Positions 1-56,210 of a stretch of 56,210 bases of DNA are shown here, one piece after another (the stretch's first letter is position 1; every line of letters starts with the position of its first letter). The notes beneath the pieces are model-generated. The model did not search any database and was not told the DNA's origin. It saw only the letters and a program-made list of their open reading frames with translations. Where the stretch lies: the IMG/VR virus record IMGVR_UViG_3300020420_000018, positions 1 through 56,210 of that record; one strand, 5' to 3'. The translations under genes and the position numbers were made by a program. Origin of the DNA: a virus. Lineage: Duplodnaviria; Caudoviricetes.

Positions 1-2
1 TG

Positions 3-152
3 TTGCCTCCTAAATCAGGGCCAACACCACAAGGGTTGAATATTGATTATAATACTGTTAGAACAGTTAAGTTGGAGAAAATAAAAAATGGCAGACAAAA
101 TAGACAAGTCCCTAACTCAAGGTCCAAGGGGCTCGGTTCAAGTACCGGGTGA
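3..152 (+). CDS. 3' end of a truncated hypothetical protein (LPPKSGPTPQGL...)
   Basis: Open frame from position 3 to TGA at 150-152; start lies outside the window; overlaps the portal start. Confidence 0.45.
   Translation: MPPKSGPTPQGLNIDYNTVRTVKLEKIKNGRQNRQVPNSRSKGLGSSTG
36..64 (+). promoter_or_regulatory. Putative sigma70-type promoter for the portal operon
   Basis: TTGAAT-17 bp-TAGAAC with TG just upstream of the -10, 23 nt before the portal ATG. Confidence 0.4.
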
Positions 153-2583
153 AGAAGAAATTAGTGAAGCAGTAGAAACTTCTGTTGAAGCACAGGAACA
201 AGCACCAGGACCGGTTGAGATAGAAGAACAGGAAGACGGATCAGTAGAAATAGATTTTGATCCTAATGCAGCATCACCAGAAGGTGGTGACGAGCACTAC
301 GCAAACTTAGCAGAATTTTTACCAGACGAAATATTAAACGAATTAGGAAGTGACCTTACTGGTAAGTACAACGAGTATAATGCATCAAGAAAAGATTGGG
401 AACAATCATACACAAAAGGTTTAGATCTTTTAGGATTTAAATACGATATGCGAACAGAACCTTTTCAAGGTGCAAGTGGTGCAACACACCCAGTTCTTGC
501 AGAAGCAGTTACACAGTTTCAAGCTTTAGCTTACAAAGAATTATTACCAGCCAACGGACCAGTTAGAACACAAGTCGTTGGTGCACCTAATCAAGAAAAA
601 GCACAACAAGCAGAACGTGTCAAAGATTACATGAATTACGAGCTCATGGAAAGAATGCCTGACTATGAGCCCGACTTTGATTCAATGCTCTTTTATCTCC
701 CTCTCGCAGGTTCAGCGTTTAAAAAAGTTTATTACGATGAACTTGAACAAAGAGCAGTATCAAAGTTTGTACCGGCAGATGATTTGATTGTCCCTTATTC
801 GGCTACCTCATTAGACGATGCAGAGGCAGTCATTCACCGGTTAAAAGTTTCCAAAAACGATCTACGAAAACAACAGGTTGCAGGTTTCTATAGAGACATA
901 GAACTTGGTACACCAGGTTATGAAGAAAACGATGTAGAGAAAAAAGAAAGAGAACTTGAAGGACAAAGAAAATCTCAAGACGAAGATATTTATACTTTAT
1001 TAGAATGTCATGTTAATTTAGATTTAGAAGGTTTTGAAGATAAAGATCAACAAACAGGTGAGCCTTCAGGAATAAAAATTCCATACATTGTAACGATAGA
1101 ATTAGCTACACGAATGGTTTTATCTATTAGAAGAAATTATGAAATTGGAGATCAAACTAAAACTAAGATTCCTTATTTTACCCACTTTAAATTTTTACCT
1201 GGGTTAGGTTTCTATGGCTTCGGTCTCATCCATATGATTGGTGGTCTGTCTAGAACTGCAACAGCAGCTCTTCGTCAATTATTGGATGCGGGTACACTTT
1301 CCAACTTACCCGCAGGTTTTAAAATGCGTGGCATTAGAATTAGAGATGATGCGCAATCAATCCAACCAGGTGAGTTTAGAGATGTAGATGCACCGGGTGG
1401 AAATTTAAAAGACTCGTTTATGATGCTGCCTTTCAAAGAGCCATCAGCTACATTATTAAACTTGATGGGTATCGTAGTTAATGCAGGTCAAAGATTTGCA
1501 TCGATTGCTGATTTACAAGTTGGTGATGGTAACCAACAAGCTGCTGTTGGTACAACAGTTGCATTATTAGAACGAGGAAGCAGAACAATGTCTGCTATTC
1601 ACAAAAGAATTTACTCTGCTCTTAAACAAGAATTCAGATTATTAGCAAGAGTATTCAAGTTATATCTACCTCCGGAATATCCGTACGACGTAGTTGGGGG
1701 TCAAAGAATGATTAAACAACAAGACTTTGATGATCGAGTAGATATTGTGCCAGTTGCCGATCCCAACATCTTTTCACAAACTCAGCGTATTTCCCTCGCG
1801 CAAACAGAGTTGCAACTGGCAACATCAAATCCACAAATGCATAATATGTATGCTGCATATAGAAATATGTATGAAGCTTTGGGTGTAAAAGATATTGATA
1901 AGCTTCTTGTTAAACCACAACCACCAACACCACTTGATCCAAGTTTAGAAAACATCATGGCTTTAAGTGGTAAACCTTTTCAAGCTTTTCCAGGTCAAGA
2001 TCATAGAGCTCACATCACTTCGCATTTAAATTTTATGGCAACTAACATCGCAAGAAATAATCCAATGGTTACAGCTGCTATGGAAAAAAATATTTTTGAA
2101 CACATTAGTTTGATGGCTCAAGAACAAATTGAATTAGAGTTTAGAGACGAGTTACCACAATTACAGATGATGATGCAAAATCCACAGATGCAGATGCAGG
2201 CACAAGAGTTGCAACAAAGAATTGAATCTAGAAAAGCTGTGTTAATTGCAGAGATGATGACTGAATTCTTAAAAGAAGAAAGAGAAGTTACATCTGGTTT
2301 TGGTAATGATCCAATTGCACAGTTAAGAGCAAGAGAATTAGATCTTAGAGCTATGGATAATCAACGTAAAAAAGTTGAAGGCCAAGAAAAAATTAATCTT
2401 GATCGTATGAAGGCAATGATGAACCAACAAAGCACAGATGAAAAACTAGATCAAAATGAAAAATTAGCAAAACTAAGAGCTAATACATCAATCGAAAAAA
2501 CAATCTTGAGCAAATCTATACCAAATGTAGATAAAATGATGCCAAGTGTTGAAATAGAAAAATATGAAGGAGAAAATAGATGA
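88..2583 (+). CDS. Portal protein (podovirus/P22-like)
   Basis: 831 aa; motifs HPVLAEAVTQFQA, GSAFKKVYYD, LPGLGFYGFGLIH; coiled-coil C-terminus; first gene of the head module; SD GGAG. Confidence 0.85.
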   Translation: MADKIDKSLTQGPRGSVQVPGEEEISEAVETSVEAQEQAPGPVEIEEQEDGSVEIDFDPNAASPEGGDEHYANLAEFLPDEILNELGSDLTGKYNEYNASRKDWEQSYTKGLDLLGFKYDMRTEPFQGASGATHPVLAEAVTQFQALAYKELLPANGPVRTQVVGAPNQEKAQQAERVKDYMNYELMERMPDYEPDFDSMLFYLPLAGSAFKKVYYDELEQRAVSKFVPADDLIVPYSATSLDDAEAVIHRLKVSKNDLRKQQVAGFYRDIELGTPGYEENDVEKKERELEGQRKSQDEDIYTLLECHVNLDLEGFEDKDQQTGEPSGIKIPYIVTIELATRMVLSIRRNYEIGDQTKTKIPYFTHFKFLPGLGFYGFGLIHMIGGLSRTATAALRQLLDAGTLSNLPAGFKMRGIRIRDDAQSIQPGEFRDVDAPGGNLKDSFMMLPFKEPSATLLNLMGIVVNAGQRFASIADLQVGDGNQQAAVGTTVALLERGSRTMSAIHKRIYSALKQEFRLLARVFKLYLPPEYPYDVVGGQRMIKQQDFDDRVDIVPVADPNIFSQTQRISLAQTELQLATSNPQMHNMYAAYRNMYEALGVKDIDKLLVKPQPPTPLDPSLENIMALSGKPFQAFPGQDHRAHITSHLNFMATNIARNNPMVTAAMEKNIFEHISLMAQEQIELEFRDELPQLQMMMQNPQMQMQAQELQQRIESRKAVLIAEMMTEFLKEEREVTSGFGNDPIAQLRARELDLRAMDNQRKKVEGQEKINLDRMKAMMNQQSTDEKLDQNEKLAKLRANTSIEKTILSKSIPNVDKMMPSVEIEKYEGENR

Positions 2584-2726
2584 TGAAAAAGAAAATGAAG
2601 GTAAAGAAAAAGAAAAAATCTTTTCCAGATATGTCTGGTGACGGAAAAATCACTAAAAAAGACATTTTAATTGCAAGAGGTGTAATTAAAAAACCTAAAA
2701 ATGGAATGAAGAAGAAAAGAAAATGA
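2580..2726 (+). CDS. Basic microprotein (48 aa) with EF-hand-like loop DMSGDGKITKKD
   Basis: Hand-translated MMKKKMKVKKKKKSFPDMSGDGKITKKDILIARG...; ATGA overlap with portal stop; SD AAGGAG. Confidence 0.7.
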   Translation: MMKKKMKVKKKKKSFPDMSGDGKITKKDILIARGVIKKPKNGMKKKRK

Positions 2727-2893
2727 CAAAAGGTCAAAAAAAGGTTAAAAAGGTTATGAAAGAGTTCAAAAAAGGAACTCTTAAAATTGGTGGCTCTGAT
2801 AAAAAAGTAAAAAATCGTAAACAAGCGATTGCAATAGCTTTAAACAGAGCTGGTATAAGTAAAAATAGGAGGAACAATGGCAAAAAACGATAA
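2723..2893 (+). CDS. Basic microprotein (56 aa), DUF6496-like
   Basis: Hand-translated MTKGQKKVKKVMKEFKKGTLKIGGSDKKVKNRKQAIAIAL...; ATGA-coupled to the previous ORF. Confidence 0.7.
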   Translation: MTKGQKKVKKVMKEFKKGTLKIGGSDKKVKNRKQAIAIALNRAGISKNRRNNGKKR

Positions 2894-3071
2894 ATTTTTT
2901 GTAGAGTCTGAAGAAATAGGTATTCCATCTCAAAATATTGAGTTAGATCCTAGATCTGTAACAACTGCAGACGGTATGCCAAGAAATTACATACCAACTG
3001 GAGATGAAACAGAAGTTAGAGGAACTAAAAGAATGCTTAAGGACAAAAAGAAAACAGCTAAGTGGTACTAA
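2877..3071 (+). CDS. Hypothetical protein (64 aa)
   Basis: Strong SD AGGAGG; in operon. Confidence 0.75.
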   Translation: MAKNDKFFVESEEIGIPSQNIELDPRSVTTADGMPRNYIPTGDETEVRGTKRMLKDKKKTAKWY

Positions 3072-3072
3072 C

Positions 3073-3459
3073 ATGTGGTTGTCGGCAATTAAATTAGCCG
3101 TCTCTGCAGGAAGTAAAATTTATGCTAATAAGCAGAGAACGAAGATGGCAATGTCGGATGCACAACTAATGCATGCACAAAAGATGGCCCAAGGTGAGGA
3201 AGCTTACCAGGGTAAATTGTTAGAAGCTCGTCAATCGGATTGGAAGGACGAGGCAGTTTTGATAATTTTGTCGTTGCCTGTACTGGTGCTTGCTTGGGCA
3301 GTCATATCGGATGATCCGACTGCTATGGACAAAGTAAAATTATTCTTCGAAATGTTCTCGCAGCTGCCGGCCTGGTTTACAAATTTATGGATCCTTGTCG
3401 TGGCGAGCATTTATGGTATAAAGGGTACACAAATATTTAGAAACGGAGGTAAAAAATAA
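3073..3459 (+). CDS. Holin-like membrane protein (3TM GTA-holin-like)
   Basis: Likely start MWLSAIK at 3073; SDWKDE followed by a hydrophobic helix, and LWILVVASIYGIKG TM with a basic tail. Confidence 0.6.
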   Translation: MWLSAIKLAVSAGSKIYANKQRTKMAMSDAQLMHAQKMAQGEEAYQGKLLEARQSDWKDEAVLIILSLPVLVLAWAVISDDPTAMDKVKLFFEMFSQLPAWFTNLWILVVASIYGIKGTQIFRNGGKK

Positions 3460-3809
3460 TGGCAAATAGATACTTTAATAAACAAGTGGCACAACCAAGA
3501 ATGGCTTTAAAAGCTGGTGGACGTGCAATGAAAATGGGTGGCGGAAAAATGATTTCCGGCAAACAAAGAAAAGATGAAGAGTCTGGTTTTTATTCACCTG
3601 ATATGGGAATGAGAGGCGGAACAATGATGAAAAAAGGTGGTTCTGTGAAAAAGAAAAAAATGAAACAAGGTTACAAAGATAGAAAAGATGAATCTATCGC
3701 AATGAGAATCAAAAAGAAAAGAACTAAGAAGCAATTAAAAGCTTCTAGAGATGAGTCTTACGGTAAGTTTGGTTCTAAGATGAAGAAAAAAGGCAAGATC
3801 AATAGATAA
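3459..3809 (+). CDS. Highly basic K/M/G-rich protein
   Basis: 116 aa, repeated xxGG motifs, TAATG coupling, SD GGAGG. Confidence 0.75.
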   Translation: MANRYFNKQVAQPRMALKAGGRAMKMGGGKMISGKQRKDEESGFYSPDMGMRGGTMMKKGGSVKKKKMKQGYKDRKDESIAMRIKKKRTKKQLKASRDESYGKFGSKMKKKGKINR

Positions 3810-3946
3810 TGTCTAGTAAAAAAAATCTTCAAAAAATGTTGAAGATGCTTCAACAGAAGAAGAAAAAAAAGAAACCTGCAAAGCCTTCTGCACGTTTGGA
3901 GGCTTTGAGAGGAAAAAAATTTTTTAGACGTGGAGGTAAAGCATAA
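3809..3946 (+). CDS. Basic microprotein (45 aa)
   Basis: Hand-translated MSSKKNLQKMLKMLQQKKKKKKP...FRRGGKA; TAATG-coupled at both ends. Confidence 0.65.
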   Translation: MSSKKNLQKMLKMLQQKKKKKKPAKPSARLEALRGKKFFRRGGKA

Positions 3947-4080
3947 TGGCAGGTCCAGGTTTATACGCTAACATCCATGCTAAAAGAAAACGTGGTGGTA
4001 AGATGCGAAAAAAAGGTGCAAAGGGTGCACCAAAAGCATCTGACTTTAAAAGAGCAAAACAAACGGTGAGAAAAAAATAA
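3946..4080 (+). CDS. Basic microprotein (44 aa, GLYANIHAKRKR)
   Basis: Hand-translated MAGPGLYANIHAKRKRGGKMRKKGAKGAP...; SD GGAGG; TAATG-coupled. Confidence 0.75.
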   Translation: MAGPGLYANIHAKRKRGGKMRKKGAKGAPKASDFKRAKQTVRKK

Positions 4081-4346
4081 TGACTAAACTATGTCCTAGA
4101 GGAAAATCGGCAGCGAAGCGTAAATTTAAAGTTTACCCCAGTGCATACGCGAATGCATACGCCAGTAAAATTTGTGCAGGTAAAATTAAAGATCCCTCTG
4201 GTGTAAAGAGAAAAGATTTTAAAGGACGTAAACCAGCAGCTGGTGGTGGAGCTATGACTACAAGATCTTTTTATGGTAAAGGTGCTGTAGCCAAAGGCTG
4301 TGGTGCAATCATGAGTGATAAAAAGAAATTAACAAGGATGGTCTAA
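4080..4346 (+). CDS. Basic hypothetical protein (AAKRKFKVYPSAYAN motif)
   Basis: 88 aa ORF, TAATG-coupled. Confidence 0.75.
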   Translation: MTKLCPRGKSAAKRKFKVYPSAYANAYASKICAGKIKDPSGVKRKDFKGRKPAAGGGAMTTRSFYGKGAVAKGCGAIMSDKKKLTRMV

Positions 4347-4762
4347 TGGCCAAAAACGGTCTTGATAAATGGTTCAAACAAAAATGGGTAGACATTGGTT
4401 CGAAAAAAAAGGATGGTTCATTCGCAAAATGTGGCCGTTCAAAACAGAAAGCCGATGCGAAACGAAAGTATCCAAAATGCGTCCCACTTGCAAAAGCCAC
4501 ACGGATGAGCGACTCGCAAAGGGCGAGTGCTGTCAAACGAAAGAGAGCAGTAGCTCAAGGTGTGGGCGGTAAACCAACCAACGTCAAAACATTTGTAAAG
4601 AGAACTAAGAAAGCAGATGGTGGAGATGCAATGGTTAGACAAGCACAAAAAAATTATATTGGAAGTTATGTATCTGGAGATCTAGGAGGAGTAAAAGTAG
4701 GAAATAAATCTTACGCAAAATATTATTCTAACCCTGGTTTCAGAATGCCAAAAATATCATAA
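4346..4762 (+). CDS. Basic hypothetical protein (LDKWFKQKWVDI...YPKCVP)
   Basis: 138 aa ORF, TAATG-coupled. Confidence 0.75.
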   Translation: MAKNGLDKWFKQKWVDIGSKKKDGSFAKCGRSKQKADAKRKYPKCVPLAKATRMSDSQRASAVKRKRAVAQGVGGKPTNVKTFVKRTKKADGGDAMVRQAQKNYIGSYVSGDLGGVKVGNKSYAKYYSNPGFRMPKIS

Positions 4763-5043
4763 TGAGAACTCAAGATAAAATGCCGGCGAGAAATAAAAAA
4801 AATTTTCGTCCTACTAAAAAAGGTGCCGGAATGACAAAGGCTGGTGTAGCCGCTTATAGAAGAGCTAACCCAGGTTCAAAATTAAAAACAGCAGTAACAG
4901 GTAAAGTAAAACCGGGATCTAAAGATGCTAAAAGAAGAAAGAGCTTCTGCGCTCGTAGTGCAGGGCAAATGAAAAAATTTCCAAAGGCTGCTAAAGATCC
5001 TAACTCTAGACTACGTCAAGCTAGAAGGAGATGGAAATGTTAA
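4762..5043 (+). CDS. Basic protein, DUF6321-like (RRKSFCARSAG...RRWKC)
   Basis: 93 aa; recognisable marine-phage basic protein motif; TAATG-coupled. Confidence 0.7.
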   Translation: MRTQDKMPARNKKNFRPTKKGAGMTKAGVAAYRRANPGSKLKTAVTGKVKPGSKDAKRRKSFCARSAGQMKKFPKAAKDPNSRLRQARRRWKC

Positions 5044-5150
5044 TAGACTTTTTTAAAAAAATATTAGGATTAGACAAAATAGATTATAGAATTAGACAAT
5101 TAGAAAGAGCAAAATATTGGAAGGAGAAATATGAAAAAAGCAAAAGCTAA
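5037..5150 (+). CDS. Microprotein (37 aa)
   Basis: Hand-translated MLIDFFKKILGLDKIDYRIRQLERAKYWKEKYEKSKS; SD AAGGAG upstream; fills the operon gap. Confidence 0.55.
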   Translation: MLIDFFKKILGLDKIDYRIRQLERAKYWKEKYEKSKS

Positions 5151-5268
5151 AATAAAAAAAGTTGTTAAAGCTTTAAAAAAAGCTTCAAGAGCACACGCAG
5201 GTCAAGCAAAAGTATTGAAAGGAGTTATTAGTGGCGGATCCAAAAAAAGGAACGGGAAAAAAACCTAA
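5131..5268 (+). CDS. Basic microprotein (45 aa)
   Basis: Hand-translated MKKAKAKIKKVVKALKKASRAHAGQAKVLKG...; SD AAGGAG. Confidence 0.65.
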   Translation: MKKAKAKIKKVVKALKKASRAHAGQAKVLKGVISGGSKKRNGKKT

Positions 5269-5512
5269 AGGCAGTGGTAGAAGGCTTTACACTGATGAAA
5301 ACCCAAAAGACACTGTTGGAATTAAATTCAAAACGCCAACGGACGCGAGGAAAACTGTTGCGAAAGTTAAAAAAATCTCTAAACCGTTTGCTAGGAAAAT
5401 ACAAATTCTAACTGTTGGTGAACAGCGAGCCAAAGTTATGGGTAAATCAAAAGTCGCTGCAATTTTTAAGAAAGGCAAAGATGCTATCAGAAGAACTCGT
5501 AGTAATAAGTAG
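5231..5512 (+). CDS. Basic hypothetical protein (GRRLYTDENPKDTV)
   Basis: GTG start with SD AAGGAG; 93 aa. Confidence 0.75.
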   Translation: MADPKKGTGKKPKGSGRRLYTDENPKDTVGIKFKTPTDARKTVAKVKKISKPFARKIQILTVGEQRAKVMGKSKVAAIFKKGKDAIRRTRSNK

Positions 5513-5717
5513 ATTACAAAAAATATTAAAAGATGAATACCAAAACATCGGAGAAAGTATGATGTCTGGTACAGTTGACAATATGGAAAAATATAAGTAT
5601 ATGCTAGGACAAGCACATACGTGTTTAAAAATTTTACAGGAAATCTCTAACCTGCTAAATGAAAAGGAGCAAAAAGATGAAAAAGGAACAGTCATCAAAC
5701 TCGACACCAAAAGTTAA
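5481..5717 (+). CDS. Hypothetical helical protein
   Basis: Probable start MLSEEL at 5481 after GAAAGG; upstream of the GroES-like gene. Confidence 0.65.
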   Translation: MLSEELVVISRLQKILKDEYQNIGESMMSGTVDNMEKYKYMLGQAHTCLKILQEISNLLNEKEQKDEKGTVIKLDTKS

Positions 5718-6141
5718 ATACGCTTTGGCAGAAAAGTATGACAAAGAAAATAAAGATAAGAATCAAAAAGAAGTTGACGCTTACGAGCGTTTAAAAACTA
5801 AAGAATCTGAAAAGCTACCAAGACCAACTGGGTGGCGTATGTTAATTTTACCATTTAAGATGAAAGAAAAATCTAAGGGTGGAATTATTTTTGGACAAGA
5901 AACTTTAGAAAAACAACAAGTTGGTTCTACGTGTGGACTTGTGTTAGCACAAGGTCCAGATTGTTATAATGACAAAAATAGATATCCAGAGGGTCCTTGG
6001 TGTAAAACAGGAGACTGGGTTTTATTTGCTCGTTATGCAGGATCAAGAATTCAAATTGACGGGGGTGAAGTACGTTTGCTAAATGACGATGAAGTATTAG
6101 CTACTATAGATAACCCCGAAGATATACTTCATCAATACTAA
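5677..6141 (+). CDS. groES: GroES-like co-chaperonin with N-terminal extension
   Basis: PTGWRMLI, SKGGII, GDWVLFARYAG, RLLNDDEVLA are Cpn10 hallmarks; SD AAGGAG before ATG 5677. Confidence 0.85.
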   Translation: MKKEQSSNSTPKVKYALAEKYDKENKDKNQKEVDAYERLKTKESEKLPRPTGWRMLILPFKMKEKSKGGIIFGQETLEKQQVGSTCGLVLAQGPDCYNDKNRYPEGPWCKTGDWVLFARYAGSRIQIDGGEVRLLNDDEVLATIDNPEDILHQY

Positions 6142-6159
6142 TCATAGAAGGAGAAAACT

Positions 6160-7137
6160 ATGCCAGATACAGACGATCTGAAAAAAACAGTTGACCTCGA
6201 TATTTCCGGTCCAGCGATGGACGTCGATGTACCTGAAACACAAGAGGAAGAAATAATAGAACAGAAAGAATCTGCAGGTGAAGAACCGGCAGTAAGACCT
6301 GTGGTTGAAGAAAAGCCAGAGGTTAAAACAGAAAGTGTAACTGAAGAAAAGAAAGACGATACAGAATTAGAACAATATAGTGATAGCGTTCAAAAAAGAA
6401 TTGCTAAGTTAACAAAAAAATGGAGAGAAGCTGAACGACAAAAAGATGAAGCTTTAACTTATGCTCAAACTGTTTTAAAAAAACAAAAAGATGCAGAGAG
6501 TAAACTTTCCAAACTGCAACCAGATTTTGTTGCTGTCACAGAAGAAAGTATCACATCAGGTGTAGCAGCTGCGCAAGCTAAACTTGCAGCCGCTAGAGAA
6601 GCAAATGATCTAACAGCTGAAGCAGAAGCTTTAGCCTCTATATCTGAGTTAGGATATAAAAAAGCTAAATTGGCTGAAACTAAAATAGCCCAGGAAGCTT
6701 ATGAAAAACAACAATCGGAGAAAAAACCTGAAGTTAATTTAAATAGACAAACAGCAGCTAGAGGAACTCCAGATCCAAAAGCCGAAGCATGGAGTGAGAA
6801 AAACTCTTGGTTTGGACAGGATACTGCAATGACTTATACTGCATTTGATCTACATCAAAAATTAACAAATGAAGGTTTTGATCCATCAAGTGACGAATAT
6901 TATTCGGAAATAGATAAGAGAATAAGACTTGAATTTCCGCATAAGTTTGGTAATAATAGCGATACGGCTGAAAAAGAAACGACCAAGCCAGTACAGACAG
7001 TAGCTTCAGCGAAGCGAAGTACAAGATCAGGTCGCAAAACTGTGAGGCTCACACCATCGCAGGTAGCAATCGCTAAAAAATTAGGTGTGCCACTTGAAGA
7101 ATATGCGAAACAATTAAATATCACGAAGGAGGCTTAA
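6160..7137 (+). CDS. Capsid scaffolding protein (putative)
   Basis: Acidic N-terminus, long coiled coil, C-terminal LTPSQVAIAKKLGVPLEEYAK helix; upstream of capsid genes. Confidence 0.7.
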   Translation: MPDTDDLKKTVDLDISGPAMDVDVPETQEEEIIEQKESAGEEPAVRPVVEEKPEVKTESVTEEKKDDTELEQYSDSVQKRIAKLTKKWREAERQKDEALTYAQTVLKKQKDAESKLSKLQPDFVAVTEESITSGVAAAQAKLAAAREANDLTAEAEALASISELGYKKAKLAETKIAQEAYEKQQSEKKPEVNLNRQTAARGTPDPKAEAWSEKNSWFGQDTAMTYTAFDLHQKLTNEGFDPSSDEYYSEIDKRIRLEFPHKFGNNSDTAEKETTKPVQTVASAKRSTRSGRKTVRLTPSQVAIAKKLGVPLEEYAKQLNITKEA

Positions 7138-7141
7138 GCAT

Positions 7142-7606
7142 ATGGAAAATAATAATGAAAAGAAAACCTCTCGTGCGAGTCAGACTAGAGAAAAAACAGC
7201 TCAGAAAAAAGTCTGGACTCCACCATCAGCATTAGATGCGCCCCCTGCGCCTACAGGTTTTAGGCACAGATGGATAAGAGTTGAATCCTTAGGATTCCAA
7301 GACACTAAAAACGTCGCTGGAAGAATAAGATCAGGATACGAATTAGTGAGAGCTGACGAATATCCAGATTCAGACTTTCCAATTGTAGAGGACGGAAAAT
7401 ATAAGGGGACAATCGGTGTTGGCGGCCTAGTGCTCGCTAGGGTACCAGAAGAGATCGCGCAACAAAGACAAGAGTACTATGCTAAACAGCATGCGGAAAA
7501 AGTCGAAGCAGCAGATAACGATCTTATGAAGGAAGAGCACCCAAGCATGCCTATCAATATTGATAGACAATCGCGTGTTACTTTTGGTGGCTCAAAGAAA
7601 TCCTAA
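7142..7606 (+). CDS. Conserved head-module hypothetical protein
   Basis: 154 aa with WTPPSALDAPPAP; between scaffold and capsid genes. Confidence 0.75.
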   Translation: MENNNEKKTSRASQTREKTAQKKVWTPPSALDAPPAPTGFRHRWIRVESLGFQDTKNVAGRIRSGYELVRADEYPDSDFPIVEDGKYKGTIGVGGLVLARVPEEIAQQRQEYYAKQHAEKVEAADNDLMKEEHPSMPINIDRQSRVTFGGSKKS

Positions 7607-7642
7607 TTAGGAATTCACAAACCATCGAGATAACATAAACCC

Positions 7643-7669
7643 GTACTGGAGGCCCGCAAGGGCAGGTAC
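7643..7669 (+). promoter_or_regulatory. GNRA-capped RNA hairpin in the 5' UTR
   Basis: GTACT..GCCC-GCAA-GGGC.GGTAC immediately before SD AAGGAGG. Confidence 0.5.
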
Positions 7670-7687
7670 AACTATAAGGAGGCCTCT

Positions 7688-8272
7688 ATGGCAAAAACTA
7701 ACAAAGACGCTGCCTTTGGCTTAAGAGCTATCGGCAAAGTTGGTCAGAATAGAGACAACCAGGGTTTAGGGGAGTATAGTATATCATCTGGTGATACTAC
7801 TAAAATCTTCTTCCAAGATGCGGTTTCAGCGACAGCAGCAGGTACAATTCACCAAGCTGCAGCTTCTGAAGCTTTCCTTCTTGGATCACTCAATGGTGTC
7901 TTTTACACTGATCCAACAACTGAGAAGCCAACGTTCGCTAATCACTATGTAGGTTCAATCGCTGCAAGTGATATTAAAGCTTTCGTGGCTGACGACCCGT
8001 ATGAAAGATTCGAGATTCAATCGAACAAAGCTACTGCGCACGCGCAGTCAGATGTGTTCAATAATTTCGACATCGAAGTAACGGCTGGAAATGCTGCTAA
8101 CAATGTTTCTAAATCGGAACTAAACCACAGCACAGCTACTACTGGTACGGCTCAACTAAAAGTAACAGGTATCTCAACTGATGTAGAGAACAGTACAATT
8201 GGCGCTGCCAACTTGAACTTTGTTGTCATGATCAATGAGCACCTGTATAACGCTAAAAATAACGGTATATAA
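7688..8272 (+). CDS. Virion structural protein (capsid decoration/cement-like)
   Basis: 194 aa, A/T/G-rich, directly upstream of the MCP. Confidence 0.6.
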   Translation: MAKTNKDAAFGLRAIGKVGQNRDNQGLGEYSISSGDTTKIFFQDAVSATAAGTIHQAAASEAFLLGSLNGVFYTDPTTEKPTFANHYVGSIAASDIKAFVADDPYERFEIQSNKATAHAQSDVFNNFDIEVTAGNAANNVSKSELNHSTATTGTAQLKVTGISTDVENSTIGAANLNFVVMINEHLYNAKNNGI

Positions 8273-8294
8273 TAGTTAGAATAGGAGAAAAAAC

Positions 8295-9206
8295 ATGGCT
8301 ATATCACGAGGACAACTAGTTAAGGAACTAGAACCAGGCCTGAATGCACTATTCGGACTGGAATACAAACGTTATGAGAATCAGCATGCTGAGATATACG
8401 TAACAGAAACTTCAGACAGAGCGTTTGAAGAAGAAGTTATGTTATCTGGTTTTGCAAATGCTGCAGTTAAACCGGAAGGTTCTGGCGTAGTTTTTGACAA
8501 TGCTCAAGAAACTTACACAGCTAGATACACTATGGAAACTGTTGCACTAGCGTTCGCGATCACTGAAGAAGCGATCGAGGACAACTTGTATGATAGACTT
8601 GCGTCTAGATATACAAAAGCATTAGCTAGATCCATGGCGAATACTAAACAAATCAAATCAGTGGATCCGCTTATTCAAGGTTTACCAACTACGAATAATT
8701 TTGATTCAGGTGATGGTGTTTCTTTATTTAACACTGCTCACCCAACAATCGCGGGCACTGTATCAAACACGTTAGCGGTACAAGCTGACTTGAATGAAAC
8801 TTCATTAGAGCAATCATTAATCGATATTGCTGCACTTACAGACGAAAGAGGTCTAAAAATTGCTGCAAGAGGTGTTAAAATGATCGTTCCAAGTGAACTT
8901 CAATTCACTGCTGAAAGACTGATGAAGTCTCAAGGTAGAACGTCAACTGCTGATAATGACATTAACGCAATTGCGTCAATGGGAATGGTTCCACAAGGTT
9001 ACAGAGTTAATAACTTTTTAACTGACACGGATGCGTTCTACATTATCACTGATGTACCTAACGGTATGAAGTATTTCGAAAGAACTCCAATCAGAACAGC
9101 GATGGAAGGTGATTTCGATACTGGAAACGTAAGATACAAAGCTAGAGAAAGATACAGATTTGGTGTATCTGACTACAGAGGTATCTTTGGTGTTGAAGGT
9201 TCATAA
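8295..9206 (+). CDS. Major capsid protein
   Basis: MAISRGQLVKELEPGLNALFG...GDFDTGNVRYKARERY, recognisable abundant marine HK97-fold capsid family; SD AGGAG. Confidence 0.9.
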   Translation: MAISRGQLVKELEPGLNALFGLEYKRYENQHAEIYVTETSDRAFEEEVMLSGFANAAVKPEGSGVVFDNAQETYTARYTMETVALAFAITEEAIEDNLYDRLASRYTKALARSMANTKQIKSVDPLIQGLPTTNNFDSGDGVSLFNTAHPTIAGTVSNTLAVQADLNETSLEQSLIDIAALTDERGLKIAARGVKMIVPSELQFTAERLMKSQGRTSTADNDINAIASMGMVPQGYRVNNFLTDTDAFYIITDVPNGMKYFERTPIRTAMEGDFDTGNVRYKARERYRFGVSDYRGIFGVEGS

Positions 9207-9219
9207 TACTTAAGAAATT

Positions 9220-9244
9220 TGAGGCGGGACACAATCCCGCCTCA
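9220..9244 (+). terminator. Stem-loop after the MCP (terminator or stabiliser)
   Basis: TGAGGCGGGA-cacaa-TCCCGCCTCA perfect 10-bp stem; weak U tract. Confidence 0.7.
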
Positions 9245-9264
9245 TTCTACAGATAGAAAGAATA

Positions 9265-9537
9265 ATGACTACATTTCTAGTAACTATTTGGGCTTATGAT
9301 CACCACGCTAAGTTTAGTGTTAAATGTGACAATAGCTCAACCTCACTAGAAAAAGCTATACTTGACAAGTTAGGAGAAAAAAGTATAGTTTGGGAATATC
9401 TTGGAATATCTTATGATAACAAGATAAACAGAATAACCTATGAGGAGGTTATCGATGGAACAAATGATGCAACACTTAAACGACCTTTATCAACAAAAGA
9501 GGGGTCTGGATCTACAGTGGGAGCAAGAGCATCTTAA
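9265..9537 (+). CDS. Hypothetical protein
   Basis: 90 aa ORF, SD AGAAAG. Confidence 0.6.
   Translation: MTTFLVTIWAYDHHAKFSVKCDNSSTSLEKAILDKLGEKSIVWEYLGISYDNKINRITYEEVIDGTNDATLKRPLSTKEGSGSTVGARAS
9362..9389 (+). promoter_or_regulatory. Putative internal sigma70 promoter
   Basis: TTGACA-16 bp-TATAGT inside ORF 9265, upstream of ORF 9455. Confidence 0.45.
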
Positions 9538-9682
9538 AGAGGGTAGATATACTCTCAATATGGTCAAGATAGATCGAAAAGTTCGAGATGTCTTAAGCCA
9601 CATCAAAATGGCAGAAGCTCAAAGAGAGCATCTGCGAAACAAAGTTGATGGTGCTGCTCCGCAAGTTTCCGTAGCTACTTAA
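9455..9682 (+). CDS. Small coiled-coil hypothetical protein
   Basis: Start MEQMM at 9455 with SD GAGGAGG. Confidence 0.7.
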   Translation: MEQMMQHLNDLYQQKRGLDLQWEQEHLKEGRYTLNMVKIDRKVRDVLSHIKMAEAQREHLRNKVDGAAPQVSVAT

Positions 9683-9730
9683 ACAAAAAGCTACATCGTT
9701 GGAAAAATTCCACTCCGCACTACAGGCTCT

Positions 9731-9759
9731 CTTGCACTCTACTAAAAACTAGTATATAA
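9731..9759 (+). promoter_or_regulatory. Putative sigma70 promoter
   Basis: TTGCAC-17 bp-TATAAA in intergenic DNA upstream of ORF 9847. Confidence 0.55.
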
Positions 9760-9783
9760 AAAAACTAACTATACAATTATTTA

Positions 9784-9824
9784 GAACATAGACGCGTATA
9801 GTCGACGGCCTAGAGACTATGTTC
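9784..9824 (+). ncRNA. Candidate cis-regulatory RNA structure
   Basis: GAACATAG...CTATGTTC closing stem around a GC-rich interior, just before SD AGGAGG. Confidence 0.4.
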
Positions 9825-9846
9825 GGAAAACTAGGAGGATATAATT

Positions 9847-10368
9847 ATGGCAAATACTACATTTGATGGTCCGGTAAGATCGAAAAACGGTTTTATCAAC
9901 ATAGGACCAGGGATGACTAAATCACTAAGTGCGGATACAGTTCTAACTGTACAAGAACATGCAGGTAGAATTCTGCTTTTAAACGATGCTGATGGTAAGT
10001 TTACTCTACCTACTATCAACGTAACTGCAGACTCTGCTGTTGCAGGTCCAGGTAGTGATCCAAACAATAAAAATAACATTGGTGCAAGTTTCTATTTTTA
10101 CATAGAAACAGCTGCTACTGATCTTGATATCAAGACAGATGGTACTGATAAATTTACAGGTGCTGTGATGCTTGCTGTTGATGACGGAGCTAAAAAAGCC
10201 TTCGTACCAGCTGCAGCTAATGATGTTATGACTTTTGATGGTGGAACTGCCGGCGGTTTAGCTGGTTCAGTCGTTCAAGTTACTGCTGTTGATGCTAATA
10301 ATTATCTTGTTCACAATTCACTAGTAATTGCGACAGGAACAATTGTTACACCATTTGCAAACGCGTAA
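9847..10368 (+). CDS. Virion structural protein (minor capsid/decoration-like)
   Basis: 173 aa, MANTTFDGPVRS N-terminus, beta-rich composition. Confidence 0.6.
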   Translation: MANTTFDGPVRSKNGFINIGPGMTKSLSADTVLTVQEHAGRILLLNDADGKFTLPTINVTADSAVAGPGSDPNNKNNIGASFYFYIETAATDLDIKTDGTDKFTGAVMLAVDDGAKKAFVPAAANDVMTFDGGTAGGLAGSVVQVTAVDANNYLVHNSLVIATGTIVTPFANA

Positions 10369-10373
10369 TAAAT

Positions 10374-10405
10374 AATTTTGTGGGCCTTCGGGCCCACATA
10401 AAATT
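10374..10405 (+). terminator. Rho-independent terminator-like hairpin
   Basis: TGTGGGCC-TTCG-GGCCCACA with C(UUCG)G loop and AT-rich flanks. Confidence 0.75.
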
Positions 10406-10418
10406 TTAAGGAGAAAAA

Positions 10419-10721
10419 ATGACAACATTTGGATCATCACAAGATGGAGTGGCGACTAACGTAACTACAGAGACTAAAACTATTCAGACTGGTAGAACTA
10501 GAGTGTACGGAGTGCATGTATCTGGACCAAACCAAGCTGGTGTTTTAGATCTTAAAGATGGCTCAACGTCTAAAGTAAAATTAAATAAAGGTGCTCATAT
10601 TCATGATATGACAATTAATTTTCCTGTGCCAATTTTATTTAAGACTAATCTTAATACTGCTTTTACTACAGAACAGATTACGGCTATCACTGTGTTTCAT
10701 AGTGGCGGAAATAACTCGTAG
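10419..10721 (+). CDS. Hypothetical structural protein
   Basis: 100 aa, SD AAGGAG, in the structural module. Confidence 0.7.
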   Translation: MTTFGSSQDGVATNVTTETKTIQTGRTRVYGVHVSGPNQAGVLDLKDGSTSKVKLNKGAHIHDMTINFPVPILFKTNLNTAFTTEQITAITVFHSGGNNS

Positions 10722-10730
10722 GAGGTTTAC

Positions 10731-11666
10731 GTGGCTTTTTCAGGCACAAGTACATTCGAGAAATTTCTCTCGATCGATGATATTATAACTGAGTCTTTTG
10801 AAAGATTAGGATTCTTTGATTACTCTGGTAATGATTTAAGATCTGCCAGACGTTCCTTAAATATAATGTTTCAAGAATGGGACAACAGAGGTTTACATTT
10901 TTGGGAAGTTGCGAGAACTGCAATTACATTAACCTCTGGTCAAAGCGAATATCAAATTTTTAGATCACCCTCAGATGGAAATGCTAACGGAATAACTACA
11001 ACTTTAAGTTCTGGTATTTCATCTACAGCTACAACTATCCCTGTTTCATCAACAAAAAATATGAATGATACAGGAAAAATTAGAATTAATTCTGAAGTAA
11101 TTACTTACACTTCTATTTCAGGAAATAATATTTTATGTTCTGCTTCTGATCGTGGAGCAGACGGAACTACTGCTGCAGGTCATACATCTGGAGATACTGT
11201 TACAAATTTTGTTGATATGGTTTCAGATATTTTAGAAGCTAGTTTTAGAAATGAAAGCGATGTAGACACACCACTTTCAAAAATTAACAGATCACAATAT
11301 CAAGCTTTTTCAAATAAAAGTTCTACGGGCCAACCATCACAATATTTTGTGCAAAGATTTATAGATAAAGTTACAATAACTTTATATTTAACGCCAGGTG
11401 ATACACAAGCTGGCAAATTTATTTATTTCTATTATGTCAAAAGAATTCAAGATGCAGGTAAATATACTAACGAAGCAGATGTAGTTAATAGATTTGTGCC
11501 CTGCATGTGTGCAGGTTTAGCTTATTACATGGCTATGAAAAAAGCACCACAAAGAACTCAAGAAATGAAATTAATTTATGAAGATGAAATACAAAGAGCA
11601 TTGCAAGAAGATGGATCCCCTGCAAGTGTTTACATTTCACCTAAAACTTATTATCCGGAGATTTAA
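10731..11666 (+). CDS. Head-tail adaptor / tail tubular protein A-like with inserted domain
   Basis: GTG start, SD AGGAGG; DLRSARRSLN..EW.NRG N-terminus and GQPSQYFVQR, GLAYY C-terminus. Confidence 0.6.
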   Translation: MAFSGTSTFEKFLSIDDIITESFERLGFFDYSGNDLRSARRSLNIMFQEWDNRGLHFWEVARTAITLTSGQSEYQIFRSPSDGNANGITTTLSSGISSTATTIPVSSTKNMNDTGKIRINSEVITYTSISGNNILCSASDRGADGTTAAGHTSGDTVTNFVDMVSDILEASFRNESDVDTPLSKINRSQYQAFSNKSSTGQPSQYFVQRFIDKVTITLYLTPGDTQAGKFIYFYYVKRIQDAGKYTNEADVVNRFVPCMCAGLAYYMAMKKAPQRTQEMKLIYEDEIQRALQEDGSPASVYISPKTYYPEI

Positions 11667-12037
11667 TGTCTAAGTTTGCAAAAGGTAAATACGCACTAGC
11701 AATTTCTGATAGAAGCGGACAAGCTTTTCCGTGGAGAGAAATGGTTACAGAATGGAATGGTGCGTTTGTACACTTATCGGAGTATGAACCAAAGCAACCA
11801 CAATTAGAACCAAAACCTTTTGTGGCTGATCCACAAGGTTTAGAACAAGCAAGACCTCAACGTTTTCCATCTGATCAAATTGGCGGTGGAAATATGGTAG
11901 CTAGTTTAACTTTACCTGGAGATTTTGCCTTTCAAGATTTTAGTAATAGTAGTATGGTACCTGAAGATCCATCTGTTATAAATGGAAGAAGACAAGCACA
12001 AATAAATGTAGGGGAGGTTACGGTAAGTATAACATGA
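11666..12037 (+). CDS. Conserved hypothetical protein (AISDRSGQAFP...EWNG)
   Basis: 123 aa, TAATG-coupled. Confidence 0.7.
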   Translation: MSKFAKGKYALAISDRSGQAFPWREMVTEWNGAFVHLSEYEPKQPQLEPKPFVADPQGLEQARPQRFPSDQIGGGNMVASLTLPGDFAFQDFSNSSMVPEDPSVINGRRQAQINVGEVTVSIT

Positions 12038-12684
12038 CATATACAGAGTTGGTACAAAAGATTAGAGATTACACAGAGGTTACAAGCACAGTTTTAACTG
12101 ATACTATTGTAAATGGATTTATTGAAAATTCAGAGTTTAGAATTTTAAGAGATGTAGATTCTGATAATAATAGAAGATATGTAACGGCTAATTTAATAGC
12201 TGGCACAAGATTTATAGATACACCTGCTAATTTATTAATAATTAGATCAGCTCAGATTGTAGATTCTGATGGAGTAGGTCAAGCTGATAACAGAGATTTT
12301 TTACAATACAGAGACACTAGTTTTATGTCAGAATTTAATAATTTAAATTCACAAGGGGTGCCTAAATATTATAGTAATTGGGACGAAGACACTGTGGTTG
12401 TGGCTCCAACTCCAGATGCTACCTACACAATTCAATTAAATTATATCTTGAAACCTGATGGATTATCGAGTACAGTTCCAACTACATATTTAAGTCTGCA
12501 ATTTCCCAACGGACTTTTGTATGCATGCCTAGTCGAGGCTTTTAGTTTTCTAAAAGGGCCAAATGATCTCTTGCAATTATACGAAGGAAGGTATAAACAA
12601 GCGGTAGAAGGCTTCTCAATAGAACAAATGGGAAGAAGAAGACGAGACGAATATCAAAGTGGTGTTCCTCGTATAGGAAAATAG
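12034..12684 (+). CDS. Head-tail adaptor-like protein
   Basis: MTYTELVQKIRDY..., PKYY, APTPD, LLYACLVEA pattern of phage adaptors. Confidence 0.6.
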   Translation: MTYTELVQKIRDYTEVTSTVLTDTIVNGFIENSEFRILRDVDSDNNRRYVTANLIAGTRFIDTPANLLIIRSAQIVDSDGVGQADNRDFLQYRDTSFMSEFNNLNSQGVPKYYSNWDEDTVVVAPTPDATYTIQLNYILKPDGLSSTVPTTYLSLQFPNGLLYACLVEAFSFLKGPNDLLQLYEGRYKQAVEGFSIEQMGRRRRDEYQSGVPRIGK

Positions 12685-12696
12685 GAGAAAATAAAT

Positions 12697-13134
12697 ATGG
12701 CTATAACACAAGCAATTGCAAACTCTTTTAAAAAACAATTATTAGATGGTGATCAGGATTTTACTGCAGCACCAGCTGGTGATATTTTTAAAATAGCTCT
12801 TTATACTTCTTCAGCAACTCTAAACTCAGCAACAACTTCTTTCACAACTGGAAACCAAGTTCCAAACTCTGGTCAATATACATCTGGTGGTGGAAAGCTA
12901 GTTAACTTAGCAACTTCAATTACAGCTGGTGTAGCAAGAGTAGACTTTTCAGATAGATCATTCACTGGAGTTACTATTACTGCTAGAGGTGCTTTAATCT
13001 ATAATACATCGTTCTCAAATGCAGCGGTGGCAGTTTTAGATTTTGGAGCAGATAAAACAGCTACATCTGGAGTTTTCACAATTCAGTTTCCAGCTCAAAC
13101 TTCAACAGCAGCGATTTTAAGAATCTCTGGTTAA
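12697..13134 (+). CDS. Virion structural protein (tail)
   Basis: FKIALYTSSA...ARGALIYN...VLDFGADKT pattern; SD AGGAG. Confidence 0.65.
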   Translation: MAITQAIANSFKKQLLDGDQDFTAAPAGDIFKIALYTSSATLNSATTSFTTGNQVPNSGQYTSGGGKLVNLATSITAGVARVDFSDRSFTGVTITARGALIYNTSFSNAAVAVLDFGADKTATSGVFTIQFPAQTSTAAILRISG

Positions 13135-13151
13135 TTAGGAGGTAAACTCCT

Positions 13152-14114
13152 ATGGCATCAGGAACTTGGAACACTGGCTTTTGGGGCCAAAACCAATGGA
13201 ACGATTCAGCAGACCCAACTTTTACAGTTACGGGTATTGCCCTTACTGCATCTTTAGGTAACGAAACAACTGTTGGTGAAATTAATCTTGGTTGGGGTAG
13301 ATTAGCATGGAATGATTCTGCATGGGGTATTGCAGGAAATCTTATAGCACCTGGTCAAGCACTTACAGGAACTTTAGCTAGTGTCGTAGCTTCTATAGAT
13401 GTATCTCCAGGTCCATCTACAAATAATAATCAACTTATTACAACTGCTCTTGGTTCTGTAAGTGTAGATATAGCAACTACAATTTTTCAAACAGGTTTCG
13501 CACTTACCAATAGTTTAGGAACAGCTGATGCTGGCCCTGATGCTATGGCTACAGGTAATGCAATGTCCATGGGTCTTGGAACTATAGATGCATTCAACCA
13601 AACAGGTTGGGGTAGACAAGGTTGGAATATTAATGCTTGGGGAGTTGAAGGTGAATTTGCAAATGTTGATGTAACTGGTATTGCAATGACAGCTGCGGCT
13701 GGAACATTAGCGATGACTGGTGATGCTAATTTAACTCTTAATACTTTAAACGTAGCACAAGCAACTTTAGGTATTGTAGATCCAGCACCAGATGCTTCTA
13801 TAACTGGAAATTTAATAACCGCAAATTTAGGAACAGCTGTAGGTCAAGCCGGAGCAGGTGCAAGTCCCACAGGTATTGCGATGACTGCAGGATTAGGAAC
13901 GGCTGTAGGTGTTCCTGGACAAACTATTGTACCAACCGGTTTTCCATTAAATAATCAACTAGCTTCAGTTTCTGTTGCAATTCATATTGATATTCAACTT
14001 ACAGGTTTAAGCTTGACTATGAACCAAGGATCTGGTAGTGCTTTGATCTGGAACGAAGTTAATACAGGTTCAGCGCCTATAACACCTCCAGGATGGCAAG
14101 AGGTAGCTGCATAA
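13152..14114 (+). CDS. Tail-associated protein with Trp-Gly repeats
   Basis: 320 aa, G/T/A-rich, three W-x4-W-x4-W blocks and TGxAxTxxLG repeats. Confidence 0.6.
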   Translation: MASGTWNTGFWGQNQWNDSADPTFTVTGIALTASLGNETTVGEINLGWGRLAWNDSAWGIAGNLIAPGQALTGTLASVVASIDVSPGPSTNNNQLITTALGSVSVDIATTIFQTGFALTNSLGTADAGPDAMATGNAMSMGLGTIDAFNQTGWGRQGWNINAWGVEGEFANVDVTGIAMTAAAGTLAMTGDANLTLNTLNVAQATLGIVDPAPDASITGNLITANLGTAVGQAGAGASPTGIAMTAGLGTAVGVPGQTIVPTGFPLNNQLASVSVAIHIDIQLTGLSLTMNQGSGSALIWNEVNTGSAPITPPGWQEVAA

Positions 14115-14119
14115 TGAGT

Positions 14120-14148
14120 TTGACAGAAACTCATATTTTTAATAAAAT
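14120..14148 (+). promoter_or_regulatory. Near-consensus sigma70 promoter with overlapping inverted repeat
   Basis: TTGACA-17 bp-TAAAAT; ATGAGTTT-gacag-AAACTCAT spans the -35. Confidence 0.7.
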
Positions 14149-14169
14149 GAACGTATAAGGAATTAAAAA

Positions 14170-14871
14170 ATGGCGAATTCTACATCTGCTAGTCTAAAAC
14201 TTACAGTACAAGCAACCGGTGAAAACTCGGGAACTTGGGGTCAAATCACAAATACAAATTTACTTATTTTAGAACAAGCTATCGGTGGCTTTACAACTTT
14301 TAACTTAACTAACGCTAATAGAACTTTAACTTTTACAAACGGTGCTGTATCAAACGGTAAAAATGATGTTATTAAATTAACAGGTACTTTAGCAGGAACT
14401 AGAACTGTTTCTATTCCAGATGGAGTAGAAAAAGTTTATAATGTACAAAATGCTTGTGACCACGCAGGAAATACTTTAACTTTTAAAACTGCATCAGGTA
14501 CAGGTGTCCTTTTATGTGAAGGAAATAATTACGTATTATATTCTGACGGAACTAATGTAGTAAAATTATCTGAGCAAAGAAACTGGAGAGTAGTATCTGC
14601 AGCGGAAACAGTTCAAGCTGGTGCTCAACTTTTAGTAAATACAAACGGTGGAGCAGTAACAATTACACTACCTGCATCCCCTGCTACAGGCGATGAAGTT
14701 TCATTTGTAGATCAGGGTTATGATTTTAATTCTAACGCATTGACTGTTGGAAGAAACAGTTCTAATATAGCTAACGCAGCCGCAGATTTAGTGGTAAACA
14801 CTCAAGGTGCTGGTTTCTGTTTAGTATTTTCAGGAGATGCTACAACAGGTTGGACATACAAGGAGAAATAG
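14170..14871 (+). CDS. Tail fibre proximal/baseplate-like protein
   Basis: GENSGTWGQITNTNL N-terminus; TITLPASPATGDEV repeat typical of T4 gp34-like fibre domains. Confidence 0.65.
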   Translation: MANSTSASLKLTVQATGENSGTWGQITNTNLLILEQAIGGFTTFNLTNANRTLTFTNGAVSNGKNDVIKLTGTLAGTRTVSIPDGVEKVYNVQNACDHAGNTLTFKTASGTGVLLCEGNNYVLYSDGTNVVKLSEQRNWRVVSAAETVQAGAQLLVNTNGGAVTITLPASPATGDEVSFVDQGYDFNSNALTVGRNSSNIANAAADLVVNTQGAGFCLVFSGDATTGWTYKEK

Positions 14872-14874
14872 AAT

Positions 14875-15447
14875 ATGGCAAATTACGAAGCAACAAAATA
14901 CGATTTCGACGGAGCAAACCTTACAGGTATCGAAGGAATTCCTACAGCTACTATTGTACCGTGGTCTTCTTCTTCAGTGCCAACAGGTTTCTTAGAGTGT
15001 AATGGTGCAACTGTTTCAAGATCAACTTATTCAGCTTTATTTGCAATCGTAGGTACAACTTATGGAGCCGGTGATGGGGCGTCTACTTTTGGATTACCAG
15101 ATCTACAAGACAACGTAGCAATGGGTAAATCAGGAACTAAAGCTTTAGCATCAACTGGTGGAGCAAATACAGTAGCTTCAACTGGAAACATTGGTGGTTC
15201 AACAGCAAACGCAACTTTATCAACAGCTCAATTAGCATCCCACTCCCACAGTTCTGGAACGCAGAGTGGTACTCATAGAGCTCCGCAATATCCAGCCTTT
15301 CCAAATTTTGGAAATGCAGCTAGTGGTAACACTGGAAACCAAGGTTCAGGTACAGGTCACCAACATAATATGAGTGCTACTTTTAGTGGTGACTCAACAT
15401 CAGTTTTACAACCTTATTTAACGATTATTTATATTATTAAGACGTAG
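14875..15447 (+). CDS. Tail fibre protein with tail collar domain
   Basis: VPTGFLECNGATVSRSTYSALFAIVGTTYGAGDGASTFGLPDL collar motif; HSH and HQH metal motifs; QPYLTIIYIIK end. Confidence 0.85.
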   Translation: MANYEATKYDFDGANLTGIEGIPTATIVPWSSSSVPTGFLECNGATVSRSTYSALFAIVGTTYGAGDGASTFGLPDLQDNVAMGKSGTKALASTGGANTVASTGNIGGSTANATLSTAQLASHSHSSGTQSGTHRAPQYPAFPNFGNAASGNTGNQGSGTGHQHNMSATFSGDSTSVLQPYLTIIYIIKT

Positions 15448-15455
15448 GAGAAATT

Positions 15456-15857
15456 ATGGCAACAAATTCAACATGGACAGTAGTATTAGAAGACAAAGCA
15501 GTTATTAAAAATAATGGCGCTGAGTCAGGCACTGGTTATAATATTGATGATGAGGCTTTTTGGGGTCAATCTAAATTTTCAAATATTTGGGCAATCCAAT
15601 ATGAAAATACAGTTGCAAGTGATCAAGTAGAATTTAGAGATGAAACTCCTCATTGTAGTTACGCCGATGCTAATTTAGGTGACTTTCAAGAATTTATTAC
15701 AAGATGGGATGCAGCGCACTTAGCTAAATTACAAGCTGATTGGGACGCTGATGGTCCAATTGTAACTTATGATCGAGAGGGTAATATAGTTTCTACTGAA
15801 ACTGAAGAAGAAAAAATTGCTAGATTAGGTGCAAGACCTACTTCTTACTCTTCTTAA
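15456..15857 (+). CDS. Hypothetical protein (possible fibre chaperone/adhesin)
   Basis: 133 aa acidic protein after the collar gene; SD AGGAG. Confidence 0.6.
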   Translation: MATNSTWTVVLEDKAVIKNNGAESGTGYNIDDEAFWGQSKFSNIWAIQYENTVASDQVEFRDETPHCSYADANLGDFQEFITRWDAAHLAKLQADWDADGPIVTYDREGNIVSTETEEEKIARLGARPTSYSS

Positions 15858-16360
15858 TCTTTTTTCCAAATAGATAAACTTAAAATTATTCTTTCCCTTG
15901 CTGAAAAAGCATGGTGTAAATAATTCTTAGGTATGTATAATATATCGCCAGGTTCTACTTTAAAGTCTTTGTTATCTAGATGATAATAAGTAACATTTTT
16001 AACACCTATTATTAATACATGTTCTTTATCAAAGTGAGAAGGCCCTACTTCACCTTTTAAAGAATAAAAAAAATCTAAATTACCTATATCAAATAAATCT
16101 TTTAAATTAGTGTGAACATAAGTAATAAAAGGTTTAAAAATAGATAATTGATTTACGTTATATATCTGACCTACATGTTGATTTAGTTTACTTTCAAAAC
16201 CTAAAGTATTATTTTTTGACCACATTGCCAACATGGTATCAAAATTAAAATTTAATCTAAATGTTTCTAGTCGTATAGCTTTTTTTAAAAGTAAACATTT
16301 ATTTTCTTTAACAGCTTTTCTTATTTTTTTAAAAATCATTTTTATCTTAGCATCATCCAA
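15854..16360 (-). CDS. JmjC/cupin-like oxygenase
   Basis: HFD...PGDILYIPKNYLHHA (HxD...H); true start may be 16339. Confidence 0.75.
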   Translation of the reverse strand: MDDAKIKMIFKKIRKAVKENKCLLLKKAIRLETFRLNFNFDTMLAMWSKNNTLGFESKLNQHVGQIYNVNQLSIFKPFITYVHTNLKDLFDIGNLDFFYSLKGEVGPSHFDKEHVLIIGVKNVTYYHLDNKDFKVEPGDILYIPKNYLHHAFSARERIILSLSIWKKD

Positions 16361-16935
16361 GATGTTAAAATATATTTTTTACCTGATAAAGGTGGATTAC
16401 CTCTATGTAAGTAAGGAAAACTTGCAGGCCAAATAACTATTCTACCTGTTTTAGGTTTGACTCTTTTAGAAAAATGTAAAAATTCTGTTTCTCCTCCATC
16501 TTCAACCTCATTTAAATAAATAGAAAAAACAAACGCACGTGCTTCATTATGATATCCTGCATTATGTTCTATATGCCAAACATGATATCCTTCTGTAGGT
16601 AAAGTTTTTTGAATTTTTAAATCTGTAAAATGAAAAGGAATACCAAACGCTGAGTCGGCACCTGTATTTTTTGTATAGTGATTCCAAGCTATATCAAAAT
16701 TAAGCATCATAGGTTTTAATGATTCCCACCAAACACTTATGTTATTAGGACCAGCAAAAAATTGTTGATCTTGTTTTTGAAGTATAGATACTTTTTCAGA
16801 GCCAATTCTGTTGAAAGTATTATTAAATTTATTTTGATCTTCATATAATTTAATAGCTTTATTACATTCTTCTTTGGTAATGTAATTGTCATATATACCT
16901 ATAAAATTATTTATATTAACTGTCTTTTCATTCAT
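16342..16935 (-). CDS. 2OG-Fe(II) oxygenase (prolyl hydroxylase-like)
   Basis: WHIE, IYLNEVEDGGETEF, WPASFPYLHRGNPP, KYILTSW. Confidence 0.85.
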   Translation of the reverse strand: MNEKTVNINNFIGIYDNYITKEECNKAIKLYEDQNKFNNTFNRIGSEKVSILQKQDQQFFAGPNNISVWWESLKPMMLNFDIAWNHYTKNTGADSAFGIPFHFTDLKIQKTLPTEGYHVWHIEHNAGYHNEARAFVFSIYLNEVEDGGETEFLHFSKRVKPKTGRIVIWPASFPYLHRGNPPLSGKKYILTSWMMLR

Positions 16936-17511
16936 CTAAAATATCTTTCCATGCTGCCATTCCCATAAAAAAGGAGACCTTTTTATATGGTTATATACAT
17001 AATAGTCAAAATGTAAATATTTCATAATCTCTTCTTTATCTAGATATTTTTCTATATCATAGTATTTTGATGTTTTATGTTTTTCTGGAAAAGCATTTAA
17101 GTGTTTAGTTTGATTAAAATGCATTTTTAAAAACAAATTTAAATCATCGATATCTATGTAATGTTCTATCTGATAATTCATTAGATAAGGGATTTGTGAA
17201 ATACTATGATTTATTGTGCCGTTTAAAGTATTTCTTATATGGTTTTCATTAGACGTAAATACTTTCTTAATATCAATATCTTTTACATCTACTTTATTTA
17301 TTAATAAATCATATTTTAAACCTGATAGAAATCTTTCGTAAGGATCTCGTATAATACAAAATCTTGGTTTTTTAGATAAACCAAAGGTATATTCAATATT
17401 ATCTTTATAAGTATCTAATATACAATTCATAACACTTCTATTTGCGTTTTTATGAATTCTTACATATTGGAATTCTTTGGTTTCAACTAATTCTGCAAAT
17501 CTAAAATTCAT
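16936..17511 (-). CDS. Sulfotransferase family protein
   Basis: YVRIHKNANRS (5'-PSB-like) and IIRDPYERFLSG (3'-PB-like). Confidence 0.7.
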   Translation of the reverse strand: MNFRFAELVETKEFQYVRIHKNANRSVMNCILDTYKDNIEYTFGLSKKPRFCIIRDPYERFLSGLKYDLLINKVDVKDIDIKKVFTSNENHIRNTLNGTINHSISQIPYLMNYQIEHYIDIDDLNLFLKMHFNQTKHLNAFPEKHKTSKYYDIEKYLDKEEIMKYLHFDYYVYNHIKRSPFLWEWQHGKIF

Positions 17512-18065
17512 CTTTTATTTCTAACTTCTTTCGTAGATTCAACTAAATATCTTTTATCATATGCATATTTTTTAAAAGGACCGTTTTGATCTACATAATG
17601 AAAAAATACTTGAGCCATTCCTTCGCCTTTGTATATACCAGGCCTCCAATGTTTTTGACTACACCCTGCATATAGTAAACCATCTCCCTCTTCTAATTCA
17701 ATTTTTTTACCCTCTATAATCATAGGCCAATTATCATATTTTTTTACACAGACAGTTATAGATACTTCACAAGCTGCTCTATCTGTGTGTTTAGGTAATG
17801 TGCCGCCTAATATATAATAACGCCAATATGTAAAAGTAGGATAAAGTTTTAAATTAGATTCTATTTCTACTCTAGGTAATTTTTGATGTAATAGAGTTAA
17901 CATTAAAGGATCATCATACCAAGATGGGGAAAACGCGGCATTTTTAAAATCTTCTATTACATGATCTTTAAACTTATCTAATTTAATATAACAGTATTTT
18001 TGAAGAATATTTAATTCTTCTTTTGTAAAAAAATTTTTTACTACTTTATAATCTACTGTAGCCAT
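17508..18065 (-). CDS. 2OG-Fe(II) oxygenase-like protein
   Basis: LPKHTDRAACEVS...GDGLLYAG...HWR...QVFFHY. Confidence 0.75.
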   Translation of the reverse strand: MATVDYKVVKNFFTKEELNILQKYCYIKLDKFKDHVIEDFKNAAFSPSWYDDPLMLTLLHQKLPRVEIESNLKLYPTFTYWRYYILGGTLPKHTDRAACEVSITVCVKKYDNWPMIIEGKKIELEEGDGLLYAGCSQKHWRPGIYKGEGMAQVFFHYVDQNGPFKKYAYDKRYLVESTKEVRNKR

Positions 18066-18565
18066 AATACTATACTATATCTAGTTCCTTTGATTATAGG
18101 TTCAATCATATAAGGATACAAAAAATTACTAGGAAAAAATACAATAGACCTTTCATCTAATTTAAATCTTTTAATTTCTTTTTCTTTTTGATCAGTAAAA
18201 ACTAAATCTCCACCTTCATAATCATTATTTAAATTTATAATAACACTAAGATTTCTAGTTATATAAGAACAATAATCTGTGTGAGTTTTGTATTCACAAC
18301 CAGGTGTGTATTTTAAAATATCTATTTGATTAATTTTATTACTAGCAATTTGAGGAAATTTAATTTTATAATGATAATATATTTTTTCTACTTCTTGTTT
18401 TATATAATTCCAATAAAAAATATCAGTGGGAGTATTAAGACTTAAGGAATATCCTCCACTTGTTAATTTTTTAAAAGCTTTTACATCTATAAGAGTCTTT
18501 ACTTTTTTACAAAAGGTAGGATCTATTATATTTTTTAATTCAACAATAGCTTCTAAATGGTCCAT
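18053..18565 (-). CDS. 2OG-Fe(II) oxygenase, possibly degenerate
   Basis: HTD, INLNNDYEGGDL, GTRYSIV present; the distal His position reads Y (FLYPYMI). Confidence 0.75.
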   Translation of the reverse strand: MDHLEAIVELKNIIDPTFCKKVKTLIDVKAFKKLTSGGYSLSLNTPTDIFYWNYIKQEVEKIYYHYKIKFPQIASNKINQIDILKYTPGCEYKTHTDYCSYITRNLSVIINLNNDYEGGDLVFTDQKEKEIKRFKLDERSIVFFPSNFLYPYMIEPIIKGTRYSIVLWLQ

Positions 18566-18612
18566 AATATTGCTACTTTCATTCTCTATAAAACTAATAT
18601 ATAAGCTACTAT

Positions 18613-20577
18613 ATGCTACAAAAATTAAATTTCAAGCCCGGTTTTAATAAACAAGACACTGAATCAGGGGCAGAAGGTCAATGGACAGATGGTGATTTTG
18701 TTAGATTTAGATATGGCTTACCTGAAAAAATAGGTGGTTGGTTACAATTAACAGCTGCCGGTAAATCTTTACCTGGAGCTGGTAGAGCGCAAGTTGCATT
18801 TTCTAGTTTTGCTGGTGAAAAATATGCAGCTATTGGAACATCACAAGGTTTGTTTTTATATTATGGTAATGACTTTTATGATATTAGTCCGTTAGATACA
18901 GCCATTACTGGAGGCACATTAACAACTGTTAATGGATCTAGCACTATAACTATTAATAAAGGATCACATGGATTAGCTGTTGGAAGATATGTAACCTTAT
19001 CTGCAGTAACTGTAACAGGAGCTAGTGGTTATACAGCTACCGATTTACAAAAAGTATATGAAATTTTAACTGTACCTGACATAGATAAGTTTACTGTTCA
19101 AGCAGCAACAGTTGAAACAGGATCAGGTATGAGCGCAGCTGGTGCAGTCACTGTTAATCCTTACGTAATAGTTGGACCAACAACTCAGACAACTGGTTAT
19201 GGTTGGGGTACATCCACTTGGAACGTTGAAACATGGGGCACGGAACGATCTACAAGTTCTGTGGTACTAGATCCAGGAAACTGGAGTCTTGATAACTTTG
19301 GTCAAGTATTAGTTGCAACTATATTTAACGGTGAAACTTTTACATGGAATGCAGGGGCATCAAACGCTAGAACTATTAGAGCTTCAAAATCTACAAGTAG
19401 TTTTGCAACCACCAATAATCCTACAGCTAGCAGATTTACTTTAGTATCAGATAGAGATAGACACTTATTTCATTTTGGAACTGAAACAACAATTGGAACA
19501 CCAGCCACTCAAGATCCTATGTTTGTAAGATTTTCTAATCAAGAAGATTTAAATACTTATACACCAACAGCCACAAATACTGCTGGTACATTTAGATTAG
19601 ATACAGGTAACGAAATAAGAGCCGCACTTCAAGGTAAAGATTATGTCTTTGTTATAACTGATAATGCAGCTTATGTTATTCAATTTGTTGGTCCACCATT
19701 TACATTTAGTGTTAGACAAGTTGGTACGAACTGTGGATGTATTGGACAGCATGCAGCAACTTATGTTAATGGCGCTGTATTTTGGATGGGTTCTCAAGGT
19801 GGATTCTTTGCATTTGATGGTACAGTAAAATCATTACCTTGTCTTGTAGAAGATTTTGTATTTAGCACAGATGGCAGTAATCTTGGATTAAACTTTAATG
19901 CAAGTGATGTTATATTTTCTGGCTCTAATAATTTATATACAGAAGTAAATTGGTTTTATCCAAAAGCTGGATCTTCACAAATTGATAGATGTGTAACTTA
20001 TAATTATGCTGAGAACTGTTGGACAACGTCATCACTAGATAGAACAACGTATGCAGATCAGGGTGTATTTGATAATCCTTATGCAACCGATTATGATGAT
20101 AGCGCAACACCAGTTTTCCCTAGCATTCTTGGTATTACTAATAAATATGGATCTAGTATTTACTATGAACATGAGGTCGGCACTGATCAAGTTAATAGCG
20201 TTGCAACTACAGCTATTCCTGCGTTTATAAGATCTGGAGATTGGGATATTACCTCTAGACGTAGTGCTCTTGGTCAACAAACAGGTGTTGCAGATTACAG
20301 AGGAGATGGTGAATTCTTTATGGCGGTTAGACGTTTTATACCTGATTTTAAATATCAAACAGGAGATGCGCAGATTACTTTGTTTGTAAGTTCTTATCCA
20401 GACGACGTAGCTGTTAGTTCTCCACTTGGACCCTTTACAGTTACCGCAGCAACTGATAAGATAGATACCCGAGCTCGAGGTAGATTACTGTCTGTTAAAA
20501 TAGAAAACGATGGCACAGGTGAAACCTGGAGATATGGAACACTAAGATTAGACGCACAACCGGATGGTAGAAGATAA
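18613..20577 (+). CDS. Tail nozzle / tubular protein B (P22 gp10-like)
   Basis: 654 aa; DGDFVRFRYGLPEKIGGW, WSLDNFG, C-terminal WRYGTLRLDAQPDGRR. Confidence 0.7.
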   Translation: MLQKLNFKPGFNKQDTESGAEGQWTDGDFVRFRYGLPEKIGGWLQLTAAGKSLPGAGRAQVAFSSFAGEKYAAIGTSQGLFLYYGNDFYDISPLDTAITGGTLTTVNGSSTITINKGSHGLAVGRYVTLSAVTVTGASGYTATDLQKVYEILTVPDIDKFTVQAATVETGSGMSAAGAVTVNPYVIVGPTTQTTGYGWGTSTWNVETWGTERSTSSVVLDPGNWSLDNFGQVLVATIFNGETFTWNAGASNARTIRASKSTSSFATTNNPTASRFTLVSDRDRHLFHFGTETTIGTPATQDPMFVRFSNQEDLNTYTPTATNTAGTFRLDTGNEIRAALQGKDYVFVITDNAAYVIQFVGPPFTFSVRQVGTNCGCIGQHAATYVNGAVFWMGSQGGFFAFDGTVKSLPCLVEDFVFSTDGSNLGLNFNASDVIFSGSNNLYTEVNWFYPKAGSSQIDRCVTYNYAENCWTTSSLDRTTYADQGVFDNPYATDYDDSATPVFPSILGITNKYGSSIYYEHEVGTDQVNSVATTAIPAFIRSGDWDITSRRSALGQQTGVADYRGDGEFFMAVRRFIPDFKYQTGDAQITLFVSSYPDDVAVSSPLGPFTVTAATDKIDTRARGRLLSVKIENDGTGETWRYGTLRLDAQPDGRR

Positions 20578-21167
20578 TGGAATTTTTTTTTAACCCTGTA
20601 ACAGGTAGAGTAGAACAAAGACAAGTTAATAACAATTTACCATTTAGATCAATGACTGAGTTGGCTAGTGAAATTAATCAATTTCCTTTTTTACCTCCTA
20701 GTCCTACAGTTCCTTTAGATGCATTTAAAAATACTGTAGCACCTATGGCTGTAAATACAGGAATTAATAACACTATACCGGCGGCTATGTTTTTAGATAA
20801 TGCTGGTCTTCCAGCTATTGATACTTCATTTGGCGTTGCTAATGAAGAAGATGTTGAAGAATCAAAAAAACGAACATCTGGAGGAGGAATAGCAGATTTA
20901 TTTAGAGCTATTTTAGGTTTTGCTGTGCCTGGTTTAGGTTTACTTACAGGTGGTTTGGATGGTATTAAAAGTTTAAATCAAAGATTACGTAGCACTGATT
21001 TTGCAAGATCTAGCACTGGAGCAGAATATTTTCAAAAAAGAAGAGATAGAAAAGCTAGAGAGGATGCTGCTAAAAGAGGAGCAGCAAAACAAAAAGCAAT
21101 AACTCAAAGAGAGGCGGCCCCAGGATTCTCAGGATCAGGGACAGCTGCAGAAATGGGTAGTTTCTAA
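20577..21167 (+). CDS. Hypothetical protein
   Basis: 196 aa, TAATG-coupled at both ends. Confidence 0.65.
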   Translation: MEFFFNPVTGRVEQRQVNNNLPFRSMTELASEINQFPFLPPSPTVPLDAFKNTVAPMAVNTGINNTIPAAMFLDNAGLPAIDTSFGVANEEDVEESKKRTSGGGIADLFRAILGFAVPGLGLLTGGLDGIKSLNQRLRSTDFARSSTGAEYFQKRRDRKAREDAAKRGAAKQKAITQREAAPGFSGSGTAAEMGSF

Positions 21168-21331
21168 TGGCTAAAGTAACAAACTACATACCTGAACCCA
21201 AACAAGAATACGATGTAGAAAACCAAAGACAGATACTTGAATCTTTAACCACACTACAAAATCAACTTAATTTTTCTTTTCAACAAGATTTAAAAAACGA
21301 ACAGGACACATTCAATTATTTTTTATCATGA
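21167..21331 (+). CDS. Small hypothetical protein (54 aa)
   Basis: Hand-translated MAKVTNYIPEPKQEYDVENQRQILESL...; TAATG and ATGA overlaps. Confidence 0.7.
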   Translation: MAKVTNYIPEPKQEYDVENQRQILESLTTLQNQLNFSFQQDLKNEQDTFNYFLS

Positions 21332-21669
21332 GTATAAATTATAAAAATGCTAGTATTGTATTAGCTAATACAAATATGACTACAGTTCTAAGTATACCTG
21401 TAACTGCTGTAGCAATTGTAAAATCTGTATATGTATCTAATAACAGCACCGGAGCTGTGTTGGTTAATTGTGATTTAAGAGATAGTTCAGCTACTCAAGA
21501 TGTAGAATTTTTTAGAAAAGACGTACCTGCGACTAGCACTGTAAACGCAACAGAACAAGGGTTGAATTTAGAGGAAGGAGATGCTATAAAAGTTCAAGCA
21601 GAAACTGCTAGCAAACTTGAAATAGTTGTTAGTTATGCTTTAATAGATAGACAGAATGAAAATGGATAA
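21328..21669 (+). CDS. Small beta-rich structural protein
   Basis: 113 aa; AIVKSVYVSN...LNLEEGDAIKVQA. Confidence 0.65.
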   Translation: MSINYKNASIVLANTNMTTVLSIPVTAVAIVKSVYVSNNSTGAVLVNCDLRDSSATQDVEFFRKDVPATSTVNATEQGLNLEEGDAIKVQAETASKLEIVVSYALIDRQNENG

Positions 21670-21844
21670 TATAGTAAAAATAAATTGTACAACTATAACA
21701 ACATACAGAAATACAAAGACCGGCGAAATATATAAAGAGAAGAAAGAAGGACCTGATATTGTAGAAGACGTTACCGTGCAGGTAACTAATAAAGGTTTAG
21801 AAGTTTTTCAGAAAGTATTAAATGAAACCACTAAAAAAACTTAA
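21656..21844 (+). CDS. Hypothetical protein
   Basis: 62 aa ORF in operon. Confidence 0.6.
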   Translation: MKMDNIVKINCTTITTYRNTKTGEIYKEKKEGPDIVEDVTVQVTNKGLEVFQKVLNETTKKT

Positions 21845-22337
21845 TATATTATCTATAGATTGTGATTGGATAACAAATTTAAAACAACAAGAGGAACTTT
21901 TAAGTTTCGCAATACCTATAATTTACAATCATACAAATATAAAAACTGCATATTCTCATAAAGATATTTATCCATTATTTGTTCATGGTTATGATGAATA
22001 TAATTTAATAAACATAGATCATCATCATGATTTTCATTACCATAAAGAACTTAATATTTTAAATGAGGGAAATTGGTTATTTCATTTATCAAATGTATTT
22101 AAAAACAAAATTGATTATACATGGATATCTAATCCTAATTCTACTCACATTGGTCTCGATAATTTAAAAAATTTAAAATCTTTTATTTTTGATAACAATA
22201 TTAATTATATAAAACAAAAAACATTTGATGTAATATTTGTATGTTGTAGCCCTGATTATGCTACGACACCTGAGGTTATTACTTCATATAAAATTATGGA
22301 AAGGATAGTAAATGATATTAAGAAACCAAAACCCTAA
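21822..22337 (+). CDS. UPF0489-like putative metal-binding protein
   Basis: LSIDCD, NIDHHHD, EGNW, CCSPDY motifs. Confidence 0.55.
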   Translation: MKPLKKLNILSIDCDWITNLKQQEELLSFAIPIIYNHTNIKTAYSHKDIYPLFVHGYDEYNLINIDHHHDFHYHKELNILNEGNWLFHLSNVFKNKIDYTWISNPNSTHIGLDNLKNLKSFIFDNNINYIKQKTFDVIFVCCSPDYATTPEVITSYKIMERIVNDIKKPKP

Positions 22338-23259
22338 AGGCGGAACAGAACTACAATTCGAGTACTTAGAAAAGTACGTCGATAAAAATTTATTAGATCA
22401 AGTGCAAATTTGCACTTCGGTTCCAGAAAAAATACCTTTACATCCAACTAAACCAAACATACTTTGGCAAAAAAATTCTTATGATCAACCTAACCTAGCA
22501 CCTTGGTTTAGTGATCCTTCTAATCATAATAAATACGATTGGTATGTTTTTAATTCACATTGGACATATGAAAAATTTAGATTTCATTTTAATATACCAA
22601 CTAATAGATCTGTAGTTATTAAAAATGGTATTGATAAAATAGAAAAAGCTAAACCTTATGTGAAAGGTAAACCTGTAAAAATAATACATCAAAATACACC
22701 TTGGCGTGGTTTATCTGTATTGTTAGGTGCAATGCAATTAGTAAAGAATCCTTTAGTTACTCTAGATGTATACTCCTCTACAGAAGTTTATGGTCAAGAC
22801 TTTTATGATAAAAACGATCATAATTATAAAGAGCTTTACGAACAAGCTAAAAAATTACCTAACGTAAATTATATTGGTTATAAACCTAATCAATATATAA
22901 AAGATAATTTAAAAAATTATCATATGTATGTTTACCCTAGTATCTTTGAAGAAACATTCTGCATATCTTTGTTGGAAGCTATGGCTGCAGGTTTATATTG
23001 CATTGTAGATGACTATGGGGCTTTGTATGAAACAGGGGCAGAGTTTCCTATGTATATTCCATACGATCAGAATCACAGAGCTCTTGCTCAAAAGTTTGGT
23101 TTTGGTATAGAACAAGCATCTTATACATTAGATCAAAAACAAATACATGATCATTTAGATTCACAGTCTAACTACGCGCATATTTATTACAATTGGAATA
23201 AGATTGCTATGCAGTGGACCACTTTTTTAAAAGGAGTCATTAATGCAAAATCCGAATAA
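22312..23259 (+). CDS. Glycosyltransferase (GT-B/GT4-like)
   Basis: GGTE N-terminus; YPSIFEETFCISLLEAMAAG (E-x7-E motif). Confidence 0.85.
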   Translation: MILRNQNPKGGTELQFEYLEKYVDKNLLDQVQICTSVPEKIPLHPTKPNILWQKNSYDQPNLAPWFSDPSNHNKYDWYVFNSHWTYEKFRFHFNIPTNRSVVIKNGIDKIEKAKPYVKGKPVKIIHQNTPWRGLSVLLGAMQLVKNPLVTLDVYSSTEVYGQDFYDKNDHNYKELYEQAKKLPNVNYIGYKPNQYIKDNLKNYHMYVYPSIFEETFCISLLEAMAAGLYCIVDDYGALYETGAEFPMYIPYDQNHRALAQKFGFGIEQASYTLDQKQIHDHLDSQSNYAHIYYNWNKIAMQWTTFLKGVINAKSE

Positions 23260-24100
23260 ACCAATTTGGTTTGGTCAAGAAAGTATTGTGGAAACAATAG
23301 ATCTATCAGATCCTAAACCAGAGTTTAAATCACCTTGGAAAATAATGGTTTGTACTCCTGTACATAGTGAGTGTTCTATTCATTACACACAAGCTTTATT
23401 AAAATTTCAACAAGATTGTTTAATGAGAAAGATATTAGTTAGTTTTACTTTAATGAAATCGTCTTTAGTTACTCAAGGTAGAAACCTGTGTGTAGCTGAA
23501 ATGTTAAACCATGAAGATGGTTATACACACTTATTATTTATAGACTCAGATATTGACTTTGATTTTGGAACTATTGAGACAATGTTAAAAGCAGATAAAG
23601 ATGTTATTGCATGTCCATATCCAATGAAATCATTAGACTGGGAAAAAATATTTCAACAAAAAGATAGAGCTAAGACTATAGATGATTTAAAAAAACCTGG
23701 ATATACCTTTCCTATTAAATTAGAAGATCAAAATTATATACCATCAGATGGTGGTATTGTAGAGGCAACACACGCTCCTACGGGCTGTATGTTAATTAAA
23801 AGAACTGTATTAGAAAAGATGATAAAACAATATCCTGAGTTAGAGATATTTCAACCCACTAATATTAATGGTAAAGAGGTTAAAAAACCAAACTTTTACA
23901 ACTTCTTTGATACTTTGCATAACACAGAAACTAAACAATATTTCGGTGAAGACTTTGGTTTTTGTCAAAGATGGAGAGATATGGGTGGTAAAGTATATTT
24001 ATATATCATGGATTATATAACTCATGTAGGTGAACATCAGTTCTGTGGAAGGTTTTTTGACAACTTAAAACTGGTTGACGATAGTAAAAAAATCAAATAA
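23243..24100 (+). CDS. Glycosyltransferase-like protein (GT-A fold)
   Basis: THLLFIDSDID DxD motif; TGCMLIKR; GEDFGFC. Confidence 0.7.
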   Translation: MQNPNKPIWFGQESIVETIDLSDPKPEFKSPWKIMVCTPVHSECSIHYTQALLKFQQDCLMRKILVSFTLMKSSLVTQGRNLCVAEMLNHEDGYTHLLFIDSDIDFDFGTIETMLKADKDVIACPYPMKSLDWEKIFQQKDRAKTIDDLKKPGYTFPIKLEDQNYIPSDGGIVEATHAPTGCMLIKRTVLEKMIKQYPELEIFQPTNINGKEVKKPNFYNFFDTLHNTETKQYFGEDFGFCQRWRDMGGKVYLYIMDYITHVGEHQFCGRFFDNLKLVDDSKKIK

Positions 24101-24103
24101 AGT
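24075..24103 (+). promoter_or_regulatory. Putative sigma70 promoter for internal virion genes
   Basis: TTGACG-17 bp-TAAAGT upstream of ORF 24156. Confidence 0.6.
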
Positions 24104-24155
24104 GTTATATTTCAGGAATAGTACGCCTGCCTCTTAACTAAATTTAGACATAATT

Positions 24156-25184
24156 ATGGCAATAACTAACACATCAAAATCAAAAGAATTCGTAGCAGGG
24201 TCATCACCTATTATATTAAAGGGTGATTATAGACGTAAAGAGCCAGAGACAAAGATGGCTTCTGCACCAGATATAGATGATTCAAGAAATGAATTATCTC
24301 TACAATTATTTGGTAAACCTTTAAAACTATTAACCCCTGAAGAAATGGATATGCTTAATAATGAAGCTGAAAGACTTATGCAAAAGTTTATGGCCGATGG
24401 CGGTAGAGCACAATACGGTTTAGGTAGTCTTGTTAAGTCAGTTAAGAAAGCTGTTAAAGGTGTAGTTAGAGGTGTTAAAGATAATCCTTTACTAGCCGCA
24501 GCTGCTTTACAATTTGCACCTGCTCTTATACCGGGGGGAAAATCAATGTTGTTTGGTGGAGCCAATTCTGTATTTGGAAATCCTTTAAGTCTTTTAAATT
24601 TATCTGGAAAGAAAACAGGTATGGATGCAGCGATAGACGCATTAAAAGTAGGTGGAGCTGGTGCAGCGATCACAGGTTTATTATCTAGTATGGAACAACA
24701 AGAAGGTGAATCAGATATAGATTTTGCTAACAGACAAGCACAAGTAAAAGATCAACTTAATGTACAATTTAAAAGATTATATCCTCAAGAAGGCAACGAG
24801 TCCGATGAAGATTATAATATAAGAATAACTGCTATGGTAAACGCAGCTGATGATTCTACAATACCTGTAGGAGAAATGGCTGAAGGTGGTAGAGTTAGTA
24901 GAGCGATGGGTTCAGATGATAAAGTAGAAATGGCATCAGACATCGAGGGCCTACCTATTAACGTTAATTCTAAAGGAGTTAAAGAAGTAGATTTAAGAGA
25001 AACAGGTGGATTTATACCTCCAGTTGGTATAAAAGAAAAGGCTGACGATATTCCAGCAATGTTATCGAACAACGAATTCGTATTCACTGCAGACGCAGTC
25101 AGAGCTGCTGGAGGCGGTAGTGTAAACAAAGGGGCTCAAAGAATGTATGACCTCATGAAAAATTTAGAGAGTAAGGTAGTATAA
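24156..25184 (+). CDS. Internal virion/ejection protein (putative)
   Basis: MADGGR/MAEGGR motifs, hydrophobic G/A segment, ADDIPAMLSNNEFVFTADAV C-terminal domain. Confidence 0.55.
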   Translation: MAITNTSKSKEFVAGSSPIILKGDYRRKEPETKMASAPDIDDSRNELSLQLFGKPLKLLTPEEMDMLNNEAERLMQKFMADGGRAQYGLGSLVKSVKKAVKGVVRGVKDNPLLAAAALQFAPALIPGGKSMLFGGANSVFGNPLSLLNLSGKKTGMDAAIDALKVGGAGAAITGLLSSMEQQEGESDIDFANRQAQVKDQLNVQFKRLYPQEGNESDEDYNIRITAMVNAADDSTIPVGEMAEGGRVSRAMGSDDKVEMASDIEGLPINVNSKGVKEVDLRETGGFIPPVGIKEKADDIPAMLSNNEFVFTADAVRAAGGGSVNKGAQRMYDLMKNLESKVV

Positions 25185-26029
25185 TGGCAGAAATTTCAAC
25201 AGTACAAAATTTACCAGCACCGTTTATTGAAGCGGCAGGTAAAACGTATTTAGCAGATTTACAATCGGCCATTGGTGGTTTAAAAGGAGCAGACTTAACT
25301 AAAGTAATGGGACCACAATTTGTGGCTCCAACTTCAGCCATTACACAAGAAGCTCAAGCACTAAGAAGTGGTCTTGGTTCTTTTGCACCTTTCTTACAGA
25401 CAGCAGCTACCCAAGCTGGACAAGCAGGTCAATTTGTAGGACCACAAGCTTATCAACAATTTTTATCTCCATTTCAACAAGATGTAATTAAAACTACTTT
25501 AGACGAGTTTGATATACAAGCTCAAAAAGGTTTACCTGCATTAAGAGCACAAGCGATTAGTGCTGGTGCATTCGGTGGTGGTAGAGAAGGTGTTCAAAGG
25601 GCAGAGTTCCAAGCAGCGAGCGACAGGAACCGTGCAGCATTACAAGCACAATTATTACAACAAGGTTTTGGTCAAGCACAAAATGCTGCAGCTCAAGCGT
25701 TTGGTCAACAACAAGCCTTAGCTCAACAACAACAAGCTTTAGCTACTCAAGCACCACAATTATTTGGTCAACAAATTTCAGCATTAGGTGCGTTGGGTAC
25801 TCAACAACAGGCACAAACTCAAGCCGACTTAGCTGCTAGACAACAATTAGCTTTTGCACAACAACAACAACCGTTAAATTTGGCTCAACAACTAGGTCAA
25901 GGTGTTACAAGTTTAATAGCTGGATACCCAGCACAATTCCAAACTCAATCGACACCTACACCTTCACCATTGCAAACAGCCCTAGGAGCTGGAGCTACAC
26001 TAGCGGGGGTATACAGGGCGTTTAGTTAA
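25184..26029 (+). CDS. Q/A-rich internal virion (DNA ejection) protein
   Basis: AGAFGGGREG, QQGFGQAQ, C-terminal hydrophobic LGAGATLAG as in podovirus ejection proteins. Confidence 0.6.
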   Translation: MAEISTVQNLPAPFIEAAGKTYLADLQSAIGGLKGADLTKVMGPQFVAPTSAITQEAQALRSGLGSFAPFLQTAATQAGQAGQFVGPQAYQQFLSPFQQDVIKTTLDEFDIQAQKGLPALRAQAISAGAFGGGREGVQRAEFQAASDRNRAALQAQLLQQGFGQAQNAAAQAFGQQQALAQQQQALATQAPQLFGQQISALGALGTQQQAQTQADLAARQQLAFAQQQQPLNLAQQLGQGVTSLIAGYPAQFQTQSTPTPSPLQTALGAGATLAGVYRAFS

Positions 26030-26030
26030 T

Positions 26031-26876
26031 ATGAGAACTTTTAAAAGACCTATGTTTAGAAAAGGTGGCACTACCGGTGGTGGTATCATGGACAACGTTG
26101 TTGAAAGAGGACAATACGCTGAAAGTAATATTAAAGATTTTTCTATTAAAGATAAAATAAATTTAGTAGAAAGTCTTGGAGGATCTGACTCAGGTCTTGG
26201 AGATCCATTAACACAATTCTTATTACAGATTGGCCCACGTATTGGAACAACCACAGGTGGAGGTGGATTAATTCCAAATCTATTAGAAGCTTCAAAAGAA
26301 CCTGTGGCTGATTTAATACAATCTCAAAGAGCTAGAAAAAAAACAAGACAAGCAATTGGTTTAGAGTTTATTAAAGATTTATCTGACTCAGATAAAATAG
26401 CCTTACAAGAAAAAATAGAATATTTAATGTCAGAAGAAGGTGGTGGGTTTAGTAAAGACAAAGCATTTAACATGGCTTTACCTGAGTTTAGAAAACCTAA
26501 AAATCCTCAAGATGTAGAAAGAGATGAACAGTCTCTTAAAATACAAGACATTATAGATGTAACATCAACAAGATCAGGTCCTACATTAACAACTAACCAG
26601 GCCAATCTTATTTTTAATGATGAAACAAAATTATCTAAAGCAAACCCAAAAGCTTACAATAGTTTTTTAAGAACATCGTCTAAAGACAAATACGTATATA
26701 AAAATGATGAATACGAAGGTGATATTAATTCTGAAGCTGGAGCAACTCTTAAAGATAATTCTATCTTAAGCTCTCTTCCAGAAAACACATATGTTTATGA
26801 TATTACAACAGGTAATTTTATTTATAGACAAGGTAAACGAGTACTTAAATTAGACCTAGATATACAGGAGGATTAA
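26031..26876 (+). CDS. Putative internal virion protein
   Basis: RPMFRKGG N-terminus; within the ejection gene cluster. Confidence 0.55.
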   Translation: MRTFKRPMFRKGGTTGGGIMDNVVERGQYAESNIKDFSIKDKINLVESLGGSDSGLGDPLTQFLLQIGPRIGTTTGGGGLIPNLLEASKEPVADLIQSQRARKKTRQAIGLEFIKDLSDSDKIALQEKIEYLMSEEGGGFSKDKAFNMALPEFRKPKNPQDVERDEQSLKIQDIIDVTSTRSGPTLTTNQANLIFNDETKLSKANPKAYNSFLRTSSKDKYVYKNDEYEGDINSEAGATLKDNSILSSLPENTYVYDITTGNFIYRQGKRVLKLDLDIQED

Positions 26877-26879
26877 ACC

Positions 26880-29800
26880 ATGGCTGAACCAAGCTGGTAT
26901 GATTTTCTTATCCCTTCAAAAGAAACAAGAGACGCAATCGTAAAAGGTATTGAGTTAGGTAAAAGAGATGTTCGTATTTTAAAAGACGAAGGTCCAGAGG
27001 CTTTAGAGCTAAGACGTAAAGAAGAAGAGTTTTTAAATTTAGGTCATGACGATGATACAGCTGCACAACTTGCTAAAGATGCAATCGCTAATGACAAGCG
27101 ATTTAGAATAATTCCAAAAGATATTAATTTTATTGGTGACGCCAAGGCATCTACAATAGATACAGAAGAAACAGAAACAGAAGAAGTTAAAGATATTAAA
27201 ACAACAGACAAAGTTGGATTAGGTGACAAAGACGATTACGAAGTAGGTTTAGGTCAATCTTTAACTGGAGCTGTGGTTAGTTCAGCTATTAAGTTTCCTA
27301 AAGGCATAATTAATTTTGGTACACTAGTTTATGATGCAGCAACAGGTGACGGTATTGATGTTGATGAAAGTGTAACAGAAAGATTTAATAGAGCATTTGA
27401 TAAAACTATTTTTGGTATAATAGAAAATCAAGCAGAGGAGGACGCAAGAGCTACAGCTGCAGGTCATTTAACAGAGGCGTTCTTACAAATATTTAATGCA
27501 GCTAAACTTGGTACGAAAGTATTAGGACCAGGTATTCAATACGCTAGTAGAAAAGGAAGAGAGCTGGCACCAGAGTTGGTTAAAGCAGTTAAGACAAATA
27601 GATATGGTAAATTGGATGACACTGCGACCGCTGTAACAAAAGCCGCTACTAAATCTAAACAACTTAATGCACCAAATCGTTTTGATAAATTTGCAGCTGT
27701 ATCTATTGGTGGTGGTTTTGGAGGTGGTGCTATTGTTATGAAATCCGAAGACATAGGTACATTTGGAGATTTAAATGCGTTAGACTTTTTAGGGACAGGT
27801 TTAGACAGAAAACAAAAAGAAGATGCCAACGAAGATGCATTTAGACAACTTAATAATAAATTTAAATTTAGTGCGGAATTAGCTTTTCCTATTGTACCGT
27901 TTGTTTATGGCACAGCAAAAACTGCTAAACTACTTGCTACAAAAGGTAAAGATCTTGCATTTAGTAATTCACAAATAGAAAGATGGGTTGATAAATTTGT
28001 AGGTAAACCATTTAGATCTAGAAGTGATAAGGCTCAAGAATTGTTTGATGCTGTACAAAAATTAGAAGGTAACAAAAGTGCAGTTAGACTTACAGCTGAT
28101 GATGCAGCTAAAAATTTTGACGACGCATTAAAAAAGATTTCTAGAAATAGCACTAAAGCATCTGAAGCTATACAGAATCCTCTTCAATTATCAGAATTGT
28201 TTTCTAATTTTTTATTAGCAACTGACGATGTAGTAAGTAAAGGTAGAATATTATTTAAAGGTTTTTCTGATAAATCATTAAAAGCTTTTAGAAAATCTAT
28301 GGATGAATTAGGAGTTAATAAAGAAAGCATTGATGAACTAATTAGTAATGGTGTTGATTTTAGAACAGTTGCCGCTCGTCTTAAAAATACAATTGCACAA
28401 GGTAAAAACGTTAAAGTTGCTACAGATGAATTAAATACAATACTAAACAATAGAGTTAAATATAATCTGGGTGCTGACTATAAAATCTTTGACATGAATA
28501 TGGGATTGTTTGATGGGTTTAAACCTACGTTAGCAGCTAAAGAAGATGTAGCTAAAATTATTCAAAGGTATCATCTTAACAATGGTGAAAAAGGTTTTTC
28601 TATAGACGACGCTATGATTGTTGTTAACAATATACTTAAACGTGTAACTAAAGATCCGGTAACTAAAACACCTAATTTTCCTATCGGCACAGCTAATATT
28701 TTAGATGATGCTGCTGTACAAATAAAAAATATGAGCGAGAATGTAACTGGTGGTGGTAAATTTAAAGCAGATAAAATAGGTGGTTTAATACAAACTAAAT
28801 CTGATCTTGCAGCTTTTAATACTTTGTTTGGTAAATATAAAAACGCAAAGAACACCATATTCAACGTTATGACTGATCTTGCTGATATAGTATCACGAGA
28901 TAAATTTTACACACAGTTATTAAATGATAGTGAAAGATTATTAAAAGAAGGTGGAAGACCTTTATTTTACAAATCATATAACGAAGCTTTAAAAAATTTA
29001 CCTTATCAAGAAATAATACGTGCACCCTTAAAACTTAATACTAGATTATCTGATCAAGTATATTCATCACCTTTAGATGGTTTGTTTACAAGCAGAACCT
29101 GGGCAGAATCTATTAAACAGGGAGATGAAATTTTAGGTAGTGCATTAACAAGATCACTTCCATACAGAGCACTTTTACTAATACCTAAAGGTTTATCACA
29201 AGCTGGTAAAACTATTCTTGGTCCTTTTACACACTTAAGAAATTTTTTTTCTGCTGTGTTTACTACAGTGCATAGTGGTAATATTTTAATACCACCACAA
29301 AAATTAGCTCAGTTTTTTTATCAAGCTGTTAAATCTGCACAACCAGAATTATTGTACCGGGCAACAGGAAACCCTAGATTTAGAAACACGCCTGAAGATC
29401 AAGGATTGTATAAATTTTTATTAGAAGAAGGTGTAGTTAATCAAAACATTATAGCTAGAGAGGTTGAAGGTTTATTTGGAGACATAACATTAGCGGGTAA
29501 AAGTAATGAGTCTGCTGAAGTATTTTTTAATAAGTTAGTTAATACAACAACAGAAAAATTTAAAAAAATATATAAAGCTGCTGCAGATACATATACAGCT
29601 GAAGACGATGTATTTAGAATTACAAACTTTTTAGCAGAAGGATATAAATACAAGGAAGCTTACACATCAGCTCTTAAATCAGGTTTAATTACTAAAATGC
29701 CTACTGATTTAGAAATTATGAAACAAGCAGCTAAGATAGTTAGAGAAACAGTTCCTAACTATGCGTATGTATCTGATTTTGTAAAAGGTATAAGAAGATC

Positions 29801-31184
29801 ACCTCTAGGTAGTTTTGCATCATTTCCTTCGGAAATTTTTAGAACAGGTGGTAACACAACTATGCTTGCTGTTAAAGAAATGAAAGACCCTATATTCCAA
29901 TCTATTGGTATGAAAAGATTAACTGGTCAAGCTTTAACTTATGCATTCTTCCCTCTTGCAGCTATGACTGCAGGTTCTGCTTTATATGGTATAACAAAAG
30001 ATAAAATAACAGCCATGAGAGAGATACTTCCAATATGGTCAGAGGATAATACTATTATTGGCATATACGAAGATGGTAAATACAAATACATAGATTTTAG
30101 TCATGGTTTTTTTTACGACACTATGATTCAACCTGTAAATACTATCATGTCTAATATTGAAAGAGCAAAAGCTGCTAATGAGGATGATCCACTTATTGTT
30201 GGTTATGCAAATGGTTTAACAAGAGCTTTAGGTAAGGTATTAGAACCATTTTTTTCTGAATCTATTTGGTTTGGTGCAGTAACAGATATATTACTCAGAA
30301 ATGGTATAAAAGATAATGGTAGCCCTGTTTGGAATCCAGAGGATAGTTTAATGACTAAATGGACTAAATCTACACAACATGTTGCATATACATTATCACC
30401 TGGATCATTACCACAGATACGAAGACTAACTAATGCTATAATGAAAAAATCTCAAAAAGGTGTAAACTATGAAATACCTGATGAATTATTAGGATTTGTA
30501 GGTTTTAGAAAAGTACCATTAGATATAGAGAGAAATTTAAATTTTAAAATAGCAGAATTTCAAGATGCAAAAAGAAATGAAGGTAGAAAAATATTTGAAG
30601 ATCTTAGAACAGGTGATCCTATAACAGATCCTAATTTATTAATTAGACAATATTTTGAAGCCAATAAATCTTTTTATGAAGACATGAGTAAACTTAGAAG
30701 AGTATATGATGCAGTTAAAACTTTAGGTATGAGAGATAAAAAAATTGAAGATAATTTTGCGATAAGAAATGAAGGTCCTTTGTATGAGGATATAGAAAAT
30801 AATAAATTTTATCCAATAGTAATTACATCAGGTCAGATAGAGGGTGTAAAAGAATTAGCTAAAGATAAAAATATACCTGATATTTTTTCAAGACAAGTAG
30901 AACGTATGATAGATAGAATGGAAAGGGATATGCAAAGACTTAAGTTAAATAAAGATTTTGATTTAGATATAAATAACTATTTATTAAAAACCCAACAAAC
31001 ATCTGAACTAATAACACCACCAATACCTGTGCAAGTTTCAGATGCAAGGCCAAACCCTCAAATAGTAAACAGCGGACAAATGGCGCAACTAAATGAAGGA
31101 TTGACGCGAACAGAAAACGCATTATTATCCGATGAAGAAAAAGCTATCAAACTAAGAGATAGAGGATTGGATCAACTAACATAA
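26880..31184 (+). CDS. Large internal virion protein (ejectosome-like)
   Basis: 1434 aa helical protein at the end of the structural module; THLRNF, PLGSFASFPSEIFR; SD GGAGG. Confidence 0.6.
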   Translation: MAEPSWYDFLIPSKETRDAIVKGIELGKRDVRILKDEGPEALELRRKEEEFLNLGHDDDTAAQLAKDAIANDKRFRIIPKDINFIGDAKASTIDTEETETEEVKDIKTTDKVGLGDKDDYEVGLGQSLTGAVVSSAIKFPKGIINFGTLVYDAATGDGIDVDESVTERFNRAFDKTIFGIIENQAEEDARATAAGHLTEAFLQIFNAAKLGTKVLGPGIQYASRKGRELAPELVKAVKTNRYGKLDDTATAVTKAATKSKQLNAPNRFDKFAAVSIGGGFGGGAIVMKSEDIGTFGDLNALDFLGTGLDRKQKEDANEDAFRQLNNKFKFSAELAFPIVPFVYGTAKTAKLLATKGKDLAFSNSQIERWVDKFVGKPFRSRSDKAQELFDAVQKLEGNKSAVRLTADDAAKNFDDALKKISRNSTKASEAIQNPLQLSELFSNFLLATDDVVSKGRILFKGFSDKSLKAFRKSMDELGVNKESIDELISNGVDFRTVAARLKNTIAQGKNVKVATDELNTILNNRVKYNLGADYKIFDMNMGLFDGFKPTLAAKEDVAKIIQRYHLNNGEKGFSIDDAMIVVNNILKRVTKDPVTKTPNFPIGTANILDDAAVQIKNMSENVTGGGKFKADKIGGLIQTKSDLAAFNTLFGKYKNAKNTIFNVMTDLADIVSRDKFYTQLLNDSERLLKEGGRPLFYKSYNEALKNLPYQEIIRAPLKLNTRLSDQVYSSPLDGLFTSRTWAESIKQGDEILGSALTRSLPYRALLLIPKGLSQAGKTILGPFTHLRNFFSAVFTTVHSGNILIPPQKLAQFFYQAVKSAQPELLYRATGNPRFRNTPEDQGLYKFLLEEGVVNQNIIAREVEGLFGDITLAGKSNESAEVFFNKLVNTTTEKFKKIYKAAADTYTAEDDVFRITNFLAEGYKYKEAYTSALKSGLITKMPTDLEIMKQAAKIVRETVPNYAYVSDFVKGIRRSPLGSFASFPSEIFRTGGNTTMLAVKEMKDPIFQSIGMKRLTGQALTYAFFPLAAMTAGSALYGITKDKITAMREILPIWSEDNTIIGIYEDGKYKYIDFSHGFFYDTMIQPVNTIMSNIERAKAANEDDPLIVGYANGLTRALGKVLEPFFSESIWFGAVTDILLRNGIKDNGSPVWNPEDSLMTKWTKSTQHVAYTLSPGSLPQIRRLTNAIMKKSQKGVNYEIPDELLGFVGFRKVPLDIERNLNFKIAEFQDAKRNEGRKIFEDLRTGDPITDPNLLIRQYFEANKSFYEDMSKLRRVYDAVKTLGMRDKKIEDNFAIRNEGPLYEDIENNKFYPIVITSGQIEGVKELAKDKNIPDIFSRQVERMIDRMERDMQRLKLNKDFDLDINNYLLKTQQTSELITPPIPVQVSDARPNPQIVNSGQMAQLNEGLTRTENALLSDEEKAIKLRDRGLDQLT

Positions 31185-31405
31185 TGCCAAACGGAGACAA
31201 ATTAAAACCCAAAACTACAAGAGAGCACTTGCTTTCTATTTATGGATATATTACTGGATTAAAAAACGATGTTAAACATATGCATGATGGTATACACGAT
31301 TTGGGCGGTAAGATAGACAAGATCTATTGGGTGTTATTGGGTACTGTTGGGGCAGTATCACTTCTGCTATTAGAAAAGGTTTTAGATAAAAACTGGTTGT
31401 TTTAA
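31184..31405 (+). CDS. Small coiled-coil + TM protein
   Basis: 73 aa, C-terminal TM IYWVLLGTVGAVSLLLL. Confidence 0.65.
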   Translation: MPNGDKLKPKTTREHLLSIYGYITGLKNDVKHMHDGIHDLGGKIDKIYWVLLGTVGAVSLLLLEKVLDKNWLF

Positions 31406-32841
31406 ATCCAAGATTTTAATTCTTCACCCATAACATCGTTAGCAATATTCATTTTAGTACGTAAAGCTTTTTGGATTTTTATATCTATAGTATCTTCAGC
31501 TACTAAATCAATATAAGTCATAGGTTTAGTTTGACCAATACGATCAATACGTGCTTCTGATTGTAAACGTTTTTCTAAATCATAACCATTAGAATAGTAA
31601 ATCATTGTACTAGCTGCAGTTAATGTAATTCCAAAACCACCTGTACCTGTTGTACCTACAAAGAATCTACACTCAGGATTTTCTTGAAACTTTTTAATAT
31701 TTTTTTGTCTGTCTTCTGTGGCTGTTGCACCATAATAATCAACTACAGAATTTTCTCCAAAGTGTTTTTTTATTTCTTCTATAATTCTTCTACAGTCTTC
31801 TACGTAATAAGACCAGATAACTGCTTTACCTGATATCTCCCAAAGTATATCCATTAACTCTGTTAATCTATTACACGGAAGTTGTTGAGGTTTGCCATCA
31901 TCTGTTGCATGATAGCCACAAGATATTTGATGCAATCTTAATAACTGAACCATGACAGTAGATGTGGAACAAACTTTACCTTCTAACTCTGAGATTGCAT
32001 ACTTTCTCATTTCATCATAAAGTTTTCTTTGTATGCCTGTAAGATCTATCTTACGTGTTAAGAAAGTTTTTTTAGGTAAATCTAAACAGTCGTCTTTTAA
32101 AACACGTTCACTAAATACTTTTATCTTTGCTTCTAGTTCAGGTATGTTTCTTTTGTTTGGACCGACAGGAACGCTAACAGATCTAGATCCTAAGTTCATA
32201 GTTTTCATAATACAGTAGTGAGCTCTGTACGCCCAAAAAGAATCAAAGCCTAAAAGATAATTATCTAAAAAAGCTGCTTGACTAAATAAATCTAACGGTG
32301 AATTTGTAATTGGTGAACCTGTTAATATTCTTCTATACTTAGCAAGTGGTTTTAAAGATACAATATTTCTAGTTCTATTTGCTGTAGGAGTTTTAATAGT
32401 TGTAGATTCATCGATTGCCATCATAGCTTTATGACAAGATAAAAAACGTCTAGCAAACTCTGTAGCTTTTGGATATGAAAAAGCTTCTACATTCATAACT
32501 AAAATATGAAAGTCAGTTCCGGTTGCAAACATTGTATTTAATTCTTTTATTTTTTCTATAGAAGAATTAGACGTCTCCCAAAGCACAACTTTCTTTTCAA
32601 TGTGATCTACCATGTGAGTTGGTATTTCACCGTCGTACCAGTTTTTGTAAACACCTTTAGGTGCTATTAATAATAGGCCATTTATCTCACCTTTATCGTA
32701 AAGCATAGATGCATTGTCTATTAATACCTTAGATTTACCTGTACCCATTTCCATAAAATAGGCAAAGTATTCTTTATCCCAAGAACGCTCTAATGCTTTT
32801 AATTGATGAGCATATGGCTTCGTTTTAAATTTGTAATTCAT
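31402..32841 (-). CDS. SNF2-family helicase
   Basis: MEMGTGKS, DESTTIK, LTGSPITNSPLDL, QSEARIDRIGQ. Confidence 0.9.
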   Translation of the reverse strand: MNYKFKTKPYAHQLKALERSWDKEYFAYFMEMGTGKSKVLIDNASMLYDKGEINGLLLIAPKGVYKNWYDGEIPTHMVDHIEKKVVLWETSNSSIEKIKELNTMFATGTDFHILVMNVEAFSYPKATEFARRFLSCHKAMMAIDESTTIKTPTANRTRNIVSLKPLAKYRRILTGSPITNSPLDLFSQAAFLDNYLLGFDSFWAYRAHYCIMKTMNLGSRSVSVPVGPNKRNIPELEAKIKVFSERVLKDDCLDLPKKTFLTRKIDLTGIQRKLYDEMRKYAISELEGKVCSTSTVMVQLLRLHQISCGYHATDDGKPQQLPCNRLTELMDILWEISGKAVIWSYYVEDCRRIIEEIKKHFGENSVVDYYGATATEDRQKNIKKFQENPECRFFVGTTGTGGFGITLTAASTMIYYSNGYDLEKRLQSEARIDRIGQTKPMTYIDLVAEDTIDIKIQKALRTKMNIANDVMGEELKSWI

Positions 32842-32864
32842 GTTTACTTTTACTTTCTAATTGT

Positions 32865-32893
32865 TATATATTACTTGAAAGTTAAAAAGTCAA
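32865..32893 (-). promoter_or_regulatory. Putative promoter of the SNF2 gene
   Basis: Minus-strand TTGACT-17 bp-TATATA in the divergent gap. Confidence 0.55.
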
Positions 32894-33228
32894 TGAGCAA
32901 AGTTTATTTAATCCAAGACATACCAGGAACCGGCAAAGGTGAACCTAAATATAATATTGTTGGCGCACAAAAATATGGTGATATTGTGTCTTTGCTTCCA
33001 GAGTTTTCACAAATGATTCATTCACCTGGACCATTAGTTATGAAACTTAGAACGCTTCTAAAAAACTATACCGAAGAAGATTATCTTTTATTATCAGGTG
33101 ACCCTGCTATCATAGGTGTAGTATGTTCTTTAGTTTCAGATACAACCAATGGTAAGTACAAACTTTTAAAATGGGACCGTCAAGAAAAAACTTATTATCC
33201 TATAGAAGTAAATATTTTTCAAAAATAA
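32893..33228 (+). CDS. Hypothetical protein (DYLLLSGDP)
   Basis: Probable start MSKVYL at 32893 after GAAAG. Confidence 0.7.
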   Translation: MSKVYLIQDIPGTGKGEPKYNIVGAQKYGDIVSLLPEFSQMIHSPGPLVMKLRTLLKNYTEEDYLLLSGDPAIIGVVCSLVSDTTNGKYKLLKWDRQEKTYYPIEVNIFQK

Positions 33229-33229
33229 G

Positions 33230-33257
33230 TTGACACCAAATTTTTTATAACTATATT
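33230..33257 (+). promoter_or_regulatory. Putative promoter of the replication operon
   Basis: TTGACA-16 bp-TATATT. Confidence 0.55.
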
Positions 33258-33318
33258 TCGAATTGCAAAAAGGAATTATTATTAATGATTAAACTAATAA
33301 ACATATATAAGGAAAGCT

Positions 33319-33867
33319 ATGACTATAAACTTACGCGAAGATGCACCGAACCAGGTGTCAAACGTCAATCCCGACGAACTCTCAAAAGAAATTAATACAC
33401 TTCAAGAAATCAAACAAGAAGTAATTAATCAAGAGAGTAAATTAAAACTACTCAAAGAAAGAGAGAAATATTATTCTAACATTATTATACCTGATCTTAT
33501 GGATCAGTTAAATCTTAAAACATTAAAACTAAAAGACGGATCAGAAATATCTGTTAAAAATGTTTTTGGTGTCTCTATCATTGCAGCTAAAAAAGAAGAG
33601 GCACACGACTGGCTTCGGAATAACGGACTAGGTGCGATTGTGAAAAACGAGCTCACAGTCAAGTTTGGTCTGAACGAAGATATCAAGGCGGAGCAATACG
33701 CTTCACTTGCACGAGGACAAGGTTATGAACCCGATCGGAAAATTGCAGTTCATGCCGGAACCCTTAGAACAACTTTGCGGGACTTTCACGAAAAAGGTGG
33801 CAGGATACCTGCAGAGTTGTTCACAACGTTTGAAGGCAATCAAACGGAAATAAAAAACAAAAACTAA
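33319..33867 (+). CDS. Conserved replication-module hypothetical protein
   Basis: 182 aa; IPDLM...LKLKDGSEI...AHDWLRNNGLGAIVK. Confidence 0.7.
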   Translation: MTINLREDAPNQVSNVNPDELSKEINTLQEIKQEVINQESKLKLLKEREKYYSNIIIPDLMDQLNLKTLKLKDGSEISVKNVFGVSIIAAKKEEAHDWLRNNGLGAIVKNELTVKFGLNEDIKAEQYASLARGQGYEPDRKIAVHAGTLRTTLRDFHEKGGRIPAELFTTFEGNQTEIKNKN

Positions 33868-33900
33868 ACTACTAAACTAACAAACATTAAGGAGTAAAAT

Positions 33901-34671
33901 ATGGATAAAGAAGTAGTACAAAAGAATAGTGCAGGATCACTTGCAACTATCAATCTCAGAGGTGACTCTGGTAAGGGCACAGAAGAAATTAAATCGGACG
34001 ATGTATCGACACCGATCTTAAAAATTCTTCATCAACTTTCACCTGAGTGTAATGAACGAGATGCAAAACATGTTAAAGGGGCAAAACCTGGCATGATATA
34101 TGCAGCAGGCTTCACGCAACTTATTGATGGTAATGAGGGATTAGATGTGATCGTTGCTCATTCTCAAACTAGATATCCGGAATGGCAGGAGAGAGGCGAT
34201 AGTGCTTCAGCTCCAGTCGGAACTCATTTAGAGATTCCAGCGGATGGTGTAGAAGAGAAGAACGGTAGATATAGATTACCTAACGGTAACTATGTAGAGA
34301 AAACTGCATATTTCTATGTGTTAGCATTATCTGAAGGTGAACCTAGACCGGCAGTAATTGCTATGCGATCTTCAAACCTTACACCAGCAAGAGAGCTAAA
34401 CAATCTGATCAAGAATCTTAGATTTTCTGATGCAGAAGGTTCTTTCAACCCAGCAGCATTCTCAGCAGTTTATAATTTAAAAACTGTTGGTAAGACAGCT
34501 GGGAGTAAAAGCTGGCATGTCTACAAACCATCAAGAGTAAGAAATCTTGATGTCAGTAATAAAAAAGATGCTGAACTATATGAAGTTGCACAACAACTTC
34601 AAAAGACAGTATCAAAAGGTGCAGCACAACCAAAATACGATGCGCCTAAAACTACTGGAGACATTGTATAA
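33901..34671 (+). CDS. ssDNA-binding protein-like
   Basis: PILKILHQLSPE...GAKPGMIY; upstream of primase; function inferred from context. Confidence 0.5.
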   Translation: MDKEVVQKNSAGSLATINLRGDSGKGTEEIKSDDVSTPILKILHQLSPECNERDAKHVKGAKPGMIYAAGFTQLIDGNEGLDVIVAHSQTRYPEWQERGDSASAPVGTHLEIPADGVEEKNGRYRLPNGNYVEKTAYFYVLALSEGEPRPAVIAMRSSNLTPARELNNLIKNLRFSDAEGSFNPAAFSAVYNLKTVGKTAGSKSWHVYKPSRVRNLDVSNKKDAELYEVAQQLQKTVSKGAAQPKYDAPKTTGDIV

Positions 34672-34700
34672 CCGAGTACTTTGATGAGTACACTGGCCAC

Positions 34701-34734
34701 GGAGGGCGCCTATGGGAGACTACGGGCGCCTTTC
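34701..34734 (+). terminator. GC-rich hairpin between SSB-like and primase genes
   Basis: GGAGGGCGCC...GGCGCCTTTC stem with TGG-GAGA-CTA cap. Confidence 0.55.
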
Positions 34735-34741
34735 ATAAGTT

Positions 34742-36370
34742 ATGAAAGATTTTGAAAAATATTTTAGCGGATTAAAAAGAGACTTTGGTTTCTGTAATGT
34801 AAAGAACGGATACCACGATCCTAAAACTAATAAACTTAAATTCGACCCAGGGGATTATGGTTGGGCAAAGCGACCTATTACAGATAAAGATTATCAAGAT
34901 CATTTAAAAGGACAAAAATCAATAGGGCTACAAGCGTGTGATGACGAAAGCATGGCTAGCTTTGGTGCAATTGATGTTGACCCTGATGACTATGAAAAAT
35001 TTGATTTACAAAAGTATTTAAAAATTATTGATACAAAAAAACTACCTGTCATACCTATTGAATCTAAAAGTGGTGGATTACATATTTATGTATTTACTAA
35101 AGAAAAAGTACCTGCATCTTTAATTAGAGAATTTTTATCTAATCTTTTATTCTTATTTGGATTACCAGCAAAGACAGAGATTTTTCCTAAACAAACTTCA
35201 TTAGGTAAAAATCAAAATGGAGAAAGAACTACTGGTAGTTTTATTAACCTTCCATATTTTAATGGTAACGAACGAAGAGCATATAGACCTGATGGTAGTA
35301 AAATGGATTTAGATTATTTTTTAAAAGTAATTGAAGCTAACTTACAAACAAAAGAAAGTTTACAAGAAGTTAGTAATAAAAAAATAAAAGAAGTATTGAC
35401 CGGTGGACCTGAAGAGTTTGCAGATGGTCCTCCATGTTTACAAATGATTTGCAAAGAGATACAGGAATCAGGGACCAAATTAAAAGATGAAAGAGATAGA
35501 TTTTTATATAACTACATGGTGTTTGCTAAAAAGAAATTTAGTGAGAACTGGGAAAAGAAAGTATTAGAAGCAGCTAGAAATTATATTCTTTACGATGAGA
35601 TCTGGGGTGATGGTAAAGTAGAAGAAAAGATTAAGTATTGGAAAAAAGATACAGCAGGTTTTAAATGTAATGATTTACCTATTTCATCTTATTGTGCGAG
35701 GGGCACATGTCTTAAGAGAAAGTTTGGTATTGGTGGTCATTTTGATTCGCAGTGGCCATCAGTATCAGGTTTAATTAGAATCATGTATAAACCAGATCAT
35801 GAATATTTTTTTAACGTCGAAGTAGCTGCAGATAAGATAGTGCAGGTGCATGCTAAAAGTATAAAACAATTCAACGAGATGAAACAAATGCGTAGTTTAA
35901 TTGCAGATCATACTACAACGTATCCACCCAGCATTAAAGAAAAAGAATATCAAAATGTATTGAATGGATTATGGGCAACTATGGAAACAATTCAACCACC
36001 TGCAGGTACAAACCCAATAGATATGTTGAAAAAAGAATTATTTGATTATGTTAACGGACCAAACGCTGGAACATATGCATCGTTTAAAAGTGGTGCTGTA
36101 TTATTAGAAGATCAAAACTTTTATTTTATATACGATAAGTTTTATGACGAATTAAAACGTGGAGACTGGACTCAAGAACGAGCAAGAACAGCAACTATGA
36201 TTAAACAATATTTTAAAGGTGAGTTTGATTGTCAAAAAAGATTTCCAAAGGGTGATAACGAAGAATCATTTCCACCATTAAGAGTTTTAAAACTTCCAAA
36301 GGAAGGTTTAGAAAAAGAAGACATCCCCGATGAACTAATAGAAATAGAAGATAAGGAGAATATAGTATGA
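34742..36370 (+). CDS. AEP-superfamily DNA primase/polymerase-like protein
   Basis: FGAIDVD, ESKSGGLHIY, EIFPKQ, GSFINLPYF, GPPCLQ. Confidence 0.75.
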   Translation: MKDFEKYFSGLKRDFGFCNVKNGYHDPKTNKLKFDPGDYGWAKRPITDKDYQDHLKGQKSIGLQACDDESMASFGAIDVDPDDYEKFDLQKYLKIIDTKKLPVIPIESKSGGLHIYVFTKEKVPASLIREFLSNLLFLFGLPAKTEIFPKQTSLGKNQNGERTTGSFINLPYFNGNERRAYRPDGSKMDLDYFLKVIEANLQTKESLQEVSNKKIKEVLTGGPEEFADGPPCLQMICKEIQESGTKLKDERDRFLYNYMVFAKKKFSENWEKKVLEAARNYILYDEIWGDGKVEEKIKYWKKDTAGFKCNDLPISSYCARGTCLKRKFGIGGHFDSQWPSVSGLIRIMYKPDHEYFFNVEVAADKIVQVHAKSIKQFNEMKQMRSLIADHTTTYPPSIKEKEYQNVLNGLWATMETIQPPAGTNPIDMLKKELFDYVNGPNAGTYASFKSGAVLLEDQNFYFIYDKFYDELKRGDWTQERARTATMIKQYFKGEFDCQKRFPKGDNEESFPPLRVLKLPKEGLEKEDIPDELIEIEDKENIV

Positions 36371-37068
36371 CGAAAGCACCTAGTGTTTATATATCGATGC
36401 CAACATATGATTTAATGCAAGTATCAACTTGTCTATCGTTGGTTAAGTTGTTTAATAAATTTACTCTTGCAAAAATAAAAGCAGAGATAGGAACATTTAA
36501 ATGTCCGTACGTAGGTTATGGTAGAAATGTATTGACCGCTATGTTTTTAGAATCTGGTTTTGATTATCAATTATTTGTAGATGCAGATATGGAGTTTGAA
36601 CCAGATGTGGTAGGGCGTATGATCATAGCTCAAAAGGATGCTATCTGTGTGCCATACAGAAAGAAAACACAAGACAACGTTGTTAAATTTTCTGTAGAGT
36701 TTGATAATCCTTTGGATATTAAAATAGATGAAAAAGGTATTGTAGAATTAAAAGTTGGACCTGCAGGATTAACATTAATTCATAGAAAGGTTTATGAAAA
36801 ACTAATGAAAGACAATCCACACTTAAAAATAAAACAAAAAGAAATTATATCTGAAAAGGCTAATACATATTTTTATAATTTTTGGGATACAAGTTTTAGT
36901 AAAGATGGCACGTGGTGGGGAGAAGATACTAACTTTTGTAATTTAATTAAAAAATCAGGATTTAAATTTCATGGTATCGTTGATGGTCAAACCACGCACC
37001 ATGGATCATACGGCTGGAGTGGATCATTAAAAGATGGATTTAAAAAAGCCGATGCACAAGATCAATAA
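36367..37068 (+). CDS. Glycosyltransferase-like protein (GT-A fold)
   Basis: YQLFVDADMEF, PAGLTLIHRKVY, WGEDTNFC; resembles ORF 23243. Confidence 0.65.
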   Translation: MTKAPSVYISMPTYDLMQVSTCLSLVKLFNKFTLAKIKAEIGTFKCPYVGYGRNVLTAMFLESGFDYQLFVDADMEFEPDVVGRMIIAQKDAICVPYRKKTQDNVVKFSVEFDNPLDIKIDEKGIVELKVGPAGLTLIHRKVYEKLMKDNPHLKIKQKEIISEKANTYFYNFWDTSFSKDGTWWGEDTNFCNLIKKSGFKFHGIVDGQTTHHGSYGWSGSLKDGFKKADAQDQ

Positions 37069-38482
37069 AATTTATGGACCACCTGGTACAGGTAAAACAT
37101 TTAGATTAATTAGGCGTGTAAAAGCATACGAACGTAAAGGTGTGCCGTTACATAAGATAGGATATTTTGCATTTACTAGAAAAGCTGCAGAGGAAGCACG
37201 CAAAAGAATTAATGTATCTGAAAAAGAAGTGCCCTACTTTCAAACACTGCATGCATTTTGTTATCACTTACTAGGATTAAATGAGGAAGATATTATACAA
37301 CCATATCACTACGAAGACTTAGGTAAAAAATTAAATATACGTGTTTCATTTACGGACAAATACAATGAAGAAGAAACACACTTTTTAACTTGTAACAATC
37401 CATATTTTCAAATGATACAAAGAGCTATCAACAAAGACATTAATATTAGACAAGAGTTTGATTTAAACGAGCATGATAAAAAGCAAGTTAAAGATTTTGA
37501 TACGTTAGATCATATTTATAAAAATTTACAAATTTATAAAAAGAAAAATAGTTTACATGATTTTAATGACATAATTAAATCTGTAATTAATTCTGATAAG
37601 ATACCGAAGTTTAAGGCTATATTCATAGATGAAGCACAAGATTTATCACCACTGCAGTGGCAACTATACGATAAATTAAAAGAACATTGTGATCAAATTT
37701 ATTTAGCTGGTGATGATGACCAGGCTATTTATGCCTGGGCTGGCGCTGATGTAAAAAGATTTGTACAAGAACCTGCAAAAGAAAGAATATTAAGACAGTC
37801 AAGACGTATATCAATGTCTGTGCAAGCAGAGGCAAGATATCCTATAACAAGAATACAAGGTATTAGAAAAAGAAAACATTATTTACCAAGAGATTATGAT
37901 GGTGAATCTCATTACATAGCTGATCTTAATCAGGTTGATTTAACAAAAGGTAAATGGCTTATACTTACAAGAACTAAAAGCAATCTACTAGATATCATGA
38001 AAGACCTAAGACGTAAGAATTTTTATTATCAAAGTAACAAAGGAAAAAGTTTTAAAGTTGGTATGTACGAAGCAGCAGCTGCGTATACAAAATGGACTAT
38101 GGATGAAATATTAAATGAAAAAGAAATAAACGCAGTGAAAGAATATATACCTAATGCTGATTGGGATGCTAAAATTCCCTGGTATGATAAGTTTATAGCA
38201 GATCAAAAAGAAGTTTTATATTTAAGAAATTTAATTGCATCAAAAGAAAATTTAAAAGATAAAGCAAGAATATGGTTGTCAACTATACATGCAATAAAAG
38301 GTGGTGAAGAAGACAATGTAATTTTATCTTTACACCAAGGACGTACCGTACAACAAGGAATTAAGTTAAGTGTTGACAAACAAGATGAGGAGCATAGAGT
38401 GTGGTACGTGGGTATAACGAGAGCACGAAATAACATATATAAATTGAGAGCTAAAAAGAAATTAAAGGAGTATCAACTATGA
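37052..38482 (+). CDS. UvrD/Rep-like SF1 helicase
   Basis: GPPGTGKT, IDEAQDLS, AGDDDQAIY, STIHAIKGGE, YVGITRA; start may be 37034. Confidence 0.9.
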   Translation: MHKINKIYGPPGTGKTFRLIRRVKAYERKGVPLHKIGYFAFTRKAAEEARKRINVSEKEVPYFQTLHAFCYHLLGLNEEDIIQPYHYEDLGKKLNIRVSFTDKYNEEETHFLTCNNPYFQMIQRAINKDINIRQEFDLNEHDKKQVKDFDTLDHIYKNLQIYKKKNSLHDFNDIIKSVINSDKIPKFKAIFIDEAQDLSPLQWQLYDKLKEHCDQIYLAGDDDQAIYAWAGADVKRFVQEPAKERILRQSRRISMSVQAEARYPITRIQGIRKRKHYLPRDYDGESHYIADLNQVDLTKGKWLILTRTKSNLLDIMKDLRRKNFYYQSNKGKSFKVGMYEAAAAYTKWTMDEILNEKEINAVKEYIPNADWDAKIPWYDKFIADQKEVLYLRNLIASKENLKDKARIWLSTIHAIKGGEEDNVILSLHQGRTVQQGIKLSVDKQDEEHRVWYVGITRARNNIYKLRAKKKLKEYQL

Positions 38483-38727
38483 CAGATAAAAATATATTGG
38501 ACGAGGCGTTTCCACAATATACTCAGGTTGGCGGAAATCATTATACCAAGTTTCCTATTCAGCCGTATGAGTTTATTTCTAAAAATAACCTTTCGTTTTT
38601 TCAAGGCAATGTTGTAAAATACGTTTGTCGCTATCAACGAAAAGGAGGGGCAGAAGACATTAAAAAAATAATGCATTACTGCCAATTAGAATTACTTAAG
38701 ATGACGGATATGGAGAAGAAAAAATGA
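38479..38727 (+). CDS. DUF3310 (T7 gp1.7-like nucleotide kinase family)
   Basis: QVGGNHY...GNVVKYVCRY..KGGAEDIKK. Confidence 0.8.
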   Translation: MTDKNILDEAFPQYTQVGGNHYTKFPIQPYEFISKNNLSFFQGNVVKYVCRYQRKGGAEDIKKIMHYCQLELLKMTDMEKKK

Positions 38728-38822
38728 CAATTGGTTTTGGTTTAGGTATGTTTGGTTACAGTATGGTTTGTTTAATTATTGGCCTTACTATAGTCTACAT
38801 TGTATTAAAAAATTTAAAATGA
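38724..38822 (+). CDS. Single-TM microprotein (32 aa)
   Basis: Hand-translated MTIGFGLGMFGYSMVCLIIGLTIVYIVLKNLK; ATGA overlaps at both ends; GGAG upstream. Confidence 0.6.
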   Translation: MTIGFGLGMFGYSMVCLIIGLTIVYIVLKNLK

Positions 38823-40756
38823 TTTTACCTCAAACAGAATGGGTTCAACCTACAGAGTATCCCGATCTTAGATCGTATGATGAGATTGCAATTGATTTGG
38901 AAACAAGAGATCCAGATTTAAAGTCAAAAGGATCTGGTGCAGTTGTAGGAAATGGAGAAGTTGTAGGCATAGCTGTGGCCACTTATAATGATAAATGGTA
39001 TTTTCCTATAGCTCACCAAGAGGGACCTAACATGGATAGAGCTAGAACTCTTGAATGGTTTAAGGATATTCTTGATTGCCCTGCTACAAAAATATTTCAT
39101 AATGCTATGTACGACGTATCTTGGATACGTAATTTAGGATTTAATATCAATGGTTTACTGGTAGATACAATGATAGCCTCTTCACTGTTAGATGAAAATA
39201 GATTTTCATACACACTTAATACTTTGTCCTGGCATTTTTTAAACGAAGGTAAAAACGAGAGAGCACTTAACGAAGCTGCAAAGTCTAGAGGACTAGATCC
39301 TAAAGCTGATATGTGGAGATTACCTGCGCATGAAGTAGGAGCGTATGCTGAAAAAGATGCAGAGTTAACTTTTAAACTTTGGCAGCATGTAAAAAAATTA
39401 ATTATTGAAAATGATCTTGAAGAAATTTTTAATCTTGAGACTGATCTTTTTCCTTGCCTAGTGGATATGCGCTTCCTAGGGGTGCGGGCAGACGTGACAA
39501 GAGCGAATCAATTAAAGAAAGAATTAACAACACAAGAAGAAAGATTAATCCACCAAGTAAAAATAGAGACAGGAGTAGAAACTCAAATATGGGCCGCACG
39601 TAGCATTCAAAAAGTTTTTGAACATTTGAAACTACCTTTTGAAACAACTGAGAAAACTGGTGCGCCTTCATTTACTAAAAATTTTCTTTCGAATCATGAA
39701 CATCCTGTAATTCAAAAGATAGCAGAAGCTAGAAAAATAAACAAGGTTAATACAACTTTTATAGATACAATTTTAAAACACGAACACAAAGGTAGAATTC
39801 ATGCAGAGATTAATCAAATTAGATCTGATGATGGAGGAACAATTACCGGACGTTTTTCATATTCTAATCCAAACCTGCAACAAATACCTGCACGTGACCC
39901 TGTTTTAGGTCCAATGATTAGAAGTTTATTTATACCAGAAGAAGGATGCAAGTGGGGTTGTTTTGACTACTCGCAACAGGAACCAAGACTTGTTGCACAC
40001 TATGCGTTACGTTACGGTTTACCATCTGTAAATACTATTGCAGATTCATACGATACAGATCCTTCTACAGACTTTCACAAAATAGTTGCAGAGATGGCAG
40101 AGATACCTAGATCACAAGCTAAAGTAATTAATCTTGGTTTATTCTATGGCATGGGTAAAGCAAAACTACAAGCAGAGTTAGGTGTATCTAAATTTAAAGC
40201 AGAGGAATTGTTTGATAGATATCATTCAAAGGTTCCTTTTGTAAAACAATTGATGAATGAAGTTATGAAAGCTGGTTCTAAAAAAGGTCAGATAAAAACT
40301 TTATTAGGTAGACGATGTAGGTTTCCTAAATACGAACCAATACTTAGAGGTTCTGACTGGGGTAAATACATACCACCAGAAGATGAAGAGCGTATGCAAG
40401 ATCTACAAAAGATGGGTCCATATATAAAAGACGATGAAGGAGAAATGTTAAAAGACAAAGATGGTAATCCTAAAAAAAATTATTGGCACAACAATCCAAC
40501 TCGTAGAGCTTTTACATACAAAGCGTTAAATAAATTAATACAAGGATCAGCTGCTGACATGACAAAGAAAGCTATGTTAGAATTATACAAAGAAGGTATC
40601 ACACCACATATACAAGTGCACGATGAGTTAGATATATCAGTCATTAATGATTTAGAAGCTGCCAAAATTAAAGATGTGATGGAAAACGCAGTTGACTTGA
40701 AGATACCAAATAAAGTAGACTATGAGTCTGGTCCTAATTGGGGATCTATAAAATGA
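38819..40756 (+). CDS. polA: DNA polymerase family A with 3'-5' exonuclease domain
   Basis: IAIDLET, FHNAMYD, TGRFSYSNPNLQQIP, DYSQQEPR, KVINLGLFYGMG, QVHDEL; start MILPQ at 38819. Confidence 0.95.
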   Translation: MILPQTEWVQPTEYPDLRSYDEIAIDLETRDPDLKSKGSGAVVGNGEVVGIAVATYNDKWYFPIAHQEGPNMDRARTLEWFKDILDCPATKIFHNAMYDVSWIRNLGFNINGLLVDTMIASSLLDENRFSYTLNTLSWHFLNEGKNERALNEAAKSRGLDPKADMWRLPAHEVGAYAEKDAELTFKLWQHVKKLIIENDLEEIFNLETDLFPCLVDMRFLGVRADVTRANQLKKELTTQEERLIHQVKIETGVETQIWAARSIQKVFEHLKLPFETTEKTGAPSFTKNFLSNHEHPVIQKIAEARKINKVNTTFIDTILKHEHKGRIHAEINQIRSDDGGTITGRFSYSNPNLQQIPARDPVLGPMIRSLFIPEEGCKWGCFDYSQQEPRLVAHYALRYGLPSVNTIADSYDTDPSTDFHKIVAEMAEIPRSQAKVINLGLFYGMGKAKLQAELGVSKFKAEELFDRYHSKVPFVKQLMNEVMKAGSKKGQIKTLLGRRCRFPKYEPILRGSDWGKYIPPEDEERMQDLQKMGPYIKDDEGEMLKDKDGNPKKNYWHNNPTRRAFTYKALNKLIQGSAADMTKKAMLELYKEGITPHIQVHDELDISVINDLEAAKIKDVMENAVDLKIPNKVDYESGPNWGSIK

Positions 40757-40762
40757 TTTATT

Positions 40763-41407
40763 ATGGCTTATTTAAATGCAAACATACCACCTATCTACTG
40801 TAAGATAAGAAGAGAGTATTTATATGATCTTGAAGAACATAAAGGAGAGTCTGGTGATTGTGTTATCTTTGGCTTTACTTCCATTTCAGGTCGCGCATTA
40901 CTATTTAACATTATGTTACCCAACGGTGCGTGCTATTGGCGTTTGCCTATTTCAGCATTTTTTCAAAAAGAGTTTGAACGAAAGGACGTGCCAGATATGT
41001 CTGTCGACGAACTTGAGTTGTGGAACAGTTTTAGTTATCATCCTGCTGTTACTTGCTTTGATTGGTTGGATGGTATAAACGGAAAATATTTAGGAAGAGA
41101 TAAAAAGTTTTACCACGGTAAATATCTTTTTACTATTGACTGGGCCCACCCAGATGTTAACATATTAGATACGGAACATTCTGAGATTCCTCAAGAGCAC
41201 AAGTGTGCACACATAATGGCCCTAAAGAATGGCAATTATGCAGCTCAGCCAAACAACAGAATAATTTGGCACGTTAACAGCTACACCACAGATAATGATT
41301 GGCCTGATTATAAGGTTCAAACTACCTACTGGGACGCTGAAGATGGCGACTGGGTTACTGAAGATTCAGATAGAATGTTTTATAACATTGAGGAGAAGAA
41401 AAAATGA
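40763..41407 (+). CDS. Conserved hypothetical protein (MAYLNANIP...QPNNR)
   Basis: 214 aa ORF directly after polA. Confidence 0.75.
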   Translation: MAYLNANIPPIYCKIRREYLYDLEEHKGESGDCVIFGFTSISGRALLFNIMLPNGACYWRLPISAFFQKEFERKDVPDMSVDELELWNSFSYHPAVTCFDWLDGINGKYLGRDKKFYHGKYLFTIDWAHPDVNILDTEHSEIPQEHKCAHIMALKNGNYAAQPNNRIIWHVNSYTTDNDWPDYKVQTTYWDAEDGDWVTEDSDRMFYNIEEKKK

Positions 41408-41574
41408 AGTGTGAAAACTGTGGAATGGGGTTTATAATAACACCTATTAATGTAGATAAAGTGTGTCCGCATTGTGGACATGTTCACGGTATACATAAGG
41501 AGGACAACATGATTAAAAAAATTTGGAATAAAATAAAAGAAATATCCAAAAGATTAATGTTTTGGACTAGATAA
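41404..41574 (+). CDS. Zn-ribbon microprotein with internal restart (56 aa)
   Basis: Hand-translated MKCENCG...CPHCGH...MIKKIWNKIKEISKRLMFWTR; ATGA and TAATG overlaps. Confidence 0.6.
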   Translation: MKCENCGMGFIITPINVDKVCPHCGHVHGIHKEDNMIKKIWNKIKEISKRLMFWTR

Positions 41575-41909
41575 TGAATTTAGCTGACTTATTAAAAAAG
41601 AATATAGTAATGGTTCCGGTCGTGGCATCAGTCTTGGTCGGAACTTTTACAGGTGTCAAGTATGTGGTTAATCTTACAGATACTATTAATGCAAATCAAG
41701 CAGAGATAGAAAAATTACAAACTATGAGCATAGAAAATATCAATAGAGATATGAAAGTATTAACGGATAATGTTAACACAGTAATTGCAAAATTAGAGAG
41801 AGCTGAAGGCACATGGGAAATGGCTGAAAACTTATACGAAGTTCTAGCTGATAAAGTTAGACAAATGGAATACGATATTAAAGATCTCAGCAGAGAGATA
41901 AATTATTAG
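41574..41909 (+). CDS. TM + coiled-coil protein
   Basis: IVMVPVVASVLVGTF TM followed by heptad-rich region. Confidence 0.7.
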   Translation: MNLADLLKKNIVMVPVVASVLVGTFTGVKYVVNLTDTINANQAEIEKLQTMSIENINRDMKVLTDNVNTVIAKLERAEGTWEMAENLYEVLADKVRQMEYDIKDLSREINY

Positions 41910-41932
41910 GATGAACTATGGAGTGCGCCAAG

Positions 41933-42469
41933 ATGAATTATTACTTTACTGGAATACTGATAGTTTTATTGTGTCTTATAGCCTGGATGGGACCTGCGTA
42001 TCCTAGAAACGAATATCTTAACAACAGCGATAGATGTGGAGAGTTTGAAGCTCGTATAGAAAAGTATCAGAATGATACTAATTATAACTCCTCTAACAGC
42101 ACAGATTATAATAATGAAAATTGGAGATTTAATTTAGGTTATAGAAAATATCTTGGCACAGATTGTAAAACGTCAAAAGAAAATATGCAGTTAAAACAAC
42201 AACTTGAGTTGATGAAGATGTGTAACAAGGTAAACAGAAATCCAAGTCTTGCACAGAATCCAAACTTTACATTGCTAGTATCTAAATGCAGAGGTGTTAT
42301 ACCACAATCGCTCGAGACAGAATCTATGCCCACAGGTAGTCTATGGGAGGATTTGAAAGAGGAGTATATAAAAGAAAACCCAGAATCTAAAACTTTGGAC
42401 AACAATAATACCACATTAAAAATGCCTCCAAAAGATTATATATTGCCTTTACCAAAACCAAAACAATGA
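41933..42469 (+). CDS. Secreted/membrane-anchored hypothetical protein
   Basis: Signal-like YYFTGILIVLLCLIAWMGPAYP; several Cys; start 41933 or 41918. Confidence 0.65.
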   Translation: MNYYFTGILIVLLCLIAWMGPAYPRNEYLNNSDRCGEFEARIEKYQNDTNYNSSNSTDYNNENWRFNLGYRKYLGTDCKTSKENMQLKQQLELMKMCNKVNRNPSLAQNPNFTLLVSKCRGVIPQSLETESMPTGSLWEDLKEEYIKENPESKTLDNNNTTLKMPPKDYILPLPKPKQ

Positions 42470-42699
42470 AATATATTTTATCTTTAGTTATTTGTTCAAG
42501 CATCAGTAATACCTGTATGCCACCAGTTACATCTAATATAATGTACGAAAACACTTACAATTGTTTAATTGACGGATATAAAAATTCTATTAAAATAATA
42601 GAATCGATTGGAGAAGAAGAAGTTAATAAACATGACCTGTATGCTAAGTTTGTCTGTATTGAACAAAAAGAAAAAGGTAAAATAAATGAAGATATCTGA
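42466..42699 (+). CDS. Small Cys-containing exported protein
   Basis: MKYILSLVICS...C...C...KFVC. Confidence 0.6.
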   Translation: MKYILSLVICSSISNTCMPPVTSNIMYENTYNCLIDGYKNSIKIIESIGEEEVNKHDLYAKFVCIEQKEKGKINEDI

Positions 42700-43051
42700 A
42701 AACACCTCCGTAAGCATGCCTATTAGGAACATGCTCATGATAATCGGTGGCGTTATAGCCGGAGTGATCGCTTATACGGAGCTGACTGGGAGATTAACTT
42801 CGCTAGAAACATCACGTGAGTTGTTTGAAGCTGACCTGCTTAAGAAAAGTGAACAACTACCCACAGACCAAGAACAGTATATGTTGATTGAAGATCTATA
42901 CAAGACTGTAGAAAAAATGGAAGAAACTCAAGAACAAAATATGACAAACAAAGTTAATATAGAATTTTTAAGAGAACAATTAGATAAAGCATTAAGTGAT
43001 ATTGAAGATTTAAAAGATAAAGTTAGAGCAAATGGAAAGAGCGCACACTAA
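42686..43051 (+). CDS. TM + coiled-coil protein
   Basis: MLMIIGGVIAGVIAY TM followed by coiled coil. Confidence 0.7.
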   Translation: MKISENTSVSMPIRNMLMIIGGVIAGVIAYTELTGRLTSLETSRELFEADLLKKSEQLPTDQEQYMLIEDLYKTVEKMEETQEQNMTNKVNIEFLREQLDKALSDIEDLKDKVRANGKSAH

Positions 43052-43275
43052 TGACTGAAATGATTGTAGCTTTGCTTATGTTGGTTAACGGAGAAATTAA
43101 AGAAGCACGTATACAACCTTCATTTGGAAAATGTATGGAACGAGGTCGTGTTGCTAAACGTGATTTAAAACTTCTTGGCAAAACAAATGTTAAGTATCAA
43201 TGCATAAAATCTATGGCAGAATTAGAGGATAATATTGATGGATCTAAATCCATTAAAAAGTTAATAATAAAATAA
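43051..43275 (+). CDS. Small hypothetical protein
   Basis: 74 aa, TAATG-coupled. Confidence 0.65.
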   Translation: MTEMIVALLMLVNGEIKEARIQPSFGKCMERGRVAKRDLKLLGKTNVKYQCIKSMAELEDNIDGSKSIKKLIIK

Positions 43276-43277
43276 TA

Positions 43278-43835
43278 ATGTTAACTAATATTTTTCCAAC
43301 TAAAATAGAAATTATTAATAATTTTTTAACTCAAGACGAAATTAATAATGTTTATTCTTATATTAAAAAACTTACACATACAGATCACTCTGCTATAATT
43401 GGAGAGGGACAATCAACTTACTCACATAATTTAAATTTTTTAAAAGGAGTGCAATTAGAAAAAAAAATAAACGACGAGTTAAAAAAATATTGTAACTCTT
43501 GTGGAATTCAAACAAGTAAGATTAATATGTGTTGGTCTAACATTCAAAAGAAAAATAGTTTTTTAAAAATGCATCATCATGGAGACGCCCCTGTTGTAGG
43601 TGCTATATTTATAAAAACAGATGAGAATAGTAGTAAGCTATGTTTTCAAAATCCTAATCCACATTCTGTGGTAACTAATTATATTATTAATCCTAATCCA
43701 AATATATTATGTTATAAAGTAAAGCCAGGTGATTTATTTATGTTTCCAGGTTGGTTACAACACGGTTCAAATTATGAATTGAATAAATCAGAGGAAAGAG
43801 TAGTATTAAGTTTTAATTGTAAGCACACGGGATAA
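43278..43835 (+). CDS. Putative 2OG-Fe(II) oxygenase (TIGR02466-like)
   Basis: WSN...HHH...FPGWLQHG...ERVVLSFN. Confidence 0.75.
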   Translation: MLTNIFPTKIEIINNFLTQDEINNVYSYIKKLTHTDHSAIIGEGQSTYSHNLNFLKGVQLEKKINDELKKYCNSCGIQTSKINMCWSNIQKKNSFLKMHHHGDAPVVGAIFIKTDENSSKLCFQNPNPHSVVTNYIINPNPNILCYKVKPGDLFMFPGWLQHGSNYELNKSEERVVLSFNCKHTG

Positions 43836-43839
43836 TAAA

Positions 43840-44316
43840 ATGAAATTAACACGTAATTTTAGCCTTCAAGAGCTGACAAAATCAGACACTGCAATACGTA
43901 AAGGTATCGACAACGAACCTAACGCAGATCAAATAGATAAATTAAAAATGTTATGCGAAAAAATTTTACAGCCTGTACGTGATCAATTCGGCAGGGTGAA
44001 GGTGACAAGCGGCTATCGTAGCCCAGAGTTATGTGTTGCTATCGGCAGTAGTATTAATTCACAGCATGCCAAAGCCGAGGCCGTCGACTTTGAAGTGTTA
44101 GGTGTCGACAACGCAGAAGTTGCAGATTGGGTAAAGATGAACTGTGAAACAGACCAGCTAATACTTGAATACTACACACCAGGAGAACCTAACTCGGGGT
44201 GGATACATGCAAGTTGGATACCATTTCAACCAAGAGCACAATACATGAGAGCGTATAGAGAAGATAAAAAAACAAAATACAAACCGATTACAGGAAAGGC
44301 AGTAGATTTAGTATAA
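43840..44316 (+). CDS. Peptidase M15 endolysin
   Basis: NFSLQELTKS, VTSGYRS, SQHAKAEAVD, WIHAS Zn ligands. Confidence 0.85.
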   Translation: MKLTRNFSLQELTKSDTAIRKGIDNEPNADQIDKLKMLCEKILQPVRDQFGRVKVTSGYRSPELCVAIGSSINSQHAKAEAVDFEVLGVDNAEVADWVKMNCETDQLILEYYTPGEPNSGWIHASWIPFQPRAQYMRAYREDKKTKYKPITGKAVDLV

Positions 44317-44318
44317 GA

Positions 44319-44795
44319 ATGAAAGATATTATGGTTGTAGATAATTTCTTTAACGAGAAAGAGTTAAATATATTAATTAATAATTTAGATAAAATTAATT
44401 ATGAGGGTGATCAAAATGAATTAGGTAATTATGGATTTGGTCATAAATTTAATCCAGATGAAACTAATCAATGGTTATTTGACAAAATAAAAAATGTTTT
44501 TTTAAAAGAAAAAGATTTAAAACCGCTCTCGTCTGCTATTAGAATAAGATATAATTCTAAAAAAGTTTTGCCTCATATTGATAATGAAAGTAAATATAAT
44601 TTTTTATGTTACCTTAAAGGAAAAGAGTTAATGTACAATGGAACTGGTTTTTATAATGACAAAAAGGATTTAGATAGATATATTGGCTTTAAGGAAAATA
44701 GAGCTATGTTTTTTAATTCACATATTTATCATACAGATCTTCAAGCTTTAGGTGAAAGTAGTCCAAGGTACACTTTAGGAATTTTTTATGGGTAA
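44319..44795 (+). CDS. 2OG-Fe(II) oxygenase-like protein
   Basis: VVDNFF, PHID, GTGFY, ENRAMFFNSHIYH, RYT. Confidence 0.7.
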   Translation: MKDIMVVDNFFNEKELNILINNLDKINYEGDQNELGNYGFGHKFNPDETNQWLFDKIKNVFLKEKDLKPLSSAIRIRYNSKKVLPHIDNESKYNFLCYLKGKELMYNGTGFYNDKKDLDRYIGFKENRAMFFNSHIYHTDLQALGESSPRYTLGIFYG

Positions 44796-45012
44796 TAAAA
44801 CATTTAAAGTATTTCAAAAAATAGACACTGTTCATGGTTATTGTGAAGAGTGTGAAGAAGATTCAATACTCGTTGCAATTGTATCTGATTTTTATAGATG
44901 CACAAATTGTGGAGCAGATACTAGACAACACATCAATGGTAGTATAAGGTATTTAAAGTTGAGTGAAAGTGATAAAGCATACATAAAAGCAAATGGCCAA
45001 GAGAACATTTAA
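44788..45012 (+). CDS. Zn-ribbon protein
   Basis: CEEC...CTNC. Confidence 0.7.
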   Translation: MGNKTFKVFQKIDTVHGYCEECEEDSILVAIVSDFYRCTNCGADTRQHINGSIRYLKLSESDKAYIKANGQENI

Positions 45013-45130
45013 ACATTTTACACCTAGAGATAAGCCTAAGAAAAGGCCTGGACGCCACAAAAAGAATTTAAATAAACATGCAAAACGCGATTATAAACCG
45101 TATAACCGACAAGGCCGACGAGCTAGCTAG
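44993..45130 (+). CDS. Basic microprotein (45 aa)
   Basis: Hand-translated MAKRTFKHFTPRDKPKKRPGRHKKNLNKHAKRDYKPYNRQGRRAS. Confidence 0.6.
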   Translation: MAKRTFKHFTPRDKPKKRPGRHKKNLNKHAKRDYKPYNRQGRRAS

Positions 45131-45218
45131 GCAATACAACATATCCCAAAAGAAAAACTTGACAGCTCTTGTAAAATTATATAAATATCCTATATGATTG
45201 TATATAACAAAAGGAAAG

Positions 45219-45401
45219 ATGATGACAGATATAAGTAAATACAAAAGTCTCGCAGTCGATCACGCCTGCTATGATAAGATTGATAAGATGACCAAGGTCC
45301 TGGCACCAGGGATCACCCTATCAAGAGCACAAGTGATTAGAATGTTAGTAGATGAGAAAGCAAAAAAGTTAAATGGCAAAATACGAAGTAAGAGCGGTTA
45401 A
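45219..45401 (+). CDS. Ribbon-helix-helix-like DNA-binding protein
   Basis: YKSLAVD strand, CYDKIDKM helix, LSRAQVIRMLV helix; TTGACA at 45159 upstream. Confidence 0.55.
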   Translation: MMTDISKYKSLAVDHACYDKIDKMTKVLAPGITLSRAQVIRMLVDEKAKKLNGKIRSKSG

Positions 45402-45684
45402 CGTAATAGGAGAAAGTAAAGATCCTATCAAGTCTCTTTGGAGAAACGTTTTAATTGTAGCTCTGGAGGATGCAATAGGTAGAGGTTTTTATTCTTATGG
45501 TAGATTTTATCAGAAAAGATTTATGGAATCTGCTCGTAATTATTTTTTAGAGCCTAATGCAGATTTTAAATCTGTCTGTACGTTCGCAGGTTTTGATCAT
45601 GAGTATGTAAGAATGAAAGCAAAGAAATATTTTAAGGAGAAAGCAAATGAAAAGAAAGATTATCTGCAGAGTATGCAATGGTAA
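45373..45684 (+). CDS. Hypothetical protein (LWRNVL..ALEDA...DFKSVCTFAG)
   Basis: 103 aa ORF. Confidence 0.7.
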   Translation: MAKYEVRAVNVIGESKDPIKSLWRNVLIVALEDAIGRGFYSYGRFYQKRFMESARNYFLEPNADFKSVCTFAGFDHEYVRMKAKKYFKEKANEKKDYLQSMQW

Positions 45685-45802
45685 TGGATTTGTTCGTGTG
45701 CCATTTGAACAAGCATACGAAGAACAGTGGGCTGATTGTGAATTTTGCAACAACCAAGGTGAAGTAGAAGAAGAGGAGGAACAGAATGATACAACCCAGT
45801 GA
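45647..45802 (+). CDS. DnaJ-type Zn-finger microprotein (51 aa)
   Basis: Hand-translated CRVCNGNG...CEFCNNQG; SD AAGGAG. Confidence 0.7.
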   Translation: MKRKIICRVCNGNGFVRVPFEQAYEEQWADCEFCNNQGEVEEEEEQNDTTQ

Positions 45803-45920
45803 CAAAGAAAAAATAAAATTTTTACAAGGTGTGTGTAAACGCGCAGGTAAACAAATTAAATTATTACAAGATACAATAACTAAATTAGAAAAGAGGTTAC
45901 ATGAAAAGAGCAATACTTGA
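45786..45920 (+). CDS. Coiled-coil microprotein (44 aa)
   Basis: Hand-translated MIQPSDKEKIKFLQGVCKRAGKQIKLLQ...; SD GAGGAGG. Confidence 0.6.
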   Translation: MIQPSDKEKIKFLQGVCKRAGKQIKLLQDTITKLEKRLHEKSNT

Positions 45921-46110
45921 TGCATTAGAGGCGCAGTACCAGGCTGACATTGCCCATGCTGATGCTACGTTAAAAATATATTTAGAAGGATCTGTTGGTA
46001 TTGGAGAACATCCTCAACACGTTGAAGAGTGTAATAAACTTGTTGATAAGATAGCTAATGCCAAAGAAAAATTAGAAGTCTTAAAAGAATTTGAGCCGGA
46101 GAAGTTATGA
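45901..46110 (+). CDS. Conserved hypothetical protein (VGIGEHP)
   Basis: 69 aa; SD GAGG. Confidence 0.75.
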   Translation: MKRAILDALEAQYQADIAHADATLKIYLEGSVGIGEHPQHVEECNKLVDKIANAKEKLEVLKEFEPEKL

Positions 46111-46694
46111 TAAAAGGTGATAGTGAAGAGTATGAATTGTTAGAGAAGTGGGCTAAGTTTGATTGTCAAGGTCACTACAGCTGTGAGATAGGTGTACGTC
46201 AAGGTCTTGGCTCTAAAATAATAATGGATAACGTTGTAAATAATTATATGCATGTAGGTATCGATCCTTATGGTGACTTGTCTTACCAACATTACGATGA
46301 AAAGTTTACAAAGAACTGGCCACAACGATGGCGTGGTAAGTTTAGAACAGACTACACTGATGAAATGAGAGATACTTTGCTTAACGATTTTAAAGAGTAT
46401 CGTAACAATGGTAAATTTGTATTAGCTAACATGACTGATACTATGTTTATGTGCCATCCTGATTGGAATGAGAAGACTTATGCATTTGTACATTTTGACG
46501 GACCACACATGTCTAAGGATGTATTAACAGAAGCGGTTTGGTTTGCTAATCGAGCAGCTCCACATGCACGATTTGTATTTGACGATACAGATAAATTTGA
46601 AATGAGTATAGTTGCATATGCAATGACATTGTTTGGATTTTCTACCCATAGCATGGGTGAAAAGAAATGTTTATTAGCAAGGAATCTTAAATGA
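46107..46694 (+). CDS. Class I SAM-dependent methyltransferase (Methyltransf_24-like)
   Basis: EIGVRQGLGS, GIDPY, FVHFDGPH, VFDD. Confidence 0.75.
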   Translation: MIKGDSEEYELLEKWAKFDCQGHYSCEIGVRQGLGSKIIMDNVVNNYMHVGIDPYGDLSYQHYDEKFTKNWPQRWRGKFRTDYTDEMRDTLLNDFKEYRNNGKFVLANMTDTMFMCHPDWNEKTYAFVHFDGPHMSKDVLTEAVWFANRAAPHARFVFDDTDKFEMSIVAYAMTLFGFSTHSMGEKKCLLARNLK

Positions 46695-47131
46695 AAGGTA
46701 TTGCAGAAACTGACAGAGCATACATTGCAGGTCTATTCGATGGTGAAGGTTCAATACATTTTAAACGTGGACCTGAAAAGAAAAAGAGACACAAAGGCGA
46801 CGGCCATCGCATATCAAATAGCTTAAGATTAAATATGGAAATAACCATGACTGATAAGTCTGTCTTGGTTTGGGTACACGAAGTTTTAGGTGTTGGAACT
46901 TTAACTGACAAACCACGTAAGGGTAAACGTAAAGATGGCACGCCGTATTTAAAACAATATAGATGGCGAGTTACATTTCGTGATGCCTTCTATGTGTGTT
47001 GCCTAATCTGGCCCTGGGCGCATACCAAGTTGCCTAAGATACAACAAATCATAGACCATTACGATGCACAGATTATGAATGGTAAGGTGGTTAATTTAGA
47101 AGAATATAAACAAGCTATGAGTTTAGAATGA
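46691..47131 (+). CDS. Free-standing single-motif LAGLIDADG protein
   Basis: AYIAGLFDGEGSI motif; QYRWRV. Confidence 0.8.
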   Translation: MKGIAETDRAYIAGLFDGEGSIHFKRGPEKKKRHKGDGHRISNSLRLNMEITMTDKSVLVWVHEVLGVGTLTDKPRKGKRKDGTPYLKQYRWRVTFRDAFYVCCLIWPWAHTKLPKIQQIIDHYDAQIMNGKVVNLEEYKQAMSLE

Positions 47132-47153
47132 TTCTAAACTAGAAAGGTTACAT

Positions 47154-47858
47154 ATGCTATGGAACGGAAAGCCAAAGTTTGATTATCAAACTATTAAGAG
47201 AGTAACTTTACCAACTGGTAGGGTTTATGACATAAACGAGGAGAAGTTGCCATCGGTGACTACAATATTAGGAGCCACCAAATCTGAAGAAAGTAAGGCA
47301 AAGTTGGCAGCATGGAGGCAACGAGAAGGCGAAAAAAAGGCAGACCAAATACGTGATGATGCAGCTGCTCGGGGTACAATAATGCATAGAATTCTTGAGG
47401 GATACGTAAAAGGTGAAGGTCACATGGATCTATCTGATTTAGGTCAGGAGGCAGGCACCATGGCTCAAAACATCATCGATAAAGGCCATTTCAGCCCTCT
47501 CACAGAGGTTTGGGGCCTAGAGATGCCTCTATGGTACCCGGGACTATATGCGGGCGCCTCAGACGTTGCTGGTGTATATGAAGGCCGGGAGGCTATTATA
47601 GATTTTAAGCAATCTAATAAATACAAAAAGCGTGAGTGGATTGACGATTATTTTGTACAATGCGCGGCCTACGCCACGGCTCACAACTACGTTTATGGAA
47701 CTCACATAGATTCTGGAGTGATTCTAATCAGCGTTAAGGGTGGCGATGTTTTAAGATACGTGAGTTATGGTAAGGAATTTCAACACTTTATGTTCGAATG
47801 GTTAAGAAGAGTTGACCTATATTACAAGCTTCAGGCATCAGGGACCAAGAACCCATAG
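47154..47858 (+). CDS. PD-(D/E)XK exonuclease
   Basis: LPSVTTIL, RGTIMH, YAGASD, IIDFKQS, QCAAYA. Confidence 0.85.
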   Translation: MLWNGKPKFDYQTIKRVTLPTGRVYDINEEKLPSVTTILGATKSEESKAKLAAWRQREGEKKADQIRDDAAARGTIMHRILEGYVKGEGHMDLSDLGQEAGTMAQNIIDKGHFSPLTEVWGLEMPLWYPGLYAGASDVAGVYEGREAIIDFKQSNKYKKREWIDDYFVQCAAYATAHNYVYGTHIDSGVILISVKGGDVLRYVSYGKEFQHFMFEWLRRVDLYYKLQASGTKNP

Positions 47859-47909
47859 AGTATTCTGTATGAGATTTATGTTTATAAAAAAATTTTTGAA
47901 AAATATAGT

Positions 47910-48021
47910 GATACAATGCTACAATAGGCTAAAACTGTTGATATTATTGAATAATAGCTTGTTACAATGCTGTTACAATGTGCTTCAGTCTGCTACAGGG
48001 ATTTTCCCTACGCGCGCGCGT
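47910..48021. repeat. Iteron-like GNTACAAT repeats and (CG)5 palindrome; candidate replication origin
   Basis: GATACAAT 47910, GCTACAAT 47918, GTTACAAT 47961 and 47972, GCTACAG 47992; ACGCGCGCGCGT 48010-48021; in a ~220-bp non-coding gap. Confidence 0.55.
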
Positions 48022-48077
48022 GAAAAGCTTTTTTACAAAAGCCATTTCTCATGTATAAAACTCTATGGAAGGAAATC

Positions 48078-48722
48078 ATGACAGAAACAAGAAGAATAGA
48101 ATATAGATTTTTACATTGGGGTCCGTTCGTATGTCATTACATACTAACCCCGGAAGAATTAACGTTCCTTAGAAAATTAAAAGGCAAAGAAGATTATAGA
48201 AAAAATTTAGCAGGTCATTTAGAAAAAGAAAAATCTTTAGATAAAAAAGATGTTTATAATATTTTACTCCCTTATTTAAATAGTTATGCTCAAGGTTACC
48301 AAGATTATAGAGCTCAGCCATTATGTAATGGATTTGAAATGATAACAGCTTGGATTAATCATCAAAAGAAAAACGAGTTTAATCCTCCTCACACACATGA
48401 TGGTCATCTGTCTTTTGTAATATACACAGAAATACCAGAGGGGCTGCATAAAGAGTGTCATACAAGTTCAGCCAGCAGTCCAGGTCCAGGTTGTATAACT
48501 TTTGATTTTAATCTTTCAGGTAATGGTTTAAATAAATTTTTCTTACAAACACATTCACATTTACCATCAGTAGGAGATATGTTTATTTTCCCTGCCGGTT
48601 TACCACATTGGGTTTACCCTTTTAAAACAACTGAAGGAGAAAGAATTTCTATATCGGGAAATATAGATTTAATAGACGGTGATAAAACATTAACAGCAAG
48701 AAATGATAGCAAAGAAAAGTAA
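48078..48722 (+). CDS. Putative 2OG-Fe(II) oxygenase
   Basis: WINHQ..EFNPPHTH...FPAGLPHWVYP...ERISISGN; start MTETR after GAAGGA. Confidence 0.8.
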   Translation: MTETRRIEYRFLHWGPFVCHYILTPEELTFLRKLKGKEDYRKNLAGHLEKEKSLDKKDVYNILLPYLNSYAQGYQDYRAQPLCNGFEMITAWINHQKKNEFNPPHTHDGHLSFVIYTEIPEGLHKECHTSSASSPGPGCITFDFNLSGNGLNKFFLQTHSHLPSVGDMFIFPAGLPHWVYPFKTTEGERISISGNIDLIDGDKTLTARNDSKEK

Positions 48723-48987
48723 ATACAAATCAGTCGTTATAAAAAAGAAACGATATTATTTTTATAAGATCACGTGGGTTGATCCGACGGGAGATTCTGG
48801 GCACGCGACAGCTCATGACTCATTAGGTTTAACACCTTCTGTTATGATAACTCATGCGTATCTTTTTGATCAAAATAAAAAAAATGTCTGGACGTTTGCT
48901 AGTTATGAAGATAATGATGAATTATTCTCCGACAGGAACGTCTTCCCCAAGGGCTGCATCGTCAAGATGGAGAGAGTCCTTCTCTGA
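48703..48987 (+). CDS. Hypothetical protein (ITWVDPTGDSG)
   Basis: 94 aa ORF. Confidence 0.7.
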   Translation: MIAKKSKYKSVVIKKKRYYFYKITWVDPTGDSGHATAHDSLGLTPSVMITHAYLFDQNKKNVWTFASYEDNDELFSDRNVFPKGCIVKMERVLL

Positions 48988-49488
48988 TTCTTTTTTCTTT
49001 TCTTTTTCTTGTACTTGCTCTTTTAATTCTTCAAACGGCACATTTTCTAGTATCGGAGAGTAATCGTCTATTATCTTTTTCATTCTTGATTCTAACTCTT
49101 CTGTTGTTAAGTCTTCTAGTTTTCCTGTACGAATTATTTTTTGTTCTATATACAGACCCGCAGCTTTTCCTCGTGCGACCTCTGCATTTACCGCAGCTGA
49201 CCACGCTCCCTTCTTAAGAGCTTCTTTTCTAATCTGACCTAACTCTGCAATATGTTTTTCATAAGTGACTTCATATTTTTTCTGCCACTCTTCTCTTAAT
49301 TCACCAATGTATTTAACAACCAGTGGATACAACTTTGGATTCTGTAATTTACTTGCGTATTGTCTAGCTGAGTCTTTTGCAAAACCTGCATTGACAGCAC
49401 ACTGCGTAGCTGTTTCTCTACCTTCGTTTGTTACCAACTCGTAGGCAAATTTCATTTGTTGTTCAGTTAATTTTTTTGGTACTCCCAT
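48922..49488 (-). CDS. terS: Terminase small subunit
   Basis: LTEQQMKFA...ATQCAVNAGF...ASKL HTH pattern; AAVNAEVARGKAAGLY. Confidence 0.75.
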   Translation of the reverse strand: MGVPKKLTEQQMKFAYELVTNEGRETATQCAVNAGFAKDSARQYASKLQNPKLYPLVVKYIGELREEWQKKYEVTYEKHIAELGQIRKEALKKGAWSAAVNAEVARGKAAGLYIEQKIIRTGKLEDLTTEELESRMKKIIDDYSPILENVPFEELKEQVQEKEKKKESEKDSLHLDDAALGEDVPVGE

Positions 49489-49636
49489 TTAATTTTTCCA
49501 TTTCTATATTATCTGATTGAGCATTAGCTTGTGATGCTTTCTTTTTTTTAAATATCTCATCAAATCTTTTCCTATAAAGATCAGTGGACACTCTTGATTT
49601 ACCATCCCACTGTCTTCCTTTTTCTTGTTTAGTCAT
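49463..49636 (-). CDS. Microprotein (57 aa, WDGKSRVSTDLYRKRFDEIF)
   Basis: Hand-translated ORF upstream of terS. Confidence 0.65.
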   Translation of the reverse strand: MTKQEKGRQWDGKSRVSTDLYRKRFDEIFKKKKASQANAQSDNIEMEKLNGSTKKIN

Positions 49637-49638
49637 AC

Positions 49639-49671
49639 TTGATATTTAGTACAACTTCGTCTATAAATCAA
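49639..49671. promoter_or_regulatory. Overlapping divergent leaderless promoters
   Basis: Plus: TTGATA-17-TATAAA-7 nt-ATG(49675); minus: TTGATT-17-TAAATA-6 nt-ATG(49636). Confidence 0.55.
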
Positions 49672-49674
49672 CCT

Positions 49675-49899
49675 ATGTTTACTGGAAAGGTATTAAGACA
49701 AGCATTAGATAAATTTTTAAAAAGTGAGGTGGCAGCCAACGCTAGAGTACAAGTTATTCTGCCAAACGGTGAGTTCTACGACATTACAGGTGTGAAGCTG
49801 TTAGAAAATAAATTAATTGGTGTAAGAGAGTCACATAGACTTGCCATTACTATATCCCCTGAACAGTGGAAAATGGGTAAAGTTATCAAAAAACTATGA
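49675..49899 (+). CDS. Hypothetical protein
   Basis: Probable start MFTGK at 49675. Confidence 0.7.
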   Translation: MFTGKVLRQALDKFLKSEVAANARVQVILPNGEFYDITGVKLLENKLIGVRESHRLAITISPEQWKMGKVIKKL

Positions 49900-50483
49900 A
49901 TTATGATTATAAAATTCTAGATTTAAAATATCATTTAAAGAGTCTAATAAATAAAAATACATGCAAAGAGCTAATTAATTTTTATGAAGCTAATAAAAAT
50001 TTAGCTAAACTTGAAGCTAGTTATAAATTTAATGAGCGTCAAAATTTATTTGACAACTGCAACTTTCTTAATCTTTCTGAAAATACTGAGAACGACGATT
50101 TTAAAAAACCTTACGAACTAATTATACAATATTTAAAAATAGTGTTAACAAATTATGAGATGCATGTTCGTTCTAAATTATGTCCTACTTTTGAAGTACA
50201 TAAGTTTATGAAACAAACTAATAACATTAGAATAATAAAATACGAAGTGGGTCAATCTATAAAAGATCACACTGATGCTGGTCCTCATACGAGAGGGTCA
50301 TTAACTATAAATTTAAACGATGATTATGAAGGAGGAGAGTTTAGATTTTTTGGTGGTAAGGTAAAATTAAACTTGAGTGCAGGCGAAGCTATGCTTTTTC
50401 CAGCTGAACCCATTTGGATCCATGGGACCGAACCTGTAACTAAAGGTGCGAGATACGCCATCAATTGTTTTCTAAAACAATGA
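49896..50483 (+). CDS. 2OG-Fe(II) oxygenase
   Basis: HTD, INLNDDYEGGEF, WIHGTEPVTKGARY. Confidence 0.85.
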   Translation: MNYDYKILDLKYHLKSLINKNTCKELINFYEANKNLAKLEASYKFNERQNLFDNCNFLNLSENTENDDFKKPYELIIQYLKIVLTNYEMHVRSKLCPTFEVHKFMKQTNNIRIIKYEVGQSIKDHTDAGPHTRGSLTINLNDDYEGGEFRFFGGKVKLNLSAGEAMLFPAEPIWIHGTEPVTKGARYAINCFLKQ

Positions 50484-51013
50484 AATTAGCCTACTCAATA
50501 CCTGGAAAGATCTGGTGTATATCTAATTTTTTAGATTATAATATGTACAAAGGTATTCACAATGCCATTATTAAAGAAAGAAATAAGATAAATCTGCACA
50601 GTGTGAAAGGTCTATGGGGTGATGATTTAATTAAAAATATTATACCACCCATGAGAACGCAAGTAAGTAACTATAAACCTTTTGAACACTTAAAAACTCT
50701 AGTTAAACACAATCCCTATTTTCAAATGAGCGATACAAAAGAGATGTCAACTACAATTCATTACATGAAGAAAGGCGCTGGTGTTAATTGGCATGATGAT
50801 GGTTCTTGGAAATATGGGGCTACTTTTTATGTAAATCATAAATGGCATAAGCAATGGGGCGGTGAGTTTATGTTTCTTGATAATAATGGTCATGGTTGGA
50901 TACCACCTGTGGGTAACTCTGTAATTATTGTTAAAGCTCCTATTCCACATAAAGTTAACCCTGTTTTAAGTCCAGTTGTTCCTAGAATTTCTGTGCAAAT
51001 GTTTATGAAATAG
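50480..51013 (+). CDS. 2OG-Fe(II) oxygenase
   Basis: WHDD, WGGEFMF, PHKVNPV, RISVQ; ATGA-coupled start at 50480. Confidence 0.8.
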   Translation: MKLAYSIPGKIWCISNFLDYNMYKGIHNAIIKERNKINLHSVKGLWGDDLIKNIIPPMRTQVSNYKPFEHLKTLVKHNPYFQMSDTKEMSTTIHYMKKGAGVNWHDDGSWKYGATFYVNHKWHKQWGGEFMFLDNNGHGWIPPVGNSVIIVKAPIPHKVNPVLSPVVPRISVQMFMK

Positions 51014-51027
51014 AATGAGGTGTAGTA

Positions 51028-51420
51028 GTGAATCCAGAGAAAAAATTTTGGTATGAAATTAAAAATTTTAACGTTAAGAACAACTGCAAATTATCGTTTA
51101 CCCGTGTAGAAAACACTGCTTCTTGGGGTACTCCGGACATACTCGGATACAATACTAATAATTATTTTTTTACTGTTGAATTAAAAGTAACAAAAACAAA
51201 CAAGGTCCGCCTGTCGCCTCACCAAATAGCGTTCCATGTGAAACACCCTGACAATACATTTATTCTAGTTAAGGCCCTCTCCCTTAACTCCATAAAACTT
51301 TATGAGGGGAAGGTTATCAAGGAGCTTGATGCTCAAGGCTTGCGGCTTGAAGCTTGCTCCTCGGGGCTTGAGGCTTGCTTCTCAAGGCTTGCAGCTTGTG
51401 GCTTGCCGCTTGAGGCTTGA
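51028..51420 (+). CDS. VRR-NUC / Holliday junction resolvase-like nuclease
   Basis: RVEN...GTPD...VELK...LSPHQIAF; GTG start, SD GAGG. Confidence 0.75.
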   Translation: MNPEKKFWYEIKNFNVKNNCKLSFTRVENTASWGTPDILGYNTNNYFFTVELKVTKTNKVRLSPHQIAFHVKHPDNTFILVKALSLNSIKLYEGKVIKELDAQGLRLEACSSGLEACFSRLAACGLPLEA

Positions 51421-51428
51421 CGCTTAGG
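51324..51428. repeat. Phased heptamer repeat (GCTTGnn)
   Basis: 11 exact GCTTG copies at 51324, 51338, 51345, 51352, 51366, 51373, 51387, 51394, 51401, 51408, 51415, all in 7-bp phase. Confidence 0.85.
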
Positions 51429-51542
51429 GCCCGGACCAGGCGCACGCTCCACTTGCTCCGTCGAGCTTGGCTCGCTAATGGCCTGATCCAGTTTATTACG
51501 TAGCTTGCGTAATTCTTTATAATATTTTGGATGTCTAAACAT
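51333..51542 (-). CDS. Hypothetical protein (MFRHPKYYKELRK) ending in repeat-derived QAS tract
   Basis: TAATG-coupled to the Gp88-like gene. Confidence 0.55.
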   Translation of the reverse strand: MFRHPKYYKELRKLRNKLDQAISEPSSTEQVERAPGPGPKRQASSGKPQAASLEKQASSPEEQASSRKP

Positions 51543-52135
51543 TAATGCTTCCCGTATGAAACTACTTTTACAGCAGGATCCCAACATTGTCTACAGTCAC
51601 CGCAGGAATTATTTTGTTTAGGTGCTGGACACGTGGCGCCAGATTCTACAACCATTGAAGAGTTTGGCCAGCTGTCGTTGCGCTGTCCAATCATTGGCGG
51701 GCTAAATCTGATCACCAGGTTACCAGGTTTATTATATAAATAATTTTTTATCCAAGCCTCCCGGGTTGGCATCCAGTGCTTAACTTCAGGTGTCAATTTA
51801 CATACTGAATAAATTTTGTTTAAGTGTTCCAGGTCTTGAACGTCTCCGGCGTCGTGCCATCTAAAATATTTTTGACGTTTAACTTGTACAACCATTGCTG
51901 CAACCCACAGAGAATTTTTAATTTTTTCTAGTCTATCATATTGAGCTGCTTTAATTGCTTTGTATCTTGTGTAATTACCTTTCAAAGCGTAACAGCTGGC
52001 ACAGACTGAACCTTTTATTTTTCTAAGCTTTGATCCTGTCTTACACTCCCAGGCTGGCAGGCTATAAGATAGCCCAGGCATTTTGCTTGTACGGGTTAGA
52101 CTACCTGTTATTTGTTTTGCTATTTTTACTTTCAT
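51542..52135 (-). CDS. Phage Gp88-family protein (Cys-rich, Fe-S/radical-SAM-like)
   Basis: SKMPG.SYSLPA..C..G...C..CYA, FRWHDAGD, HWMPTRE, CPA...CGDCRQCW. Confidence 0.7.
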   Translation of the reverse strand: MKVKIAKQITGSLTRTSKMPGLSYSLPAWECKTGSKLRKIKGSVCASCYALKGNYTRYKAIKAAQYDRLEKIKNSLWVAAMVVQVKRQKYFRWHDAGDVQDLEHLNKIYSVCKLTPEVKHWMPTREAWIKNYLYNKPGNLVIRFSPPMIGQRNDSWPNSSMVVESGATCPAPKQNNSCGDCRQCWDPAVKVVSYGKH

Positions 52136-52141
52136 ATATCC

Positions 52142-52169
52142 TATATAATCCTTTATTCTTTATTGTCAA
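52142..52169 (-). promoter_or_regulatory. Putative leaderless promoter of the Gp88-like gene
   Basis: Minus-strand TTGACA-16 bp-TATATA-6 nt-ATG; two AGGAT motifs. Confidence 0.5.
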
Positions 52170-52256
52170 GCTTGTGGCTTGCGGCTTCAGGCTCTTCAAC
52201 CCGCCCACGCGTTGAGTTAGCGGTAGAGTCCCCTGAAGCTTGCAGCTTGCAGCTTG
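52170..52256. repeat. Second GCTTG heptamer cluster
   Basis: GCTTG at 52170, 52177, 52238, 52245, 52252 flanking a hairpin. Confidence 0.7.
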
Positions 52257-52418
52257 ACCAGTGGGGAGCGTGATATATTGCTGCTAGCCTCACAGCTTCA
52301 ATCTTCTTGCCCACTGATCCCAGGTCCAGCCTTAAAGATGCTCGAGACTGTCTGTACTGGACCAGGGATCAGCACCCAGGAAAGACGGTCAACAGCTGAC
52401 GGTGTGATCCTGGATACT
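52184..52418 (-). ncRNA. Candidate multi-hairpin non-coding RNA cluster
   Basis: Four consecutive GC-rich stems of 8-16 bp with 25-45 nt interiors; stem mismatches become G-U pairs only on the minus strand. Confidence 0.55.
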
Positions 52419-52427
52419 ACCCATTAA

Positions 52428-52589
52428 TTAATTCTTAACTTCCATATCCTCCGTAAGTACAAGTGGTTTTTTAAAATTGTACTGTTCTAAAATTCTTAAT
52501 CTTTTATGAACCGTTTCAAAAAGTTTGTGTTGTAGTTTTATCATTTCTCCAACATCCTGAAAAAGTTCTTTGATTTTTTCATCTGTCAT
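52428..52589 (-). CDS. Microprotein (53 aa)
   Basis: Hand-translated MTDEKIKELFQDVGEMIKLQHKLFETVHKRLRILEQYNFKKPLVLTEDMEVKN; SD GGAGGG. Confidence 0.65.
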   Translation of the reverse strand: MTDEKIKELFQDVGEMIKLQHKLFETVHKRLRILEQYNFKKPLVLTEDMEVKN

Positions 52590-52777
52590 AATTGCACCCT
52601 CCAAGTTGTTGTTGCTGTTCTATAACCTTCATTGTCCAGGTCATAATAAGTCATACAAGGTACACCATCTTTAGATGTAAAGTATCTACACAGTTCAGTC
52701 CACTTTGCATTTCTTGTAATATGCTTTTTGTGTTTCTTAGCCCAAAAAGTTATTTTAAATGTTTTGTTTAGTTCCAT
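52586..52777 (-). CDS. Hypothetical protein (63 aa)
   Basis: SD GAAAGGA; FKITFWAKKHKKHITR. Confidence 0.7.
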   Translation of the reverse strand: MELNKTFKITFWAKKHKKHITRNAKWTELCRYFTSKDGVPCMTYYDLDNEGYRTATTTWRVQL

Positions 52778-52921
52778 ATTCTTTATTCCTTTCTATTAGG
52801 ATAATCCCATACTAATGTGGCAAAAATAAGGCAGAAACAAAAATAATTTATTTTTATTCAACCACAGGTTGTGCTGCGAAATAGAATCATTCTAAACTGG
52901 AAATATAATTAATTTTTTTAT

Positions 52922-52959
52922 TTGACATTGTTTTTAATATAGTATAGGATTTTCCTATA
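52922..52959 (+). promoter_or_regulatory. Sigma70 promoter with overlapping palindrome
   Basis: TTGACA-17 bp-TAGGAT with AT-rich upstream region; TATAGGA-ttt-TCCTATA covers the -10 and start. Confidence 0.7.
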
Positions 52960-52980
52960 TACAAGAAAGGAAATACAAAT

Positions 52981-53550
52981 ATGAAAGCAATGACTAAATA
53001 TCAGCTGGAGCATTTTAAAACTAAAGTAAAAGATAAATTCGCTCCAATGATTGAAGAGGCGGATTTGTCTCTTCGTAAGATAGTGGCGGATATGACTGAA
53101 AGCGCAGAAAAAAAGCTATCAGATAAAATAGGCGCGACTGAAATAATAAAGCTGTTGGAAGATGCAGAAGCGGAGCATATTAAAGCAATGAAAAAAGCTA
53201 GAACTTTTTTCACTAAAAATATAACCGCGGAGCAAAAACAAAACCTAGATTATAAATTTAAAAAAGAAGAGAAGCTGGGTTTTGATAGTTATTCTAGTAA
53301 TAGGATAACTCCGGAGGATTGTAAAGAGCAGATAAGAAGCTGGGCTCAATCACTTGCAGAACGTGAAGCAGAAAAAACTCCAATAGGTAAAAAGAAAGTT
53401 AAGCTATTACAATTAAAAGAAGATGCGATTTCAGATGTAATGGAAAGCGGGATGCCAGCTGAACTAATTGAGAAATTAGGACAGCGGTTGAAAGTGATAG
53501 GAATTGCCTGGAATAATAATGTTAAGGCCATAGGACAGGACTTAAATTAA
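52981..53550 (+). CDS. Hypothetical helical protein (probable early gene)
   Basis: 189 aa; own promoter, SD GAAAGGA, downstream hairpin. Confidence 0.75.
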   Translation: MKAMTKYQLEHFKTKVKDKFAPMIEEADLSLRKIVADMTESAEKKLSDKIGATEIIKLLEDAEAEHIKAMKKARTFFTKNITAEQKQNLDYKFKKEEKLGFDSYSSNRITPEDCKEQIRSWAQSLAEREAEKTPIGKKKVKLLQLKEDAISDVMESGMPAELIEKLGQRLKVIGIAWNNNVKAIGQDLN

Positions 53551-53579
53551 TTAGTTATTAGTTAACCTTTCTGCTAATA

Positions 53580-53600
53580 CCCTGGCCCTTCGGGCCAGGG
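53580..53600 (+). terminator. GC-rich stem-loop after ORF 52981
   Basis: CCCTGGCC-cttcg-GGCCAGGG; no U tract. Confidence 0.55.
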
Positions 53601-53783
53601 ACCACAAGCCATAGAGGTACCAGACCGGTTACCACTTTTAAAAATTTTATAATAATTGTTTTTTTGTTTACAGACTAGGGGTCCCAGAGCAACGTATTTA
53701 TGCTAGGTTTTTTAAATAGATAGTGGTAAAATACTTTGCAAGTTTTCAAAATACTTACAAAAAAATTTTGCGGAAAAATTTTT

Positions 53784-55259
53784 ATGAATGAAAAATTTAT
53801 ACAGAACTTAGATAAATTACCTGCTGATGTAAGAAGAGAGTTTGCTTTACTAGCAAACAAGTATGGTGAAAAGAAAAAACAAGATACAATTCAAACTGAC
53901 TTTCTATCTTTTGTTAAACATGTATGGCCTGATTTTATTGAAGGCTCGCATCACAAACGAATCGCAGACAAGTTTAATAAACTTGCATCTGGAGAAATAA
54001 AAAGATTAATTATTAATATGCCACCAAGGCATACTAAATCAGAATTTGGTTCTTATCTTTTACCTGCATGGATGGTTGGTAAAAATCCTAAATTAAAAAT
54101 TATTCAATCTACTAACACTACAGAATTATCAGTGCGTTTTGGTCGTAAGGCCAAAGCTCTTATTGACTCTCCTGAGTATCAAAAAGTATTTAAAACAAAA
54201 CTCAGAGAAGATTCACAAGCCGCTGGTAAGTGGGAAACCGCTCAAGGAGGTGAGTACTATGCAGCCGGTGTGGGTTCGGCAATAACAGGAAGAGGTGCAG
54301 ACCTTTTAATTATTGACGACCCGCACTCTGAACAAGACGCTATGAATTCACAAGCACTTGAGCGAACTTACGAATGGTATACATCAGGGCCAAGACAACG
54401 TCTTCAACCTGGTGGATCTATTATTGTAATTATGACTCGTTGGAATGAAAAAGATTTAACAGGCAGATTGTTAAATGCACAAAAAGAAGTCAAAGCAGAT
54501 CAGTGGGAGATAATAGAATTTCCTGCCATCATGCCTTCAGGTGAACCTGTGTGGCCTGAGTATTGGAAGCTAGAAGATTTAGAATCTGTCAAAGCCAGTA
54601 TACCTTTATCAAAATGGAATGCACAATACATGCAGAACCCAACATCAGAAGAAGGTGCATTAATAAAACGTGAGTGGTGGAAACCTTGGGAGGATGATGA
54701 ACTGCCTCCACTAGAACATGTAATACAATCTTACGATACAGCTTTTATGAAAAAACAAACTGCAGACTACAGTGCGATAACAACATGGGGAGTCTTTCGT
54801 CCATCAGAAGATGACCCACCAAATTTAATTTTAGTTGACATGATAAAAGGTCGATACGAATTCCCAGAGCTTCGTAGGATCGCGCTTGAACAATACGGCT
54901 ACTGGAATCCAGAAACAGTTATCATTGAAGGTAAGGCATCTGGACTACCACTAACTTATGAGTTGCGTAAGATGGGGATACCTGTTATAAATTTTACACC
55001 TAGTAAAGGCAACGATAAGCACACTAGGGTTAACGCAGTTTCTCCGATGTTTGAATCGGGACTGATATGGGCGCCCAAAGAAATGGAATTTGCACAGGAA
55101 GTAATTGAAGAATGTGCTGCTTTTCCTTACGGAGATCATGACGACTTAGTTGATTCCATGACCCAAGCGTTAATGAGATTTAGACAAGGTGGGTTGATTT
55201 CTCATCCTGAAGACTATATAGATGAACCTATAGTTCATAAACAAAGGACATACTATTAA
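53784..55259 (+). CDS. terL: Terminase large subunit
   Basis: INMPPRHTKS Walker A, LLIIDDPH Walker B, IMTRW, SYDTA, HDDLVDSMTQAL nuclease; start MNEKF. Confidence 0.95.
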   Translation: MNEKFIQNLDKLPADVRREFALLANKYGEKKKQDTIQTDFLSFVKHVWPDFIEGSHHKRIADKFNKLASGEIKRLIINMPPRHTKSEFGSYLLPAWMVGKNPKLKIIQSTNTTELSVRFGRKAKALIDSPEYQKVFKTKLREDSQAAGKWETAQGGEYYAAGVGSAITGRGADLLIIDDPHSEQDAMNSQALERTYEWYTSGPRQRLQPGGSIIVIMTRWNEKDLTGRLLNAQKEVKADQWEIIEFPAIMPSGEPVWPEYWKLEDLESVKASIPLSKWNAQYMQNPTSEEGALIKREWWKPWEDDELPPLEHVIQSYDTAFMKKQTADYSAITTWGVFRPSEDDPPNLILVDMIKGRYEFPELRRIALEQYGYWNPETVIIEGKASGLPLTYELRKMGIPVINFTPSKGNDKHTRVNAVSPMFESGLIWAPKEMEFAQEVIEECAAFPYGDHDDLVDSMTQALMRFRQGGLISHPEDYIDEPIVHKQRTYY

Positions 55260-55786
55260 TGGAATACGAACGATACGAAGATGTGATTGACGCTTATAAT
55301 TCTGGCGTAGGAGTAGTGCAAGGAGAGTCCTTGACGGATTACATTAAAAGGAATAATATAAAAATTAAGGAAATTGAAATAGACAATTTAGATAATCTAG
55401 AAGGAAGTAGACCTATGGAAAAAGAAGGCGTCATGCAACTTGCATCAGGCAACATGGATATTAGAATCGAAGAAGTTGTCAAAGAATTTATCAAAAGAAA
55501 TGGTAGAAGACCAAAATCTCTTGAAGAGATAAAAGAATTTTACATGCAAGAAATGATGTCTGGCGGTGGAGCTAAATCTAATAGAGACAATGTAATGTTG
55601 GCTGGATACGAGCCAGGTAAATATGATCCTGAAGAAATTGAAATGTATGAAAATTACAAATACGAAATGAATGAGCAAAGACCTGGAATGCCTATCATCG
55701 ACATCGATGAATTTTTAAGAATGGAATTAGGTCAAGCTAGAGCTGACGTTGCTGTCGGAGGATTACCTGCTATCCTAGGAGTTTAA
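55259..55786 (+). CDS. Acidic hypothetical protein
   Basis: 175 aa, TAATG-coupled to terL. Confidence 0.7.
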   Translation: MEYERYEDVIDAYNSGVGVVQGESLTDYIKRNNIKIKEIEIDNLDNLEGSRPMEKEGVMQLASGNMDIRIEEVVKEFIKRNGRRPKSLEEIKEFYMQEMMSGGGAKSNRDNVMLAGYEPGKYDPEEIEMYENYKYEMNEQRPGMPIIDIDEFLRMELGQARADVAVGGLPAILGV

Positions 55787-55787
55787 C

Positions 55788-56210
55788 ATGAAGATCGCTG
55801 ATTATGGGAAGGCGATAACTTCGTACATCGAATCACCTACAACTGCCCAAAAATTAAAATCAAAAGCAAACGCTGAAACACTTGGTAGAACTTTCTTAGC
55901 AGAAGGATCAAAAGATATTGTAGAGCCACCAAAATCTATGCAGGTAGATACAACTACAAAAGGTCCGGATCTTTTTACAATCGATAAGTTTAAAGACAAA
56001 GCAGAAATATATGTTGGTGCTTGGCATAATAAAGCATTACCTAATGATGACATTAAATCTGCATTAAATAAATTTACGAAACAAGGACTCAATGACGGTA
56101 CGTTTACTGTAGACGAAGCAATCAAAGTTGTACAAGATTTAAAATTTCAATTTCAAGACAGAGCACAGAAACAGAGATTACGTGATGTAATACCTGAAGG
56201 TATTGGAACT
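55788..56210 (+). CDS. Hypothetical protein, 3'-truncated
   Basis: MKIADYGKAITSYIESP... open to the window end; SD AGGAG. Confidence 0.7.
   Translation, partial: MKIADYGKAITSYIESPTTAQKLKSKANAETLGRTFLAEGSKDIVEPPKSMQVDTTTKGPDLFTIDKFKDKAEIYVGAWHNKALPNDDIKSALNKFTKQGLNDGTFTVDEAIKVVQDLKFQFQDRAQKQRLRDVIPEGIGT

What the first reader, a model, noticed from the sequence alone, without database searches (positions are those of the whole stretch)
52184..52418. Unannotated array of long-stemmed RNA hairpins with unique loops, co-transcribed with putative early genes
Seen: a ~235-nt GC-rich non-coding island in an AT-rich genome holds four back-to-back stem-loops. Read on the minus strand: (A) AGUAUCCAGGA/UCCUGGGUGCU, 52371-52418; (B) CUGAUCCCUGGUCCAG/CUGGACCUGGGAUCAG, 52314-52372, 15 of 16 bp; (C) GAUCAGUGGG/CCCACUGGUC, 52256-52319; (D) GCUUCAGG/CCUGAAGC with inner pairing, 52184-52239. 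The three mismatches in stems A and C are G-U wobbles only on the minus strand, which points to selection at RNA level. The cluster begins ~10 nt after the stop of minus-strand ORF 52428-52589. Adjacent stems share bases (GAUCAG between B and C), and each encloses an unrelated 25-45 nt interior. Inference: a polycistronic small-RNA cassette in which stems act as processing scaffolds and loops as variable guides, decoys or antisense against host RNAs or defence proteins. I do not recognise a known family.
Basis: partly seen in the sequence, partly recalled or inferred. Interest (0 to 1): 0.85.

Follow-up and report, generated by a model that had tools for sequence, protein, structure and literature searches.

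The report
Pelagiphage array of structured RNA hairpins
A GC-rich stretch of an ocean phage genome encodes a string of hairpins, most likely RNA, whose stems are kept across many related phages while their interiors differ between even close relatives, which points to an undescribed family of phage non-coding RNAs whose job is still unknown.

Summary
Window 52184-52418 is a 52-58% GC, non-coding island in a 35% GC HTVC023P-type pelagiphage. It folds into four back-to-back hairpins.

Two of the hairpins belong to conserved motif families that Rfam 15 does not hold.
- Hairpin B has a near-invariant 11-bp base helix with a U.U mismatch, a covarying distal stem and a hypervariable interior.
- Hairpin A has a covarying outer stem, the internal loop UCACACC/CGUCUU, and a covarying inner hairpin.

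Covariation is strong for both. In B stems G.U outnumbers A.C 136:16, so the folded strand is the window's minus strand, the GP88 coding strand.

B occurs at one locus per genome, upstream of the GP88 gene. In 68 of 117 related loci a sigma-70-like promoter lies within 260 nt upstream. The same interiors sit in different closing stems, and close relatives differ by whole interiors. In 9 of 35 relatives scanned the array holds Rfam Flavobacterium-1 RNA; the window does not.

Best reading: a modular non-coding RNA array whose conserved closing helices act as protein-recognition or processing scaffolds around exchangeable cargo RNAs. The function is inferred. Expression could not be tested because the run-search tool was down.

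The parts
52372..52417 (-). Hairpin A, member of the 'A-type' motif. Outer stem 52417-52408 pairs with 52381-52372. Conserved 5' internal-loop strand UCACACC at 52407-52401. Inner hairpin at 52400-52388. Conserved 3' internal-loop strand CGUCUU at 52387-52382.
   Evidence: 42 unique instances in 45 loci. Alignment A5: 88.6% of cells paired against 62.6% in shuffles, 13 of 13 pairs with changes on both sides, slid controls at most 46.3%. G.U 36 against A.C 2.
52314..52372 (-). Hairpin B, member of the 'B-type' motif. Base helix CUGAUCCCUGG/CCUGGGAUCAG with a U.U mismatch (52364 with 52322), distal stem UCCAG/CUGGA, 27-nt interior at 52356-52330.
   Evidence: Model R1 scores 61.3 bits on the minus strand and 30.0 bits on the plus strand, and this is the only full match in the window. 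The interior is a singleton among 212 unique interiors.
52256..52319 (-). Hairpin C ('C-type' closing stem). GAUCAGUGGG pairs with CCCACUGGUC, and its first six bases are also the end of B's 3' arm.
   Evidence: The exact motif CACUGGUCAAG occurs in 7 loci (6 unique contexts), with covarying bases next to CAGUG/CACUG. The same closing stem encloses interiors that sit inside B stems in other phages.
52165..52259 (-). Hairpin D. The core GCUUCAGG/CCUGAAGC (52184-52239) is extended by pairing between two blocks of 7-nt repeats (52237-52261 and 52169-52193).
   Evidence: It is not conserved as a hairpin family. L004 and L005 have other sequences at this place.
52138..52169 (-). Sigma-70-like promoter of the GP88 gene (TTGACA, about 17 nt, TATAGGAT), directly after the heptads.
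   Evidence: The same arrangement (heptads, then TTGACA about 50 nt before the start codon) is seen in most related loci.
51542..52135 (-). GP88-family gene (197 aa). It is the conserved downstream neighbour and was used as the anchor for the comparisons.
   Evidence: Pfam PF17338, E 6e-24. 583 of 599 candidate stretches in viral contigs encode relatives.
52428..52777 (-). Two small ORFs (63 aa at 52586-52777, 58 aa at 52428-52604) upstream on the same strand. In this lineage the array is their 3' untranslated tail.
   Evidence: The 63-aa ORF is conserved in 101 loci and the 58-aa ORF in only 3. The 63-aa gene is divergent in 35 of 54 related loci and on the same strand only in L004 and L005.
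51324..51425 (-). Second array of the 7-nt repeat (about 14 copies on the plus strand as GCTTGNG), downstream of GP88 between convergent genes.

Best explanation
The island is this phage's version of a hypervariable, modular array of structured non-coding RNAs. The array lies upstream of the GP88 gene in HTVC023P-type pelagiphages and is read on the GP88 (window minus) strand.

Each module is an RNA domain closed by a helix. Some closing helices are conserved in sequence. The B-type has an 11-bp base with a U.U mismatch in a CUG/CUG context. The A-type has the internal loop UCACACC/CGUCUU.

Inferred mechanism:
- The conserved closing helices are recognition sites for a protein. The locally two-fold symmetric CCUGG/CCUGG core suggests a dimer, for instance a double-strand-specific ribonuclease such as host RNase III, or an unknown binding protein.
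- These helices delimit, insulate or release the enclosed cargo RNAs.
- The cargo RNAs act in trans during early to middle infection.
- Modules are exchanged between co-infecting phages by recombination at the conserved stems.

Shown: the structure, the strand, the conservation, the single locus per genome, the promoter context in relatives, and cargo exchange.
Inferred: transcription in this phage, protein recognition, processing, and action in trans.
For: Structure and covariation
- B-type (A3, 141 distinct rows): 95.1% of cells paired against 81.6% in shuffles, 13 of 18 pairs with changes on both sides, slid controls at most 46.8%.
- In 82 unique sense-strand rows from loci found through the GP88 protein, base pair 11 is G-C in 50 and A-U in 32 with no intermediates. 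The mismatch is U.U in 71, U-A in 5, A-U in 5 and G-C in 1.
- A-type (A5): 13 of 13 pairs with changes on both sides.

Strand
- In 171 unique B hairpins the distal stems hold 1176 Watson-Crick pairs, 136 G.U, 16 A.C and 50 other.
- A-type has 36 G.U against 2 A.C.
- The model scores the sense strand higher at nearly every place.

Position
- B is always upstream of GP88 on its coding strand wherever GP88 is present.
- B occurs at one locus per genome: 4 of 5 whole or long records have a match at one locus, and HTVC023P has none.
- 61 of 80 GP88-anchored loci have 1-3 copies.

Transcription context
- A promoter-like site lies within 260 nt upstream of the first B hairpin in 68 of 117 unique loci. 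The background is 0.32 sites per kb of strand. In 61 of the 68 there is no sense ORF of 30 aa or more in between.
- The HTVC027P homologues gp33 and gp34, which flank its array, are highly expressed at 6-9 h (passages of PMC12753301).

Cargo exchange
- The window and L005 (GP88 96% identical) share the A and B stems but have unrelated B interiors.
- 212 interiors fall into 163 clusters.
- Interior cores give 272 matches inside B arms and 69 outside them, for example in C-type and E-type stems.

Link to a curated RNA
- RF02976, which Rfam types as an sRNA, scores 83-110 bits on the sense strand inside the arrays of 9 of 35 relatives.
Against: - There are no expression data for this window. The look-up of sequencing runs did not answer in 11 tries.
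- Folding energy is as good on the plus strand.
- G.T wobbles are also tolerated in single-stranded DNA, so the strand asymmetry does not separate RNA from ssDNA. The authors of PMC5737381 make the same point.
- In the window's own lineage no promoter lies directly before the array. It follows two small ORFs.
- 49 of 117 loci have no promoter-like site within 260 nt.
- No nuclease or RNA-binding protein was identified among the neighbouring genes.
- Sequence conservation of the stems could be kept by recombination rather than by protein recognition.
- The loci were found with the exact base motif, so base conservation in them is by construction. Only the GP88-anchored set is unbiased.
- The rows are related sequences, not independent events.
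Confidence: 0.45

Rival explanations
1. The hairpins act only in cis on neighbouring messages. In this reading they are 3'-end stabilisers, barriers to exonucleases or to read-through, or processing sites that uncouple the upstream small ORFs from GP88. This would resemble REP elements or the RNase III sites of T7 early mRNA, and the interiors would be free to drift.
For: - In the window the array begins 9 nt after a stop codon and ends at the GP88 promoter.
- There is no terminator-like site on the minus strand, so read-through is expected.
- The stems are long, GC-rich and strand-specific.
- The interiors are extremely variable.
Against: - In 61 of 117 relatives the array follows a promoter with no ORF in front to stabilise.
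- B occurs at a single locus, not at other gene junctions.
- Interiors are themselves conserved, structured modules that recur in different stems.
- One module is a curated multi-stem RNA, RF02976.
- The near-invariant base sequence and the mismatch are more than a barrier hairpin needs.
Confidence: 0.2
2. The variable loops are guides or antisense RNAs against host (SAR11) or phage transcripts, held in conserved processing stems.
For: Whole interiors are replaced between near-identical phages, and 129 of 163 interior clusters are singletons. This fits diversifying selection.
Against: - The longest antisense matches of the window's four interiors to its own genome are 9-10 nt. Of 300 shuffles, 198 to 291 do as well.
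- Many interiors are internally base-paired modules rather than open loops.
- Host genomes could not be searched.
Confidence: 0.1
3. The hairpins work as single-stranded DNA. They could be recombination sites in the manner of integron attC sites, or signals for replication initiation or packaging that are extruded on one strand.
For: - Like attC sites as I recall them, the hairpins fold on one strand, have a conserved base with an unpaired or mismatched position, and have a variable centre.
- Module content changes by whole units.
- The locus lies between the gene annotated as small terminase in HTVC027P and the large terminase gene.
- PMC5737381 notes that ssDNA and RNA motifs cannot be told apart by comparative analysis alone.
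Against: - No integrase, HUH nuclease or transposase was found among 16 neighbouring ORFs, nor is one listed in the 82 features of HTVC027P that one search shows.
- There are no ORF cassettes between the hairpins.
- Promoters point into the arrays.
- A curated RNA family shares the array and the strand.
Confidence: 0.12
4. The array has no function for the phage. In this reading it is a junkyard of GC-rich palindromic modules that persist and spread by recombination in a hyperplastic region.
For: - HTVC023P lacks B, and the stretch before the 600-nt gene taken to be its GP88 homologue is AT-rich.
- 19 of 80 loci lack B.
- Content is highly variable.
Against: - Compensatory changes keep the pairing.
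- The 8.5:1 excess of G.U over A.C and the conserved unpaired motifs (UCACACC/CGUCUU, U.U) indicate purifying selection on a folded strand.
- The element is not dispersed within genomes.
Confidence: 0.08

Closest known systems
Rfam RF02976, Flavobacterium-1 RNA (candidate sRNA; I recall it from the Weinberg et al. 2017 motif set, and its description is not in the main text I could read)
   Same: It occupies the same array, on the same strand and upstream of GP88, in 9 of 35 related loci at 83-110 bits against a gathering score of 58.9. It is an orphan structured RNA of unknown function.
   Different: It does not match the window. It is a 121-nt multi-stem fold, unlike hairpins A-D.
RNase III processing hairpins between early genes of phage T7 (recalled knowledge)
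   Same: Long imperfect hairpins with an internal mismatch, in transcribed intergenic spacers of a phage that uses the host RNA polymerase. The helices are 16-22 bp long.
   Different: As I recall, T7 sites are single and spread over many gene junctions. Here there are several hairpins at one locus per genome, with cargo-like interiors. Cleavage was not tested.
REP / BIME / REPIN elements of bacterial chromosomes (recalled knowledge)
   Same: GC-rich imperfect palindromes clustered in transcribed intergenic regions. As recalled, they can stabilise upstream mRNA.
   Different: As recalled, REPs are dispersed in many copies and are moved by a dedicated transposase. The B motif is at one locus per phage genome. 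In 185,579 bacterial and archaeal genomes it was found on only two small MAG contigs, and both carry GP88 homologues, so they are fragments of this phage family.
Integron attC sites (recalled knowledge)
   Same: Strand-specific hairpins with a conserved base, mismatched or extrahelical positions and a variable centre, in arrays whose content changes by units.
   Different: No ORF cassettes, no integrase nearby, promoters pointing into the array, and interiors that are themselves conserved folds.
Promoter-early stem-loop (PeSL) cassettes of T4-type phages (recalled knowledge)
   Same: Stem-loops next to early promoters in a hyperplastic region. As recalled, they are proposed to mediate modular shuffling.
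   Different: As recalled, PeSLs are short units repeated between ORFs. Here long multi-hairpin stretches carry conserved internal motifs and contain no ORFs.
Type III antitoxin RNA arrays (ToxI-like) (recalled knowledge)
   Same: A non-coding repeat array just upstream of a protein gene. As recalled, a partner nuclease cuts it into units.
   Different: The hairpins are not tandem direct repeats, and no defence-system or toxin family matches the neighbours.

Membership tests
Any Rfam 15 family | Covariance-model score at or above the family's gathering score | tested here: not met
   0 matches in the whole window at gathering. At E up to 10 in 51200-52700 the only hits are microRNA precursor and snoRNA models, at 15.7-22.8 bits against gathering scores of 43-80.
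RF02976 Flavobacterium-1 RNA | Score of 58.9 bits or more | tested here: not met
   No match in the window. The score is met in the arrays of 9 of 35 related loci.
B-type hairpin (family defined here, model R1) | 11-bp base CUGAUCCCUGG/CCUGGGAUCAG with a U.U mismatch at pair 9, a paired distal stem, on the GP88 strand | tested here: met
   61.3 bits, E 6e-17 at 52310-52376 on the minus strand. The window sequence was one of the 18 seed rows, so its match is partly by construction. 17 other seeds and more than 60 further loci match.
A-type hairpin (family defined here, alignment A5) | Outer stem, UCACACC, inner hairpin, CGUCUU, outer stem | tested here: met
   Both strings and both stems are present at 52372-52417.
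Intrinsic (rho-independent) terminator | GC-rich hairpin followed by a run of U on the transcribed strand | tested here: not met
   No terminator-like site on the minus strand in 50900-53100.
tRNA / tmRNA | Cloverleaf or tmRNA detected by ARAGORN | tested here: not met
   0 genes in the window.
REP / REPIN | Many dispersed copies in one genome | tested here: not met
   One locus per genome in the window and in 4 other records.
REP / REPIN | Associated RAYT (IS200/IS605-type) transposase | tested here: inconclusive
   None among the 16 neighbouring ORFs scanned with Pfam. The rest of the genome was not scanned.
Integron attC | Hairpins alternate with ORF cassettes, with an integron integrase nearby | tested here: not met
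   No conserved ORF inside the island. No integrase among the neighbours.
Integron attC | Conserved R and L box consensus | not tested
   I know the consensus only from memory, so no comparison was made.
RNase III processing site | Imperfect double-stranded helix of about two turns in a transcript | tested here: met
   The base of 11 bp plus an ungapped distal stem of mostly 5-11 bp gives 16-22 bp.
RNase III processing site | Staggered cleavage by RNase III | not testable with these tools
   This needs RNA end mapping or an in vitro assay.
Type III antitoxin array | Tandem direct repeats next to an endoribonuclease toxin gene | tested here: not met
   Tandem Repeats Finder reports only the 7-nt repeats here. 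PADLOC gives no hit for GP88 or the small ORFs.

The most novel reading that the evidence does not exclude
HTVC023P-type pelagiphages carry an RNA cassette array. One transcript bears exchangeable structured cargo RNAs, such as decoys or aptamer-like domains against host factors. Each cargo is closed by a conserved helix whose symmetric CCUGG/CCUGG core with a U.U mismatch is the cutting or docking site of a dimeric protein. The same helices would serve at DNA level as joints for swapping cassettes between co-infecting phages. This would be an RNA-level counterpart of gene-cassette arrays.
Probability: 0.2. Interest if true: 0.85.

Novelty: new variant of a known kind. Interest (0 to 1): 0.62.

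Why it matters
[quoted passage not shown] If expressed, a non-coding RNA array that most of them carry would be a common viral RNA in the sea.

The work has three concrete outcomes:
- It defines two motifs absent from Rfam 15, with strong covariation support.
- It places an orphan Rfam motif (Flavobacterium-1) in a phage context.
- It gives testable handles: a near-invariant helix with a U.U mismatch for pull-downs and cleavage assays, and a cultured phage (HTVC027P) that carries a B hairpin and already has RNA-seq data.

It also shows a pattern of conserved closing stems around exchangeable interiors that I could not find described for phage RNAs.

Tried and rejected
- Known RNA families: no Rfam match in the window at gathering or at E up to 10, and no tRNA or tmRNA.
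- Terminators: none on the minus strand.
- Coding: the ORFs across the island are not conserved.
- Restriction-site avoidance or enrichment as a reason for GATC, CCWGG and GGWCC in stem B: GATC occurs 207 times against 176 expected, so it is not avoided. Dropped.
- Host-derived repeat: the exact B pattern occurs on only 2 contigs of the bacterial and archaeal genome collection, and both are phage fragments.
- Dispersed mobile element: B is at one locus per genome.
- Antisense to the phage's own genome: nothing above shuffles.
- Co-occurrence of B with the neighbouring 63-aa gene: none. 29 of 37 loci with the gene have B, against 12 of 17 without it.
- Partner protein: Pfam, PHROGs, NCBIfam and PADLOC on the neighbours name no nuclease or RNA-binding protein.
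- GP88 itself: no PDB sequence relative and no Foldseek match at E up to 0.001. VIA-align gives only Z 5.0-5.7 to radical-SAM enzymes, below the level the tool calls reliable.
- Expression: the look-up of sequencing runs failed 11 times, so read laying was never used.
- Host complementarity: the genome search does not draw relatives for a virus record.
- Literature: nothing on these hairpins in PMC9599517 (0 occurrences of six terms), in the pelagiphage listings, or by the motif string (only unrelated primer coincidences). The description of Flavobacterium-1 is not in the main text of PMC5737381, and supplements were closed.
- A first version of the antisense script timed out and was rewritten.

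Full report
**What the window is.** The window is an IMG/VR virus record of 56,210 bases, linear, with CheckV completeness 93%. Its large terminase is 85% identical to that of Pelagibacter phage HTVC027P and 62% identical to that of HTVC023P, so it is an HTVC023P-type pelagiphage. The genome is 35% GC.

**The observation.** Positions 52150-52399 reach 52-58% GC.
- RNAfold of 52160-52430 gives exactly this picture on the minus strand: -105.8 kcal/mol, z -3.87, and none of 200 shuffles as stable.
- The plus strand folds equally well (z -4.26), so energy alone does not choose a strand.
- The island lies between the stop of a 58-aa minus-strand ORF (52428) and a TTGACA / about 17 nt / TATAGGAT promoter-like site (52169-52138) in front of a 197-aa GP88-family gene (PF17338, E 6e-24).
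- ORFs that cross the island are not conserved in relatives.
- Rfam (gathering, and E up to 10 locally) and ARAGORN find nothing.
- No terminator-like site lies on the minus strand.

**Relatives.** With the GP88 protein as anchor, 583 of 599 candidate stretches in IMG/VR encode a relative, and the best 80 were kept (L004-L083). Their upstream regions also hold GC-rich hairpin stretches. Many contain the base of hairpin B word for word around unrelated interiors of different length. Wherever a GP88 homologue is present, the hairpin lies upstream of it and on its coding strand. The apparent exceptions were loci that I had oriented wrongly. The same pattern occurs on only two contigs among 185,579 bacterial and archaeal genomes. 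Both are small MAG contigs that carry GP88 homologues, so they are fragments of this phage family.

**Hairpin B is a motif family.** A covariance model built from 18 sequences finds one full match in the window: 61.3 bits on the minus strand and 30.0 on the plus strand.
- It finds matches at one locus each in HTVC027P, phage 023Pt_psg01 and two long IMG/VR contigs, and none in HTVC023P.
- Among the 80 GP88-anchored loci, 61 have 1-3 copies by pattern, and 64 have a sense-strand row among the 150 best model matches.
- In 82 unique sense rows of that set, base pairs 2-10 are almost invariant. Pair 11 is G-C in 50 and A-U in 32 with no intermediates. The mismatch is U.U in 71, U-A in 5, A-U in 5 and G-C in 1. 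The distal pairs take three to five different standard pairs each.
- On the model-fitted alignment (141 distinct rows, both strands included) 95.1% of cells pair, against 81.6% after shuffling and at most 46.8% when partners are slid. 13 of 18 pairs show changes on both sides.
- These rows are related sequences and the alignment was fitted to the model, so the numbers overstate independence. The direction of the result is still unambiguous.

**Strand.** I counted transition-type mismatches symmetrically in the ungapped distal stems of 171 unique B hairpins. The result was 1176 Watson-Crick pairs, 136 G.U, 16 A.C (which would be G.U on the other strand) and 50 others. The folded strand is therefore the GP88 strand, which is the window's minus strand. 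This fits RNA, but it would also fit single-stranded DNA of that strand.

**Hairpin A is a second family.** Its members have an outer stem, the invariant string UCACACC, an inner hairpin, the invariant string CGUCUU, and the return of the outer stem. There are 42 unique instances in 45 loci, usually abutting a B hairpin. All 13 tested pairs show changes on both sides. 88.6% of cells pair, against 62.6% in shuffles and at most 46.3% when slid. G.U outnumbers A.C 36 to 2.

**Hairpin C.** It has a smaller conserved base (CAGUG/CACUG, followed by GUC) with covarying neighbours in 6 contexts. Its full stem uses the last six bases of B's 3' arm, so the full forms of B and C compete.

**Hairpin D.** It is mostly pairing between two blocks of a 7-nt repeat and is not conserved as such.

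**Modularity.** The 212 unique B interiors fall into 163 clusters, 129 of them singletons, and the window's interior is one of the singletons.
- The window and L005 have GP88 proteins 96% identical and near-identical A and B stems, yet the B interior is entirely different. L004 (98%) has further modules.
- Interior cores searched against all loci give 272 matches between B arms and 69 elsewhere.
- The 69 include C-type stems that follow a B hairpin. They also include a third conserved closing stem, again with a U.U mismatch in a CUG/CUG context.
- That context is also the commonest 1x1 mismatch in the non-B hairpins (58 cases).

The closing helices and their contents are therefore separable units.

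**Transcription context.** In 68 of 117 unique loci a promoter-like site lies within 260 nt upstream of the first B hairpin. The background rate of 0.32 per kb of strand predicts about 8%. In 61 of the 68 there is no complete sense ORF of 30 aa or more in between.
- Between the promoter and B lie further conserved small hairpins, one of them with a covarying stem and a conserved 13-14 nt loop.
- In the window's lineage (with L004 and L005) the 63-aa gene, which is divergent in 35 of 54 relatives, lies on the same strand between the promoter region and the array. Here the array would be the tail of that message.
- For HTVC027P, passages of PMC12753301 report that gp33 (the GP88 homologue) and gp34 form a separate temporal cluster that is highly expressed at 6-9 h after infection. 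Its B hairpin lies just upstream of gp34.
- Direct evidence for this window could not be obtained, because the look-up of sequencing runs failed 11 times.

**A known RNA in the same slot.** Rfam RF02976 (Flavobacterium-1 RNA, typed sRNA) matches at 83-110 bits (gathering score 58.9) on the sense strand, between the hairpins and the GP88 promoter, in 5 of 15 and 4 of 20 relatives scanned. The window has no such match. The main text of the paper I recall as the source of that motif set does not mention it, and supplements were closed. I therefore cannot say what its authors proposed.

**What it most likely is.** The locus is a modular array of structured non-coding RNAs read on the GP88 strand.
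- The near-invariant sequence of the B base, its conserved mismatch and the invariant unpaired strings of A go beyond what a helix alone needs. This argues for recognition by a protein.
- The CCUGG/CCUGG core around the U.U is locally two-fold symmetric, and the helix is 16-22 bp long. Both would suit a dimeric double-strand-specific nuclease such as RNase III. This is inference: no cleavage data exist, and no candidate protein was found next to the array.
- Exchange of whole interiors between close relatives is most simply explained by recombination at the shared stems.
- The guide or antisense idea has no support from the phage's own genome and could not be tested on hosts.

**Rivals.**
- Purely cis-acting stabiliser or barrier hairpins.
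- Single-stranded-DNA recombination, replication or packaging signals.
- Functionless palindromic modules.

Each rival is weakened, but none is excluded, by the single-locus distribution, the promoters, the structured cargo and the selection on one strand.

**Novelty.** Searches of the paper library gave nothing on this array. These covered the pelagiphage listings, term searches inside PMC9599517 and PMC12379486, 'Flavobacterium-1', and the motif string. The two motifs are absent from Rfam 15. The kind, an orphan structured phage RNA, is known. The arrangement of conserved closing stems around exchangeable cargo at one hypervariable locus is a new variant.

Noticed in passing
window 51324-51425, 52169-52193, 52237-52261; also L001 2900-2960: A 7-nt repeat (NCAAGCN on the GP88 strand) flanks the GP88 gene on both sides. 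There are 2-7 copies running straight into the -35 TTGACA, and about 14 copies downstream. ORFs on both strands read through the downstream array, and one is annotated as gp32 in HTVC027P. In four motif-anchored loci (L097, L170, L177, L190) the listing shows no GP88 match next to the hairpins. The repeats may be regulator half-sites or recombination joints.
   Followed up: partly
window 51542-52135 (-): The GP88 protein folds with confidence (pLDDT 89.8). Its best, though weak, structural neighbours are radical-SAM enzymes: spore photoproduct lyase Z 5.7, QueE 5.3-5.5, viperin 5.3. Cysteines 31, 45, 48, 169, 178, 181 and 184 are invariant in 25 homologues. It may be a small iron-sulfur or radical-SAM-like enzyme.
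   Followed up: partly
window 52922-52950 (+), 52138-52169 (-); L008-L034: The phage promoters share TTGACA, about 17 nt, then TATAGGAT. The promoter in front of many relatives' arrays carries a perfect inverted repeat (CTTGAC, 9 nt, GTCAAG) across the -35 box and spacer, which looks like an operator.
   Followed up: no
L012, L024, L030, L031, L035, L040, L054, L063, L067: The Rfam Flavobacterium-1 RNA (RF02976) lies in pelagiphage contigs, upstream of GP88. This gives that orphan motif a phage context.
   Followed up: partly
L014, L018, L023, L035, L049, L054, L057, L017, L025; L010, L031, L034, L035, L167, L186: Further conserved modules were seen in relatives' arrays and are absent from the window. 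One is a small hairpin with a covarying stem and a conserved GAUACAC(A/U)GACAAC loop abutting B. Another is a GGGACUUGCACC...AAAAGCAAGUAGGAU module. A third is an 'E-type' closing stem with a UUU bulge and a U.U mismatch.
   Followed up: partly
window 48051-48722, 49896-50483, 50465-51013 (+): Three 2OG-Fe(II) oxygenase paralogues lie within 3 kb, next to a resolvase-like gene (51028-51420) and GP88.
   Followed up: no
L086, L095, L124, L130, L134, L136, L158, L175, L195, L196: Many IMG/VR contigs end within a few hundred bases of the hairpins. This would fit assembly breaks at a hypervariable locus. It was not quantified.
   Followed up: no
L203, L204: Two contigs binned into Psychromonas and Winogradskyella MAGs carry the B hairpin and GP88 homologues. 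They are probably pelagiphage fragments that were mis-binned.
   Followed up: yes
window 52357-52372 (-): From memory only, the 5' arm of B resembles the conserved 5' end of bacterial 16S rRNA. This was not tested, and a match of this length may well be chance.
   Followed up: no
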